From: Wickerhamiella versatilis | Taxonomy: Eukaryota | Assembly: GCA_030867685.1 (NCBI GenBank) | Contig: JAQOWU010000008.1 | Span: forward strand, 1,550,001-1,614,000 | Reading direction: 5' to 3' | DNA length: 64,000 nucleotides | Shown: piece by piece, positions 1 to 64,000 of the stretch | How positions within the stretch are numbered: position 1 is the first letter of the stretch | How the letters are laid out: the number at the start of each line of letters is the position of its first letter | Translations under genes and position numbers: made by a program | The notes under the pieces: model-generated | The model's database searches: none | What the model was told of the DNA's origin: nothing | The model's input: only the letters and a program-made list of their open reading frames with translations

Positions 1-17
1 AATCTAGGATTTACCAT
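1..17 (-). CDS. Possible 5' end of a gene running off the left edge (MVNPR...)
   Basis: Minus-strand ATG at 17 in an A-rich context (caacaATGG), with several CCAAT/ATTGG boxes at ~94-125. Only 5 codons are visible. Confidence 0.2.
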
Positions 18-310
18 TGTTGGTGTAAGAACTTCACTGTAAGGTAAGAAAGAAGAAGAGCAAAGTGACCTACCCCCAACCCGCTTGCGTGCTATTGGTA
101 TGTCAGCAACTGCCAATCACCAATATCTGTGGTAAGCTTGACTTAATTTGAAATAACTCCTATCCTTAACATAAACAGGAATATAGTCCATTACACCCAT
201 AAAACCCTATTACAATATGTGATGGCATGATGTAATATAATAGTACCTCATATTTTGTCTATCAGGGATACGTTACCTCTTTATAGAATATTCTAATACT
301 CTTGTCTAGT

Positions 311-2668
311 CTAAGCAGACTTGTTAGCCTGCTCGGCATGAAGCTCACCCATACGGTTGAGCGCAGAACCAGCCTTGAACCAGCCGATCTGCTCAGCATT
401 CATAGTATGCGACAGCTCAGTCTCCCAAGGCTCACCATTCTCAGGCTTGACAACCATGACAACATTCTTGCCTGGAGCAAGATCCTTCAGACCCAGCAAG
501 CTGATACGGTCCTTAGGGTTGATCTTGTCATAGTCCTCAGGGTTGGCGAAGTTAAGAGGGAGCAATCCTTGCTTCTTCAAGTTGGTCTCGTGGATACGGG
601 CAAAGCTCTTGGTGATAATTGCGAAACCACCGAGGAAACGTGGCTCGAGAGCAGCATGTTCACGTGAAGAACCCTCACCAAAGTTGTCACCACCAATGAC
701 AACCCAGCGAATGCCAGCATCACGGTATGCAGCAGCAGTCTCAGGAACACCGGCCCATTCACCAGTGAAAGCGTTCTGAACATTGTTTGCCTCACCGTTC
801 TCAGCGTTGATGGCACCAATCATATAATTATTCGAAATGTTCTGCAAGTGGCCACGGTACTTCAACCAAGGACCGGCTTGAGAGATATGGTCAGTGGTAG
901 TCTTACCAAGGGACTTGATCAGAATTGGCATGTCGATACCATCCTTACCGTCCCACTTATTGAAGGGTTTGAGTTTCTGGAGACGGTCACTCGATGGGTT
1001 GACAACAACCTCGACATGGGCACGGTCCTTAGGTGGGGCAGTGTATGTGTTCTGGCCACGATTAAATCCCTTGGTAGGAAGTCCATCTCCATGAGGAGGC
1101 TTGAGCTTGAACTCCTTACCATCAGCGCCCTTCAACGTATCGGTGATAGGGTTGAAACGAAGATCACCAGCAATCGCATATGCAACAGTAAGGTCGGGAC
1201 TAGCGACGAAAGCATGGGTGGCGGGGTTAGAGTCGTTACGGCCAGTGAAGTTACGGTTGAAAGAAGATACGATGGTGTTCTTATCACCCTTGTTAATGTC
1301 CTGTCGGTCCCATTGACCGATGCAGGGACCACATGCGTTGGCAAGAACGACACCACCGAACTCAGTGAAAGTATCGACCAAACCATCACGGTCAATGGTG
1401 GCACGAACCTGCTCAGATCCTGGCGTAACAGTGAAAATAGACTTGGACTTAAGACCGTGCGCCATAGCATCCTTTGCAATACTGGCGGCACGGGTCATGT
1501 CCTCGTAACTTGAGTTGGTGCATGAGCCAATAAGACCAACCTTGACTTCAAGTGGCCAACCGCGTTCCGGAGCGACCTCCTTGACCTTTGAAATGGGGGT
1601 AGCAAGGTCTGGAGTGAAAGGACCGTTGATGTAAGGCTCAAGAGTGTTGAGATCGATTTCAATGACTTGGTCATACTCAGCGCCCTCATCCTTAGACAAG
1701 AGGTCTTCCTTGTACAAAGAGGCGAACTCAGCAATCTCGCTACGTTCAGTGGCCTTAAGGTAATCAACCATAGACTTGTTGAATGGGAATACAGAGGTAG
1801 TTGCACCGATCTCTGCACCCATATTACAGATGGTACCCATACCAGTGCATGAGAGGGAGTCGACACCATCTCCGAAGTACTCCATGATAGCACCGGTACC
1901 ACCCTTGACAGTGGTAATGCCGGCCACCTCAAGGATGATATCCTTAGCAGCGGTCCAGCCATTCATACGGCCAGAAAGCTTAACACCAATGTATTTTGGT
2001 GCCTTAAGCTCCCAAGGCTGGTTCGACATGACATCCACAGCATCTGCGCCACCAACACCAATAGCGAGCTGACCCAAACCACCAGCGTTTGGTGTGTGCG
2101 AGTCAGTACCAATGAGAAGTGCACCAGGGAATGCATAGTTTTCAAGAATGATCTGGTGAATGATACCCGATCCTGGGCCCCAGAAACCCATGTTATACTT
2201 GGCAGTGGCACTCTTAAGGAAATCATAAACCTCGCGGTTGATGTCGATAGCACGCTCAAGATCCTCACGGCCACCGGAGCGAGCCTGAATCAAGTGGTCA
2301 CAGTGAACAGTACTTGGCGTAGCGACCTCTGGCATGTTCGCCGACATGAATTGCAAGATGGCCATCTGAGCAGTGGCATCCTGACACGCAACTCGATCCG
2401 GACGAAGCTTCAGGTATGAACTGCCACGAACAATCTCCTGCTCATGAGGGTTATCAAGATGACTATAGAGGACCTTCTCCGCGTAGGTGAGTGGACGGCC
2501 CAAACGCTCCCTCACAATCTTAAGAGTCTCAAGATTCTTCTTGTAGTTGATGAAAGTGTGATCTTCCCACACATTCTGGTGGACCTTGGAGTCCCGAGTG
2601 ATCTGCGATGAGTACGCACGCACCAATCGCTTCGCACCTTGGCGTGCCAGCTCGCGTCGTGCCAACAT
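311..2668 (-). CDS. ACO1: Mitochondrial aconitate hydratase
   Basis: 785 aa; [35 protein letters not shown] and [10 protein letters not shown] motifs; Arg-rich presequence. Confidence 0.98.
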
Positions 2669-2733
2669 TTTACAACAAATCTGAGAGTTAGGGTGAGAGT
2701 CGCAATATATAGTAGTTATTAATATCCGGCTGC

Positions 2734-2774
2734 TTATTGGTCAACCCACAAGCACCCCAACCCTGAATATTGGT
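2734..2774. promoter_or_regulatory. Two CCAAT (Hap2/3/5) boxes upstream of ACO1
   Basis: TTATTGGT at 2734-2741 and ATTGGT at 2769-2774, with a TATA-like TATATAG near 2706-2712. HAP control of ACO1 is established in yeasts. Confidence 0.5.
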
Positions 2775-3231
2775 GCTTACATGTGCATCGTGGGGTGCCG
2801 ACTTTTTCGTCCGATGTTCGCACAGCCCCGCTTGACATATTAAGAGCTATAATTTATTGACATACTGTAAAAAAAAAGTTACAGGGTGTATTCTGGGTAT
2901 TTAATCGCTGAGAAAAAGCTTGTTTCAATAAAGTGGCATCAGCCTACCTTAATAAAAGCACCGGAGCATGTAGATCACTAAGAGGTGCGAATCACAGTGC
3001 CTCGCACGCAGAATCAGAATATTGTGCAGTAATCTATTGTTTCTCGGGTTACATCAAGATTTCTACATCAGCTCGTAGTTCTCCACATTTGTTCCAATTT
3101 CCAAGCAATTATACTATATCTAATTAGCCTTCAGCATTATATAATTATTCTTTGTCCAGACAAAAGAGTTTTTCATATAATTCCTTTTTCCATACTGCTA
3201 AGATTTTTCCTGCAGCCGCCATCTGACGTTC

Positions 3232-5003
3232 CTAGTAATCACTCCGATTATCCTGCCTTCTGCCCAACGAGTATTTAGACACGATCTTTTTCAGGGCACC
3301 TTCCAGCATTGACCAAGGAAAAACCTTGACATCTTTTTCAATGTTTCGCGGGCGAGGGGGGGCAAAGCTCATAATTAAAGAAAAGAATTGAGCAAGCTCG
3401 GGTTTGTTTTTGGAGATTGTTGTTGGTTTACAAACTTCTAAATTGCGCCTGATCCTGTTTTTCTCCTCCACACTGAATTTTTGATCTATTATCAACTCCA
3501 GAAGAGTGATACAATCTACGCTAGTCACGTAGTGCATACGTTTTTTTCTCTCGAATATACAAGATATAGCTGTCATTTCCGAAGTCCACTCATCGGGCTG
3601 GATGACTCTGAAGCGCAGTCGTACCTCAGGCCCCTCTTGATAACGTGTAAACCAGACAATTCGACGACCTGAGACCTCTTCCTGATGGGTCCAATTCGCA
3701 GCAATGGAATTGAGATTACCATCTATGACCAACTTTGCCACCTGAGACATATGTTGTGATGAGCTTCCTGATCCCACGCCCCAGCTCGATGCTGCCTGAT
3801 AAAGTGCGGACGTTCGTACAAAGCCCATGATCGATGGACTTGGAAGCACTTCTAGGTTAGGAGTATCAATTGAATGGTAAGAGGTCGCCGCTGCAGCTGC
3901 AGCGGCAAAGGCGGCTCTTGAAGTAGGCCCCGGTTGACTTTCAGAAGTCGAGGAAATAGTAACTGCATCAGGTTGGCCGGTTATTGTCCGATATCCTCTG
4001 GGTCTATGGCGATCCCATCGTTCAGCCATACCATAATTTGAGGGGTATGGTGAGACAGGCTGGGATTCGTGACCTGAACGAGTAGGAAGTGGAACATATC
4101 GTGGTCCAGAAGGGGTAGAACGTTGTAGACTTGGATCTGCGGACCGCAGCGCACTCTCTTCTGTTATTCTTGCTACTTGACTCGGGCTTGCAGAGCTTTG
4201 CCTACCACCATGAACGTAATAGTACTGGGGTAGCATCTGGTAGTCCGGATATTCATAAGATGGGGGTGTGGGCGAAGGGAACATTTGCCAGTAAGGCATA
4301 TATTCTCTTTGTGACGGTGGTGACGTATGAGTGACCGCAGGAGTAGCCGCTGAATGCGTGGGCGTCGGAGCGGCGAAAAGTGGCTGTTGTGCGAATCCCT
4401 GGCCCCCCAATTGACGCTCAAGCAGGGGACTGATTCCCCCCATAACTGTAACCGGAGGTTCCTGCGGTGACTTCTGGGTTTCAATAGTGTTTTCATCACC
4501 ACTGTGTATCTCCTCCTCTAACGAACTTTGTGATAAGTCGGAAGTTACGTTCTGAGGTTCCTCAATTTGGGTCTTGGTATGAGATTGAGATGGTTGACGA
4601 CGTGCTATACTTTGCGATACGGACTTTGATTCGCTACGAAAATTATCAATGTCCTCATTAGTTCTCTGTCTTTTTGTTGGCGGCGTACGGGACATTTTTT
4701 CATGTGCTGAAACTTTGATGGCCGGAGTAATTCCGGAAGAACCTGCCAATTCAACCAGGCTGGGGGTGGTGCTTGATCTTGACGTTCGACGTACATGGTA
4801 CTGTTGGCCTACTTCGTAGTTCTCGGTTTGTACTGATGAATCTTTTTTAACAGCATTACTGGACCTGGTTCGTTTTTGTGTTTCTTCTCCATAATCTTTA
4901 CTTGGCAGTGATGGGTCAGTGGGTGTTGGAGAGCTAAACCCCATCAAACCACTAAAAGCAACTCACTGACGACTTCAATAATTGGTTTCGTCTTCTTGAA
5001 CAT
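3232..5003 (-). CDS. Medusa/MedA-like transcriptional regulator; 5' end uncertain (ATG 4944, or a short exon 5003-4967 plus an intron)
   Basis: Low-complexity N-terminus followed by the conserved MedA-type C-terminal domain (ISCIF...YVTSVDCITLLE...FSVEEKNRIRRNLE...FAPPRPRNIEKDVKVFPW). Confidence 0.8.
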
Positions 5004-5924
5004 CCCGGAAGGAGCAGCTAATTGAACTTGCACACTGTCGTCCACTAATGAGCGACGAGAACCTAGATTCGTGGTGGTAAAATCCCACTGCAATAAAGGT
5101 AGTGGTTCGGAAACAGGCGCAAATGCAGTCAGAGAGCTAGTCAAAATGATATTCGTTAGGAAAACGTTATTTAAGACGAAATCCAAAACTTGAAACGGTC
5201 GCGACTATGAAATACGCGAATTCCGATCCGCAGAATAGTTGTTTCTTTCCAAAAAAAGAATTTGTTTACCCCTAGAGCTGCAATATGAGCAATAAGGTAA
5301 ATATAATGGAAACCAGCAGAAAGAAGTCACCGATATATTGAAAGCTGACGCAGAAATGAAGCTAAATATGTTTGGGATGTTCCATCTGAGACAATGAGTC
5401 GGCCGCGTCGCTGCGCTATCACAAAGCCTTCCAATCTGTATGTCAGGTAGGAGTTGGGTAATGATCTCAGACATGCATTCCAAGGGCCATTTAGGATGTA
5501 AGCGAGAAAATAGGTGGAGGGGTGCTATGGGGTGAGCAAAAATATGTATATGTCTTGCAATATTTAATTATATCGAGTATTTTTCAATTTTTAGAACCAA
5601 GTATTATGACTATGGTGGGCAACATGCTTGCATTTACGACGCGTGCAAAAAATGCAATGTTTTGGAAGCACGTAGCAGGATTGTAAAGACATACGAAAAA
5701 AAAGAAAAACCATTGATGCCTTTAATTCTAATTAAGCTCAGTCCTACTCAAAAAAATATACAGTTATGGGGCTTTATGTCATTGACAGTTCCAGTCGACA
5801 GCCACAAACTGAGGAAGGCTCCATGCGTTGCATATATATGCATGCGGTATCCCGATCCCCTGTATGCATCATAGTCTGGATCTCGATGAAAGATCTCGAA
5901 TCTTGTGGAGATATTAGGTAGAGT

Positions 5925-6440
5925 CTAAGGTCCGGATGAATTGGACCGCCTGAAGTAGGCTTTAACACTAAAATATTCGGCAACAGAAAGCGCTGCAACA
6001 CCGAACAAGACACCAGCTGCGAGCACCGTGGATAGTGATCCCTGTTTATGCTGTTGTGTAAGATACGTTGACGCAGCGGATGCAGTAACTGCGGTGAACA
6101 AAACAGTGGTTGAAACCGCAGGGTCTTTCAACTCCTCAACGACATTCTCAGAATATTTCTTGGAGGCCTCCTTAATGGCCTCTGAAGCCGAATGAGCCTC
6201 ACTTTGTGCTTCTGAAAGCGTATTTTTTGCTTTAGCAGATAGTTCTGAGAGGGCTTCGTCCGCTTTCTTCGCGTATTCCGAGTTAGCAAGGTCGTGTGCT
6301 ACTTCCTTGGCTTCCTCTATTCCCTCTTCAATTCGACTACTGGTTGTTGCTGTAGCCTCAGAAACGGTTTCATCAGCCTCATCCACCTTCGACTTTACAG
6401 TCTCGTCAATCTTTTTGACAGTCTTTTCAGGATCACTCAT
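5925..6440 (-). CDS. Om14-like mitochondrial outer membrane protein
   Basis: Charged helical N-terminus, then ELKDPAV and two hydrophobic segments ending EYFSVKAYFRR, resembling the Om14 C-terminal domain. First ATG at 6440. Confidence 0.6.
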   Translation of the reverse strand: MSDPEKTVKKIDETVKSKVDEADETVSEATATTSSRIEEGIEEAKEVAHDLANSEYAKKADEALSELSAKAKNTLSEAQSEAHSASEAIKEASKKYSENVVEELKDPAVSTTVLFTAVTASAASTYLTQQHKQGSLSTVLAAGVLFGVAALSVAEYFSVKAYFRRSNSSGP

Positions 6441-7131
6441 ATTTCTCGCGGTAACCACCTAAGCCGGTTGCGACCAATCCGCGTTGTTCTATCTAATCAA
6501 ACACCTAACCCTGGTGTCAGCCAGGCCACCCCTTCGCGTGCTCTTGTTTAAAAGCTGAAGTATACTCGGGCTAATATTTTCATTTAGTTAAATAACTACG
6601 AATATATAACAAATATCAAATAATATTAGAAAGATCGTGCCGTAATACTTGTTCAGCTTGTAGTGACATTGTTCGCAATACGCAGCTTTGACGAATGATT
6701 ATCATTGCCGAGATAGGTAGAACACCTAATATCCACCGTATTTTTTCAAAAATTACTCATTATTTCAATTCTCTGTCCTCTTATGCGGCTGAAACGCTTT
6801 AATTTCCCCCACTATGCTGGGTTGCATCAATTAGCCCAAACCCATTTGCTTTCAGCTGCGATGTAGCAATAAATAAGCTTAAGCAAATAGGCAACAGTTT
6901 AGCATTGCACCATTACACGGGCTCTGCTGGAAATATTCGGAGGCTTTAAATGGTAAAAACGGATGATTTCAAAGTATTGTTGATACCTGACATGTAGGAC
7001 GAAATTCAAACGAAAATGTAAAGGACGTCTATTTATACACGTTTAATCACCATAAATTTCCTATTTCTCGCGTAAACCTAATAAGTAAGACATTTTCGGT
7101 CCTGTACAAATGTAACTGCTGATTATGTCAT

Positions 7132-7149
7132 ATAGGGCTGCAGCCCTAT
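7132..7149. promoter_or_regulatory. 18-bp perfect palindrome ATAGGGCTGCAGCCCTAT (Tbf1-type ribosomal protein element)
   Basis: Perfect inverted repeat starting 84 nt upstream of the RPS24 ATG; resembles the C. albicans Tbf1 palindrome TTAGGGCTATAGCCCTAA. Confidence 0.7.
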
Positions 7150-7215
7150 GGCACTCGAACTGTGAGCACACTCTCGGGGTGAAGTGATTCCAGTAGGCTT
7201 CACCAAGAGACCAAC

Positions 7216-7617
7216 ATGTCTGACAATGCCGTTACGGTGTGTGTGCGCAAGTTTTTGCGTAACCCCTTGTTGAGTCGCTCTCAGTTTGTTATTGATGTCC
7301 TTCACCCGACTCGTCCAAATGTCCCCAAGGACGAGCTCCGTGAGAGACTTGCAGGTATCTACAAGTCCGATAAGGATGCTGTGTCTGTCTTCGGTTTCAA
7401 GACTCAGTTCGGTGGTGGTAAGTCCACGGGTTTCGGCCTTCTTTACGACTCCCCCGAGTCCATGAAGAAGTTCGAGCCCCGCTACCGCCTTGTGCGTGCT
7501 GGCCTTGCTGAGAAGATTGAGAAGGTCTCTAAGCAGCAGCGTGCCCAGAAGAAGAACCGTGGCAAGAAGATCTTCGGCACTGGTCGTCGTCTCGCCAAGC
7601 GGAAGCGTGGTGATTAA
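7216..7617 (+). CDS. RPS24: 40S ribosomal protein eS24
   Basis: [21 protein letters not shown] and [17 protein letters not shown] motifs; strong codon bias; no intron. Confidence 0.98.
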
Positions 7618-7992
7618 TTTGTGTCTTTAGGTGGATTTTTAAAACTGCTTATAAGACCACTCCTGGTCTTGAATGCATGGTAGCTAAATATGAAAATGGC
7701 CTTTAGGGTAAAATGAATTGGTTATGATATTGGCCAGCTGCCGGTGTATGCGATAGTTAATAGCGTAGTACTCTATGTGCTCTATTTTCCTGAACAGCAG
7801 CTATCATAAAACAAATTTATATTGGTCACAAGTAGAAAAATCATATATATATCAGTGATTTCTATTGGTCTAACTATTATGCAACCAGTGCGGTTTAAAA
7901 TCTGTGGACTAAAGAAAGTTCGTCCCCCTTCTCACCTCTTGCCGTGGGAGGCGCCGCCCAAGTAGGCCCGATCGAGTGTCTGACTCAGCAGG

Positions 7993-9120
7993 ATGGAGAA
8001 GGCCCATGAGGTAGAAAAGATAAAGAACGAGGAATACAAGATTTGGAAGAAGCAGTCTCCGTTTCTCTATGATATTTGTATATCGAAGGCCTTAAGATCA
8101 CCTTCAAAATCTGTTCAGTGGCTACCCTCGTCCAGCATATCTACCGCGGTGTCTGACGATGTATTCGAATCCAGCCAACTGCTTCTAACATCCTGCGAAC
8201 TCTACGGCGAGCACAATAGCGTGTACTTGACAACAGTGGACCTCCCTGGTCCTGCATTTTCTGGTAAAGCAGAAACAAAGTCTGTTGTGAATCCAGGGAG
8301 GAACAAACGCGTAGAGTTTCAGCCAACGATGGCGCGCTACTGCCCCCAAAAGCCATATGAAGTTGTCGGTTTATCTGGTACTGATGGAAATGTTTCAATT
8401 GTAAATTTAACCGATGGTTCAGCTCATGAATTAGCTGGTCATTCCGGGCCTATGCCTTCTCTTAGCTTTAATCGCCACACTCCGGGACTTGCAACTGCGG
8501 GCTACGATGGTGCTATTCGCTTATGGGACCTAGAAAAAATGGCAGAAGGATCTGCTTTAATAGTTGACAGTCCTGCGCAAGTCAACTGTGTAGAGTTTGC
8601 GCCTTTAAATAATGATGAGTTGGCATCTGCTGGTGAGGATCGTACGATCAGATTTTGGGACTACCGATCGGGGGGAATAAGTCGTGCTATTACCGATTCA
8701 CATGCCACCGGCGTTTCCGCTCTATCTTACAATCCGAATAATGAGTTCTTGCTAGCCACTTCATCTGGGGATGGTGCTATCGCCGTTTGGGATGTGCGTA
8801 TGAGCAGTGCAAGCCTTGCTGGGCTTTCTAGTAGCCCCGGTCCACTGAATGCCCTAGCTTGGTCACCCCATGATGAGAGTGTTCTTGCTTCCGGTGGTGC
8901 AGACAGAGAGGTGAGAATCTGGGATCTTTCTCTGCATGGCGTAGAGCAATCCGTTACTGAAGAGCAGGAAGGCCCTCCTGAGCTTATATTTATCCACGCA
9001 GGTCATCTTGGCTCCGTGACTGATTTAAGTTGGCATCCCGTTAAGCCCTGGACTCTTGCTAGCGTGTCTGATGATGCCCTTGTCGATATCTGGCAGATAT
9101 CAAGCTCAATTGTAATGTAA
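7993..9120 (+). CDS. HAT2: RBBP4/Hat2/Msi1-family WD40 histone chaperone
   Basis: NEEYKIWKKQSPFLYD N-terminus, WD40 repeats, EGPPELIFIHAGH. Confidence 0.85.
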   Translation: MEKAHEVEKIKNEEYKIWKKQSPFLYDICISKALRSPSKSVQWLPSSSISTAVSDDVFESSQLLLTSCELYGEHNSVYLTTVDLPGPAFSGKAETKSVVNPGRNKRVEFQPTMARYCPQKPYEVVGLSGTDGNVSIVNLTDGSAHELAGHSGPMPSLSFNRHTPGLATAGYDGAIRLWDLEKMAEGSALIVDSPAQVNCVEFAPLNNDELASAGEDRTIRFWDYRSGGISRAITDSHATGVSALSYNPNNEFLLATSSGDGAIAVWDVRMSSASLAGLSSSPGPLNALAWSPHDESVLASGGADREVRIWDLSLHGVEQSVTEEQEGPPELIFIHAGHLGSVTDLSWHPVKPWTLASVSDDALVDIWQISSSIVM

Positions 9121-9186
9121 GACTTAGAAAGTTATTTACGACCAAACATTAAATAGCTTCCTCTTGTTATTAAGATATTTGTCATA

Positions 9187-9969
9187 ATGCTGTTCGCAGC
9201 TCTTGTTCCCCTAGTGGCATGTGTTGCTGCTCTGAAAGGGGCATCGCCGCTTATTTTGGTCAGTGAAGAAAGAAAGTTGAATAATGAAAATATGGAAGGT
9301 TCGTACTCCGTTATGGATGAGGCCACACTTGTACAGACCGCTGTAAAAAACTGTGACTATGATGCCTACCTCTTCGTCGACCAACCAGGTGTAGAAGGAC
9401 GAGAAATTGATAAGACGAGCATGCCTCATTTGTCCCACCTAATAGATAAATCTGAAGACTCCTCAATCCGCGATCTTGTGATGAACAACGGGCTGGACGA
9501 TGCTTTTAACTTTGTCAAGGCAGAGTGTGGAGCTAAGGAGGTTGTGTTCGATTCGGATAGTGATAATTTCGCCCACTATGTTGACTCCTCGCCCCGTGTC
9601 TTCAATGTGCAGTTTAATGCCGGTGATCTGACAGCCCATGATGAGATCCTTTACCATATTCTAGGACGGCTACCAACTGGAAATATACTTTTGATCTACC
9701 GTCCTCATATGGGGTTGGCTGCCTCAATGGAAGGATCTGAAGTATCTGGAGGTTTTGTAAGTCAATCTCGCGAATCGTCTCTTGATCCGCTCAGCAATTC
9801 TCTTTTCGAAAACTACCAATTTCTATCCCCCGGCATTCTTACGGGAATACTTGTGATAATAATTCTGTATCCGATCCTTCATATAGCTGTCAAGGCAGTT
9901 AGCTCTCTTCAGATCACGACCAAGGCGTTCGAAAAGCAGGAGAAACCTTCCCAGTCAAAACAAGGCTAA
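9187..9969 (+). CDS. Big1/Voa1 (Ac45-like) ER membrane protein
   Basis: Signal peptide, CDYDAYLFVDQPG, and C-terminal YQFLSPGI + TM + SLQITTKAFEK. Confidence 0.7.
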   Translation: MLFAALVPLVACVAALKGASPLILVSEERKLNNENMEGSYSVMDEATLVQTAVKNCDYDAYLFVDQPGVEGREIDKTSMPHLSHLIDKSEDSSIRDLVMNNGLDDAFNFVKAECGAKEVVFDSDSDNFAHYVDSSPRVFNVQFNAGDLTAHDEILYHILGRLPTGNILLIYRPHMGLAASMEGSEVSGGFVSQSRESSLDPLSNSLFENYQFLSPGILTGILVIIILYPILHIAVKAVSSLQITTKAFEKQEKPSQSKQG

Positions 9970-10034
9970 ATAAAAATTCCTTAAATTTATTATAGTTATA
10001 GGAGCCTATGCAGGTTGAGAGCCAGCTCTAAACT

Positions 10035-11687
10035 TTAGTGTCTCAAGCGGCGTGCCAATTCAGAAATCTCAATGCGATCGTCATCAACAAGACCAGAAAA
10101 AATTTGTATTAAAGGAATATGAGAATTTGAGGAGCGAAGTGAGCAGAGCACATGCCCAACAGCGGTGATGATAGCCGAATTAGCTTGACAACCATCAAAT
10201 ATAGTCCTGAGGCTGCAGGACACGTCTGGATGTGATATCAAGTAACTGGAATTTGTGACAGCAATATTAGCTAGGGCGTCCAATGCTGCAATACCTGCTT
10301 CTGTGTGTTTGGAAACATATTCAGGCCGACAGCGACCGGCTACCGCCCTTATAACAGGAGGTGTGAGCTCAGTATTAGTGGCCAAGTTCTGCGCAACTCT
10401 CAGAGCTTGCTCTGCAATTGCAGGGTCATCATCAGAACATAAATTGCTCAAAGACCTATCACTTAGATACCGTGTAACCGTGGAGATGGTTGCACTGTTG
10501 GCGAGACAAGTCGCGTTATGAAGTAGCCATAGCGCATTAAGGCGCGCTATTGGAGAATCTAGGTATTGACATGTCAGCTTCAAAAGATCACTTTTAAGCA
10601 ATTTTTCATGGTGAGGTGAAAACTCAAGAACCAAGTTGCATAAAGCGCCTAACGCCGCATCAACGATATCCGGGGAGGCACTCTTCACCAATTGAACAAG
10701 GTTTTCGGCCAGCTTCTGCTCTCTCAAAAGCCTTAGTGAATGAACACTGCGGGTCAATGACTTCACAAACTGACAAGCAACGATTTGGGCCTGCTTGTTA
10801 CGGTCAGAAGGATCCAAGATAAAAATGATCATATTTATCACACGCTTTTGTCTCAGAAGTTCTAATCTCAGTTCATCATCGAAATCCATGAGGTGTGTTA
10901 GAAGTTGTAGAGCCGCAACACTATACTCCGCTTGTGCAGGATATTTATTAACGCCTTGGAGAACATAAAACTGGAATAGCGGCCATTCCAACAATTCTTT
11001 AATAGATTTTGTATTTCTTAAAACTTTCTCAAGGAGCAGCATCACATGTATGGGGTAAGCGTGGAAGCAAGGAAGTATATTGCCCAAGTTACAGTCACCT
11101 AGTAGCTCAATTGCAACTAAGCGTTCTGCTTTTGCTGGACTACGGACCAATTCACTTATGTTGGACTCAACCTCAAGAGATGGAACTATGCAGCGAGCAC
11201 ATAAGGCTGAAATAAGTGGTAATCTCAGCGGGCGATCCTGTGCTTGGCCCAAAAGACACTGGGCCACAAACTTAAGATAAGGCATACGATACTTCAAAAG
11301 ACCAGATATCAGGTTAATGCTGTGAATACTTCGTAGTGAAGTGTCACCCTCCTTGAGTATGATTTCCAGAAGAAGAGTTAGTCCAGCATAAGATGCACTT
11401 GCACTATAGTCGCGTGTTGCAAAACTACAGAGCAATCTACTTTTTGATGAGCTGAAATCATGTCTTGCCATACTATGTATTAGAATGGCTGCTGTGGTTG
11501 CCGCAACGGCACAAAAATCCTGATCATTGCTATCATCAACTACGACAGCAACACAGTCCCCGAATGCACCAGCTTTCAAAAGCTCTTGTCGCAATGATGG
11601 GCTTCCTAACAGAGTCGTTCGTATCTTTGTCAATCCCTCTGCCGATAGGAGCGATTCCCATCGAGATGCAATGGTTTTATCCGTCAT
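10035..11687 (-). CDS. Armadillo-repeat GID complex subunit (Vid28/Gid5/ARMC8-like)
   Basis: ACQFVKSLTRSVHSLR, ALCNLVLEFSP and RLNALWLLHN match ARMC8/Vid28 blocks. First ATG at 11687. Confidence 0.7.
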   Translation of the reverse strand: MTDKTIASRWESLLSAEGLTKIRTTLLGSPSLRQELLKAGAFGDCVAVVVDDSNDQDFCAVAATTAAILIHSMARHDFSSSKSRLLCSFATRDYSASASYAGLTLLLEIILKEGDTSLRSIHSINLISGLLKYRMPYLKFVAQCLLGQAQDRPLRLPLISALCARCIVPSLEVESNISELVRSPAKAERLVAIELLGDCNLGNILPCFHAYPIHVMLLLEKVLRNTKSIKELLEWPLFQFYVLQGVNKYPAQAEYSVAALQLLTHLMDFDDELRLELLRQKRVINMIIFILDPSDRNKQAQIVACQFVKSLTRSVHSLRLLREQKLAENLVQLVKSASPDIVDAALGALCNLVLEFSPHHEKLLKSDLLKLTCQYLDSPIARLNALWLLHNATCLANSATISTVTRYLSDRSLSNLCSDDDPAIAEQALRVAQNLATNTELTPPVIRAVAGRCRPEYVSKHTEAGIAALDALANIAVTNSSYLISHPDVSCSLRTIFDGCQANSAIITAVGHVLCSLRSSNSHIPLIQIFSGLVDDDRIEISELARRLRH

Positions 11688-12309
11688 GGCATCCGGTTTA
11701 TCCTCTGGGCAAGGGTGTGGTAGTGTCACGGTTACAGATGGTGGCCGAATCGCTTACCTGTCTCGCTAAAGAATGAATAGAATAGCTTAATTAGTTAAAA
11801 TTCAAATTTTTATCATTTGGAAGGTACTATGCGAAATGCTGAATGTTACAATTCTGACACCAATTAATTGCAATGCCACCACCCATCGGCATTACCCTGA
11901 TAAAAAGACATTTTTCGCGGTACACAAACAGTTCAAGTAGCTAGGTTGAGAAAGCCATAATATATCTGTATTATCACCATTCTGGACCCCATTATTTCCA
12001 ACCAGTCTCAGGTAGTGAGGAGACTGTCTGATCTATGTCTTTCGAGGATCAATCACTCTACTTAATCTACCTATTCCTGAGATATGAATGTGAAGCAATG
12101 TTCGAGAAATTATATATATCTGGGGACTAGGTCACTGAAGTTTTCTACTGCCTCTATTCTCTCGCCTGAAAACTCCCCATTGCAAGCCTAAGAAAATACA
12201 TAGTAAATATAAAACCATTCTACGCGGAACTTTATTATTTATCTCAACCCACCTTTACGAAGTATATATGGCTTCTGGATCAATGTGTTGAAGTCCGCAT
12301 TAATCTGTT

Positions 12310-12324
12310 GCAATATCACGTGAC
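12310..12324 (+). promoter_or_regulatory. Cbf1 E-box with adjacent RYAAT Met4-recruitment motif
   Basis: GCAAT-AT-CACGTGAC, ending ~55 nt upstream of the MET10 ATG (12377). Confidence 0.7.
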
Positions 12325-12376
12325 CCAATTGATCGAATTTGACCTCCGAACTCCGAATAAGTCACAAACACTGTTC

Positions 12377-15331
12377 ATGAGTTCTGGTAGACAAATTGCA
12401 GGTCTTCCTGAGCGTATTCCAGAGAAAACCTATCATGCTAAACTACCACCAGCAGCTCTTGTGCAGCGTGTTGCATACGACCTATCGGATGCAGTCTTTT
12501 CATTTTATGCTCCTGTATTCGATCTAGACTTTGGCCTGAGTGACTGGAGCAATACCAAGCGCCCTAACAGCGCAGGTGAAGTACCTTTTGTAACGTCTCT
12601 TGAGGTGCGCATAGGTGCTGGAAGTGCGTTGTTGGGATACTTGTCTGAGGCAGAGAATAAAACTCGTGCGAGCGTGCTGGCTACAACTGGAGCATTCCGC
12701 CTTATGGAACCTGTCCTTGCAGCCAGAACCTCCGAGCTGTCTCGTTCTAAAGTTGCATTCCATGTTGCTGCTGTCGACTACGATATTATCTCAGGTACCA
12801 TTGTCGCAGATGATGCGAGAATCTATAACACAGCACGCAATCTGGGAATTCCTGCGGTCACTTCGAATCTACACTCGCAAGACGACTTCTACAACACTTC
12901 TGTACTAACCTCTATTATTTCCCAGTCATTAGGACCTATCGTGCACGTGTACGATGGACTGCGTGGTTCCCGTCAAGCAGTTCATTCATTGGTATCCGAG
13001 TCTCTGCCTAAAACGCTTCCAAGCGTTGAATCCATTCACCAAGCGTTTTCTGAGACTAACGCTCTGCTAAAGACTAATTTGGCTCCTTTTGAGTATAGCG
13101 GTCCCGCTGAGCCCTCTGTTGTGCTCGTGTCGCTTGGTTTACCAGCTGTCTTTGCCGGATACAATGGAGTTGGTGCTGTGAATGTGCGCTTGTATTCTCC
13201 TTTCCTTACTGAGGAATTTTGGAAAGTGGTCCCTACTACAGCTTCACGCCTCGTTGTTGTTGGTAAGAGTCCTGATTTATACAAGGATGTCTCTGCCGCG
13301 TGTGCCACTAGATTTGGACTGAGGAATGGTCCCGAGATTTCTAAATTGTTGATCAACCCCGTAGAGGAGCTTACGCCCTTGACCATAGCTGACTTTTTGG
13401 GGGTTTCGGCACCCTCCTCTCCGACAGCAATAAAAGTTTGGGATTCGGATAAGTCTGGGACTGCTGCTGCTGCGGGATCACTTTCATTATCTCCGCTTGA
13501 GCCAACACCCACAACGTATGCTGTGTTTGACAACTGTTTGAATGCGGGTACTGTCCAGACCGACTTGTGGTTTGTGGATGATAAGGAGTTCACACCCTGG
13601 TGGCCAGTGAAGTCGGCTGGATCAGTTGTAGTTGCCGATCAAAGTCTCCTAAAGCTTCTTGATGTAACAGCGACAGCACAGCCTGGTGCTGTAATTGTGG
13701 TAAATGTCGGTTCAGCTGATGAAATACCTCCAGCTGCCAAGCTAGCTTTGTTAAACAGCAAAGCCCGGGTATACAGTGCTTCTCTACCGAATTCTGACGC
13801 CGTCCAGGCTCTCATCTGGCATCTGGCGGATAGCAAACTTAACCTTGACCAAATTACGACGCGTCTGGTTCAATCTAATGGTAATCAAAAGGAACTGGTC
13901 GCGGCTGAAGTACACAAAGTTGTAGAGGGTGCCATTGAATCTCTTACTGAGTTGAAGCTGGAGGCCCCGGCTGATATTGCTGATAAAGATAAGACCAACC
14001 TACTCGAGGATTTGAACTGCACTAGCTTCTACCCTGCACCCTCATTTAGCGATGAACCATCCGCCGATGCGGGAGTTGAAGAACTCTCTAAAAATGACTT
14101 GGTGCAAAGATTTGTGTTTCCAGAAGCATTTGATGCACACACAGAGCTACGTCCTGATGTGGCTGGAAAGACGTATATTGCCAAGGTCAAGACAAATCAA
14201 GCCGTCACTCCTGAAAATTATGATCGTTATATCTTCCACATTGAGCTTGATATCAGTGGTACTGGTCTACGCTATGGGATTGGCGAAGCACTGGGAATTC
14301 ATGCACCAAACAATGAAACTGCGGTTTTGGAGTTCATGGATTGGTATAGAATTTCTCAAACAGAAATCGTTGCAGCACCGAGCCGCGAGGATCCCCAAAT
14401 TTTTGAATATAAGACTGCGTTCCAAGCGTTAAGGGACAATTTTGATCTCTTCGGAAAAGTTCCAAAGAGGTTCTACGAAGGATTGTCACCGTATGCCACG
14501 GATGAGAAGCAGCGGAAACATCTTGAGAAATTGGCGTCTACCAATGGCACGCCAGAACTCAAGAAACGTTCCGACGACTGGACACTTAATTATGTGGATA
14601 CTCTGCATGAATTCCATTCAGCGCATCCCCCACTTGATAAGCTTTTGGAGCTCATTTCGCCACTAAAACGACGTGAGTATTCTATCGCGTCTTCCCAGAA
14701 AGTGCACCCTAACGAAGTACACTTGCTGATTGTTGTCGTTGATTGGAAGACACAAGATGGCACCATTCGTTATGGGCAGTGTTCTAAATTTTTAGCTGAC
14801 CTCCAACGTGGCGCGGAAGTTGTTGTAAGTGTGAAACCGTCAGTTATGAAGCTTCCAAGTGATCCGGCAGTTCCTATCATAATGGCTGGTCTTGGAACAG
14901 GATTGGCACCTTTCAAGGCATTTCTTGAGGAGAAAATGTGGCAGCGAGAACAGGGCCACGACGTCGGGAATGTATACTTGTTCCTGGGATCTCGCCATCA
15001 ACGGGAAGAATATCTCTACGGTGAGCAGTTCGAAGCTTTCAAGGCTGCCGGTATTCTAACACACATTGGTGCGGCGTTCAGTCGAGACCAGCCTGAAAAG
15101 ATCTACATCCAGCACCGCATCAAACAAGCTAAAAAGGAATTAATCGACGCTTTTGTGAAAAAGAATGGTACTTTCTACTTATGCGGACCTACCTGGCCTG
15201 TACCTGATATATCTGAGGCCCTCACAGATATAGTTGTTTCCGAGGCTATTGCGCGTGACGCAACCGTGGATGAGGACAAGTTGATTGAGGACCTGAAAGA
15301 CACTGAGAGATATATACTTGAGGTTTATTAG
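12377..15331 (+). CDS. MET10: Sulfite reductase flavoprotein (alpha) subunit
   Basis: KRREYSIASSQ, MAGLGTGLAPFKAF and FYLCGPTWPVPD motifs; ends RYILEVY. First ATG at 12377. Confidence 0.95.
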   Translation: MSSGRQIAGLPERIPEKTYHAKLPPAALVQRVAYDLSDAVFSFYAPVFDLDFGLSDWSNTKRPNSAGEVPFVTSLEVRIGAGSALLGYLSEAENKTRASVLATTGAFRLMEPVLAARTSELSRSKVAFHVAAVDYDIISGTIVADDARIYNTARNLGIPAVTSNLHSQDDFYNTSVLTSIISQSLGPIVHVYDGLRGSRQAVHSLVSESLPKTLPSVESIHQAFSETNALLKTNLAPFEYSGPAEPSVVLVSLGLPAVFAGYNGVGAVNVRLYSPFLTEEFWKVVPTTASRLVVVGKSPDLYKDVSAACATRFGLRNGPEISKLLINPVEELTPLTIADFLGVSAPSSPTAIKVWDSDKSGTAAAAGSLSLSPLEPTPTTYAVFDNCLNAGTVQTDLWFVDDKEFTPWWPVKSAGSVVVADQSLLKLLDVTATAQPGAVIVVNVGSADEIPPAAKLALLNSKARVYSASLPNSDAVQALIWHLADSKLNLDQITTRLVQSNGNQKELVAAEVHKVVEGAIESLTELKLEAPADIADKDKTNLLEDLNCTSFYPAPSFSDEPSADAGVEELSKNDLVQRFVFPEAFDAHTELRPDVAGKTYIAKVKTNQAVTPENYDRYIFHIELDISGTGLRYGIGEALGIHAPNNETAVLEFMDWYRISQTEIVAAPSREDPQIFEYKTAFQALRDNFDLFGKVPKRFYEGLSPYATDEKQRKHLEKLASTNGTPELKKRSDDWTLNYVDTLHEFHSAHPPLDKLLELISPLKRREYSIASSQKVHPNEVHLLIVVVDWKTQDGTIRYGQCSKFLADLQRGAEVVVSVKPSVMKLPSDPAVPIIMAGLGTGLAPFKAFLEEKMWQREQGHDVGNVYLFLGSRHQREEYLYGEQFEAFKAAGILTHIGAAFSRDQPEKIYIQHRIKQAKKELIDAFVKKNGTFYLCGPTWPVPDISEALTDIVVSEAIARDATVDEDKLIEDLKDTERYILEVY

Positions 15332-15459
15332 CTTAGCCTATTTCCCTTTTTTTTTCTATAGAAGAATTTATAGTTTAAAGGATCCGTCCCTAGATTTCTA
15401 TGAGATAGTCAGACTGGCTGCCGCATACGTAAGCTATAATTGACACAGCTCAGAGGAAG

Positions 15460-17130
15460 ATGGAGCTTCCGGCCGAGGTTCTCGTGGCAGTCTTTGCATG
15501 GCTGCCACTGAAGGACCTCGAAACTGTTCCACTTGTTTGTCGCAAGTGGTACGAAGCTGCTGGAGAACCTGTCTGGAAGCGGCAATTTTTGGATAGGTTT
15601 GGATCGTTGGATGTCAGACCGCTGAAACCTCAGTCAGAATTTAGCTGGAGACGCGAACTCGTACTTAGATTGGAAGCACTGCATTCATGGCGTAAAGGTA
15701 AGTTCCAAAATGTGTCCTACAACTCCACTCTTCATGATGTCACAGACATCTTTCCAGACTTCCCTAGTAGGCGGCTTGTTTGCTATAATCGTCACTTTGG
15801 AATTGGCAACTTCAGTGATCTTCAAACAGGAAAAGTTGCCAAGAGACGATTCTACGCATCCCAAAGAGGTCATCAGCACCATCCCGTCGCTGCAGTTGAT
15901 GGTTCGCGGTTAGGAATGATATATGGATTTTATGATGGTACAGTTGCCACTGTAACTTTCACAAAAGAACATGGAGTACTGAGCTACAAAGAACTACCTT
16001 ATAAGCATCGCTCGAGTGTTGTGGCAGTATGGGTGGCCAAGGGTGCACGTAATGTCTCGGACAACGGTGAGACAATATCCACGGCCTCTGCCGGACACGA
16101 TGGCCAGGTATTCCTAACTTGTAAGACTGAAATCTGTAAACATGAAATTGGACAACCTATTTTGGCAATGAGATGTACAGGCACCTACACTTGGGCGCTA
16201 GATTCTGGAGGCGGGGTATGGGAAATCACACCCGGGTCTTGCACCCAGGTTGGAAAATTGAAGACCGTAGAGGAAGCATCGATGCATATATGTGAAGATA
16301 ACAGCGCAATAGTGAACAATTCCCGGGAGATTTGGACGGTCAGGGCAGGTTATCTATCTGAATATGAGCTTCCGCAGCACCTTTCTGGGAAAAAGATGAC
16401 TGCATTTGCCGTTTCCAATCATTATATCGCTGCTGCCATCTCTGACATAATAATAATTTGGCAGGTAGGCAGATTTACACCTTTCAAGTGGTACGTCAGC
16501 CCTATTCCACGAGATCACACTGTTGAATCCCTCGAAAAACCGCCTATCACCAGGCTTGCTCTCAACGATGTAGTACTACTTGTTGCTGGATATAATGGTC
16601 TAGCCATTGCTGTCGATCTATTGACAGGTACGATGCTGCGTCAGGTTTCTACACGGATATCAAAGAATGTACTAGAGTATCGCAGATATTCGGCGGACGG
16701 TTTGGTGCCTGTCACTGCCTTGGAAGTGGACCAAGATCCGTGGCAGCCACATGGTGTCATTGGTGTACGGCCCATGATCCAGTATTTTGATTTTGGGATA
16801 ACAAAGCCTTCGAATCTAGCGAAGAAGCGGAAGAAAGCTCCTGCTCCTCGATCGTCAGATTCTGCTGCACTGCAAGTGGCGGAATCTCTCGAGTTGGCAG
16901 AGATTGATCAAGAGAGACAAGATTTCCTGGAAGATCTGCGTGATGAGTACGCACCGCAAGATCTCGACGAAAATGAGCAATTAGAGTATGCCATGATGCT
17001 CAGCCGTGATGTCCCCGATGAGAGTAGCGATACCGAGCTTCAGCATGCTCTGGAATTATCACGCACCGCTCCTACAGAAGACGAAACCGATCTAGAGCTG
17101 GCAATTCGACTTAGTTTGGAAGACAGCTAA
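15460..17130 (+). CDS. F-box / beta-propeller / UIM protein (Ufo1/Pof10-like SCF adaptor)
   Basis: N-terminal F-box LPAEVLVAVFAWL...LVCRKW; three C-terminal UIMs (LEYAMMLS, LQHALELS, LELAIRLS). Confidence 0.75.
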   Translation: MELPAEVLVAVFAWLPLKDLETVPLVCRKWYEAAGEPVWKRQFLDRFGSLDVRPLKPQSEFSWRRELVLRLEALHSWRKGKFQNVSYNSTLHDVTDIFPDFPSRRLVCYNRHFGIGNFSDLQTGKVAKRRFYASQRGHQHHPVAAVDGSRLGMIYGFYDGTVATVTFTKEHGVLSYKELPYKHRSSVVAVWVAKGARNVSDNGETISTASAGHDGQVFLTCKTEICKHEIGQPILAMRCTGTYTWALDSGGGVWEITPGSCTQVGKLKTVEEASMHICEDNSAIVNNSREIWTVRAGYLSEYELPQHLSGKKMTAFAVSNHYIAAAISDIIIIWQVGRFTPFKWYVSPIPRDHTVESLEKPPITRLALNDVVLLVAGYNGLAIAVDLLTGTMLRQVSTRISKNVLEYRRYSADGLVPVTALEVDQDPWQPHGVIGVRPMIQYFDFGITKPSNLAKKRKKAPAPRSSDSAALQVAESLELAEIDQERQDFLEDLRDEYAPQDLDENEQLEYAMMLSRDVPDESSDTELQHALELSRTAPTEDETDLELAIRLSLEDS

Positions 17131-17380
17131 CATTGAGAAAATCGAAAAAATGACGTTAAAAATTATAGCATATGATTCTATGGCAAAACCAAATATAATT
17201 ATTATTGCATTATTTTAGTGAGTGTGCATTTCTTCCCGATACATACTCAAAATTAATTTGCTGAGAGAACTCAAAACGTCTTGAAATTTTCTAACCCGCA
17301 TAATGGGACGCGTGTTAATTGTTATTACTAACGATGACCACCAGATAAATATAGACCAAAAACATTAATCAGATTATATT

Positions 17381-20224
17381 ATGGACCCTTACTACCGGCA
17401 TCTGGATGAGGAGGACGACTGGGATGATAGAACAGTACCGGCTCTTCGTGTAGGGCGTACAGATGAGTACGAAGACAGAACTGGATCTTACAATCATGAC
17501 ACACCAGATCAGAATGAAGTGCCTTATCCACCGACAGAAATTGGGGATGAATCGTACTATCCGTACGAGACTAGTGGGGCCTATGCACAGCACTTAGCAC
17601 CAGCACCACCTGCTTCTGCTATGCGGCCAAGCTTTGAAGCAGACGATAGTTTAAGGTACACTGGCTACGATCCTCAGGCTGCTTACGAGCTCCCGCAACG
17701 GCCACTAGTACCACCAAAATATGAATGGGATGACATTGAGGGCCAAACGAATCATGCTAACCCCCCACCTCTACTCAACATATTTGGAATGCCAATTGGA
17801 AGCCAAACTCAAGAGTATGCAGCAGAAATGGATGATGACATCGATAGCTTGGACCCGATTCATATAGATGGTGATGAGTATGCCATCAATACTTATGACC
17901 AGGATAGTACTGCGCAAGGCAAGGTACCAGAAGTACAGTTGTTTCGTGGTAATCTTGTCCTTGACTGCCCGGTATCAAATATATTGCTCGAACAATATCC
18001 TGAACACAATCCAGTACGAGAGTTTACGCATATGCGATACACTGCAGCTACATGTGATCCCTCTACTTTTGTTGCTGACGACTATACATTAAGACAAATG
18101 TGCTACGCAACGCCACGGCAGACAGAGATATTTGTGATTGTAACTGTTTACAATGAGAATGATGTTCTGCTAGCGAGAACCCTGCAGGGAGTGTTCAACA
18201 ATATTCGACACCTCTGTCATCGAGACCGTTCAAGTACATGGGGCCAAGATGCATGGAAAAAAGTTGTGGTTTGCGTGGTTGCCGATGGCCGCACCAAGTT
18301 GAACCCCCGTTCTCGAGCACTGATGGCTGCCCTAGGTGTTTATCAAGATGGACTAGCGAAGAATTCGGTGAACGATAAGGAAGTGCAGGCACATATATAT
18401 GAATATACTACTATGGTAAGGATTGCCAAAGTCACAGAAGAAAATGTCCGGCTAACCTGTGATAAAGCTATTCCCGTTCAGGTCATGTTCTGTTTGAAAG
18501 AAAAAAATGCAAAGAAAATCAATTCGCATCGTTGGGCTCTACAAGCATTTGCTCCACTACTGCAGCCCGAGGTTTGTGTCCTTTTAGATGCAGGAACACG
18601 GCCTGGAAATCGTTCAATCTATCATTTGTGGAAGAGTTTCGCAAGAGACCCACAGATTGGGGGTGCATGTGGGGAGATAGCGACTCAGACTGGGCGCCTC
18701 GGTTCCAAGCTCCTGAATCCTGTCGTGGCAGCGCAGAATTTTGAATATAAAATGTCTAATATTTTGGACAAACCAACGGAAAGTGTATTCGGATTTATCA
18801 CCGTATTACCTGGAGCTTTTAGTGCATATCGCTATGCAGCTCTGGCAGACACACCTCTTGAAAAATACTTCAAAGGCGAAAAGCTTGAAGGTAAGGGTGG
18901 TGTGTTCCAGGCTAACATGTATCTAGCAGAGGACCGTATCCTATGCTGGGAATTAGTTGCCAAGCGAAACAGCAATTGGCTATTAAAGTACGTGAAGTCT
19001 GCTAAGGCACATACAGATGTGCCCGAAAAATTGAGTGACCTCATTTTGCAGCGCCGCCGCTGGCTCAATGGGTCTTTCTTTGCACAAGTATATTCTCTTG
19101 CTCATGTATGGAACATCTGGGGATCCGCTCACTCAATTGGTCGCAAGTTGTTTCTTCACCTGGAATTTTTGTATCAGGCCTTTGTGCTGCTATATTCCTG
19201 GTTCAATATCGCAAATTTCTTTCTTGTCTTTCATATTCTCACTAATTCACTAGGTGATGAAAGTGCTGGCTTTGCACCAGGCAAAATATTAAGCGTGATT
19301 CTAACTTGGGTATATGCAGTCTGTATACTGCTTACCTTCATTCTTTCTTTTGGAAACAGGCCTAAGGGTGCCCGATATTTATTTGACCTGATCGTCACAA
19401 TCTACGCTCTGATTATGGCCTATATTCTCTTTGCTGTCATATATATATCAGTAAAGTCGATCGAATATTCAATTTGTGCTAATGGTGGGTTCGAGCCAAA
19501 ATTATTGGTTCTAAATAGTACTTTTCGGGACATCATCATATCTCTTCTGGCAACATACGTGCTTTACATTCTGGCTTCGTTGATCTTCCTTGATCCTTGG
19601 CACATGATCACAAGTTTCCTACAATACACGCTACTCAGTCCGGCATATATTAACGTTTTCAACGTATATGCGTTCTGCAATACGCACGATATATCGTGGG
19701 GTACACGTAGTGAGGGTCCCAAGTCAGACTTGGGAGCTGTTAAGGCGAACGACAGTGGTAAAGTCGAGGTGGAACTACCGACAAGTACTGATTTAGTCGA
19801 TAAGTATTATCTTACAGAAGTCGAACGCTTGTCAGAACCGTTGGATGTCGATGAACCAGCCCCTCCATCGTCCGATGATAAACGGAAGGATTACTATGAA
19901 ATGGTACGTTCCCTTGTTGTTATAGCGTGGATTATCTCAAATTTAGCACTTATTGGAGTCATACTCAACGTGGGAGGGTTTCAAACCCTTATTGGTGATA
20001 AGACTGAAGGTTCCAGCTCTACCTCCGCCTCTGACTCCTCCACTAATTCGGGAAGTCAGTATGTTAGACGTGCAGCATCCGATGCATGTCAAAAAATTGT
20101 CTCAAACTCTTCAACCACATCAAGGGTATACATGGCGGTCGTGCTTTGGTCCATGTGTGCTATGGCGGCTTATAGATTTATCTTTAGCACCACCTATTTC
20201 TTTTTGTGGCTTTTCCGGAAATAA
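17381..20224 (+). CDS. Chitin synthase, class I type
   Basis: 947 aa; CLKEKNAKKINSHRW, LLDAGT, YLAEDRILC and QRRRW motifs; multi-TM C-terminus. Confidence 0.93.
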   Translation: MDPYYRHLDEEDDWDDRTVPALRVGRTDEYEDRTGSYNHDTPDQNEVPYPPTEIGDESYYPYETSGAYAQHLAPAPPASAMRPSFEADDSLRYTGYDPQAAYELPQRPLVPPKYEWDDIEGQTNHANPPPLLNIFGMPIGSQTQEYAAEMDDDIDSLDPIHIDGDEYAINTYDQDSTAQGKVPEVQLFRGNLVLDCPVSNILLEQYPEHNPVREFTHMRYTAATCDPSTFVADDYTLRQMCYATPRQTEIFVIVTVYNENDVLLARTLQGVFNNIRHLCHRDRSSTWGQDAWKKVVVCVVADGRTKLNPRSRALMAALGVYQDGLAKNSVNDKEVQAHIYEYTTMVRIAKVTEENVRLTCDKAIPVQVMFCLKEKNAKKINSHRWALQAFAPLLQPEVCVLLDAGTRPGNRSIYHLWKSFARDPQIGGACGEIATQTGRLGSKLLNPVVAAQNFEYKMSNILDKPTESVFGFITVLPGAFSAYRYAALADTPLEKYFKGEKLEGKGGVFQANMYLAEDRILCWELVAKRNSNWLLKYVKSAKAHTDVPEKLSDLILQRRRWLNGSFFAQVYSLAHVWNIWGSAHSIGRKLFLHLEFLYQAFVLLYSWFNIANFFLVFHILTNSLGDESAGFAPGKILSVILTWVYAVCILLTFILSFGNRPKGARYLFDLIVTIYALIMAYILFAVIYISVKSIEYSICANGGFEPKLLVLNSTFRDIIISLLATYVLYILASLIFLDPWHMITSFLQYTLLSPAYINVFNVYAFCNTHDISWGTRSEGPKSDLGAVKANDSGKVEVELPTSTDLVDKYYLTEVERLSEPLDVDEPAPPSSDDKRKDYYEMVRSLVVIAWIISNLALIGVILNVGGFQTLIGDKTEGSSSTSASDSSTNSGSQYVRRAASDACQKIVSNSSTTSRVYMAVVLWSMCAMAAYRFIFSTTYFFLWLFRK

Positions 20225-20248
20225 GTGTGTGTGTGTGTGTTTTTTTTT
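20225..20248. repeat. (GT)8 microsatellite followed by a T run
   Basis: gtgtgtgtgtgtgtgt then tttttttt directly after the chitin synthase stop codon. Confidence 0.9.
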
Positions 20249-20461
20249 GTTTTCCGGGACTCGAGATTCGAGCAGCAATGTTTTTCCCACGCCAAATGAC
20301 CATCCAGTTTTTAAATAACTCTCTCCATCATCGAGAAGAAAAAAACTCTTATAAAGCATATCTATCCTAAGTGCTGAAATGATAGCCCTTTTTTTGAGCA
20401 AATGCATAAATAAATATATCTACCGATAAGAATACAGATAAATATGAATTCTCCTTCGATC

Positions 20462-20713
20462 TCAGGCGTCATAATACCTCCTCTTCATCTCCCTATATAC
20501 CCTCAATTTATAAAGAGTCTCTAATTCTCTCTTGACATACTCGCCATGAGCTATTGCATTCTCAATGTCGCCGATATTTGTCAAATTAGATTTAGCCCTG
20601 AATGCATTTTTCAGCTGTAGGCAGAATTGGCGATGGTCAGAAGGGTAATCTTTACCCATATATATTAGCTCTTTCAGTAACAATAGCACACGGGAACGCG
20701 TACTGACCATCAT
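20462..20713 (-). CDS. LYR-motif protein, LYRM5/ETFRF1-like
   Basis: KELIYMGKDYP...LKNAF...GEYVKRELETLYKLRVYREMKRRY. Start may be 20737, 20713 or 20710. Confidence 0.8.
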   Translation of the reverse strand: MMVSTRSRVLLLLKELIYMGKDYPSDHRQFCLQLKNAFRAKSNLTNIGDIENAIAHGEYVKRELETLYKLRVYREMKRRYYDA

Positions 20714-20770
20714 TCCAAGCCGAGTTGTAGTCAGCATACACTTAGCTATCCAGCCTCACCTTGCTGCACC

Positions 20771-22966
20771 ATGGATTCTGCGGACCTGGTGGGGCAATTA
20801 TTTGGCTCTAAGGGTAAAATTCCCGATATTCCTGCTCTTAGAATGAAAATACAGCGTGAAAAGATGCTTGTAGATAGCCAACTCCAAACAGGAATTCAGG
20901 CACAGGTTGGAATATTAAACAAGGGAATGCAGGATCTCACAAAAGCAAGACAAGACGTTGAGACTGCCCAATCAATATTTAGTGAAATGCATCAATCGCA
21001 TGAGGAATCAGCAGAAGCTGTTAGTGACTTTGCTAAAATCCAGAAGCTCTTCACCGTCGTTGCTAACTTTGATCAAACATGCCGGTTCATGGATCACTTC
21101 TCGTCATTTTCAAGCGACATAAGCGCTTTAAAGAAGCTCATGAGTGCTGATGGCCCATTCGAAATAGAATCACGCATGCCCAATTTGCTCAAAACGCATT
21201 ATGCGATAACCCAGATACGCAATGTTCAAGATGAGGCTCAAAGGTTCCTACTACAGCACGAAGCAACTTCTGATACCCGTGCTATCGTACGAAAACACTT
21301 TGAGCCCTTAGACAAGCTAGTCGAAGTATTCGATGAGACACTTTTTGACATCGCTGGATGCCTTCTAGAAATCTTGAGGACAGGTGATTCCAGCCTAGTG
21401 GTTCGGGTGGCAAAAATTGTGGACTACGAAGAAAAAAGAGACTTGGTGGTTAAAATGTCTTCGAAGTTAGAAGGTGTTCAGCCGAGGCACTACCCGCAGC
21501 GCTTTTTCGGTGCGGTCGAATCTTCTGTAAAAGATATTTTCAAGAACCTAATGGCCGAATACTCTCCGATGAATATGCCAGAAGAGCTATTGGAAAATCT
21601 GGATTGGGTATATAGTGATCTCAGTGCTGCTCGTCAACTACTGCAACCATGTGTACCTGAACGTTGGAAAGTTTTTGACAAGTACGTTTCCTTCTATCAT
21701 CAGGCAATGCATGATCTACTGGAAACTATCATGAAGTACGAACCATCGGCAGCAACTTTGTTAGTCTTGCTCCAATTTGTCAAAAAATATTATGCCACCA
21801 TGCGTGAAAACTTCGGATTGACCAAGAAAGCTCTGCAACCACCGCTGCTGGATGGCCGAGAGAAAGAGTACTATGAGGATTATCTTAAAATGCTGGTCTC
21901 CAAACTCAAGGAATGGTATAAAACAATCGCAGTTGAAGAACAAAGGCCCTTCCGAATGCGTTCTTCTCCCCCAGAAATTCATCACGATGGCTCGCTAGGG
22001 CTTGAAGGGCATACAACAGTTTCCAAACTGGTGTCACAGCAGCTCGAAGTTGCAGCAAATAGTAGTCAAGGGCGTGTGGTTGCTGGATGTGTTGATGCTT
22101 GTTGCGAGATCTTAATGCAGCGCCAACAGGAGTGGATAAATGTGGTGCATGAGGAGGTGAATCGTGAAACTTCCCCTGTTGAAGGTGATGAGGCCCCACC
22201 TGGATTGTTTGAATATCTTATGGCCCTCGCAAATGACCAGGATCGTTCATACTTATTCTTGGAGGACCTCAGTGCTAAATGGAGTGAACCATTGCCGTCA
22301 AAATATAAACAGCAGGTACAACAGCGATTTGAAGAAGCGCAACAAGGCTATCAGGAAGTAACAAAGACGTGTGTTGTTGGTATATTACGGATTATTTTCG
22401 CTGATTGTGCCAAGGCCTTTGATAAGATATTTGTAGATTCCCGATGGCTGAAAGGCACTACTTCTCAGGAGATCGTTGATACGCTTGCTGACTTCGTCAG
22501 TGAAGCTCAGGCAGCGCTAATACCAGACTTGTTTGATATTTTCACGTACAGATTGTGCGCTGAAACCGTGTTACATTACTTGAAGGCTACCACACATGCA
22601 CGGGGAAAGCTATCCATGCCCAAAGGAAAAGAACGTATTCTACAAGATGTACAGCTCTTCTATGGGTTCTTCACAAAGGAAGATATTTCTGCAGATCCTG
22701 GAGATATTGACGAGTTATTTTCGGTCTTTGGACCGTTCTGTGACGCACTCGAAGTTCCTGTGAGCAGGTTAGCCGACCCCTTTGAGGCACTTAGAGATAA
22801 AATTTGGGATGCCCCTGTTGATCTCTATGAGTGCATGATTGGCATTCGTAAAGATGTGGATAAATCGGCTTTTAAAGCCACCATGGCGCGTGTACGAGCA
22901 TTCGCTGTGCAGTCGCAGGGTGGATCGGAGCAAGAGCATACGTTCTTACACGAATTTCGTAGATAG
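20771..22966 (+). CDS. SEC6: Exocyst subunit Sec6
   Basis: 731 aa helical protein; MPNLLKTHYAI, LVVRVAKIVDYEE, EYLMALANDQ. Confidence 0.9.
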   Translation: MDSADLVGQLFGSKGKIPDIPALRMKIQREKMLVDSQLQTGIQAQVGILNKGMQDLTKARQDVETAQSIFSEMHQSHEESAEAVSDFAKIQKLFTVVANFDQTCRFMDHFSSFSSDISALKKLMSADGPFEIESRMPNLLKTHYAITQIRNVQDEAQRFLLQHEATSDTRAIVRKHFEPLDKLVEVFDETLFDIAGCLLEILRTGDSSLVVRVAKIVDYEEKRDLVVKMSSKLEGVQPRHYPQRFFGAVESSVKDIFKNLMAEYSPMNMPEELLENLDWVYSDLSAARQLLQPCVPERWKVFDKYVSFYHQAMHDLLETIMKYEPSAATLLVLLQFVKKYYATMRENFGLTKKALQPPLLDGREKEYYEDYLKMLVSKLKEWYKTIAVEEQRPFRMRSSPPEIHHDGSLGLEGHTTVSKLVSQQLEVAANSSQGRVVAGCVDACCEILMQRQQEWINVVHEEVNRETSPVEGDEAPPGLFEYLMALANDQDRSYLFLEDLSAKWSEPLPSKYKQQVQQRFEEAQQGYQEVTKTCVVGILRIIFADCAKAFDKIFVDSRWLKGTTSQEIVDTLADFVSEAQAALIPDLFDIFTYRLCAETVLHYLKATTHARGKLSMPKGKERILQDVQLFYGFFTKEDISADPGDIDELFSVFGPFCDALEVPVSRLADPFEALRDKIWDAPVDLYECMIGIRKDVDKSAFKATMARVRAFAVQSQGGSEQEHTFLHEFRR

Positions 22967-22990
22967 TTTATGTATTTATATGTTTAACGC

Positions 22991-23530
22991 TTACTTAGGT
23001 GTCCAAAGCGTATGTGTGTATTGAACTCCGTCCTCCTCTCTCTCAATCTCGACCGGAAATCCCACGTATTCAGAGACAGCCTCGTCAACCTGGCGAACCC
23101 AATCCTCTCTTTTCCACTCGAAAAATGTATCACAATCGAAATTATGATGGATTTGGGTTAATACTATGGCTGTGGCTTTAGAAATTGCCGCTTTATACAG
23201 CTCGGCACCGCCAATGATATAGATACGTCCCGAGACTTTAGAAATCGCCTCATCGAGACTTGTAGCTGTTAAAACTCCTTCGGGAACATCTAATTTTGGA
23301 TTTCTAGAGACGACAATATTGGTCCTGTTGGGAAGTGGGCGGAATTTCTCGGGTATAGACTCCCAGGTGCGTCTACCCATAACAACGGTATGGCCAGTAG
23401 TCGCACGTCTGAAAAAAGCCATCTCAGACTTAAGGAACCATGGGAGCCTTCCATTCTTGCCAATACCCATTGCAGGCCACGTGGCCGCAAGGATCAAACT
23501 CAAGCCCGGCACGGTGCCTGACTGTGTCAT
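22991..23530 (-). CDS. DFR1: Dihydrofolate reductase
   Basis: GIGKNGRLPW, VVMGRRTWESIP, RPLPNRTNIVVSR, IIGGAELY. Start 23530 or slightly upstream. Confidence 0.95.
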   Translation of the reverse strand: MTQSGTVPGLSLILAATWPAMGIGKNGRLPWFLKSEMAFFRRATTGHTVVMGRRTWESIPEKFRPLPNRTNIVVSRNPKLDVPEGVLTATSLDEAISKVSGRIYIIGGAELYKAAISKATAIVLTQIHHNFDCDTFFEWKREDWVRQVDEAVSEYVGFPVEIEREEDGVQYTHTLWTPK

Positions 23531-23627
23531 CAAGAGAACTAGGGACTGGTGCATACCACTCATATAAAACTGGATAAGCTTTTTTACATCTAAAGCTCTA
23601 AAGCATCTGGTCTAAAACGAAGCTTGC

Positions 23628-25304
<1,677 letters not shown>

Positions 25305-25783
25305 TTAAAGTAATCCCATAGCTTATCTATCTCTCATAGTTGAATCCTATTTCCCTCCAGACAAAATGCTCTGCAAGGTCGATCTAAGGCATAGCTGTTA
25401 ATCTAACGTGAATGTTTAGTCATGCAGTCGACCTCTATCAGGAGCGCGTCTGGGTGGTGTGAATGGTTGTAAAAGATGACATTGGCTTGGTTTTCTTTTC
25501 TTATATTTCGTAGACAAGGAGATACCCCGAGGTATTGTCTCTTATGCACGGCTAGTTAAACCTCTATGTAAACCTCAGCTTGCAGTTAATATGCTATCAT
25601 ATTAATCAATCTAGTCATACCACTAGAGACAGGTCTGGCATTCCCGACCGCATTGAATTAAACCTAACTAGTTTTTCCGAAAGCTCTAATTCCTTGCCAT
25701 ATATCTATTTTTATTAATTATGCTCGCTTATTTCGCTTGAAACACATGTGCGCTGACACTTGGGACTTGGTTGTTTACGTGTC

Positions 25784-28189
25784 ATGAGTGCCGCTCGGGT
25801 GAAAAGTGTACTTAGTGGAGACACGATAGTTCTCTCTGTTGAAGGACAAGAAAAACTTCTGGGGTTGGCTTATATTGCCTCCCCTCGGTTAAGTTCTCAT
25901 GAGGCCGGTGGCTTTGAGGCTCGTGAGTCCATGCGTCAGTTGATGGTGGGCAAGACGGTGAATTTCAAGATTTTGTATAGTGCACAAGGCCGAGACTATG
26001 CTGATATTTCCAGTCCTGTCTTCGACTCTTTAGTCGAGCGGCAATTACATGCTGGTTGGGCTAAGCTCCGCGAAGACGCACCAGTGAAGCCAGGATGGGC
26101 TGCCTACAGTGGCCGGCTGGAGAAGGCGCAGTCAGAGGCCCAGCTCGAGCAGAATGCACTTTGGGACCTTGGAAACTTGCCAAAACCTGTGCAATTGGTG
26201 ACAGAGCTTCCGGCGGATGTGATTGGAAGTAACCGCCGGGTACCATCCATTGTTGAGAAGGTGCTGGGTGCGGATAGATTTAGCCTTAGGGCGTTGCTGG
26301 ATCCTGGATATCATTATATGGGAGTCGTGCTGGTTGCGGGGATCCGGGCCCCAAGCGATGCCGCAAAGTCATTTGTGCAAGCGCGATTGTTGCAGCGTTC
26401 GGTAAGAGCGGTGTTTGTAGGTGAAGGTCCTGGCAACCACCCTTTGGTGACCATAATCCATCCGGTTGGTGATATCGCCAAGCTCCTTGTATTACAAGGC
26501 CTCGCTGACGTCGCTCCGAACCATGCAGCGAGCGTCGGAAGTGCACGATTTGCTGAATTGAAGGAGGCTCAGGGACAAGCAGCAAAGGTTCGGAGAGGTA
26601 TATGGGCGACTCGGGTTCCGGCCACCTCTGACGAGTATGTTGCGACAGTGGTAAAGGTCATTTCGGCCGATACCTATGTACTCGATAACGGGAAATTGGT
26701 TTCCCTTGCCTCCGTGCGGGGTCCTCGGCGCAATGACTCGCAGCAAGAGCTCTGGTTTGAAGCCGCACGGGATTACGTCCGTAAAGAGCTCGTTGGAAAT
26801 AAAGTTACCGTGAAGCCCATAGTGCCTGTGAAAAGCTCAGCCCCCCAGGCCCAATCCCAGGCCCAGGATTCGCAGCATCCACAGCAGGAAGAAAGGGAAA
26901 GAGCCCACGTTTATTTGAACCATCGCGATATCGCTCTTGACCTGGTTGAGAAGGGTTGGGCGACTGGCACCCAGCGTGGCGGTGAGCTGGCCGAGCCTGA
27001 ATCGCGGGCCCGCCAGGCAAAGAAGGGTATGTTCAACCCTCGCACTCCTGACTCTGCAGGCCGCATTGTGGATGCAAGTGAAAATGCTGCCCACGCAAGA
27101 TCTTTCCTATCTGGGTTTATTCGCCGGGGCAAAATATCAGGTGTTGTTGAGGCGGTTAGTGGAGGAGGTAGACTGCGTATTTACATCCCATCAGAACACG
27201 TTATGATTGCAACTGTTCCTGATGGACTGCGTGTGAATAGGGCCGACTCCGGCGTGCGCGATTTCCTCACCCGCCATTGGTTGCAGCGCGATGTTACAGT
27301 GGTTGTTAGGCAGGTCGATAAGACGGGTGCATTCATAAGTAGTGTCACGAAGAAAAATACTTCCTTGAATGTTCAACTAGCACAGGAAGGTTTCGGTGAG
27401 GTTCATGAACCTTCTGCCATCGAATCGGGCCTTGTTGACCGCCTCGAGGCTGCTCAAAGCTCAGCCCAAGACTCGAAACGTGGAATGTGGGGAAAGGTTG
27501 AAAGTACAGATACGCAGGCTAAGAAGCCTTCAGAAACCCCCGCAGTGCCTAAAAGTGAAGATGCCTATGTCACTGCGATCTCAGGCATCGAGATAAGCTT
27601 CCGCCCAGTTTCTAGCAATGAGCAGCTAAAGAAGCTCGAGTCTGAACTTGCCCGTCTGCCACCGGCTCAGGCCAACTACAAGCCCAGAAGGGGTGAACTT
27701 GTCTGTGTCTCTGGAGGATCAGTAAAACTAGCTCGTGCAAAGATCCTTGGCGGTTCTCGCGATGCCCATGAGTTGCTTCTTGTGGACTATGGCCGTCGGA
27801 TCCAGCAAAATTCATCTTTGACGTTGAAGCCTGTTCCACAGCCGCTGGCGCAGGTGCCCCCGTTGGCGCGCTCTGCAGTTCTCCGAGGTATTTCTGCCCC
27901 GCCCAAGGACTACGCTTCAGACTTGAAGAAGTTTGTGCAAGAGGAAGTCAATGAAAAAACTCCTGTTGTCATCTCACATGACTCTCAGGGATACGTAACA
28001 GTCTACACCGAGAATTCAAGATCAGCAGCAGATAGCCTCAATGCTCGACTTGTTGACAATGGCTGTGCTTCAGTACCAACGGCACAGGCCTCTGAGAATC
28101 CTGGTTTATTGGATCTCCAAAAGGCAGCGATGGCTGATCACGTAGGCATGTGGGAGTATGGTGATCCCCGAAGCGATGATGATCTTTGA
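25784..28189 (+). CDS. SND1: Tudor staphylococcal nuclease (Snd1/p100)
   Basis: Repeated SNase domains (VKSVLSGDT, VKVISADT), a Tudor remnant (VDYG), and the C-terminus GMWEYGD. ATG at 25784. Confidence 0.9.
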   Translation: MSAARVKSVLSGDTIVLSVEGQEKLLGLAYIASPRLSSHEAGGFEARESMRQLMVGKTVNFKILYSAQGRDYADISSPVFDSLVERQLHAGWAKLREDAPVKPGWAAYSGRLEKAQSEAQLEQNALWDLGNLPKPVQLVTELPADVIGSNRRVPSIVEKVLGADRFSLRALLDPGYHYMGVVLVAGIRAPSDAAKSFVQARLLQRSVRAVFVGEGPGNHPLVTIIHPVGDIAKLLVLQGLADVAPNHAASVGSARFAELKEAQGQAAKVRRGIWATRVPATSDEYVATVVKVISADTYVLDNGKLVSLASVRGPRRNDSQQELWFEAARDYVRKELVGNKVTVKPIVPVKSSAPQAQSQAQDSQHPQQEERERAHVYLNHRDIALDLVEKGWATGTQRGGELAEPESRARQAKKGMFNPRTPDSAGRIVDASENAAHARSFLSGFIRRGKISGVVEAVSGGGRLRIYIPSEHVMIATVPDGLRVNRADSGVRDFLTRHWLQRDVTVVVRQVDKTGAFISSVTKKNTSLNVQLAQEGFGEVHEPSAIESGLVDRLEAAQSSAQDSKRGMWGKVESTDTQAKKPSETPAVPKSEDAYVTAISGIEISFRPVSSNEQLKKLESELARLPPAQANYKPRRGELVCVSGGSVKLARAKILGGSRDAHELLLVDYGRRIQQNSSLTLKPVPQPLAQVPPLARSAVLRGISAPPKDYASDLKKFVQEEVNEKTPVVISHDSQGYVTVYTENSRSAADSLNARLVDNGCASVPTAQASENPGLLDLQKAAMADHVGMWEYGDPRSDDDL

Positions 28190-28297
28190 ACGTATTTGCA
28201 TGTACATATAACTAGCCCAATTTATTGTTTAACTTTGTCAAAGACTAAGACCGTTCCAGTTAGATAATCAATACGCCCATGCACTAATATTTAGCCC

Positions 28298-28813
28298 ATG
28301 GGGGAGCGTGTAGTAGAGAAAATTGTTCGCCAACGCATTTATGGTAGCTTTTATTGGAAGTCTCAGTGTTTTGGGCTAAATGCTGCCACACTTTGTGATC
28401 GTGCGGTTGAGCTGACCGAAATTGGGGGGTTATTTGCGAATCAAAAACCAACGCCATTCTTATGTCTTGTTCTTAAACTTGTTCTGATACAACCAAGCCG
28501 AGAAATTATTGAGGAGATGTTAAATCAATCATATTTCAAGTACCTCACAGCAGTGGCTGCTTTCTATGTAAGACTATGCTATTCATCAAGAGATGTTTTT
28601 CAACTTCTCGAACCTCTTCTTGCCGACTATCGTAAAATCAGGTTTCAGAGGCATTCTAATATTATTCTTTGGCATATTGATGAGTTTATTGATGCACTTT
28701 TGAATGAGGAACGCGTATGCGATCTTGCCCTACCACGCCTAGCATCCCGAGCGCGGTTGGAAGAGATCGGGCTACCGCCACGACAGGCATTGGTTGATTG
28801 GGAACCATCATAG
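28298..28813 (+). CDS. PRP38: Pre-mRNA splicing factor Prp38
   Basis: EKIVRQRIYGSFYWKSQCFGLNA, KPTPFLCLVLKL, LEPLLADYRK, HIDEFIDALL. Confidence 0.92.
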   Translation: MGERVVEKIVRQRIYGSFYWKSQCFGLNAATLCDRAVELTEIGGLFANQKPTPFLCLVLKLVLIQPSREIIEEMLNQSYFKYLTAVAAFYVRLCYSSRDVFQLLEPLLADYRKIRFQRHSNIILWHIDEFIDALLNEERVCDLALPRLASRARLEEIGLPPRQALVDWEPS

Positions 28814-29761
28814 TGACCTTACCAGCTCTGCATGTCCAGCGTAGTGGGATAAAAATCTTGCGCGATACCGATTGAGCTCTGCCAACCAGGTATTATACTT
28901 CGTAGTGGCAAGAGGTAGAGTTTCGTGAGGTGCCATTCCATTCATCATATCCAATACCTCACGATACACTTCACCAAGTATTTCACAGGTCTCTAAATTT
29001 GGCGGAATGGCGTTAATGCTGATTTCAGTTGCTAGTTGACGTACGAGATAAAGATCGCGGTAGTCCTCCCAGCGGATGCGGATAGCCTCGTTATAGCAAT
29101 CCGCCAAACATGTTGCGGCAAAAAAATCAATGCTCTCTGTCTTGGACTGATTGAAAAGATGCAAGGCTCCAACCGGGTCATGAAACCCTCGACGAAGTGT
29201 CTTCATACAGTGCGTTAGTATCTCACAAGCAGTTTCGGGACAAACTATAGGCTCCGGACCTGTCATTTCTTGTTTTCCGTGTTGGTCCAATGGCTTCATT
29301 GTGAATCTTGGAACGACCGTCTTAAGATAGTATTCTGACACAGCTTTGTTCGTCGGTAGATTTTTCACATGGCGTAGAACTGGATTTAGAGCTCTTCGAA
29401 TTTTAGCACGGCGCTCTAGAAATTCTCTAGGCTCTTTGAGACCTGTAGAATTAGGTGACACTTGATCAAGTAATGATGCAATAGGTGATCTTTCCTCAAT
29501 AGACGGAGTAACATGTCTTGGCCTCTCTCGCTGTATTCTACGGTTTTGGTCAAACAACTGATGAATTGTAGATGTGACTGGTGTCTTGGACTGGCTTTGT
29601 CGTGGTGCTGCAGAAGAATTCAGAACAGAGTCGAGTATGCCATGGAATATCAGCTTGTTAGCCTGGTCTGCATCCTCATAATGATGAGGACCAGTGCTAC
29701 TTGAAGGCGCCTCGCTCTTCTGCGCAAAATGTCTTACTAGTTGCAGAGTCCGCCGTCGCAT
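28808..29761 (-). CDS. Mtf2/Nam1-like mitochondrial RNA factor
   Basis: Presequence; C-terminal block FHDPVGALHLF...CYNEAIRIRWEDYRDL resembles the Mtf2 domain. Confidence 0.6.
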   Translation of the reverse strand: MRRRTLQLVRHFAQKSEAPSSSTGPHHYEDADQANKLIFHGILDSVLNSSAAPRQSQSKTPVTSTIHQLFDQNRRIQRERPRHVTPSIEERSPIASLLDQVSPNSTGLKEPREFLERRAKIRRALNPVLRHVKNLPTNKAVSEYYLKTVVPRFTMKPLDQHGKQEMTGPEPIVCPETACEILTHCMKTLRRGFHDPVGALHLFNQSKTESIDFFAATCLADCYNEAIRIRWEDYRDLYLVRQLATEISINAIPPNLETCEILGEVYREVLDMMNGMAPHETLPLATTKYNTWLAELNRYRARFLSHYAGHAELVRSL

Positions 29762-30040
29762 AAATATATGTGTGTGATGAATAAAATTTGGGAGTCAGGC
29801 ACCCAAGTACAAGGTCAAAAAAATTCATTATTCTAGATTCAAGCTATTTTAAAATTTGTTCTGACGGATTTTTCCTGTCTAATTTACTTTTAATGGCACA
29901 TATATCCTCGAAGTTCTTTGAATTCTCTAAGTGCTATAGTATAGTTACCTATAGATATATAGCGTACGGGAAACATACCAAACTATCTCCCCGCTATCTA
30001 CACATAAATTTGAAGTCACTGTATGTTCTAACGATTACAC

Positions 30041-31624
30041 TTATGCCATGTGTCTATCCGCAGTTCGAGGTCGAGCCCTGATAATATTGTCAACCCTTAA
30101 CAACATTTCGGCTGCCTCTGACGCTGAAGAAACAGCAGCATCCTTAAGCTTATAACTTTCGACAATTCCACGGGAACGCATGTCAGCAATGTCTCCGTTA
30201 TCAAGATCCAGGCCTACTGTATTCATGCCATTGTAAACTGCAGCACGCAGCCGAGCGACAAGGTCATTGCTGTCAAGACCTGCGTTATCTGCTAGAATAG
30301 TAGGGATCTGTCTAAGTGCTGTGGCAAATGCTTCAACAGCCAGTGCGGTCTTGCCCTGTTCGTTGTGAGCAGCTGCATCCACAGCACGAGCCATGATCAT
30401 TTCGGCACATCCTCCCCCCAGTGTAGTTCTAGGTTCCTTCACGGTTTGAGACAATACTGATAGTGCATCATGCAGAGACCGCTTTGACTCTTCGAGAACC
30501 TGATCGGTAGCCCCACGGAGTACTACGGTGCATGCTTGGCCAGCAGCCACTTTGTTGAATTTCAAGAGAGTGTCATCACCGATCATGATCTCCTCAACGC
30601 TCTCGCAATGCCCAAGCTTGACCTTCTCGGGGTTATCAAATGTTGAAACGACTTCAGCGCCGGTAACCAGAGCAAGACGCTCAACTCCGGCAAAGTCGGC
30701 GTGCTCAACTGTGTTGACTTTAGCGTCGGTCAGTAGTTGCTCTGGATAATTGTAGATAAGCTGCCTGTTCACGAATAAATCGATTTTATGATCGACAATC
30801 TTTGCTACCTTGGCCTTCATCTTTTCCTTCTCTGCACGCTCGAGTTCAGCAAGTTTCGAAGTAGAATCAACCCGAATCTTGGCGCCGAAAATTTTCACCT
30901 TATCTGTATCCATCGAGGTATTTGCAACAAGTATTTTGACGCCACCAGTCAATTTCTTTGGTTGATGCACACCAAACCGTTTGTCCATAATGAACCCTTC
31001 ATCCAGGTACGAGTCGGAAAGATTTCCACCTAGTTTGGTGATCACCTGTATGTGTTCAAGGTTTGTACTACCCTTCAATCTCAATACAGCATCCACTGCA
31101 AGCTTTGCGAAGTGCTCTTTGTCCTGTGCCAAAATTTTACTACTGAGGGTGGTACGGGCTATGGAGAGGAGATCTTCCCGGAACTGAGCATCCTCCTCGT
31201 TCCTGTTGAATGCTACTTCCTCGAGTGCCTTAAGAGCTGCTTGTCTTGCTATACGGTATCCAGCTATGATGGTCTGAGGATGTATACGGCGTGCTACAAG
31301 CTTCTCGGCTTCCCGTAGAAGCTCTGCGGCGAGGACTGTGACAGTGGTCGTACCATCACCTACTTCTTCATCCTGCACCTTTGAAATATTAACTAGTACT
31401 TTGGCCGCTGGGTTGTTGAATGGAATAGACTGGAGGATTGTTGCACCGTCATTGGTGACGAGCGCCTCGGGTCTTGACTGCGACTGCAAGAGTTTGTCCA
31501 TGCCCTTTGGCCCGAGTGTCGTCTTGACAAGATCTCCAACAGCTATCGCACCAACGAAGGCATTTAGACGTGCATTCTCCCCGCGTTCTTCAGTGACATC
31601 GTCACCCAAAATTGGAACTGACAT
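30041..31624 (-). CDS. CCT2: CCT/TRiC chaperonin beta subunit
   Basis: [28 protein letters not shown]. Confidence 0.97.
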
Positions 31625-31736
31625 GCGTGTGCTTACGTTGATATGTCAGTCTACTAGAAGTACTAATGGATAGTTACTAGAGGTTTGGACCCCCAGGTGG
31701 TTTTATTTAGAGATTAAACGTTCGATTTTTTAAGGG

Positions 31737-32099
31737 TTACTGTCTTTGCAACGTCCACGATTTTTCTAGAGCCACCGGTTGGGTTGAGAGTACAATGTTC
31801 AGACCTAATTTTCGATGATGCGTCTTTGGTGGCAATAGAGGATTCAACGGATTAGAAGGCGTGCTAACAGTATCTTTGACTTGCATTTGGTTATATTGGT
31901 AGATTTGGATGTTGTCTTTCGCTAATATCCTCTTTGCCATCTCTGCCACAGCTACTGTCTTCTGAAATATTTCTTCTGCATTCTGCAGCATCACAACTTT
32001 GCCCCCTTTGACCAGCCGTGCCACTCGAGACGCTTTATCACCAGCGGCATCTCCTTGATGAATCGCTATGCTCTCAGCATCCGCAAGAGCTACGGCCAT
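31737..32099 (-). CDS. Alba-fold protein, Pop6/Rpp25-like RNase P/MRP subunit
   Basis: QKTVAVAEMAKR...YQYNQ...LNIVLSTQPV pattern. First ATG at 32099. Confidence 0.55.
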   Translation of the reverse strand: MAVALADAESIAIHQGDAAGDKASRVARLVKGGKVVMLQNAEEIFQKTVAVAEMAKRILAKDNIQIYQYNQMQVKDTVSTPSNPLNPLLPPKTHHRKLGLNIVLSTQPVALEKSWTLQRQ

Positions 32100-32582
32100 C
32101 CCTTGGGTCCACCGCTGCTGACGAGAATTCAACTAAGGCACCTTATGGAAAGATAGCCCTCAAATCCCCCTTGGTAATATTGTATTTGTGAATTTTTAAT
32201 TGTGCTTTGTTGATGTTGTGTTTTATTTCGCGTATGTACGTTAAGTATGTATTCATTCAAATAATGGCAGGAATAATTCGCCGTTCGCTGTTCGCTTGTC
32301 TCTTGTCTTTTTTTATTCATTTTTTTGTTTATTATAATTTCTAGTGTCCGTCGTATCACGACCAAACCCTTTGGGTCATTAATGCGAATATGATTTTTTG
32401 GAAAAAAATTGTATTAGTATAATGTCAAATTAGACTACATAAAAAATGATAATGTATGTAACACCCGGGAGACAATAGCAGCTTAAAACGTGAGCCTAAT
32501 ATATCTCAAATAAATGCCTATAGAAAACGATTAAATGCAGAATATGATAAATATATATGGGACTGAGAGAAGAACATTAACA

Positions 32583-33728
32583 TCAATTGGAGACATCAGC
32601 GCCTGCGTTGCTGTCTCCCATGGGGGGTTGTTTAGAAAGCGATTTTCGCTGATTCCATATTAGCAGTGCTCGCATTCGGTTCACTATTTGGCGCCTTGGG
32701 GTCTTTTGGAGCTTATAGGGTAATTGCTTCTTGACGTGATCGACAGCTTGAGTAGGGTCAACATCAAAAGTCACGACATCGGCCATTGCCGTTTCCAGAG
32801 CTGTCCATTCCTCGATACTCCAATCCTCTGTATTTGGTCTAGTATGCTTGGTTGTGAATGTAAGCGGGACCCTACCGCTGGTGGACCGATCGTTTTTAGT
32901 TACTCGACTTGACGTTTGGGCGGAGGATGGTATTGACTGGGTTTCCGGCGCTCGTGGCGTTGAAGACACCAAAGGAGAGGCTGATCTATCCATATGTGGC
33001 TGGTTTCCTTCGTGAGGCACATTCATCCTCGTTGACGACATAGACGACGACGATCCCTGAGAGACAGGGATGCTTCGCAGATGCCTTGGTGGAGTTACAC
33101 TGTCATAGGAAGAAGCATGAGATACCGGTCTCTTCGCAGGAGCTTTAAGGTGGCTACTCGGGTTCTCATCTGAAGTCCTCTCTTTCCTAGGAAATCCACG
33201 CGACAGCGGGTGCGTTGACCGATAATTGGTACCAGAATTTACACTCTTAGCAACGTCTGGTGCCATTTGAATACTGAACTCATTTCTCTTAGACTCGTCA
33301 AGGTGGGGAGAGGGCTGCAGAACTGGCGGACTAATCGTGGGTGGACCCTGCAGATGGGTGCGGTGGGTACTATTCGGCCGTTGTGGCTCAGTATCACGAA
33401 CAGAGCTCAAGTAGTCCCGCATACGCTGTAAAATATTAGCGGTACTAGTCGAGCCATTGTCAAATCTTGATTCCGGTGCCTTATGGGGGGCTCGCAAGGA
33501 TGAGGCTGGAGCCATTGTGGGCAAGCCCCGTGAAATATGTGGACTATGAAACTCAGGTGGTGAATGCATGTGTGAAATTCTCTTCCGCTTATCAGCGCTG
33601 AAGTCTTCTGACAACTGCCTCACTCTCTTCGCAGAACTCTGAAGAACGTCAAACTGAGGGGTGCGTCTTGGTGGTGTGATTTGTGCATCCTGGCGTGGCG
33701 TCTGAGAATCTTCGGACCCGCCTTCCAT
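32583..33728 (-). CDS. Uncharacterised S/P-rich protein with a small C-terminal helical domain (WSIEEWTALE)
   Basis: Long ORF filling the gap between genes, with many SP/TP sites. Start 33728 or 33797. Confidence 0.6.
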   Translation of the reverse strand: MEGGSEDSQTPRQDAQITPPRRTPQFDVLQSSAKRVRQLSEDFSADKRKRISHMHSPPEFHSPHISRGLPTMAPASSLRAPHKAPESRFDNGSTSTANILQRMRDYLSSVRDTEPQRPNSTHRTHLQGPPTISPPVLQPSPHLDESKRNEFSIQMAPDVAKSVNSGTNYRSTHPLSRGFPRKERTSDENPSSHLKAPAKRPVSHASSYDSVTPPRHLRSIPVSQGSSSSMSSTRMNVPHEGNQPHMDRSASPLVSSTPRAPETQSIPSSAQTSSRVTKNDRSTSGRVPLTFTTKHTRPNTEDWSIEEWTALETAMADVVTFDVDPTQAVDHVKKQLPYKLQKTPRRQIVNRMRALLIWNQRKSLSKQPPMGDSNAGADVSN

Positions 33729-33874
33729 GACAGCAATTAATACCTCCTCGTAGTTCTCGTTCGGTATGCCTAACTTAGACTTGTTTACCCACCACATTAC
33801 TAACCAATTCTATATTCAAGCGCTAGATGGGCAAGGGTATGCAAGGTATACCCTAAAGTGGTTCCTGATGAATG

Positions 33875-34894
33875 CTACTTATCGTGACCAAATTTAGTTG
33901 TGCCTTGATCCTCAGGGCGGGGAAGCCTGCCTGCTTCAACACCTTTAGCAAGGTACTCATAGGTATCAACCAGACTTGCCCATAGATGGTCACCGAAAGT
34001 TGTCGCTGGATAGTCTTTACTTTGGGTGTCAAACTGAGGTAACGGCTTGACTTCTGTTCTATGGTCACAGGAGAAAAATAGGGGAAAAGAGTAACGTTCC
34101 TCTTTCACCTTGCGTACACGGTGAGATGTTGCTACGAATTGACCACCTGTCATAGATTCAAGGGTATCTCCAATATTTACAACAAAAGTCCCAGGGAGGG
34201 GAGATGCATCAATCCACTCACCACTTTCATTCATTACTTCTAAACCAGGATTCAATGCAAGAAGGATGGTGAAAGCTTCATAATCAGTATGGCTGCTGAT
34301 TCCTAGTGCATCAGTATTCTGATCGTTAGGAGGATAATGAATCATACGAAATAAACTCGGCGGATTCTTTATTTCTTCACTAAAAGCGTCTTCAGATAGT
34401 CCCAATGCCAAGGCAAAACCACGCCACAAATGCTTTCCCAAGTCCTGGATCCCCAAGAAATATTCGCTGGCGTTTTCCCTGAATCCTGGAACATCAGGCC
34501 AGTTTATGGGACCTAAAAGCGGATACTTTTGATTCAATACGCGTGGGTTATCAGGTGAAAGGTCCTCACTAAGGTCAAAAGCTTCCTTAAGATCAGGAAT
34601 CTGGCTACCGAACCTCTCCTCACCCCGGGGCACATACCCGTTATGATATCCATTTGATCCAATGTAGTATTGCCTTTTATATTGGTCTGGCATACTAAAG
34701 AATTTCTTTGCTGACTCTACAATCCCGTCAATTGCTTTCATCGGAACTTGATGACCTTTGACAATGAAAAAGCCAACATTTCGAGAGGCATTACCGATTT
34801 CAGCAGCGACAGCTTCAAAATCTTCCCGTTTATTACTATAGAGCCCACTTACATCAATAACAGGTATTGACTTGAATCTTTTGCGGTCTTCCAT
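33875..34894 (-). CDS. Isopenicillin N synthase-family 2OG-Fe(II) dioxygenase (bacterial-like)
   Basis: IPVIDVS N-terminus, HTD...H iron triad (SHTDYE, TSHRV), RYS 2OG-binding motif. Probable ATG at 34894 (339 aa). Confidence 0.92.
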   Translation of the reverse strand: MEDRKRFKSIPVIDVSGLYSNKREDFEAVAAEIGNASRNVGFFIVKGHQVPMKAIDGIVESAKKFFSMPDQYKRQYYIGSNGYHNGYVPRGEERFGSQIPDLKEAFDLSEDLSPDNPRVLNQKYPLLGPINWPDVPGFRENASEYFLGIQDLGKHLWRGFALALGLSEDAFSEEIKNPPSLFRMIHYPPNDQNTDALGISSHTDYEAFTILLALNPGLEVMNESGEWIDASPLPGTFVVNIGDTLESMTGGQFVATSHRVRKVKEERYSFPLFFSCDHRTEVKPLPQFDTQSKDYPATTFGDHLWASLVDTYEYLAKGVEAGRLPRPEDQGTTKFGHDK

Positions 34895-34936
34895 GATTGC
34901 AATGTGAAGAAAATGGATGTGAGACACCGCTGACTG

Positions 34937-34953
34937 TAAATTCCGGGGCGGGG
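34937..34953. promoter_or_regulatory. Mig1/CreA-like GC box with AT flank
   Basis: TAAATT-CCGGGG overlapping GCGGGG, ~45-60 nt upstream of the oxygenase ATG. Confidence 0.35.
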
Positions 34954-35240
34954 TCGGATCTCTGAAATATTCAATTACATCCATATTGTGTCTGTACCTG
35001 AACTTGAGTATTCTGATAATATCGTGTGGCATATTCATTTCATAACCGTTGAAGCTAGAATCAGAGAAAAAAAAGTTTCCTTTACTCGCTCTACTCATTA
35101 TTCATGTTCGCTTTATACACATCTACTCATGATGGTAAAACCTTTACGGCTTGAATAATGAACGTATCATTTAGATCCGACCAAAATTTAAAATCAAGAT
35201 ATTGCTAGATTAAAACGGGACCAAGTAGGGCAATGCTGAC

Positions 35241-36476
35241 ATGATCACGTTCTTCCGAGGCCACCCGGGGAACGAGCTTTTGCCCAGTGGCCTCATTCTT
35301 GAGGCCAGCAAACAAGTACTTGGGCATGAAAGAAGTACAGACAATGATGAAAAGACCCGGCATCCGTTGACTTATGGTGCGGATGAGGGTGCTTTGGCCG
35401 TACGGGAGATCCTTGCAAAGTGGACGAGGGAGAAACTTGGCGGAACCTGCAGCGCAGATTGCATCAATTTAACCAATGGTGCTTCCTATGGAGCTGCATC
35501 TGCACTTTTGCAATGCTGTCCCGAAAACTATACCCGTAAAGCATTCAGTGCTTCCCCAACCTACTTTCTAATAAATCAAATACTCACGGACGCAGGGTTT
35601 TCTGGTCGAACGGTAGCAGTCGAGGAGACGGAAAAAGGCCTAGATATTACAGGTTTTGAACAAATGCTTAAAGATGATCATCAGAAAGCCCAATTGGATC
35701 CACCATTGTCCAATGAAGGTAATCGACATTTCAGATACGTTCTCTACATTGTGCCTACCTTCAGCAACCCATGTGGTTATACAATGACCTTGGAAGAGCG
35801 TCTGAAGTTACTGAGTTTGGCACGGAAGTATGATGTATTGATTCTATGTGACGAGGTCTATAATTGCCTGGACTACGGGGTGGAAGGAGCATTGCCTCCT
35901 CTTTTGGTTACATTAGACCGGGAAACTCTACCCGAAGGAAGCGTTGGTAATGTTATTGCAAATTACTCAATGTCGAAATATCTCGGGCCTGGTTTACGTG
36001 TTGGCTGGCAAGAGGCTGCAACTCATAAACTTGGTTACCAGTTATCACAGAGTGGTGCAATTCGCAGTGGTGGTACACCTGCTCAGTTGAACTCCTTTTT
36101 GGTTGGACGACTGGTAGAATCCAAGATGTGTGATCAAATACTGCGTATGCTCAATGCAGAATATGGCCGTCGTGCCGTTGAATACCGCGAGGCTATGGAG
36201 AAATATCTTCCTGCTGGTACAAATATAACTGGTGGTCATGGCGGCTATTTCTTCTGGGTGATATTTCCTGATGGATATGACGTCCAAGCTATTACGAGAG
36301 AATGTAAAGAAAATGATATAGTTCTCTCCCCAGGACAACATTTTGAAGTCACGGGAGATGAAAAAGGCTGGGAAAAGCATTGCTTCAGGGTATCGTTGAG
36401 CTACCACCCATCGTCGGAAGCAATACCAGCTATCAAGACTTGGGGTGAGATTTCAGCACTACATTTCCGAAAATAG
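35241..36476 (+). CDS. Class I PLP-dependent aminotransferase (Yer152c-like)
   Basis: FFRGHP, VPTFSNP, CDEVY, SMSKYLGPGLRVGW. Confidence 0.88.
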   Translation: MITFFRGHPGNELLPSGLILEASKQVLGHERSTDNDEKTRHPLTYGADEGALAVREILAKWTREKLGGTCSADCINLTNGASYGAASALLQCCPENYTRKAFSASPTYFLINQILTDAGFSGRTVAVEETEKGLDITGFEQMLKDDHQKAQLDPPLSNEGNRHFRYVLYIVPTFSNPCGYTMTLEERLKLLSLARKYDVLILCDEVYNCLDYGVEGALPPLLVTLDRETLPEGSVGNVIANYSMSKYLGPGLRVGWQEAATHKLGYQLSQSGAIRSGGTPAQLNSFLVGRLVESKMCDQILRMLNAEYGRRAVEYREAMEKYLPAGTNITGGHGGYFFWVIFPDGYDVQAITRECKENDIVLSPGQHFEVTGDEKGWEKHCFRVSLSYHPSSEAIPAIKTWGEISALHFRK

Positions 36477-36585
36477 GTAGCACGCTAAGTTCCCGATGAA
36501 AAAAATGCTTAAATACTATGCACTAAGAAGTATTTCGTTTGTAGTTATAGATGAGACAAATAATTCAGCCCGGCAGCGGTGGGAA

Positions 36586-37809
36586 TCAAGAAAAAGTACT
36601 ACCAACAGTGACTAGGGGGTCTGAAACTGTAAGGAGACCCTGCCTTTTAAGGTTTTCTCTGATGTCACGCTGTAAACGCAAAAAATCTGCACCAAACGCA
36701 GCATCTCGCTTTAAGACTTCACCAGCCACAGTAGGGAAAGCCTGCATAAATACTCTGGCAGCATCCGCATTGGTAGATGCTGAGAAAAGAAGCTGAGCCT
36801 GAGACTCTATAGGCAACCTTCGAACTGATGCTGCTGGAAGATTCAAAAGTCCCAGAATGATTGGATTCTGAACCAAATTTACAAACACAGGAAGGTTTGA
36901 CTGCGAGAGTTCGAGTCTTCCCAATAGCATTGGATGTGTTTGAATCAGGTAGCCAGGGTCAATGCGTGATAGCAGATTAGGATCACATCGCGCGGCTAGA
37001 GAATAACATGAGTCTAGCTCGAGAAACAGTGGCAGCGGAGCCAAACTCAGAAGCTTCGCCAGATCTGGATTTGGCTGATCCGAAGACGAGTAGATTTTGG
37101 CTCCCTCGTCATAAACAGGAAGCAGGGCTGGCGAATTCGGTACTGCTTTAGCCAACTGGGTCGTGTAATTCAATCGTAGATGGGCTAACAAAGGATCTTC
37201 AGGACATTCCAGCGGCCAAACAGCATAATTTAGGGGTATAGACTCGGGTCTGGCCAAATTGGCCTCCATGAGTCTTCCTTGGAGCTCCGCTGGCCCATTG
37301 TATAACTCCTGGTAAGGCAAATAATTTCCAAGTTGGTCTAATTCTGCTAAACGCCGAACCAAATCATCCCAAGGCTGTGCCGGTGTATCTGGATCTAAGA
37401 CAAAAGAAATAGCTTCTTTAATTTTGGCACTTATCACAGAATCCTCCAAGTCAGTTGGCGTGACCCGACTAAGCTGCTCGACAACTATAGGTCGGAGTAT
37501 GTGATTATGCAGATCTAGTGCGTTATAGGGTAATTTGGAGACTGGTACATCACGGAAGAGGGCGTTCACAGTGGATAAAGGAATTTTTGCTGCCTCCAAT
37601 GGACGCTCTTCGACTAGCCTTAGCAGCCGCGGAAGAAGTGCATTACGGAGCTCAGAAAGCTCCTCGTTAGAAAGACCAAGAGTGATGTATTCCAAGGAAT
37701 CTACTTCAAGCTCTCCACCTGAAAGGGCTGTGTCAATTGCTGCTACCGAATCATTACGCGACCCCATACCCTGATTTTGCCGGGGCGGCAGATACCTAAA
37801 TATAGCCAC
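36586..37809 (-). CDS. Helical-repeat protein, possibly an Hsm3-like proteasome assembly chaperone
   Basis: Leu-rich helical 407-aa ORF; DPLL and LSRIDP blocks recall Hsm3. Start may be 37767. Confidence 0.45.
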   Translation of the reverse strand: MAIFRYLPPRQNQGMGSRNDSVAAIDTALSGGELEVDSLEYITLGLSNEELSELRNALLPRLLRLVEERPLEAAKIPLSTVNALFRDVPVSKLPYNALDLHNHILRPIVVEQLSRVTPTDLEDSVISAKIKEAISFVLDPDTPAQPWDDLVRRLAELDQLGNYLPYQELYNGPAELQGRLMEANLARPESIPLNYAVWPLECPEDPLLAHLRLNYTTQLAKAVPNSPALLPVYDEGAKIYSSSDQPNPDLAKLLSLAPLPLFLELDSCYSLAARCDPNLLSRIDPGYLIQTHPMLLGRLELSQSNLPVFVNLVQNPIILGLLNLPAASVRRLPIESQAQLLFSASTNADAARVFMQAFPTVAGEVLKRDAAFGADFLRLQRDIRENLKRQGLLTVSDPLVTVGSTFS

Positions 37810-38126
37810 TTCACCTTTTTTTGCTAAGCCAAAAATCGGGTTTCATAGGCATATAAAAACGTCGAAAAAGTAATTCACCTAACCCATTAACATGCAACTA
37901 ATTTGACTGCATACGACGGAGAGCCGAGAGAAACTTAAAATATAGGATATTGATAAAGCTCACAACAGCATTTATGCTAAACTAAGATATATGAGTGCTA
38001 TGATATATAACCATGCACAAAAAACTTGAAACTAATTTCAATCTAGCTCCCTCCATAGACAAAGTGGGGCGTCAGAAGCCCAATCCAACTCTTATTAAGC
38101 TTACTGTATCACATCCTTGCGACTGC

Positions 38127-41100
38127 ATGCCTGAAGGAGGAGGAAAGGAAAGCGCCGGAGCCGAAAACACAAGGGCGCGCACGCAGACTGGTGGATATGT
38201 ACACATTGCTCACAGAAACTCACCAAGTGAGCTTACTCCGCTCATTCAGCAGAATTTAGCCTTGCAGCAGCAGGTTGAAATGCTTCAGGCCCAGAATCAG
38301 CAAATGCTTGCTCAACAGCAGTTAATGGGACCACCGCCGGTATTTGTCCCTCAAATGGTACCTATGTACTCGCCTTATGGTTCGCCTTCAACACCTGGTA
38401 ATTCGACCAGTGGGACCGGTCATAGTCGTACTAAGTCGTACCAGGGCCATGCACGTAGGCATTCCCTTGCTGTCGGCGAAGCACGTAGGGCTGCACAAGC
38501 AGAACAACAACGTCGTGAAAGTCCTCAAAGAAACGAAAAATCAGGGGATGTGGTTCCCGAAATTCAGGTTGATAGCCCTTCGCTGGAGCCCACCCAGGGG
38601 TTCAGATTTCCCCCGCCACCTCGACCTGAGAGTCCTCGGAGATCACAAGGCCGTACTCCGAGTCCTGTGCGTACCCATCAACGTGCAGGTAGCCATGCTC
38701 ACCGCCGGTCGGGCTCGCGAAATTTTGATCAGAATTGGCGACAACCATCAATAGCCTCAGAGGAGCAGATGGCTCCGCCTTGGCTTGGTCACAGATCGCG
38801 GGGAAGTTTTGGATCCGTTAGCTCTATTTCGGCTTTCACGGAACAGTCTAATCAGCAAGGTGGTCGGAAGTCTCTATTCGTGCCTTATCTTGCGCAAGCT
38901 GCGGTGACACAATTGGTTAGTGAAGGCCAGTTGGTTGTAGGCACATTGCGTGTCAACCATAAAAATCGTAGTGATGCATATGTTACAACAGATGCACTTG
39001 ATGCCGACATCTTCATTTGTGGGTCAAAGGACCGTAATCGGGCTCTAGAAGGGGACTTGGTTGCGGTTGAATTACTTGACGTTAGCGAAGTTTGGGACGC
39101 AAAGCGTGAAAAAGAGGAGAAAAAGCGTCGACGTGAACAAGAAAATGATGATGCTCGTCTCATAGAGACTCCTGGTGGTGTCCTAAGGCGTAAGGGATCG
39201 CTCAAGCAACGACCACCTCAAAAGAGAAGTGATGATGTAGAGGTTGAAGGGCAAACTTTACTGCTTCGAGAAGAAGAGCCTCTCAGCAATGAAGCACGTC
39301 CACTCTACGCAGGGCATGTTGTGGCCATCATGGAAAGACCCGCTGGTCAATTGTTTAGTGGTACGCTAGGACTGTTGCGACCTTCTTCGCAGGCCACTAA
39401 AGAAAGGCAGCAGCAAGAGCGAGTGGAAAAGGGTGAACCTCCCGTAGCCGAGCAGCAGCGTAGTAACGACCGTCCAAAAATTGTTTGGTTTAAGCCCACA
39501 AACAAATGTGTTCCTCTAATGGCCATACCTACAGATCAGGCTCCCAAGGATCTGGTGGAAAATGCCAGCAAATATGTTGACCGCATCTTTGTGGCTCAAA
39601 TTAAGCGCTGGCCCATAACCTCTCTTCATCCTTTTGGAACTCTAGTCGAGGAGTTGGGCTTGGGTGATGATCCAAATGTTCAACGTACTGCAATTCTCCG
39701 TGATAACAATTTCAACGCTCATAGATTCTCAGAAGGAGCCGCGGATGAAGTTGCAGAAGCGGCCACACTACAGCAAGAACAGCAGGCAGGACGATCTGAG
39801 CTCAAGGGAATAAAGATTAACCGTCAATTGGCATACTCTTTGAATGATGATAAAACACTACTGCAGGTCAATGTTGTAGATGTGACCCCTTTCATCAGGG
39901 TTGGTGGACTTCTCGATCGTGAATTGCGCCACAAAAGCGCTGGTGTTTACATGGAGGGTGGCAATGACTCTCCTCTTTTACCTGATGAGTTTGCGGATAA
40001 ACTGGGTTTCGTTGTTGGCCGCACCTGCCCTGCATTAACTGTCGAATATTCATTTGAAAATGGACAAATTATTGATACCAAGTTATTTGCTAGCAGTGTT
40101 GAAATAGAGCAAGGTGAGATTACCGATGATTTGCGTGATGTTGCCAATACGCTGCGAAAGTCTCGTGGTGGGGCTGAGCTAGATGTGGATGCACTCTTGG
40201 AAATTTGTGACCCTATACGTCCACCCCTAAGTGATGCCACTGTCGATGACCATTGTATTGCAGAGTTAGTGCATCATACAAATGCAATTGTCGCTGCGAA
40301 GCTTTTGGCGCGCACAGGAAATGCTGCGCTTATTCGTTGTCAGAATGAACCTTCTATAGCTAGTCTGGAGGCATTAGCGAGCCGGCTTCGTGCTTCCAAC
40401 ATCTCAGTTGATACAACCAGTGCGGCGACGCTGGGATCCAGCATTGCGGCTCTTATGAAACCAGAGTCTACTGCATTTAAAGCTCAAATCGCGAAGATTT
40501 TGCCCCCGCAGAAATACATACCTGCTCGCCGCGCAAAGCCTTTGCAATTAGGCCATTGGTGGTACTCTTTCCCCGTTTATACCCATTTTTGTTCACCGTT
40601 GATTCGTTATGCCGACCATATCGTTCACCGCCAAGTGCATGCGGTGCTTCAGGGTTTGATACCAGACTCGACAAATTTAGAGCAAATGGCTGCTGAACTC
40701 ACTTTCCGACATGATTCTGCACGACAGGCCCAAGAGCAAAGCTTGCACTTGGAACTGAGCAAGTCGCTAGCTGATGCTGCGAGTCATGCTGGTGGTTTTG
40801 TTCTTAAACGAGGCATTGTCGTCCAGGTATACGAGTCAGCCTTTGACGTTGTGATCCCAGAGCTAAGCGTTGAGAAGCGTGTTCATGGTGACCAACTCCC
40901 TTTGGTTAAAGCTGAGTACAGACCTAAGGATGAAGTGCTTGAACTATGGTGGCTTCGTGATGCGGATGTTGCTACCTATACCCCTTCAAATGCACCTGCA
41001 CCTCTGACTAGCACAGGAACTCCTGATTTGGTATTAAAATCGGAATTGAATGTTTCAGATGTGCTGAAGAAACAAACCCTCCGGCAAGCAGATGCCGTTC

Positions 41101-41210
41101 AGGAAATTAAGCCTCTATTAGAGGTTCCTGTGTTGATCCGCGCTGATTTCGGAGTCCGAGTACTGCCATCAATTACTGTGCGTACTGTGAATCCGTTCGG
41201 ACCCTATTAG
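38127..41210 (+). CDS. SSD1: Ssd1 RNA-binding RNase II-family pseudonuclease
   Basis: HIAHRNSPSELT, repeated HxRxxS Cbk1 sites, DIFICGSKDRNRALEGD, KRWPITSLHPFG. Probable ATG at 38127. Confidence 0.95.
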   Translation: MPEGGGKESAGAENTRARTQTGGYVHIAHRNSPSELTPLIQQNLALQQQVEMLQAQNQQMLAQQQLMGPPPVFVPQMVPMYSPYGSPSTPGNSTSGTGHSRTKSYQGHARRHSLAVGEARRAAQAEQQRRESPQRNEKSGDVVPEIQVDSPSLEPTQGFRFPPPPRPESPRRSQGRTPSPVRTHQRAGSHAHRRSGSRNFDQNWRQPSIASEEQMAPPWLGHRSRGSFGSVSSISAFTEQSNQQGGRKSLFVPYLAQAAVTQLVSEGQLVVGTLRVNHKNRSDAYVTTDALDADIFICGSKDRNRALEGDLVAVELLDVSEVWDAKREKEEKKRRREQENDDARLIETPGGVLRRKGSLKQRPPQKRSDDVEVEGQTLLLREEEPLSNEARPLYAGHVVAIMERPAGQLFSGTLGLLRPSSQATKERQQQERVEKGEPPVAEQQRSNDRPKIVWFKPTNKCVPLMAIPTDQAPKDLVENASKYVDRIFVAQIKRWPITSLHPFGTLVEELGLGDDPNVQRTAILRDNNFNAHRFSEGAADEVAEAATLQQEQQAGRSELKGIKINRQLAYSLNDDKTLLQVNVVDVTPFIRVGGLLDRELRHKSAGVYMEGGNDSPLLPDEFADKLGFVVGRTCPALTVEYSFENGQIIDTKLFASSVEIEQGEITDDLRDVANTLRKSRGGAELDVDALLEICDPIRPPLSDATVDDHCIAELVHHTNAIVAAKLLARTGNAALIRCQNEPSIASLEALASRLRASNISVDTTSAATLGSSIAALMKPESTAFKAQIAKILPPQKYIPARRAKPLQLGHWWYSFPVYTHFCSPLIRYADHIVHRQVHAVLQGLIPDSTNLEQMAAELTFRHDSARQAQEQSLHLELSKSLADAASHAGGFVLKRGIVVQVYESAFDVVIPELSVEKRVHGDQLPLVKAEYRPKDEVLELWWLRDADVATYTPSNAPAPLTSTGTPDLVLKSELNVSDVLKKQTLRQADAVQEIKPLLEVPVLIRADFGVRVLPSITVRTVNPFGPY

Positions 41211-41297
41211 ATTAATAGATTCGTAATATCAATACGCATTATATGTTCTACCATTAGAAAAAAGAATTCCCTCTGTCAAGGTTCTTGCAATATTAGG

Positions 41298-42731
41298 ATG
41301 ATTAATCAAAGTGATCATATGAACTACAATTATCAGGAAGTGACGCCAAGTCCTAGCACTTCGGATATTGTAGATTCTTCTCAATCAAGTGAAGATGATT
41401 CAGAAATTGGCTTTCACCACCGAGTTCCAACTATTGTTGGTCGGAACATCGCTGGGTGGGATGGCGTCACCATTACCGTCTTGTTAGCTTCTGATCATAT
41501 AAAGCTGGCTTTTTCAAATTGGGGAAAAGACGTAGTCGATGATATACACTGGACTGCAGGCTGGCAGGATGGTGCTGATCCTTTGCGCGATTACTCTGAC
41601 AATCAAACGAGGTCTCTCGTTCAATTGCAACTACTATCTGGTTTGCTGAGTACAGGGGAGCCTACGCGGCTTAAAGCCTCAACAAGTGCGCTTGAGGATG
41701 CACTCAGTTCTATATCATTTATTGAAGGCCTTTCGCAGCTACCTACTATTGCACCAGTATTCACACATCAACTTGAAAGTCCTGATAGGGATGAACATCA
41801 ACGATTAACGGTATTCGAAGTTGTTGATGATGCAAATGATTTACAAGAAGCTCTTGATGAGATGTTTATGGGCCAAGACAGCCAGGATGAAGATGTTATG
41901 CACTCTGCAGGCTTTCCCAGTGCTTTCTTTGAATACTTGGCCCCTGTAATGGTCATTGACTTGCGAGCTTGGGTTGACGTTATTCCAGTCATTTATCCAA
42001 GCCTGTATAAAAGCGAATTTCGTCCTCAGTGGGAACGGAGGCGAGAACGCATGGTCGCACTGGACAACCGGAGAGGGGTGGTTGAAAGTAAATTGGAACG
42101 TATCAATCATTATCAAAGCTATCGTGTCTATGATTTATTGAAGCTTGCAGGTGATGCTTTGAGGTCTAAAAATTCCGATGTAGCGGAGGATCTTGACCAA
42201 GCGAAGCAAAGAGTTGATCAGGCAGTAGTGAATTTGGAGGATGAGCTTTCCAGTATTGATCAAGATCGCAGCGAAATTTTTGAATCTTTTGCCTACAGTG
42301 GAGATGGTGATACATGGAATGAAGGGTTGACTCCTTATAGGCTGGTGGGTGTCGCAATAGCACCCGTCGCCTACTTTGCACGGAGAGGAAATAGTTGGAT
42401 TCATTGCCAAGGAGGAGTATGTGGGGCATGTACAGAGGAACAAGTTCTTAGTGCTGCCTCCAGAGCCAGGTTCGCTCGCCTTGTGTATGAATGTAGTCTT
42501 CCCAAACGTTCCACCGAAGCAGGGTCGCTGGTCGCACCGTCAGTGAAACGTTTTTTCGATAAGGACTCAGAAATGATAGCGCATTTAGCAGCAGCTGAAG
42601 AGGCTGCAAACAATGAACAAGAAACGGGTGCAAAAGAGGCCGAAGTGGAATCTGAGAGGGGGTCAATAACAGCGCCAAACCCAGAGGTTGACGCAAGCTC
42701 CAAGCCAGAGACTGGTTATGAAGCTGAATAG
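41298..42731 (+). CDS. Uncharacterised protein, possibly Rup1-like (inactive USP-like fold)
   Basis: Central coiled coil plus C-terminal PYRLVGVA...W...EEQVLSAA...LVYE. Confidence 0.5.
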   Translation: MINQSDHMNYNYQEVTPSPSTSDIVDSSQSSEDDSEIGFHHRVPTIVGRNIAGWDGVTITVLLASDHIKLAFSNWGKDVVDDIHWTAGWQDGADPLRDYSDNQTRSLVQLQLLSGLLSTGEPTRLKASTSALEDALSSISFIEGLSQLPTIAPVFTHQLESPDRDEHQRLTVFEVVDDANDLQEALDEMFMGQDSQDEDVMHSAGFPSAFFEYLAPVMVIDLRAWVDVIPVIYPSLYKSEFRPQWERRRERMVALDNRRGVVESKLERINHYQSYRVYDLLKLAGDALRSKNSDVAEDLDQAKQRVDQAVVNLEDELSSIDQDRSEIFESFAYSGDGDTWNEGLTPYRLVGVAIAPVAYFARRGNSWIHCQGGVCGACTEEQVLSAASRARFARLVYECSLPKRSTEAGSLVAPSVKRFFDKDSEMIAHLAAAEEAANNEQETGAKEAEVESERGSITAPNPEVDASSKPETGYEAE

Positions 42732-42786
42732 CAAGGTGGCATCAAACAAAAACTTGGCAAAGATATGATATAGTTATGAGCATAGC

Positions 42787-43521
42787 TTAATTGAAACTTC
42801 TACTAGAAATTCGACGATACCGCCTTGCTCTTCTTTGGAGAATAGATGAGGACTCGCCGAGCATAAATTTAATTAATGGCCCTTTACATAGCACTTTCTC
42901 CCGCGATGTACGTTTCCAAACCTCTTCACATGGTGCCAAAGGGGTTTCTATTGTTTGAACGCCAAGTGGCCAGTCTTCTGGGAATTCAGCATCAAAAGAG
43001 CATCTACGCGGTAAAAAGATATGCTTGATCCCCCCACGTTGTAATATAAGAGTAAGAGTGTGGAGAACTCTGCCCAAATCTGATCCGGAAGGCCATAAAG
43101 CCTGTGATAAGTCTAGAATATGAAGCTTGGGTATATCAGCGATGGAAAATAACATACTTGTAGAAATTTCAATTCTATACTGTACTACAAGCCACAAGCC
43201 AACGGCCTCGGGCAATGGTACACGCATGCTCTCCAATAACGTGGGCAGATCAACGTAGCAGTTCACGTTTGTCAATTGCACTTCATAAACACTATCGATA
43301 TCGATAGATGGCTTAAAATACATTAAACGTACCCAAAATTCTAGTGAATCGAGCCCTGCATATTTTGCCGCCTGCCACACTCGGACCCAAACTCTGGCAG
43401 GTGCGGCTTCAATATGCTGATTGGATATTTGCCTTATGCGCAAAGCCAGCACACGAGCACAAACATCAACAAGTGTTCTCTCGGAAAGCCTCACTCGTTT
43501 TGGTGTCCGTTCCAACCTCAC
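42787..43521 (-). CDS. Uncharacterised protein with LRR-like segments; no in-frame ATG at the 5' end
   Basis: 244-codon ORF (TLVDVCARVL, IPKLHILDLS) occupying the whole interval between neighbours; begins at GTG. Confidence 0.55.
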   Translation of the reverse strand: MRLERTPKRVRLSERTLVDVCARVLALRIRQISNQHIEAAPARVWVRVWQAAKYAGLDSLEFWVRLMYFKPSIDIDSVYEVQLTNVNCYVDLPTLLESMRVPLPEAVGLWLVVQYRIEISTSMLFSIADIPKLHILDLSQALWPSGSDLGRVLHTLTLILQRGGIKHIFLPRRCSFDAEFPEDWPLGVQTIETPLAPCEEVWKRTSREKVLCKGPLIKFMLGESSSILQRRARRYRRISSRSFN

Positions 43522-43578
43522 ACGTTCAACATCAGGCCTCCAAATTGTCTCACGTAACGACTAAATAATGATCCTCTG

Positions 43579-44154
43579 ATGGCACTAAAAGAGGAGATTG
43601 CAGAGTACCAGGAGCAGTTGAAAGAGATACGTAGTGCTCTGCTAGAAGATTCTGAGAATGAAGAACTGAAAATCGTCGAGTCAGAGCTCGTCGATCTTAT
43701 TGAGCAGTTATCCTCCTTAGAGTCGCCCAAGGAAGCAGCAGAGGCGACAGAGGCGGCAGAGCCAAAGCCGGAGGTCAAGCCTATCAAGTCTGAGGAACAT
43801 GAGGGTGAATTGAAGCCTAAGAAAGACACACAATGGCAGGTAGGCAGTGAGGTTTTGATAGTGAGCCCCAATGAACCTTCGCAGACTGGTGTCATTGTCT
43901 CAGTGACCGGAAGCAGTACCCTCCCTATTTATACCGTAAAATTTCGTAGCACTGGACGAGTTGAAAATGTTGCGAAAGAGAGACTTCGAACCCCACCTGC
44001 GAAAATAGTAAAGCACCGTAATATGACGAAGGCCGATAGAAAACTGGAGTCTTCAAAGGCTGCATGGAAAGACTTTTCCAAGAAAAACGTAGACCGCCGG
44101 AGAAAAAAGCAACCGGCAACATTAGGAACGCCATCGAAACATCGTCACTTTTAG
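43579..44154 (+). CDS. Spf30/SMNDC1-like Tudor-domain splicing factor
   Basis: EYQEQLKEIRSALLEDSENEEL...ELVDLI N-terminus, Tudor-like WQVGSEV...YTVKF, and SKAAWKDF. Confidence 0.8.
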   Translation: MALKEEIAEYQEQLKEIRSALLEDSENEELKIVESELVDLIEQLSSLESPKEAAEATEAAEPKPEVKPIKSEEHEGELKPKKDTQWQVGSEVLIVSPNEPSQTGVIVSVTGSSTLPIYTVKFRSTGRVENVAKERLRTPPAKIVKHRNMTKADRKLESSKAAWKDFSKKNVDRRRKKQPATLGTPSKHRHF

Positions 44155-44201
44155 TTGCTATTTATCTAGAAACATTAAAGAATAAAATTACGCGTTGTCT
44201 G

Positions 44202-44507
44202 CTATTCTAACAGCCGTCGAACAGAGGCTGCGGCCTTCTTATAGTTGTTCGTGTGAGCTTCCACAGCTTGACTGGCTCGTGCTTTTCGCTCTATAGCCGC
44301 ACCAATCGATGGTGCAACTTCTCCAACAAGGCTACTGTTGGGAATATCATGAAGAGAAAAAGTTGATCCGCGGTCGACATATTTTGACCGAGGATATGCT
44401 GGCAAATTACCGCTAGTGTCATGGGATGGTTTTGGTAAGTCCAATTCCGGTTGCACGAAGCGCTTAAGCTTTTTAAGGGTGACTGGCGGCGGAAGTTTTT
44501 CCAGCAT
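44202..44507 (-). CDS. Small uncharacterised ORF starting 5 nt after the NOT4 stop
   Basis: 101 aa filling the SPF30-NOT4 gap; its frame stays open upstream to ~44659. Confidence 0.5.
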   Translation of the reverse strand: MLEKLPPPVTLKKLKRFVQPELDLPKPSHDTSGNLPAYPRSKYVDRGSTFSLHDIPNSSLVGEVAPSIGAAIERKARASQAVEAHTNNYKKAAASVRRLLE

Positions 44508-44512
44508 CGATT

Positions 44513-45916
44513 TCAGTAGGCGCTCTGAGAAGTTGTTGTCCCCTTGTACAGGTGTGCTAACAGCTCCTGACTGTTGTGAGCTGCCGACGGCTGGGCTGAT
44601 AAAAAAGGTGGTACCACAGCGGCAGGTGCTGGTGGGTTTGTCGAGCTTCCCTCTGTATCATGTGTGGATATAGCACGTTGCTCAACGGTGGGACCATCCA
44701 CGACCGGGGCAGCGAATGGAGCTGGAGCTGGGGCTGGGACTGGAGCTGGAGCTGGGGAAGGTGACAGCATTTCAAGTTCTGTCATAGCAGCTTTGCAAAT
44801 ATCCAATCTTTCGTTTTCAGGCACTATCACACTTACCAGGGAGGGAGCGTCACTTTTAAGATTGAATTGAAACGGCTGGTTTAGCAGAGCAAGGTTTTCC
44901 GACAATAGCTTAAGATCATCAGGTTCATTATCTGCATTATCTGGAAGCCGGTGGACCATCACAGCTGGTGTTTTGCCCCATGCACTCGCAGCAGGAGGCG
45001 TCGAAGGAACCGCTGCAGTTGCACCGCTTGGTTGACCAGTGACTACTGGCGTCGCTACTGGCGCAGGGGCTTGAGATACAACAGAATTGGGCTGCGTATG
45101 CCTGTGTTGCATTGCACTAAGATCGCGACGGGTGTAACTCTCCGTTTCTTCACCAGGCTCGTGGAGGAACATACATTGTGGGTTTTGGCAATGCTGGCCG
45201 CGAAGATATGAGGAGCAATATTTGGTAGTTCCATATGCCGCTCGGAGAATCCTTCCATCAGAGTTTGTAGATCCATCAACTGCTGCGATGCACTTTGCAG
45301 CATCTTCTTTCCTCGCAAATGTTACATACACACCGATCCCCGGCGCCCCATTAGTGTTAGTACGCTTGTTAACAATAATCTTCTGAATTTTGCCGTATTG
45401 TCCGAAGAACTGGTCTCCACGAAGAAGCTGTGGCAGGTCGTCGGTGGGACCCATGGGGTTAAGCCCAATAACGTATACAAGGTTTTTCTGGATGACTCGC
45501 ATACCTGCCAAATGCTTCTTAACCGAAGGATCCTTCATATCCTGGACAATGGAATGACTTCGAGGCTGGCCATGTGTGTCGTCCTTACGATCGCGCTCCT
45601 TCAACTGCTCCTTAAGCTGCTCCCTTTCACGCTGTTTTCGCTCCCGTTCCTTCCGCGCTTGACGAGCTTGCTCATTCTTTATTTCTTCAGCAGTCACTGG
45701 CTTATACTCCACACTTTCATCGTCATACATTCGCCGACACGCTGGGCATCGTCCGTTCAGCTCCGGATTTTGACGGATGTTATTGTAGCAGAACTGACAT
45801 ATTTGATAACCGCATGGGCATGGCTTGAAATTCCGGTCACTCAAATCTAGCTCTTCGATGCAAAGCGGACACAAATCCTCCTCGTCATCAGAAATAAATG
45901 AATCCTGGATTGCCAT
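44513..45916 (-). CDS. NOT4: CCR4-NOT E3 ligase Not4/Mot2
   Basis: C4C4 RING (CPLC...PCPCGYQICQFC...CPACRR), RRM (RVIQKNLVYVIGL), CCCH finger (GTTKYCSSYLRG). Confidence 0.96.
   Translation of the reverse strand: MAIQDSFISDDEEDLCPLCIEELDLSDRNFKPCPCGYQICQFCYNNIRQNPELNGRCPACRRMYDDESVEYKPVTAEEIKNEQARQARKERERKQREREQLKEQLKERDRKDDTHGQPRSHSIVQDMKDPSVKKHLAGMRVIQKNLVYVIGLNPMGPTDDLPQLLRGDQFFGQYGKIQKIIVNKRTNTNGAPGIGVYVTFARKEDAAKCIAAVDGSTNSDGRILRAAYGTTKYCSSYLRGQHCQNPQCMFLHEPGEETESYTRRDLSAMQHRHTQPNSVVSQAPAPVATPVVTGQPSGATAAVPSTPPAASAWGKTPAVMVHRLPDNADNEPDDLKLLSENLALLNQPFQFNLKSDAPSLVSVIVPENERLDICKAAMTELEMLSPSPAPAPVPAPAPAPFAAPVVDGPTVEQRAISTHDTEGSSTNPPAPAAVVPPFLSAQPSAAHNSQELLAHLYKGTTTSQSAY
44717..44757. repeat. 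6-nt tandem repeat encoding a (PA)n tract in Not4
   Basis: tggagc/tggggc/tgggac units, about 7 copies. Confidence 0.8.
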
Positions 45917-46145
45917 CTATGTTGGTATGAGGAGGTATTAATAATACAGAGAGCACCTGTAACACCAAATTTAGTTTTTACCATAAAAAAGGGGAGGTTC
46001 GGTATAGTTCATAATCGGCTTACGATTTTGTATCTTAAACTAGACAAACCACAGTATCGCTGGCACAATTCATGGCCGCTGTCACTTTATCTACTCTTGC
46101 CTACAATAATTAGATGTATTGATATTAGTCAGCTAGTAACGACCA

Positions 46146-46988
46146 ATGGCCATGTTCGCAATGCGATCAAGACAAGTGGCCGGCCGCTTTCTGCATACAA
46201 GCCGAGTATTGGGCAACAAATGGAAAACTCCAGTACAAAGTGCACCTGAAGGTTTACCGAACCTCCATGAGCTCCCTCGTGAGAAGGCAGAGTATGTTCG
46301 GATTCCGCAGGTCAATCCGGCCGACCAGTATAAATCGGTTGCTGAGGATTTGCACAAGTTTGGTCGTTACATTATGGCTGTTCTACCTAAGTACATCCAG
46401 CAGTTTACAGTATGGAAGGATGAACTCACAGTTTGTGTTGCTCCGACTGCTTTAGTTCCTGTGATGCGCTTCCTTCGTGACCACAGCGCGGCCCAGTATA
46501 AGGCTGTTATGGATATTACTGCTGTTGATTACCCATCACGTCACAACAGATTTGAAGTTGTTTATAATATGCTTTCCGTGCGCTATAATTCGCGTATTCG
46601 GGTCAAGACCTATGCTTCAGAGACAAGTGCTGTGCCCTCTATCTGCCATCTGTTTGAATCGGCAAACTGGTACGAGCGGGAAACATATGATATGTTTGGC
46701 GTCTTTTTCGAGGGCCACCCTGACTTGCGTCGGATTCTTACTGATTACGGCTTTGAGGGTCATCCTTTGCGTAAGGATTTCCCTCTCTCGGGATACACAG
46801 AGCTTCGATATGATGAAGAGAAGAAGCGTATTGTATATGAACCTGTTGAGCTAACACAAGCCTTCCGCAACTTTGGTGGTGGGTCAACAGTCTGGGAGCC
46901 TGTTGGTCCTGGCCGTGATGAGCGTCCAGATTCCTTCAAGTTGCCTGATCCGCAGCCGGAAGAGGAGAACAAGGATGAGAAAAAGTAA
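46146..46988 (+). CDS. Complex I 30-kDa subunit (NDUFS3/NUGM)
   Basis: [38 protein letters not shown]. Confidence 0.97.
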
Positions 46989-47062
46989 TTACAGTACGAA
47001 CATGGATACTCTCGTACTCTAGCAGCTTAGGTGAAAAGTAAAATATAGTATCATTAAGTAGA

Positions 47063-47563
47063 TCAGGACTTACCTCGAGGATGTGCCCCGTAAGTGATGC
47101 TCCAGGCAGCATCTACCTCTGAGTCGACATGGTCAGCCAACTCTGGAACGGTCAAATGGCACAGCCACAGACGAATAATGTCAGTCACAAAAAACATAGG
47201 CGACAATACTACCACCACCAAGTACAGCTTCGCATTTGTAGGAAGTCGGAGAGTACCAAGCGGGGGAGGAGGCGGCCTCCCAGTTTGCAATTTATGATCA
47301 TACAGGACCTTGTTAGCGGATTCAATGCACCCATTTACTGCACGTGATGCAATGGGATCACGTACATAGAACCAAACGACGTAGACTCGAACCAAGTCAC
47401 TCACGAAGAGTAGTGGTCGCATGACCCATGAGATATACACAAACAGATGGTTCCATTGCTCGGGAGTTATTTTACGCATCTCATGCTCTCCGAAGTTAAG
47501 AATTCGCTGGATTATAGGGCTCACAGCGTAATTAACTATTCGATTGAATATCTTGGTAAGCAT
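47063..47563 (-). CDS. Orphan small membrane protein with an internal duplication
   Basis: 166 aa with two hydrophobic repeats separated by a poly-Pro linker. Confidence 0.6.
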   Translation of the reverse strand: MLTKIFNRIVNYAVSPIIQRILNFGEHEMRKITPEQWNHLFVYISWVMRPLLFVSDLVRVYVVWFYVRDPIASRAVNGCIESANKVLYDHKLQTGRPPPPPLGTLRLPTNAKLYLVVVVLSPMFFVTDIIRLWLCHLTVPELADHVDSEVDAAWSITYGAHPRGKS

Positions 47564-47620
47564 GAAAGTATCTCGGGAGTCTGGGGGAGCATTTCTTTTA
47601 GGAAAGTTTATAGATTGATT

Positions 47621-48775
47621 TTAAAGGCTTGCTAATTCGGACTTTAAATTTTGTAACTCTTGACTCTTTTGAGAATAGTGTTGTCGCAAAGCATCCATTT
47701 GCTCTGCGAGAAGGCTGATTTCTTCCTCGGATCGACTCAGGTCCGAACCACTTGAAGTATGACCACTCCGTTTCTTATGCAATTGGTTCTCTTTGTATTC
47801 TAGTAGTTGTTGTAGCTCTCGTTTTACCACCGATGAGCTATTGGAGCTGCTTGACCTACCCTCGCGGCTTTGCAGCTTTTTAATTTTATCCTCGATGTCA
47901 TTAAGTTCTCGTTTCAATCGCACTTCTTCCCAGTCTGTGTCCTTGGTACCAGAAAAATCTGTACCTCTGCTTTGATATCCCTGGCTTTTCCCACCCAGAC
48001 CCATTCGGCTTAAGTAGCCCTCCGCGAACGAACCCCTGGAGGATAAGGGACGACGAATCTCTGACTGGCGTGAATTGACATCATAAGCAGGAATATCCTT
48101 TCCAAAAGATGCTCTGAGCGACGAGGGAATTCCTCTTGGCACACGAACACCCTTGGAGCGATTATTCAATATGTGCAGAAACACAATGCACTGCTCTTTA
48201 TCAATTTTTTCATCTGAACGAGGGTTTACCAGGTTCCATGCTGAGGAAATATCAGTGTCTGGCACCCCATCAAGGCTTCTATACAGCTCCGAAAGCGAAT
48301 CAAAACTGACTTTCCCCAGGGAGTCTGAATTAACACTGTACACACTGTCATATGCTCTCCGGTCATCTGGCGATATGTACCAGTTGAAATCAGAACTGAG
48401 CCCTGTATCATCGTCATCATCACGCATGGAAGACCTCTGGGGCATCGCTCCAATACCACTAGGTTGAGATCCTCCCACGAGGTGCTGCTTCGAACCTGGC
48501 ACCAGCCATTGAGGCAATGTGGGGGGAACGTCTGGCATGTCACCTTTTAATATGTCAAAAACAAGACGCATGGCGATGCAGAATTCCTCAAAATCCATTG
48601 TTCCGTCACCATCAATGTCTGCTAGATCCCAGATCTTTTCTAATTTATTGTCGGGCAGCTGCGAGTTCTTCAGTAGAGCAAACATCGTGTTACCGGTGAG
48701 TCGCCCATTCACTGGCTGCTGGCCCTGGAAGATTTGCCAATACTTGGAAATCTCACTCTGCGTTAGCTCGGGCAT
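47621..48775 (-). CDS. END3: EH-domain endocytic protein End3
   Basis: MPELTQSEISKYWQIF, IWDLADIDGDGTMDFEEF, TDWEEVRLKREL. ATG at 48775. Confidence 0.95.
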   Translation of the reverse strand: MPELTQSEISKYWQIFQGQQPVNGRLTGNTMFALLKNSQLPDNKLEKIWDLADIDGDGTMDFEEFCIAMRLVFDILKGDMPDVPPTLPQWLVPGSKQHLVGGSQPSGIGAMPQRSSMRDDDDDTGLSSDFNWYISPDDRRAYDSVYSVNSDSLGKVSFDSLSELYRSLDGVPDTDISSAWNLVNPRSDEKIDKEQCIVFLHILNNRSKGVRVPRGIPSSLRASFGKDIPAYDVNSRQSEIRRPLSSRGSFAEGYLSRMGLGGKSQGYQSRGTDFSGTKDTDWEEVRLKRELNDIEDKIKKLQSREGRSSSSNSSSVVKRELQQLLEYKENQLHKKRSGHTSSGSDLSRSEEEISLLAEQMDALRQHYSQKSQELQNLKSELASL

Positions 48776-49044
48776 ATCTAGCTTCACGCTGATGGATGTC
48801 TGACTAAACCAGTCTATTCGAGCTGAGGCCAGCCCCTCAAAACCTCCACACTGCCTCCTAAGATTTAACCTAGTGAACAGGCTGAAATTCGAGGCAGTCT
48901 CATCCCATCTACCATTTATATCTATAGACATCCGTCTTACATGGGCGATGAAATTTTACGAAAATTTAGAAGGCTATATATTAAGAGATGCATCCGCATG
49001 CAGCGCATCAATCAAGCAAGCCGCATACTTAGAGCTGGAGCGAA

Positions 49045-49754
<710 letters not shown>

Positions 49755-50046
49755 TCTTGTGTGTGCTGAGTAGAAGGAAGACGCTCGTTAGCGGTGACTA
49801 AGCTATAGGTGCGGACGTGTGACAGGCTAGCCAATCACGGCGAGTGGGCAAGATTGCAGCGCTGCCGGAATGAAATATACGTGAAGTAGCTCCTAAGTCA
49901 CCTATATATCTGTGTCTATAATCCAACGCGTTCCCATGGAGCAATACTGCGCTGCAGCTAAAATTGACCTCTGGTTTAGGGTACTTCAGCCCAGCCAGGA
50001 GATCCCAAAACTTGCATGATAAGCAAGCTATCTAATACGAGTGACA

Positions 50047-50064
50047 TTAGGGCCTAGGGCCTAT
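50047..50064. promoter_or_regulatory. Imperfect Tbf1-type element TTAGGGCCTAGGGCCTAT
   Basis: Starts 82 nt upstream of the RPL35 ATG, nearly the same position as the RPS24 palindrome. Confidence 0.55.
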
Positions 50065-50128
50065 TATCTAATGCGCTTGTCGGGCAGTGACTCGGGAGGT
50101 ATCGAGCATCGACGGACTTGTGACACAC

Positions 50129-50455
50129 ATGGCGGAGCTCAGTGAACTATTCGTCGAGCTTGAGGAGCAACGTGCCAACTTGGTTGGATTGCGTGCAAAG
50201 CAGCAGTCAGTCCGTGCTGGTGAGATTAAGCGTATGCGCAAGACCATTGCCCGCACCCTCACCAAGATCAACGGCATCCGCCGCGAGTCTGCCCGCGCTG
50301 CCGCATCGCCCAAGTACCTGCCAAAGGACTTGCGGGAGAAGAAGACCCGTGCTATCCGTCGGCGGATGCTTCCAGAGGAGGCCAACGCCAAGACCCTGAA
50401 GCAGCAGAAGAAGGCTTCTGCCTTCCCCCAGCGCAAGTTCGCTATCAAGGCCTAA
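50129..50455 (+). CDS. RPL35: 60S ribosomal protein uL29 (short, divergent N-terminus)
   Basis: RKTIARTLTKIN, KYLPKDLREKKTRAIRR, FPQRKFAIKA. ATG at 50129 (108 aa). Confidence 0.93.
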   Translation: MAELSELFVELEEQRANLVGLRAKQQSVRAGEIKRMRKTIARTLTKINGIRRESARAAASPKYLPKDLREKKTRAIRRRMLPEEANAKTLKQQKKASAFPQRKFAIKA

Positions 50456-50847
50456 AAAGTAACTTAAGCATGTAATGCCGTGAAATTTCTACTAAAACAA
50501 GGATAGTTCTGCGTAATATGCGTGTTGTGTGTGCCGTTGAAAGCACTTCGAACGTATACGGTCCAATGAATGAATGAATATCCAACTGACCGAAGCACTA
50601 GTAGAATGCTGGCACCACATGTTTACTTGGTGAAGGGCAATCGAAGATAGCTATGCTATGCGTGGCCAAGCCATGTTTCTGCAAATAAAGGATACATACA
50701 TAATTCAAAATAAATAATTATAAAAAAACAGCAACAAAACCGGTCGAGTCTCTCCGGGCTCTATGCGTTTGGTGTGCTCCTCAGAGCCGCCGTTGTCCAT
50801 CTCCAAAGTGGTCCGCTGGTCAAACCTAACCGCGGACGCAGCGCACA

Positions 50848-51828
50848 ATGGACATATCGAAGGGGGAAATACGAAAAGAATACCTTACTGAAATTGCCAT
50901 AGGTTCTGGGGGCTGGGTGGGCCGTGCGCAAACATCCCGGGATCGCTCAACGGATGAATTGGTCGCGGTGTGCTCTGTACGCAGACCCCATGAACGCCAT
51001 GCCTTAAGGTTGTTTCGTGCTTTGGGGCCTCAGCCTCCGTCAATTATCGGCCTTCGGGCAATATTTGAGGACAATATGCACAACAATATTCATTTCGTGT
51101 TTGAGTGGATGAACCAGAACCTTGCACAGCTGATCAGCTCCAAGAACGGCATACCGCTAGATCTTGCAGTCATCATTAAGATCGGCAAGGAGATTCTTAC
51201 GGGGCTCGCCTACATCCATTCCTCAGGGTTTGCCCATAGAAACGTCCGTCCCACCAATATTCTTGTTACGGAAACGGTCAGGGGAATGGTGGTGAAATTG
51301 GCTGATTTCTCGCAGGCCTGGCCCACTCGGTTACAGGTCAAAACAGACAAGACAAATATACCACAATATCGCGCCCCTGAACAGCTCCTCTGCACAAGCA
51401 GCTCCTCAAACCACATTGACATTTGGGCCTTCGGGGTCGTCATGGCAGAGCTATGCAACCTGATGCCACTGTTCCCTGGGACGACCCCTGAGGATATTTT
51501 ACTCCGCCAAACACTCCTTCTCAAGATCCCACTGCGCGAAATGACCGGTAGTACACGTAACCTACCAACAACGCGGGCGAGACATGTTTCACGGAGTAGG
51601 CGCCATGGCATACGTGCCGAGGAACTTCTACGCTTTGATATACACAGCTTTCTGGGACAAACTATCGCCGCATGCCTGAATTCAGACCCATTGAGGCGCC
51701 CTACAGCTCAGCAGGTCCATCTTTTAATATCAAAATCGCCTGAATCGCCTCGTCATGATAATGGCCGTCACCAGTCGTCAATCATACATGACCGGGTCCT
51801 GAGATTAACCCGACGATTATACCAGTAG
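50848..51828 (+). CDS. Ime2/MAK-like CMGC kinase with degenerate catalytic motifs (probable pseudokinase)
   Basis: FVFEWMNQNL, YRAPE and DIWAFGVVMAELCNLMPLFPG are Ime2-like, but the catalytic motifs read VAVC, HRN and DFS. Confidence 0.75.
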   Translation: MDISKGEIRKEYLTEIAIGSGGWVGRAQTSRDRSTDELVAVCSVRRPHERHALRLFRALGPQPPSIIGLRAIFEDNMHNNIHFVFEWMNQNLAQLISSKNGIPLDLAVIIKIGKEILTGLAYIHSSGFAHRNVRPTNILVTETVRGMVVKLADFSQAWPTRLQVKTDKTNIPQYRAPEQLLCTSSSSNHIDIWAFGVVMAELCNLMPLFPGTTPEDILLRQTLLLKIPLREMTGSTRNLPTTRARHVSRSRRHGIRAEELLRFDIHSFLGQTIAACLNSDPLRRPTAQQVHLLISKSPESPRHDNGRHQSSIIHDRVLRLTRRLYQ

Positions 51829-51852
51829 CCATAAATATTTCCAGAGGAAGGC

Positions 51853-52227
51853 TTATTTGGAAATGCCCTCACGTCCTCTTAGCCGTAATGCCAGCCATAT
51901 ATCATCAGGCATAAGGGTGACCCGCTTCGCATGAACGGCACAAAGATTTGCATCCTGTAACACTCCGACAATATACGCCTCAGCCGCTTCCTGAAGAGCA
52001 TCCAGCGCGCTACTTTTCCAGTAAAGCTCATTACTTCCATCGGTCACCTCAAGGGCAACTTGACGCACGGCATGTGCAAATGGGATTCGCCGCATCAGCA
52101 AGTTCGTACTCCTCTGATAAGCCTCTATTTCCTGCTGCGTTGATTCGTAGCGTTCTGTCTTTCTTCGTCGCATTTTAACCCCAGCATCCCTCTCGGCCTT
52201 CTTGGAGACGCGTCCTTCTACCGCCAT
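51853..52227 (-). CDS. CSE4: Centromeric histone H3 variant (CenH3/CENP-A-like), 124 aa
   Basis: H3 fold ([24 protein letters not shown]) with CenH3 hallmarks: longer loop 1, W at H3 F84, no Q68, non-H3 tail. Confidence 0.75.
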
Positions 52228-52635
52228 GATCTCTACTGAGTCAGCATGTGATCACTAGCAGTTCATTTTATCCTCTTTTTCGACAAGAATGATTCTTCTT
52301 GAGTTTCGCAATTTTTTTAAACTAGCAATAATGAACCTAAGCTCGAACTTGGGCTTGAAATAGAACTGAACTCACGTACAATCCCTGTAGTAAAGCCTTG
52401 TGATACCGGTGTTTTTCATTACACGTAATCTGTCTATGTAGCTTAAACGAGTGGCTATCCCTAATGCGTCTGTAATGAATTGAGGTATTGAGGCACACAG
52501 TTTCTCAACTTTTCACTTCACAGAGATTGATTTTTGGAAAAAGCAATGTCAGACACCCGGTGAGCTAAGCATCACTGGCCCACATGAGTAGAAGTTTGCG
52601 ATATGATCCGTACGTAATCAAGCCAGTTAGTAATT

Positions 52636-54498
52636 ATGGCCGGACTGGTAGAGAATGCTCGCAAGGAGCTTCAGCGGGTTAGTCTGACCGACGAAGCTGA
52701 TAACGAGAGCCACTATGGTTCTATTTTCTCTGTTTCGGGACCTGTGGTTGTTGCTGAGAACATGATTGGCTGTGCTATGTACGAACTCGTGCGTGTTGGC
52801 CACGGCAACCTTGTTGGAGAGGTCATCCGGATTGAGGGTGATAAGGCAACCATTCAGGTTTATGAGGAGACGTCTGGTTTGATGGTGGGTGATCCTGTCC
52901 AGCGTACGGGTAAGCCTCTGAGTGTTGAGCTGGGGCCTGGTCTTGCCGAGACTATCTACGATGGTATCCAGCGGCCGCTACGTGGAATTAAGGAGTTGAG
53001 CAAGAGTATCTATATTCCTCGTGGTATCAATGCCCCGGCGCTTGATAGGGAGAAGAAGTATCAATTTACTCCCCATGAAGGCCTCAAGCAGGGCGATCAC
53101 CTTACAGGGGGTGATGTCTTTGGCTCGGTGTTTGAGAACTCGCTGGTATCTGACCATAAAATCCTGCTCCCCCCGCGTGCCCGCGGTACAATCACCTATC
53201 TCGCCCCAGCAGGTGATTACACTGTTGACGAGAAGATCCTCGAGGTGGAGTTCCAGGATAAGAAGTTCGAGTACTCGATGTACCACACGTGGCCGGTAAG
53301 AATTCCTCGTCCCGTTGCCGATAAGTCGAGGGCAAACTACCCACTTCTGACAGGCCAACGTGTGCTTGATTCTCTGTTCCCCATGGTTCAAGGTGGTACA
53401 ACCTGTATCCCAGGTGCCTTCGGCTGCGGTAAGACAGTCATTTCGCAGTCACTTTCAAAATTTTCGAACTCGGACCTCATTGTTTACGTTGGTTGTGGTG
53501 AGCGTGGTAATGAAATGGCTGAGGTACTCAAGGAGTTCCCCGAACTTTATGCCGAGGTCAACGGTCAAAAGGAGTCCATTATGAAGCGTACGACGCTCGT
53601 GGCAAATACCTCTAACATGCCGGTAGCTGCTCGTGAGGCCTCCATTTATACTGGTATCACTCTTGCCGAGTACTTCCGTGACCAAGGCAAGCACGTGGCC
53701 ATGATTGCCGACTCCTCCTCCCGTTGGGCAGAGGCGCTTCGTGAGATTTCCGGTCGGTTGGGTGAAATGCCTGCTGATCAAGGTTATCCTGCCTATCTTG
53801 GTACAAAGCTAGCAAGTTTCTATGAGCGTGCTGGCCGGGCCAGTGCGTTGGGCTCTCCTGACCGTACAGGTTCGGTATCTATCGTGGCTGCGGTATCTCC
53901 CCAGGGTGGTGACTACTCAGAGCCTGTTACCACTGCCACGCTTGGTATCACACAAGTTTTCTGGGGTCTCGACAAAAAGCTTGCGCAGCGTAAGCACTTC
54001 CCCTCGATTAATACCTCGGCATCGTACTCTAAGTATACGGATATCTTGAATCCATACTACGAGAAGCATTATCCTGACTTCCCGGCGCTCCGAACAACTC
54101 TCAAGGAAATCATCTCGAAGTCTGAGGACCTTGAACAGGTTGTACAGCTTGTGGGTAAGTCTGCTCTTGGCGATCCTGATAAGATTACGCTGGACACCGC
54201 GTCATTGATCAAGGACGACTTCCTGCAGCAAAATGGATACAGTGACTACGATGCCTTCTGCCCCATCTGGAAGACTAACGATATGATGCGGGCCTTTGTT
54301 ACGTATCACGATGAGGCACAGAAAGCCATTGCCTCGGGCGCCCAGTGGTCAAAGCTCTCTCAGCAGACAGCTGACGTTCGTCACAAGGTGTCATCCGCGA
54401 AGTTCTTCCTGCCCTCGGAGGGATACGAGAAAGGACACAAGGAATATACTGAACTTGTCAACGAGATCATTGACAAGTTCGCTGAGTCTCACGAGTAA
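52636..54498 (+). CDS. VMA1: V-ATPase catalytic subunit A (no intein)
   Basis: GAFGCGKT, uninterrupted [24 protein letters not shown]. Confidence 0.99.
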
Positions 54499-54969
54499 GC
54501 TCTATGAATCTAAAGGTGGTTTGCCCACTGGCCACTCTTGGATTGAAGTGGACTACGAAGAGCGCAGATCATCATCTCACGGGCTTTGGGGTCCTGCTTT
54601 GATGTTCTCTAGGCTTGTGCTCAGCTCGGATCCGAGACCCAGCGATCAAATAGAACGGCAGTTATTGAGAAGAAGGAGCTTTATTCTGCTTAGACTATGT
54701 AACTAACATCGACCTAATCTGTTATATGGAATACGAAATAACTATCACTGGACAATAGAACTACTATTGCAGTCACTTCATTGTCTCAGCAGCGGTAAGG
54801 ACAAATCTTCCCGACTGCTCTAAAAATTAAAGTCGATCTGTCCAGTGTTTCTCTTTATTGATTGTTTCAGAAACATACCGTCTTCGATCCGCTGACACAT
54901 TGGAATGATTAGGGTGACTGACGTAAACACACGCGAAGTCATCACGAACGCCCCCACCACCTCCTAGCG

Positions 54970-56007
54970 ATGGAAATTGACCCTGATGTGCAGATGGAGG
55001 ATGCTGTTGATGGTGCTGGAGCACTAGACTTGCAGGATGCGCCCTATGGTGGTGAAGGGCTTGCAAGTCTAAGCTCACCAGTGCCAGCAGCAAGCCTTGG
55101 GGAGCTTGACGGATGGCTTGAAACGTTGAAGAAATGCGAACCTCTGTCAGAGCGAGAGGTCCATCAGCTATGTCAGATGGCGAAGGATATTTTGCAGTTC
55201 GAACACAATGTGCAGCCGGTTTCTGCACCTGTCACAGTCTGTGGTGATGTACATGGCCAGTTCCACGATCTCATGGAACTGTTTAGGGTCGGTGGTCCCT
55301 GTCCGGATACTAATTATCTGTTTATGGGTGACTATGTGGACCGTGGTTACTACTCTGTTGAGTCTGTCAGTTACCTTGTTGCCCTCAAAGTTCGTTATCC
55401 CAAGCGCATCACTATCCTTCGTGGGAACCACGAGTCACGACAAATAACGCAAGTTTATGGTTTTTACGATGAGTGCCTTAGAAAATATGGAAGTGCTAAT
55501 GTGTGGAAGCTGTTTACTGACCTTTTCGATTACTTTCCCATTACCGCGCTCGTGGAAAATAAGATCTTCTGTCTGCATGGCGGGCTGTCGCCCACAGTTG
55601 AGAATATTGACACTATAAAAGGTTTGAACAGGTTCCAGGAAGTACCTCATGATGGTGCCATGTCTGATTTATTGTGGTCGGATCCGGATGAGCGACCCAA
55701 TTGGGGAGTGAGTCCACGTGGTGCTGGGTACACATTTGGGCCCGACATTTCTGAGCAGTTCAACCACAAAAATGATCTCTCACTCATCTCACGTGCTCAC
55801 CAGCTGGTCATGGAGGGTTTTGCGTGGTCTCATGAGCAACAGGTCGTCACAATTTTTTCTGCACCAAACTATTGTTACCGCTGTGGTAACCAAGCGGCCA
55901 TTATGGAGCTGGATGAGGATCTTTATAACACGTTTTTACAGTTCGATCCATCCCCACGAGCTAATGAGCCCAGCGTCAGCAGAAAGACGCCTGATTACTT
56001 CCTTTGA
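54970..56007 (+). CDS. PPH21: PP2A catalytic subunit
   Basis: [30 protein letters not shown]-terminus TPDYFL; acidic N-terminal extension. Confidence 0.93.
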
Positions 56008-56312
56008 ATGTTGTTAGTGCATCCTAATCTCTTAGAGGTTGAGTTTTTGTCTTTATTAGTGAAAAGATGATGCTGAGCCATCTGAATTATAACAATTTCT
56101 TTTGTCGCAGTTAATATCATAGCGCAAGTACAAGTGTATGGAAATCGCAAACTATTGGTAGTCTAGTCATTGGAAAGCTGAGTACGTTTCGATAGGCTTT
56201 ACTATTCCAGAAGTTAGTACGGCTTCATTGATTTTTTATACATGTGGGCATCAACATCAACGAATTTGATGTGTGACTTGTGTCGCACAATTTCAATCAA
56301 AACCAAAGTTTA

Positions 56313-57335
56313 ATGGAAGAAAGACTGGAGACATTTTTTGGCGCATTGATAGCTGGGGCTAATCCCAGGCTCCGGGCGCGTACCCGCAAGCGTGACTGGC
56401 CGCACTCGCGGTCCAGTGCGCGCAGTGTGGCTCTGGCCGGGTTTGTTTATCGACCAACTAACAAGGAACCTGATCGTACAGAATGTGTGGATTGTGGTTC
56501 CTTCTGTAGCGACTGGAAAGCGGCCAAGCTTCGCAATCCTGCAGAACGTCATCTTGAGCTTGATCCAAATTGCGCGCGGTACCCGAAGACCCAAGGAGAA
56601 ATCTCGAGAAAAAGCAGTATTGACGCGCCTCAGTCGGTGGAGGATGAAAGAAAAGCGACAAAAACTAAGGAATCTCCGCCTGCTAGGGGTAGGACTGTCT
56701 TACCTCCGGACATCATAGACCATGTTAAGGATCAGTTGGCAAAGAGTACTAACAAGCCAGCACTTGCTCTTAGGTTCCTGGAACAAATGTTAAGTGGCAT
56801 TGGAAACCAAGCAAATGTATTATTGAGCATTATTTCAAGTGATTCCCAAAAGGATCATGCTTCAGATGTGAATGCGGGTATCCATCCTGAAGATGAGAAC
56901 GATAATTCGACATCTAGGCAACGGGATGGCTCAGGGCCTATGATGACGGGTAGTCCATCACCTAGAAATAGCAAGAGAAAATTGTCGATGCATCTTAGCC
57001 TTGGACGTCCAAAAAGCCAAAGTGGAGGCCCTGCTGAGGTCGGACTAAGTCCTTCACCCGGTGCTGCTGCTTGCAAATTGAATGCAAGCCCCTTGTTGCG
57101 TCCGCCAACGCATGTTTCACATGCCCGTCCATCTTCAATGCTTTTTCGGATCTCGAGCTCTCCTTCAAAGCTTCCGAGTCCCATATGTGCACCTATGAAA
57201 CTCAGTCCACCGGGCCTCAGCCCACCGCCAAAGCTCTGTTCGCCGCTATGTAGCCCCTTGGCCTCGCCATTAAAGTTGACTTGTGAAGACAATCGACGTG
57301 ATAGTTTTTTCCACTCAAATGGGTCCGAATCTTAG
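56313..57335 (+). CDS. BIR1: Bir1/survivin, N-terminal part (single BIR domain plus SP-rich region)
   Basis: RLETF...WPH...AGF...CVDC...W...H...C zinc-binding BIR pattern. ATG at 56313. Confidence 0.8.
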   Translation: MEERLETFFGALIAGANPRLRARTRKRDWPHSRSSARSVALAGFVYRPTNKEPDRTECVDCGSFCSDWKAAKLRNPAERHLELDPNCARYPKTQGEISRKSSIDAPQSVEDERKATKTKESPPARGRTVLPPDIIDHVKDQLAKSTNKPALALRFLEQMLSGIGNQANVLLSIISSDSQKDHASDVNAGIHPEDENDNSTSRQRDGSGPMMTGSPSPRNSKRKLSMHLSLGRPKSQSGGPAEVGLSPSPGAAACKLNASPLLRPPTHVSHARPSSMLFRISSSPSKLPSPICAPMKLSPPGLSPPPKLCSPLCSPLASPLKLTCEDNRRDSFFHSNGSES

Positions 57336-57555
57336 CTATTTTCATTTCCAAAGTGCAATGAGGAACCTCGGTATAGCCATGGATGATCAATTTGATGCTC
57401 TTTTGAGTGCGATATCACCCTATTTGAACATATTCGAATTCTATAATACGGTGGAGGACTACTTGATCAACCATATCGATAGTGTAACGGAATTGGGCAT
57501 TTGTGCAATCGAGACCGAGGCACGACAAGTACTGGAGACGGTTAAGGCCGTCTAG
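57319..57555 (+). CDS. Probable Bir1 C-terminal CPC-binding helix, in the +1 frame
   Basis: TVEDYL...IETEARQVLETVKAV resembles the conserved fungal Bir1 C-terminus; overlaps the end of the upstream ORF. Confidence 0.55.
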   Translation: MGPNLSYFHFQSAMRNLGIAMDDQFDALLSAISPYLNIFEFYNTVEDYLINHIDSVTELGICAIETEARQVLETVKAV

Positions 57556-57702
57556 GGTGTACTGGGAAACATATTGATCCAAGGTCCCTTAGCGTGATTC
57601 CAGTTGTCATATTAATGATAATTACATAGCATTAAACCTATTTGTATGCCAGAAATGATGTTTCTTGTAACTGTCCTTTTACGTGAACCCTTGCCTTGAC
57701 CC

Positions 57703-58290
57703 ATGGATGTTAAAGCTCACTGGGTGCCAGTGGCATATGTGTCTTCGCTGGGGGCATCATATGCTTGTGCGGTGGCATTGTCTCGGTTTTCTAAATGGCA
57801 TCCAGGTACTTTGACGTCGGAATATCCAATGAGATCTATGATTCAATTAGGAGCCGCTCTTTCAACCAGCGCGCAGTTACTTTCGATTTTTCTATGGTTT
57901 TTGTCAACAGGATCAACCAATGTACTCTTTGTGGGTATTCTACGCTTTTCTGCGTGGCTTGGTGCTCAATTTATCACCAGGATAGATAGTCCGCTGCATG
58001 GGACCTTGTCGCTGGCCGAGGGGGTTTTAATTGCGATTTGGATGCTGGTTGTAATGAGAGAAGCCCCTAGCAAGTGGAGAAAACGGATATTTTGCCTCTA
58101 TACTTTTAATTTAATACTGGGATTTCACCTCTTGGCAAAATATCTGAATGAGGGGAGTAACTATACAATATTGGTGGCCACGCGTTGCACAAACTTACTC
58201 TTCAGTCTTCTATATGACGCGCTTGCAGCCACTGAATTTAATAGCATCACTATTTCTATAGAGTCCGCTACCGATTATTCAAAGGTCTAA
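57703..58290 (+). CDS. Stand-alone PGAP2/Frag1-like membrane protein (Cwh43 N-terminal domain), divergent
   Basis: YPMRSMIQL, VGILRF...FIT..D..LH and YDALAATEF line up by eye with the Cwh43 N-terminal domain. Confidence 0.6.
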   Translation: MDVKAHWVPVAYVSSLGASYACAVALSRFSKWHPGTLTSEYPMRSMIQLGAALSTSAQLLSIFLWFLSTGSTNVLFVGILRFSAWLGAQFITRIDSPLHGTLSLAEGVLIAIWMLVVMREAPSKWRKRIFCLYTFNLILGFHLLAKYLNEGSNYTILVATRCTNLLFSLLYDALAATEFNSITISIESATDYSKV

Positions 58291-58304
58291 ATAAATATAC
58301 ATCC

Positions 58305-59102
58305 CTAACGCATTAAGATCTCCTTCAAGCTTTGAGGGTCTGCCGTTGCGCGACGCTTCATAGCAATGTATTTCCTACGTGTCGCTTGTATACCGCGACT
58401 CTCTTCTTTCCGCCTCTCCTCAGCCTCATTCTGAGAAGCGTCACTAGATTCCTGCGGAGTTACTTCCTTTTCTTTTTTCGTTTCTTTTTCCTTCTTATTC
58501 TCTGCCTTCTTCAATTTCTCCTCCTCTTTCTTTGAGCGTTTCTCTTTTTTGTCTTCCTTGGTTTTTAGCCTTTTCTTACGCTCACTGTTCGAATCTTTCG
58601 ATACCTTGGACCTCTTGCGGCTTGACGAAGAATCATCCTTATCCTTCTCCTTAGATTTTGACTTTGATTTCGATTTCGATTTCGACTCTGACTCTGATTT
58701 TTTAGCTTTGTCTGAAATAAACTGCTCAATTGTTCCCTCCAAAACTCCGCCAGGAACGAAATTGAGATGCAAACCGACCTGCCTCCGCTTACGCTCCAAT
58801 AATTGGTTGTCGACCTTCTCTTCCTCTCCATTCAGTCTACCAAGTAGTCTCTGGAAGTCATCCAGCCCAGTCGGCAAATCCTGTCCTCCAGAAAAACCTA
58901 GTCCTTTACCTTCAGGCCTAGTTTTTACTTTGACATGTGTTGTGATGCCCTCCACGGATGAGCCTAGGCCCCTACCAGGCTTCCATCCCTGCCTGAGCAT
59001 ATATTGGTGCCCAAATCGAGAAGTATCATTTGCCCAAGCTGTATTTCTTGGATCGTGGCCTATGCGGGCCTTACGATCATTACTAGCCAGGGAAAGCCCC
59101 AT
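58305..59102 (-). CDS. PXR1: G-patch ribosome biogenesis protein Pxr1/PinX1
   Basis: DPRNTAWANDTSRFG, G-patch GWKPGRGLG, FQRLLGRLN, KKE-rich tail. Confidence 0.92.
   Translation of the reverse strand: MGLSLASNDRKARIGHDPRNTAWANDTSRFGHQYMLRQGWKPGRGLGSSVEGITTHVKVKTRPEGKGLGFSGGQDLPTGLDDFQRLLGRLNGEEEKVDNQLLERKRRQVGLHLNFVPGGVLEGTIEQFISDKAKKSESESKSKSKSKSKSKEKDKDDSSSSRKRSKVSKDSNSERKKRLKTKEDKKEKRSKKEEEKLKKAENKKEKETKKEKEVTPQESSDASQNEAEERRKEESRGIQATRRKYIAMKRRATADPQSLKEILMR
58654..58701. repeat. 6-nt tandem repeat encoding an (SE/SK)n tract in Pxr1
   Basis: gatttt/gacttt/gatttc/gactct units, 8 copies. Confidence 0.8.
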
Positions 59103-59339
59103 CAATGACTCGTCGCTAGAGGGAAAAAAATTATATAATACAGTTTATATTGTTCAACTCAGATGAACAGGATAACATTGTGCAACTTTGCAGCTAGTTT
59201 AGTCCAGATTTTAAGATTCTATTACACTGCAACTCTTTTTAATGCTTTATAGTTTAGAGCACAGACACCCAAGTAAATAGCAAGTGGCTTTACAGGTATT
59301 GCAATATTGTGAGACTATCGCTGAAAAACAACAGCCCAA

Positions 59340-60740
59340 TTAGAAGTTGAAATGGAAGTTTCCACCGCCTCCGCCACCACCAAATTGATGTGCAAACTGC
59401 TGGAAGATCGCATCGGCTGGGAACCCACCTTGGAAGCCCCCACCCTGGTGAAAGCCACCACCTTGTCCTCCGCGAGAGTGACCACTACGTCTCTGGTCAT
59501 CATAGTCCTTTCGTCGCTCCGCATTACCGAGGGTTTCATACGCTTCATTGATGTCCTGCATTTTAGCCATCACCTCATCCTCTGATAGGTCTGACCCGCG
59601 ATACTTATCAGGGTGATATTTCCGGCTCAATTCACGGTAGGCTTTGCGGATTTCGCGCTGATCCGCGGATTGTTCCACGCCAAGGACCTTATATAGGTCT
59701 TTTTGAGGTGCACCTTGTCTCGGGGAGTACATCTCAGCCTGACACTCTTCGTAGAGTTCACGGACTTGCGGATCATTAGTACTTCTCAAGAGCTTTTGAG
59801 CAAGCTGCATGGCAGCCCTTAGGTTGCCCGAATTCTTCTCGAGGCGAGCCTGCACCAGCAAAGCTGGCAGAAATTCCGGGTCTCGATCACGCACTTGTGC
59901 ACATATTTTAGCAGCTCTATCCCAATCTGATTTTCGTGCCAACTTCTCACAGCGGTCATGTCTCACTCCATCCAGAAGGTCACTTGCGAGTTCACCCTCG
60001 TCAGGATCCATCCCTACTGACTGCGCTGCCTCCCGTACCAGCTGCACCAGTTTTTTATACGGGGTTTTGCGTATATCTATTTTACGCAATGTCTTCGATG
60101 CGGCCGCGGCCTCCTTGGCTCCCTCAGGGTCCCGGGTAATGCATTTTCTCAAGAGGGCCAGTGCTGCTTTTTGTTGATTGAGGACCAGGAACTGAACCTT
60201 GGCAACATTTGCACACGTTTCCTCATCACTTGGATCTAGTGATACTACCTGCGTCAAATCATTCACGGCCTCAATAGCCAGGTTACGCTGCAGGCGACAG
60301 TGGGCCCGTATCTTTAGAGCTTGGGCACTCTTAGGGGCAAGTTTCAGCGCCTCACTAGCTTCATAAATACAATCGTCTTCTGATGTGCGGGCCACGCTGA
60401 TATGCTGGTCGTACTCGTGAAGTTCAGATGCGACCTCTGCACATCGGGGGTCGGTACAATTCTCAATAACCTCCCTGGCTTTAACACCATGACCGAGTCG
60501 GAACTGCACCGCTGCAAGATGATACTGAGCTGGTGCAAAGTTAGGATCGAGAGCTAGCACCCGTCCCAATTCAGCGACTGCTAGTTGATCCTTGCCACTG
60601 GCAAGGTGAAGAGTGGCACGTTTGTACACAGCAGCAGGATCCTTGGGATCTACCACATCATTATTGGGTCCACCCGACAGCACAGCTCCAAAGAAGTTGA
60701 AAGCTACGAGCCATGCCAAACTCGAGGCACATTTCACCAT
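59340..60740 (-). CDS. JEM1: ER TPR + J-domain co-chaperone (Jem1/DNAJC3)
   Basis: Signal peptide, TPRs, J domain with HPDK, G/F-rich tail ending NFHFNF. Confidence 0.85.
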   Translation of the reverse strand: MVKCASSLAWLVAFNFFGAVLSGGPNNDVVDPKDPAAVYKRATLHLASGKDQLAVAELGRVLALDPNFAPAQYHLAAVQFRLGHGVKAREVIENCTDPRCAEVASELHEYDQHISVARTSEDDCIYEASEALKLAPKSAQALKIRAHCRLQRNLAIEAVNDLTQVVSLDPSDEETCANVAKVQFLVLNQQKAALALLRKCITRDPEGAKEAAAASKTLRKIDIRKTPYKKLVQLVREAAQSVGMDPDEGELASDLLDGVRHDRCEKLARKSDWDRAAKICAQVRDRDPEFLPALLVQARLEKNSGNLRAAMQLAQKLLRSTNDPQVRELYEECQAEMYSPRQGAPQKDLYKVLGVEQSADQREIRKAYRELSRKYHPDKYRGSDLSEDEVMAKMQDINEAYETLGNAERRKDYDDQRRSGHSRGGQGGGFHQGGGFQGGFPADAIFQQFAHQFGGGGGGGNFHFNF

Positions 60741-61305
60741 TGCTGGCGTTAAGTGTCAGAGGTTAGGGTGGGGTACCAGAGTCCTATGAGGGATCATTAG
60801 AAGATTCCAGCTAATGTGGAGATGAATGTGGCTATTTTGGAAAGCCATGAGAAATGAACAATAAAGCGACGTATAATACACTCTCTTTAGACTCTTTGTA
60901 GATTATATCACACACATCCAACCATTCTCAGGTAGTGAAGTGGCAGTCGTCAATCATGCAATTCCTTATCCGGTCATACAGACCACTCAATATGCATACC
61001 TAGGAATTCGCTTTACATAGTGACATGAGGAATTTGTTTCTACTATATCTATATTGGCAATGAATAATTTAATCTGACAAGGAAGATAATTACAGCAGGA
61101 TTGGCCGGATATCGAGCAGCCTGAGTTGTCACTACCTGAGGATTACAGCAGTATATTCGAGCACCAGTTAAGGCACATCTAATTCTTTTATGTAACAAAT
61201 TGTAGCTAACCGTCGATGCCATCTTGCATTGCCACCATCAAGCTGCTCCAAGTCACAAAGGGTAAGGGCTCATTCCTACATTCGAAAGTGAAGCGACGGC
61301 TGTCA

Positions 61306-63243
61306 ATGGAACTAGAAGAGGCGCATAAGCATCGGCGAGTACCGTCGGAGCTTATACGGCTCATAGTAGGGGCTCTTAGATTTCTTGGGTACAAAGATGT
61401 TGCGAACAGGTTATCTGATGCCGAAGGTACCGATAGTGACCCTCCCGAAGTTGCAGCACTACGGTCATCTATCGAGAATGGCGATTGGGAAACTGCTGTG
61501 AGGATATTGCCACAGCTTCAATTCAATTCTGAGAATGACTCTATGGCTGCCAGGCTAATACTCGATCGTCAGCGGGTTACCGAGCTGGTAGTGGCTGGGA
61601 AGGCTACTGCGGCCGTACAGTATTTGAGGGAATCTTCACCGCTCAATTCAGATATGATTGCTGAATTGTGTGTATTGGCAGTGCGAGGCCCTGACTCTGA
61701 GAAAGTAGAGTCAAGGTCAGAGGCCGCGGCAGAGATTATCGCCCGACTTGCTCCGGGGGTATGTATCCGCTCTGATGAATTTCTAAACGCAATACGTGAG
61801 CAACAAGCATTTTATCGGTATAATGCAGAACTGAAGGGATGTAGCGCAGGAGATTTCCCAGATACCAAGGTCTACATCACAAGAGCCTTAATTGATCTAG
61901 GATACTTGGAGTTCGTCGACGAAATATACGATGGACCGTTATTTAATGACGGTGAAGCTAAACTTCGCCGGCTCTGTGACGAAGCAAAGTTTAGGGATGC
62001 AGCGATTGTCGAATTCGAACAACAGAAAACTGTTTCACCCGAGCTTTTGGCGGCCCACAAGAATCCAATTGAGGCCTTATCCACTTTACGATTATTGCCG
62101 GTCAGCACCCCAGAACTGGTTGTGGCTGCATTGAAGGCACCGCATCCGTTTTCGTGGAGAAGCATAGATAACTCAAAGATCTCGTGCGAAAGCGTACTTG
62201 CAAATGCCACTAAATGGCGGATAGCAACAGATAGGTATTGGTGCAGAGATGATCCAGCTGGAGTTGCAGATCAAGAAGCTCACTTGCCCCGTATACCAGC
62301 ATCCCCCCAAAGTTTCCCACAGCATCCTAAGGAACATCTGCGATTTTCCAGTGCGGTTTGGGTGGTGGAATTCTCCAAGTGTGGTAACTATTTAGCGATT
62401 GGTTGCGAATCAGGCTCGATATATGTATTTCGACTTTTGGAGAACGAGGTTGTTGCCGAAAGCGAACAGAGGGGGCTTCATCTTGAAGGGGTTACATCAA
62501 TGGCCTGGAGCCCATGTGAGCCAATATTACTTAGTGGTGGGTTGGATAGCTACATAAATGTTTACGATGTGCGTCTAGGGCGGAAGCTTCTGAACCAGCG
62601 CGATGACTTTGATGAGGGTATAGGCGCGGTGGCTTGGACGCCTGATGGTAAGCATTTTTTTGCGGGGGCATTCAATGGCCGCTTGGCTATGTACGACTTG
62701 ACGGGAGCGAGAGTTTGGAGTTATGATGGTGTGCGTGTCCGCTCGCTATGTGTGTCAAATGGTGGTACAAGGTTAGTTGTTCTTAGTGCTCACGAGCCAC
62801 ATCAGCAGCGACTGCTAGTGTTTGACATTAAAGAGTGGCGTTTCATAGAGGAAAGACGGGTGGCATCCCATTTAGCATCTCTGGACGTTACTGAGAGCGA
62901 TTACTCCACTTACTGCGCTGTTGGTCGAAACGTTGTTTATGTGGGAAATTTCAAAGCTTTTGGGCCGTTGCTTCGTTTAAAGGGTCCAAAGCAGCGCAAA
63001 TGTACCATAAAGGCTCGTTTTTATGGCCCTATGGATAAATATGTTGCTGTGGGTAGTGAAGAAAGTACCCATGATCCTGCAGCCTGGATATTTAACCGCT
63101 ATACCGGTGAGCTCACAGCGAAGCTTGAAGGTCACACGAATATGGTTAATAGTATTGCATGGTGTCCCAATCGCCTTTTGATCGCCACGGGATCAGATGA
63201 TGAAACAGTCATATTGTGGGGGGCTGCAGATGTAGCCTCCTGA
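61306..63243 (+). CDS. LisH-CTLH-WD40 protein (Gid7/WDR26-like)
   Basis: ELIRLIVGALRFLGY (LisH), LRSSIENGDWE (CTLH), C-terminal WD40 repeats (LEGHTNMVNSIAW). Probable ATG at 61306. Confidence 0.78.
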   Translation: MELEEAHKHRRVPSELIRLIVGALRFLGYKDVANRLSDAEGTDSDPPEVAALRSSIENGDWETAVRILPQLQFNSENDSMAARLILDRQRVTELVVAGKATAAVQYLRESSPLNSDMIAELCVLAVRGPDSEKVESRSEAAAEIIARLAPGVCIRSDEFLNAIREQQAFYRYNAELKGCSAGDFPDTKVYITRALIDLGYLEFVDEIYDGPLFNDGEAKLRRLCDEAKFRDAAIVEFEQQKTVSPELLAAHKNPIEALSTLRLLPVSTPELVVAALKAPHPFSWRSIDNSKISCESVLANATKWRIATDRYWCRDDPAGVADQEAHLPRIPASPQSFPQHPKEHLRFSSAVWVVEFSKCGNYLAIGCESGSIYVFRLLENEVVAESEQRGLHLEGVTSMAWSPCEPILLSGGLDSYINVYDVRLGRKLLNQRDDFDEGIGAVAWTPDGKHFFAGAFNGRLAMYDLTGARVWSYDGVRVRSLCVSNGGTRLVVLSAHEPHQQRLLVFDIKEWRFIEERRVASHLASLDVTESDYSTYCAVGRNVVYVGNFKAFGPLLRLKGPKQRKCTIKARFYGPMDKYVAVGSEESTHDPAAWIFNRYTGELTAKLEGHTNMVNSIAWCPNRLLIATGSDDETVILWGAADVAS

Positions 63244-63346
63244 TAAATATTTAAATTAAGAATCCAGAACCAAACGCTAAGTACTATAATTATTGTAATA
63301 CTCAATCACCAATCTCTTTAACCATAATTAGGGCTCATGTTCATAC

Positions 63347-63353
63347 ATGACTC
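63347..63353 (+). promoter_or_regulatory. Gcn4-like site ATGACTC upstream of SNZ1
   Basis: ~90 nt upstream of the ATG; SNZ1 is a Gcn4 target in S. cerevisiae. Confidence 0.35.
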
Positions 63354-63441
63354 GGGTATATGCAATATTTACCCGGGTTTCCGGGAATGATGCATAGATA
63401 TTTAAGGTCCTCCCCGGTGTATCAATGAGGGGTCAATTAAA

Positions 63442-64000
63442 ATGTCGGACTTCAAGATTAAAAGTGGACTTGCACAGATGCTTAAAGGTGGAGTGATAAT
63501 GGATGTGGTCACTCCCGAGCAGGCAGAGATTGCGGAAAAGGCGGGAGCCAGTGCAGTGATGGCATTGGAACAAATTCCAGCGGAAATGAGAGCATCGGGA
63601 AGAGTATGCCGGATGTCCGACCCGCGAATGATAAAGTCTATCATGGAAGCCGTTAGTATTCCTGTAATGGCCAAAGTTCGTATTGGTCACACTGTGGAAG
63701 CCCAAGTGCTAGAGGTTCTGGATGTTGACTACATAGATGAAAGTGAAGTGTTGACACCAGCAAACCGTCAACATCATATCCAGAAGTCTAACTTCAAGGT
63801 ACCATTTGTATGTGGTGCCAAAGATCTCGGAGAAGCCCTGCGAAGAATAAACGAGGGCGCTGCCATGATTCGGACAAAGGGTGAGGCCGGTACAGGGGAT
63901 GTATCGGAAGCAGTTAAACACATATCAAAGATCAGGGGAGAAATCCAGGAATTCGCAAAGCTCGGAAAGAATGAAAGAGCCGAGATTGCCCATGCAATGC
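63442..64000 (+). CDS. SNZ1: Pyridoxal 5'-phosphate synthase subunit Pdx1/Snz (3'-truncated by window end; absent from the ORF track)
   Basis: Manual translation: [22 protein letters not shown]...MAKVRIGH...[13 protein letters not shown]. Confidence 0.97.

Follow-up and report, generated by a model that had tools for sequence, protein, structure and literature searches.

A survivin/Bir1-type gene of Wickerhamiella versatilis that appears split across two reading frames, most probably through one surplus T in a homopolymer of the assembly

Survivin (BIRC5), a component of the animal chromosomal passenger complex, is a protein of about 140 aa with a single BIR domain and a helix at its C-terminal end which follows directly after this domain. 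According to reviews, the place of survivin in the chromosomal passenger complex of yeast is taken by Bir1, which interacts with the N-terminus of Sli15 (PMC5743930, PMC3967068). The fungal Bir1 proteins, namely Bir1 of S. cerevisiae and Bir1 (also Cut17 or Pbh1) of S. pombe, are all built from a BIR region at the N-terminus, an extended linker and a short C-terminal part with helical structure. The C-terminal part of Bir1 is the essential part, by which the protein binds to the complex. A second type of described system with relevance for the locus presented here are the yeast genes and elements in which a +1 frameshift joins two reading frames; known sites are those of Ty1, Ty3, ABP140, EST3 and OAZ1.

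The gene described here is located in a stretch of 64,000 nucleotides of the Wickerhamiella versatilis genome (contig JAQOWU010000008.1, positions 1,550,001 to 1,614,000), the whole of which is referred to as the window. It shares with survivin the single BIR domain and a helix at the C-terminal end (predicted here, with low confidence), with fungal Bir1 the succession of a BIR domain at the N-terminus, an extended linker and a short C-terminal part predicted to be helical, and with the yeast +1 frameshift genes, in the sequence as written, two overlapping frames that encode one conserved protein. Frame 0 starts with the ATG at 56313 and is open on the + strand for 340 codons up to TCT-TAG at 57330-57335. 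The second open reading frame (ORF), also on the + strand but shifted by +1, comprises 91 codons between 57280 and its stop codon at 57553-57555, contains ATGs at 57319, 57358 and 57379 and ends with ...TVEDYL...ETEARQVLETVKAV. Both frames overlap by 56 bases, and inside this overlap lies a run of six Ts (T6, 57305-57310) within AGT-TTT-TTC. This arrangement of two ORFs, including the stop, the ATGs and the position of the T6 run, had been reported in the initial annotation of the window and is present as described there. It is more than chance, since orthologues align to both ORFs as one protein. The features of the gene are compiled in Table 1.

Table 1 Features of the survivin/Bir1-like gene of W. 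versatilis (positions of the window)
Feature	Position	Strand	Remarks
Survivin/Bir1-like gene	56313..57555	+	A single continuous ORF of 413 codons if the surplus T is left out
BIR domain, residues 21-88	56373..56576	+	Pfam PF00653; zinc ligands C58, C61, H80, C87
Linker helical block, residues ~133-188	56709..56876	+	Conservation with P0002 and predicted helices
T6 homopolymer	57305..57310	+	T5 in all other data; one surplus T, very probably, leading to the apparent frame break
TAG ending frame 0	57333..57335	+	Stop only through the surplus T; very probably not the real stop of the gene
C-terminal 81 residues (333-413)	57310..57552	+	+1 frame of the window; 57553-57555 taken as the true stop

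Exactly one BIR domain is found in the first ORF by Pfam (E 8.1e-10), with a score of 39.5 bits vs a gathering score of 22.9 as cut-off, which is also reached by the two closest protein records (P0001 and P0002, see below). For the second ORF there is no Pfam family at E<=1. The four zinc ligands (Table 1) are invariant in a six-sequence alignment (A1), are aligned with the corresponding survivin residues and follow the spacing C-x2-C-x18-H-x6-C. The canonical BIR spacer between the second cysteine and the histidine is x16, and in comparison to survivin this spacer is two residues longer here. Survivin/BIRC5 is the best solved relative of the domain (1m4m_A, E 4e-5) and accounts for 15 of the 18 matched sequences of solved structure, with modest E-values from 4e-5 to 5e-3; as judged by this top match and this share, the domain is closer to survivin than to other IAPs. 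An exhaustive phmmer search with P0001 in 1.84 billion representatives revealed 120 proteins at E<=0.001. In 119 of them the best stretch falls within residues 1-151 of the query (the BIR region), the exception being P0160 with residues 27-269. At E<=1e-30 just the protein's own cluster is left, and outside the BIR domain the same exhaustive search found no relatives beyond the protein's own 50 % cluster. The initial assignment as a survivin/Bir1-type protein with one BIR domain holds on the basis of PF00653 and of survivin as the top solved match. The accompanying statement that yeast Bir1 normally possesses two BIR domains is a fair one. Among 14 phmmer matches chosen for comparison, all of them long proteins (568-1302 aa) with an N-terminal BIR, 13 contain two BIR stretches, and in this respect the W. 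versatilis protein with its one BIR and its 413 aa differs from them; however, single-BIR relatives exist as well (P0230, P0150 and P0145).

Searching with the first ORF gave two proteins at E<=0.001 among 4576 candidates, P0001 (413 aa, 99 % identity, 98 % query coverage) and the orthologue of the sister species, P0002 (420 aa, 51 % identity, 98 % query coverage), both of them continuous. At the junction both read ...RR(D/E)SF-STQ... without interruption. This corresponds to frame 0 of the window through AGT-TTT and then to the +1 frame from TCC-ACT-CAA, as one T fewer gives. The 90 % cluster of P0001 consists of five members of 413 aa each, which are on record from 1+11+2+1+1 = 16 contigs. 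The window's own alleles are represented by P0124 (413 aa; 11 contigs, the longest of 2,080,119 bases): over 332 residues from the start it is identical to frame 0, and over the final 82 residues to frame +1, the sum being 414 instead of 413 because one Phe in the T run is read by both frames. The remaining four members are allelic variants with substitutions elsewhere, all without the break. The substitutions among the five forms are confined to the linker, apart from a single change in the C-terminal 82 residues of P0127; among the remaining four forms these 82 residues do not vary. Furthermore, the junction residues S331, F332, S333, T334 and Q335 are invariant in A1, in which the sister species is included. 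In a collection of about 15 billion proteins, neither the truncated product of 340 aa nor a second ORF started at the ATG at 57319 or 57358 is present. A fission of the gene into two polypeptides and a frame break shared with orthologues had both been considered at the outset. All five cluster members and the sister-species orthologue are single continuous proteins, which speaks against either.

Four runs were aligned to positions 56250-57650 (1401 bases), comprising RNA raw reads (X24 and X21) and DNA contigs (X10 and X5). One letter is omitted at 57305 in 30 of the 33 reads of X24, an Illumina polyA RNA run, with 20 start sites. The same omission occurs in X21 in 42 of 52 reads, with 29 start sites; this run is labelled LS454, a homopolymer-error-prone platform if the label is true. 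The 3/33 and 10/52 reads that do not show the omission count against T5 unless they simply end within the run. The DNA runs X10 and X5, with a single contig each, also omit one letter at this position. Over the full 1401 bases each of their contigs shows 1 gap and 0 other letters, and they thus carry the same alleles as the window save that T. Since X10 and X5 agree in length (164,018) and in depth, they could be duplicates of a single data set, and the window could even have been derived from them; they are therefore counted as one witness, not two. Their sequencing platform is not on record. Three fixed differences separate the window from both RNA runs, 56585 G>C, 57066 G>A and 57195 A>G. 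The latter two equal A252T and M295V of P0001, and the first one is synonymous by codon reading. The RNA runs are derived from another strain, and T5 is therefore established for the transcripts of that strain, not for the window's strain. A search for runs listed 24, 20 of which contain the stretch or part of it and 19 at least half of its words. None of those listed as containing it is on record as RNA, and the two RNA runs were included on the basis of their species label. The word share was 0.98 in 17 of the 24 runs and 1.00 in none of them, which fits one changed base in 1401 and is to be taken as a hint only. Reads with five Ts had been named in the initial annotation as the observation that would speak against a split gene, and this is what was found in both RNA runs and both DNA contigs.

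Three independent lines of evidence, namely the RNA of a second strain, the contigs together with the protein records, and the sister species, agree with each other, and the organism is therefore assigned T5 and one gene of 413 codons. We are highly confident that the sixth T is a homopolymer error in the consensus of the assembly and that the real gene is continuous and of the ordinary survivin/Bir1 type. The assembly would then have T6 at 57305-57310 where the organism has T5, that is, one surplus T, presumably a consensus or assembly error of the kind which homopolymers attract, and its origin would be in the assembly rather than in a cell. The real gene would be a single uninterrupted ORF of 413 codons with which recoding, splicing or gene fission have nothing to do. 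The headline of the initial annotation, a gene split across two frames, is not supported by reads, contigs and protein records. An assembly error of 1 nt, the third reading offered there, is the one supported by reads, contigs, protein records and the sister species.

Homopolymers also mutate in vivo through replication slippage, and T6 could accordingly exist in the sequenced isolate as a private or heterozygous allele and be a true frameshift by which the protein is cut before its C-terminal helices. The window itself reads T6, and the read evidence used here is confined to the runs X24, X21, X10 and X5. However, T5 is present in the contigs which share the alleles of the window over 1401 bases, and the intact P0124 with these same alleles is found on 11 contigs, whereas the truncated product has no record. 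In addition, the C-terminal 82 residues are near-invariant among the allelic forms and strongly conserved in the sister species, so that this region is under constraint. Both S. cerevisiae and S. pombe depend on Bir1 for viability, which counts further against a truncating allele, and altogether a real T6 allele is improbable. There is just a very small chance that the isolate truly has T6 (private or heterozygous) and that a certain amount of full-length Bir1 is still made because tRNA-Phe slips spontaneously by +1 on U6. If true, this would be a natural leaky frameshift allele of a chromosome-segregation gene.

A programmed +1 ribosomal frameshift, either at UUU-UUU-C or at the stop, would join both frames during translation. 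Having slipped by +1 on U6, the tRNA-Phe could pair again, and the conserved protein would result. However, the codon after the slip site is UUC and not a stop, and the break itself is missing from the transcripts, from the DNA contigs, from the five allelic records (16 contigs) and from the sister species. The proposal is disfavoured because a programmed site would be conserved, and with one T omitted in RNA reads and DNA contigs and no break in the orthologues it is very improbable that such a frameshift takes place. In this the locus differs from the yeast +1 frameshift genes: the break is missing from reads, other assemblies and the sister species, and there is nothing to recode.

A short or non-canonical intron which takes out the stop and restores the frame is extremely improbable. 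Intervals with the right phase do exist in a formal sense, e.g. from GTGAAG at 57283 to the AG at 57376 (94 nt), and 122 formal GT/GC...AG intervals were listed that would shift frame 0 into the +1 frame. None of the canonical donors GTAAGT, GTATGT and GTGAGT is among the donors of the intervals up to 400 nt, in agreement with the initial annotation, which had noted the lack of a canonical donor. Its suggestion to look for a cryptic intron in RNA-seq data led to a negative result: the 492 and 537 aligned RNA reads of the two runs are free of spliced joints, with all 30 bins covered and a depth of ~30-50 at the site. Moreover, residues which are unchanged in the sister species would be lost with such an intron. 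With no canonical donor among these intervals and no joint in the RNA, a spliceosomal intron was rejected.

The frame split is thus not a biological feature, and the gene is otherwise ordinary. Left uncorrected, the assembly leads to the annotation of this gene as truncated or split, and the site would be a false positive in comparative screens for recoding. A comparison of such a site with reads, other assemblies and sister species is a cheap test to distinguish a homopolymer error from recoding. The outcome here is a corrected gene model and a warning against taking breaks of this kind for recoding.

The continuous protein differs from survivin in the region behind the BIR domain, where a Ser/Pro-rich linker of ~250 residues with a conserved helical block lies before the C-terminal helix. 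Apart from this one block the linker is poorly conserved. Residues ~129-171 are conserved between P0124 and P0002, and helices are predicted by AlphaFold2 for residues 133-144 and 148-188. The prediction was made from the six-sequence alignment and has a mean pLDDT of 40.2 and a pTM of 0.30, with the BIR domain itself poorly modelled. Averaged over 10 residues, the pLDDT in the block is 71-82 for residues 131-160 and falls from 54 down to 33 for residues 161-190. The linker block includes the best-predicted part of the model and is without a family match.

At the C-terminus helices are predicted for residues 345-351, 358-370 and 373-412, with a block pLDDT of 54-77 in the same AlphaFold2 model. 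The C-termini of the 14 long relatives share a common conserved pattern. A local hhalign alignment of the C-terminal 80 residues (the protein and three relatives) with these 14 C-termini gave a weak match (score 19.2, P 0.0028, probability 11 %), in which columns 38-80 are aligned in both profiles. None of 200 column shuffles reached 19.2 (mean 9.47, sd 1.97, max 18.0), where it has to be considered that shuffling also destroys helical periodicity, so that the test may partly reflect generic amphipathic helices. A global alignment of the C-termini gave a score of 13.3 and a probability of 1.5 %, so that a score beyond those of the shuffles was reached in the local alignment only. For residues 325-413 no usable match was obtained in the ESM Atlas, and the exhaustive phmmer search with P0001 gave no match for the C-terminus. 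By analogy with survivin and Bir1, this C-terminus would be the part that anchors the protein in the chromosomal passenger complex. Taken as a whole, the gene product is an ordinary single-BIR protein of the survivin/Bir1 type, in which a long linker rich in Ser and Pro precedes a C-terminus predicted to be helical. A compact Bir1 with a single BIR and a divergent C-terminus is mildly useful for the study of variation in the localisation subunit of the passenger complex among budding yeasts, and it is not surprising.

As regards other places of the window where the assembly might be in error, 17 pairs of ORFs on the same strand overlap in different frames, and in 10 of these 17 the overlap contains a run of at least 5. 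No second proven homopolymer break was found in the window, some of the 17 pairs having been checked by Pfam and that of Not4 by homology. The homologue of Not4/Mot2 (RING/U-box and RRM, 467 aa) is encoded on the - strand at 44516-45916, and a T6 run lies where its 3' end is overlapped by an ORF of 151 codons (44657-44205) in a different frame. A frame break was rejected in this most suggestive of the other cases, as the exact protein of 467 aa is on record from 11 contigs and the sister species has a protein of 460 aa with 100 % coverage. The relatives of this Not4 protein that carry names, among them Sugiyamaella, Geotrichum, Nadsonia and Yarrowia, assign the organism to the budding yeasts (Saccharomycotina). 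A further overlap concerns an ORF of 576 codons at 3235-4962 (-) with a DUF7082 domain (E 2.1e-59). Its 5' end is overlapped in another frame by an ORF of 86 codons (4947-5204, -) with no homopolymer in the overlap, which could be due to an intron, an upstream ORF or chance. The start of an ORF with a protein kinase domain (Pkinase, E 1.9e-31) at 50830-51825 (+) is overlapped in another frame by an ORF of 62 codons at a G5 run.

Downstream of the survivin/Bir1-type gene, the + strand ORFs 58317-58535 and 58435-59166 are without a family match and seem to be spurious. From about 58300 to 59170 the pyrimidine-rich + strand is apparently antisense to a gene on the - strand whose product is rich in lysine and glutamate, going by the sequence reading only. 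The upstream neighbour at 54922-56007 (+) encodes the catalytic subunit of a PP2A-type Ser/Thr phosphatase (Metallophos, E 1.2e-42), and its open frame reaches well upstream of the domain. Saccharomyces is without respiratory complex I. The window contains the gene for the 30-kDa subunit of this complex at 46140-46985 (+) (PF00329, E 1.6e-49), and complex I is therefore retained in this yeast.
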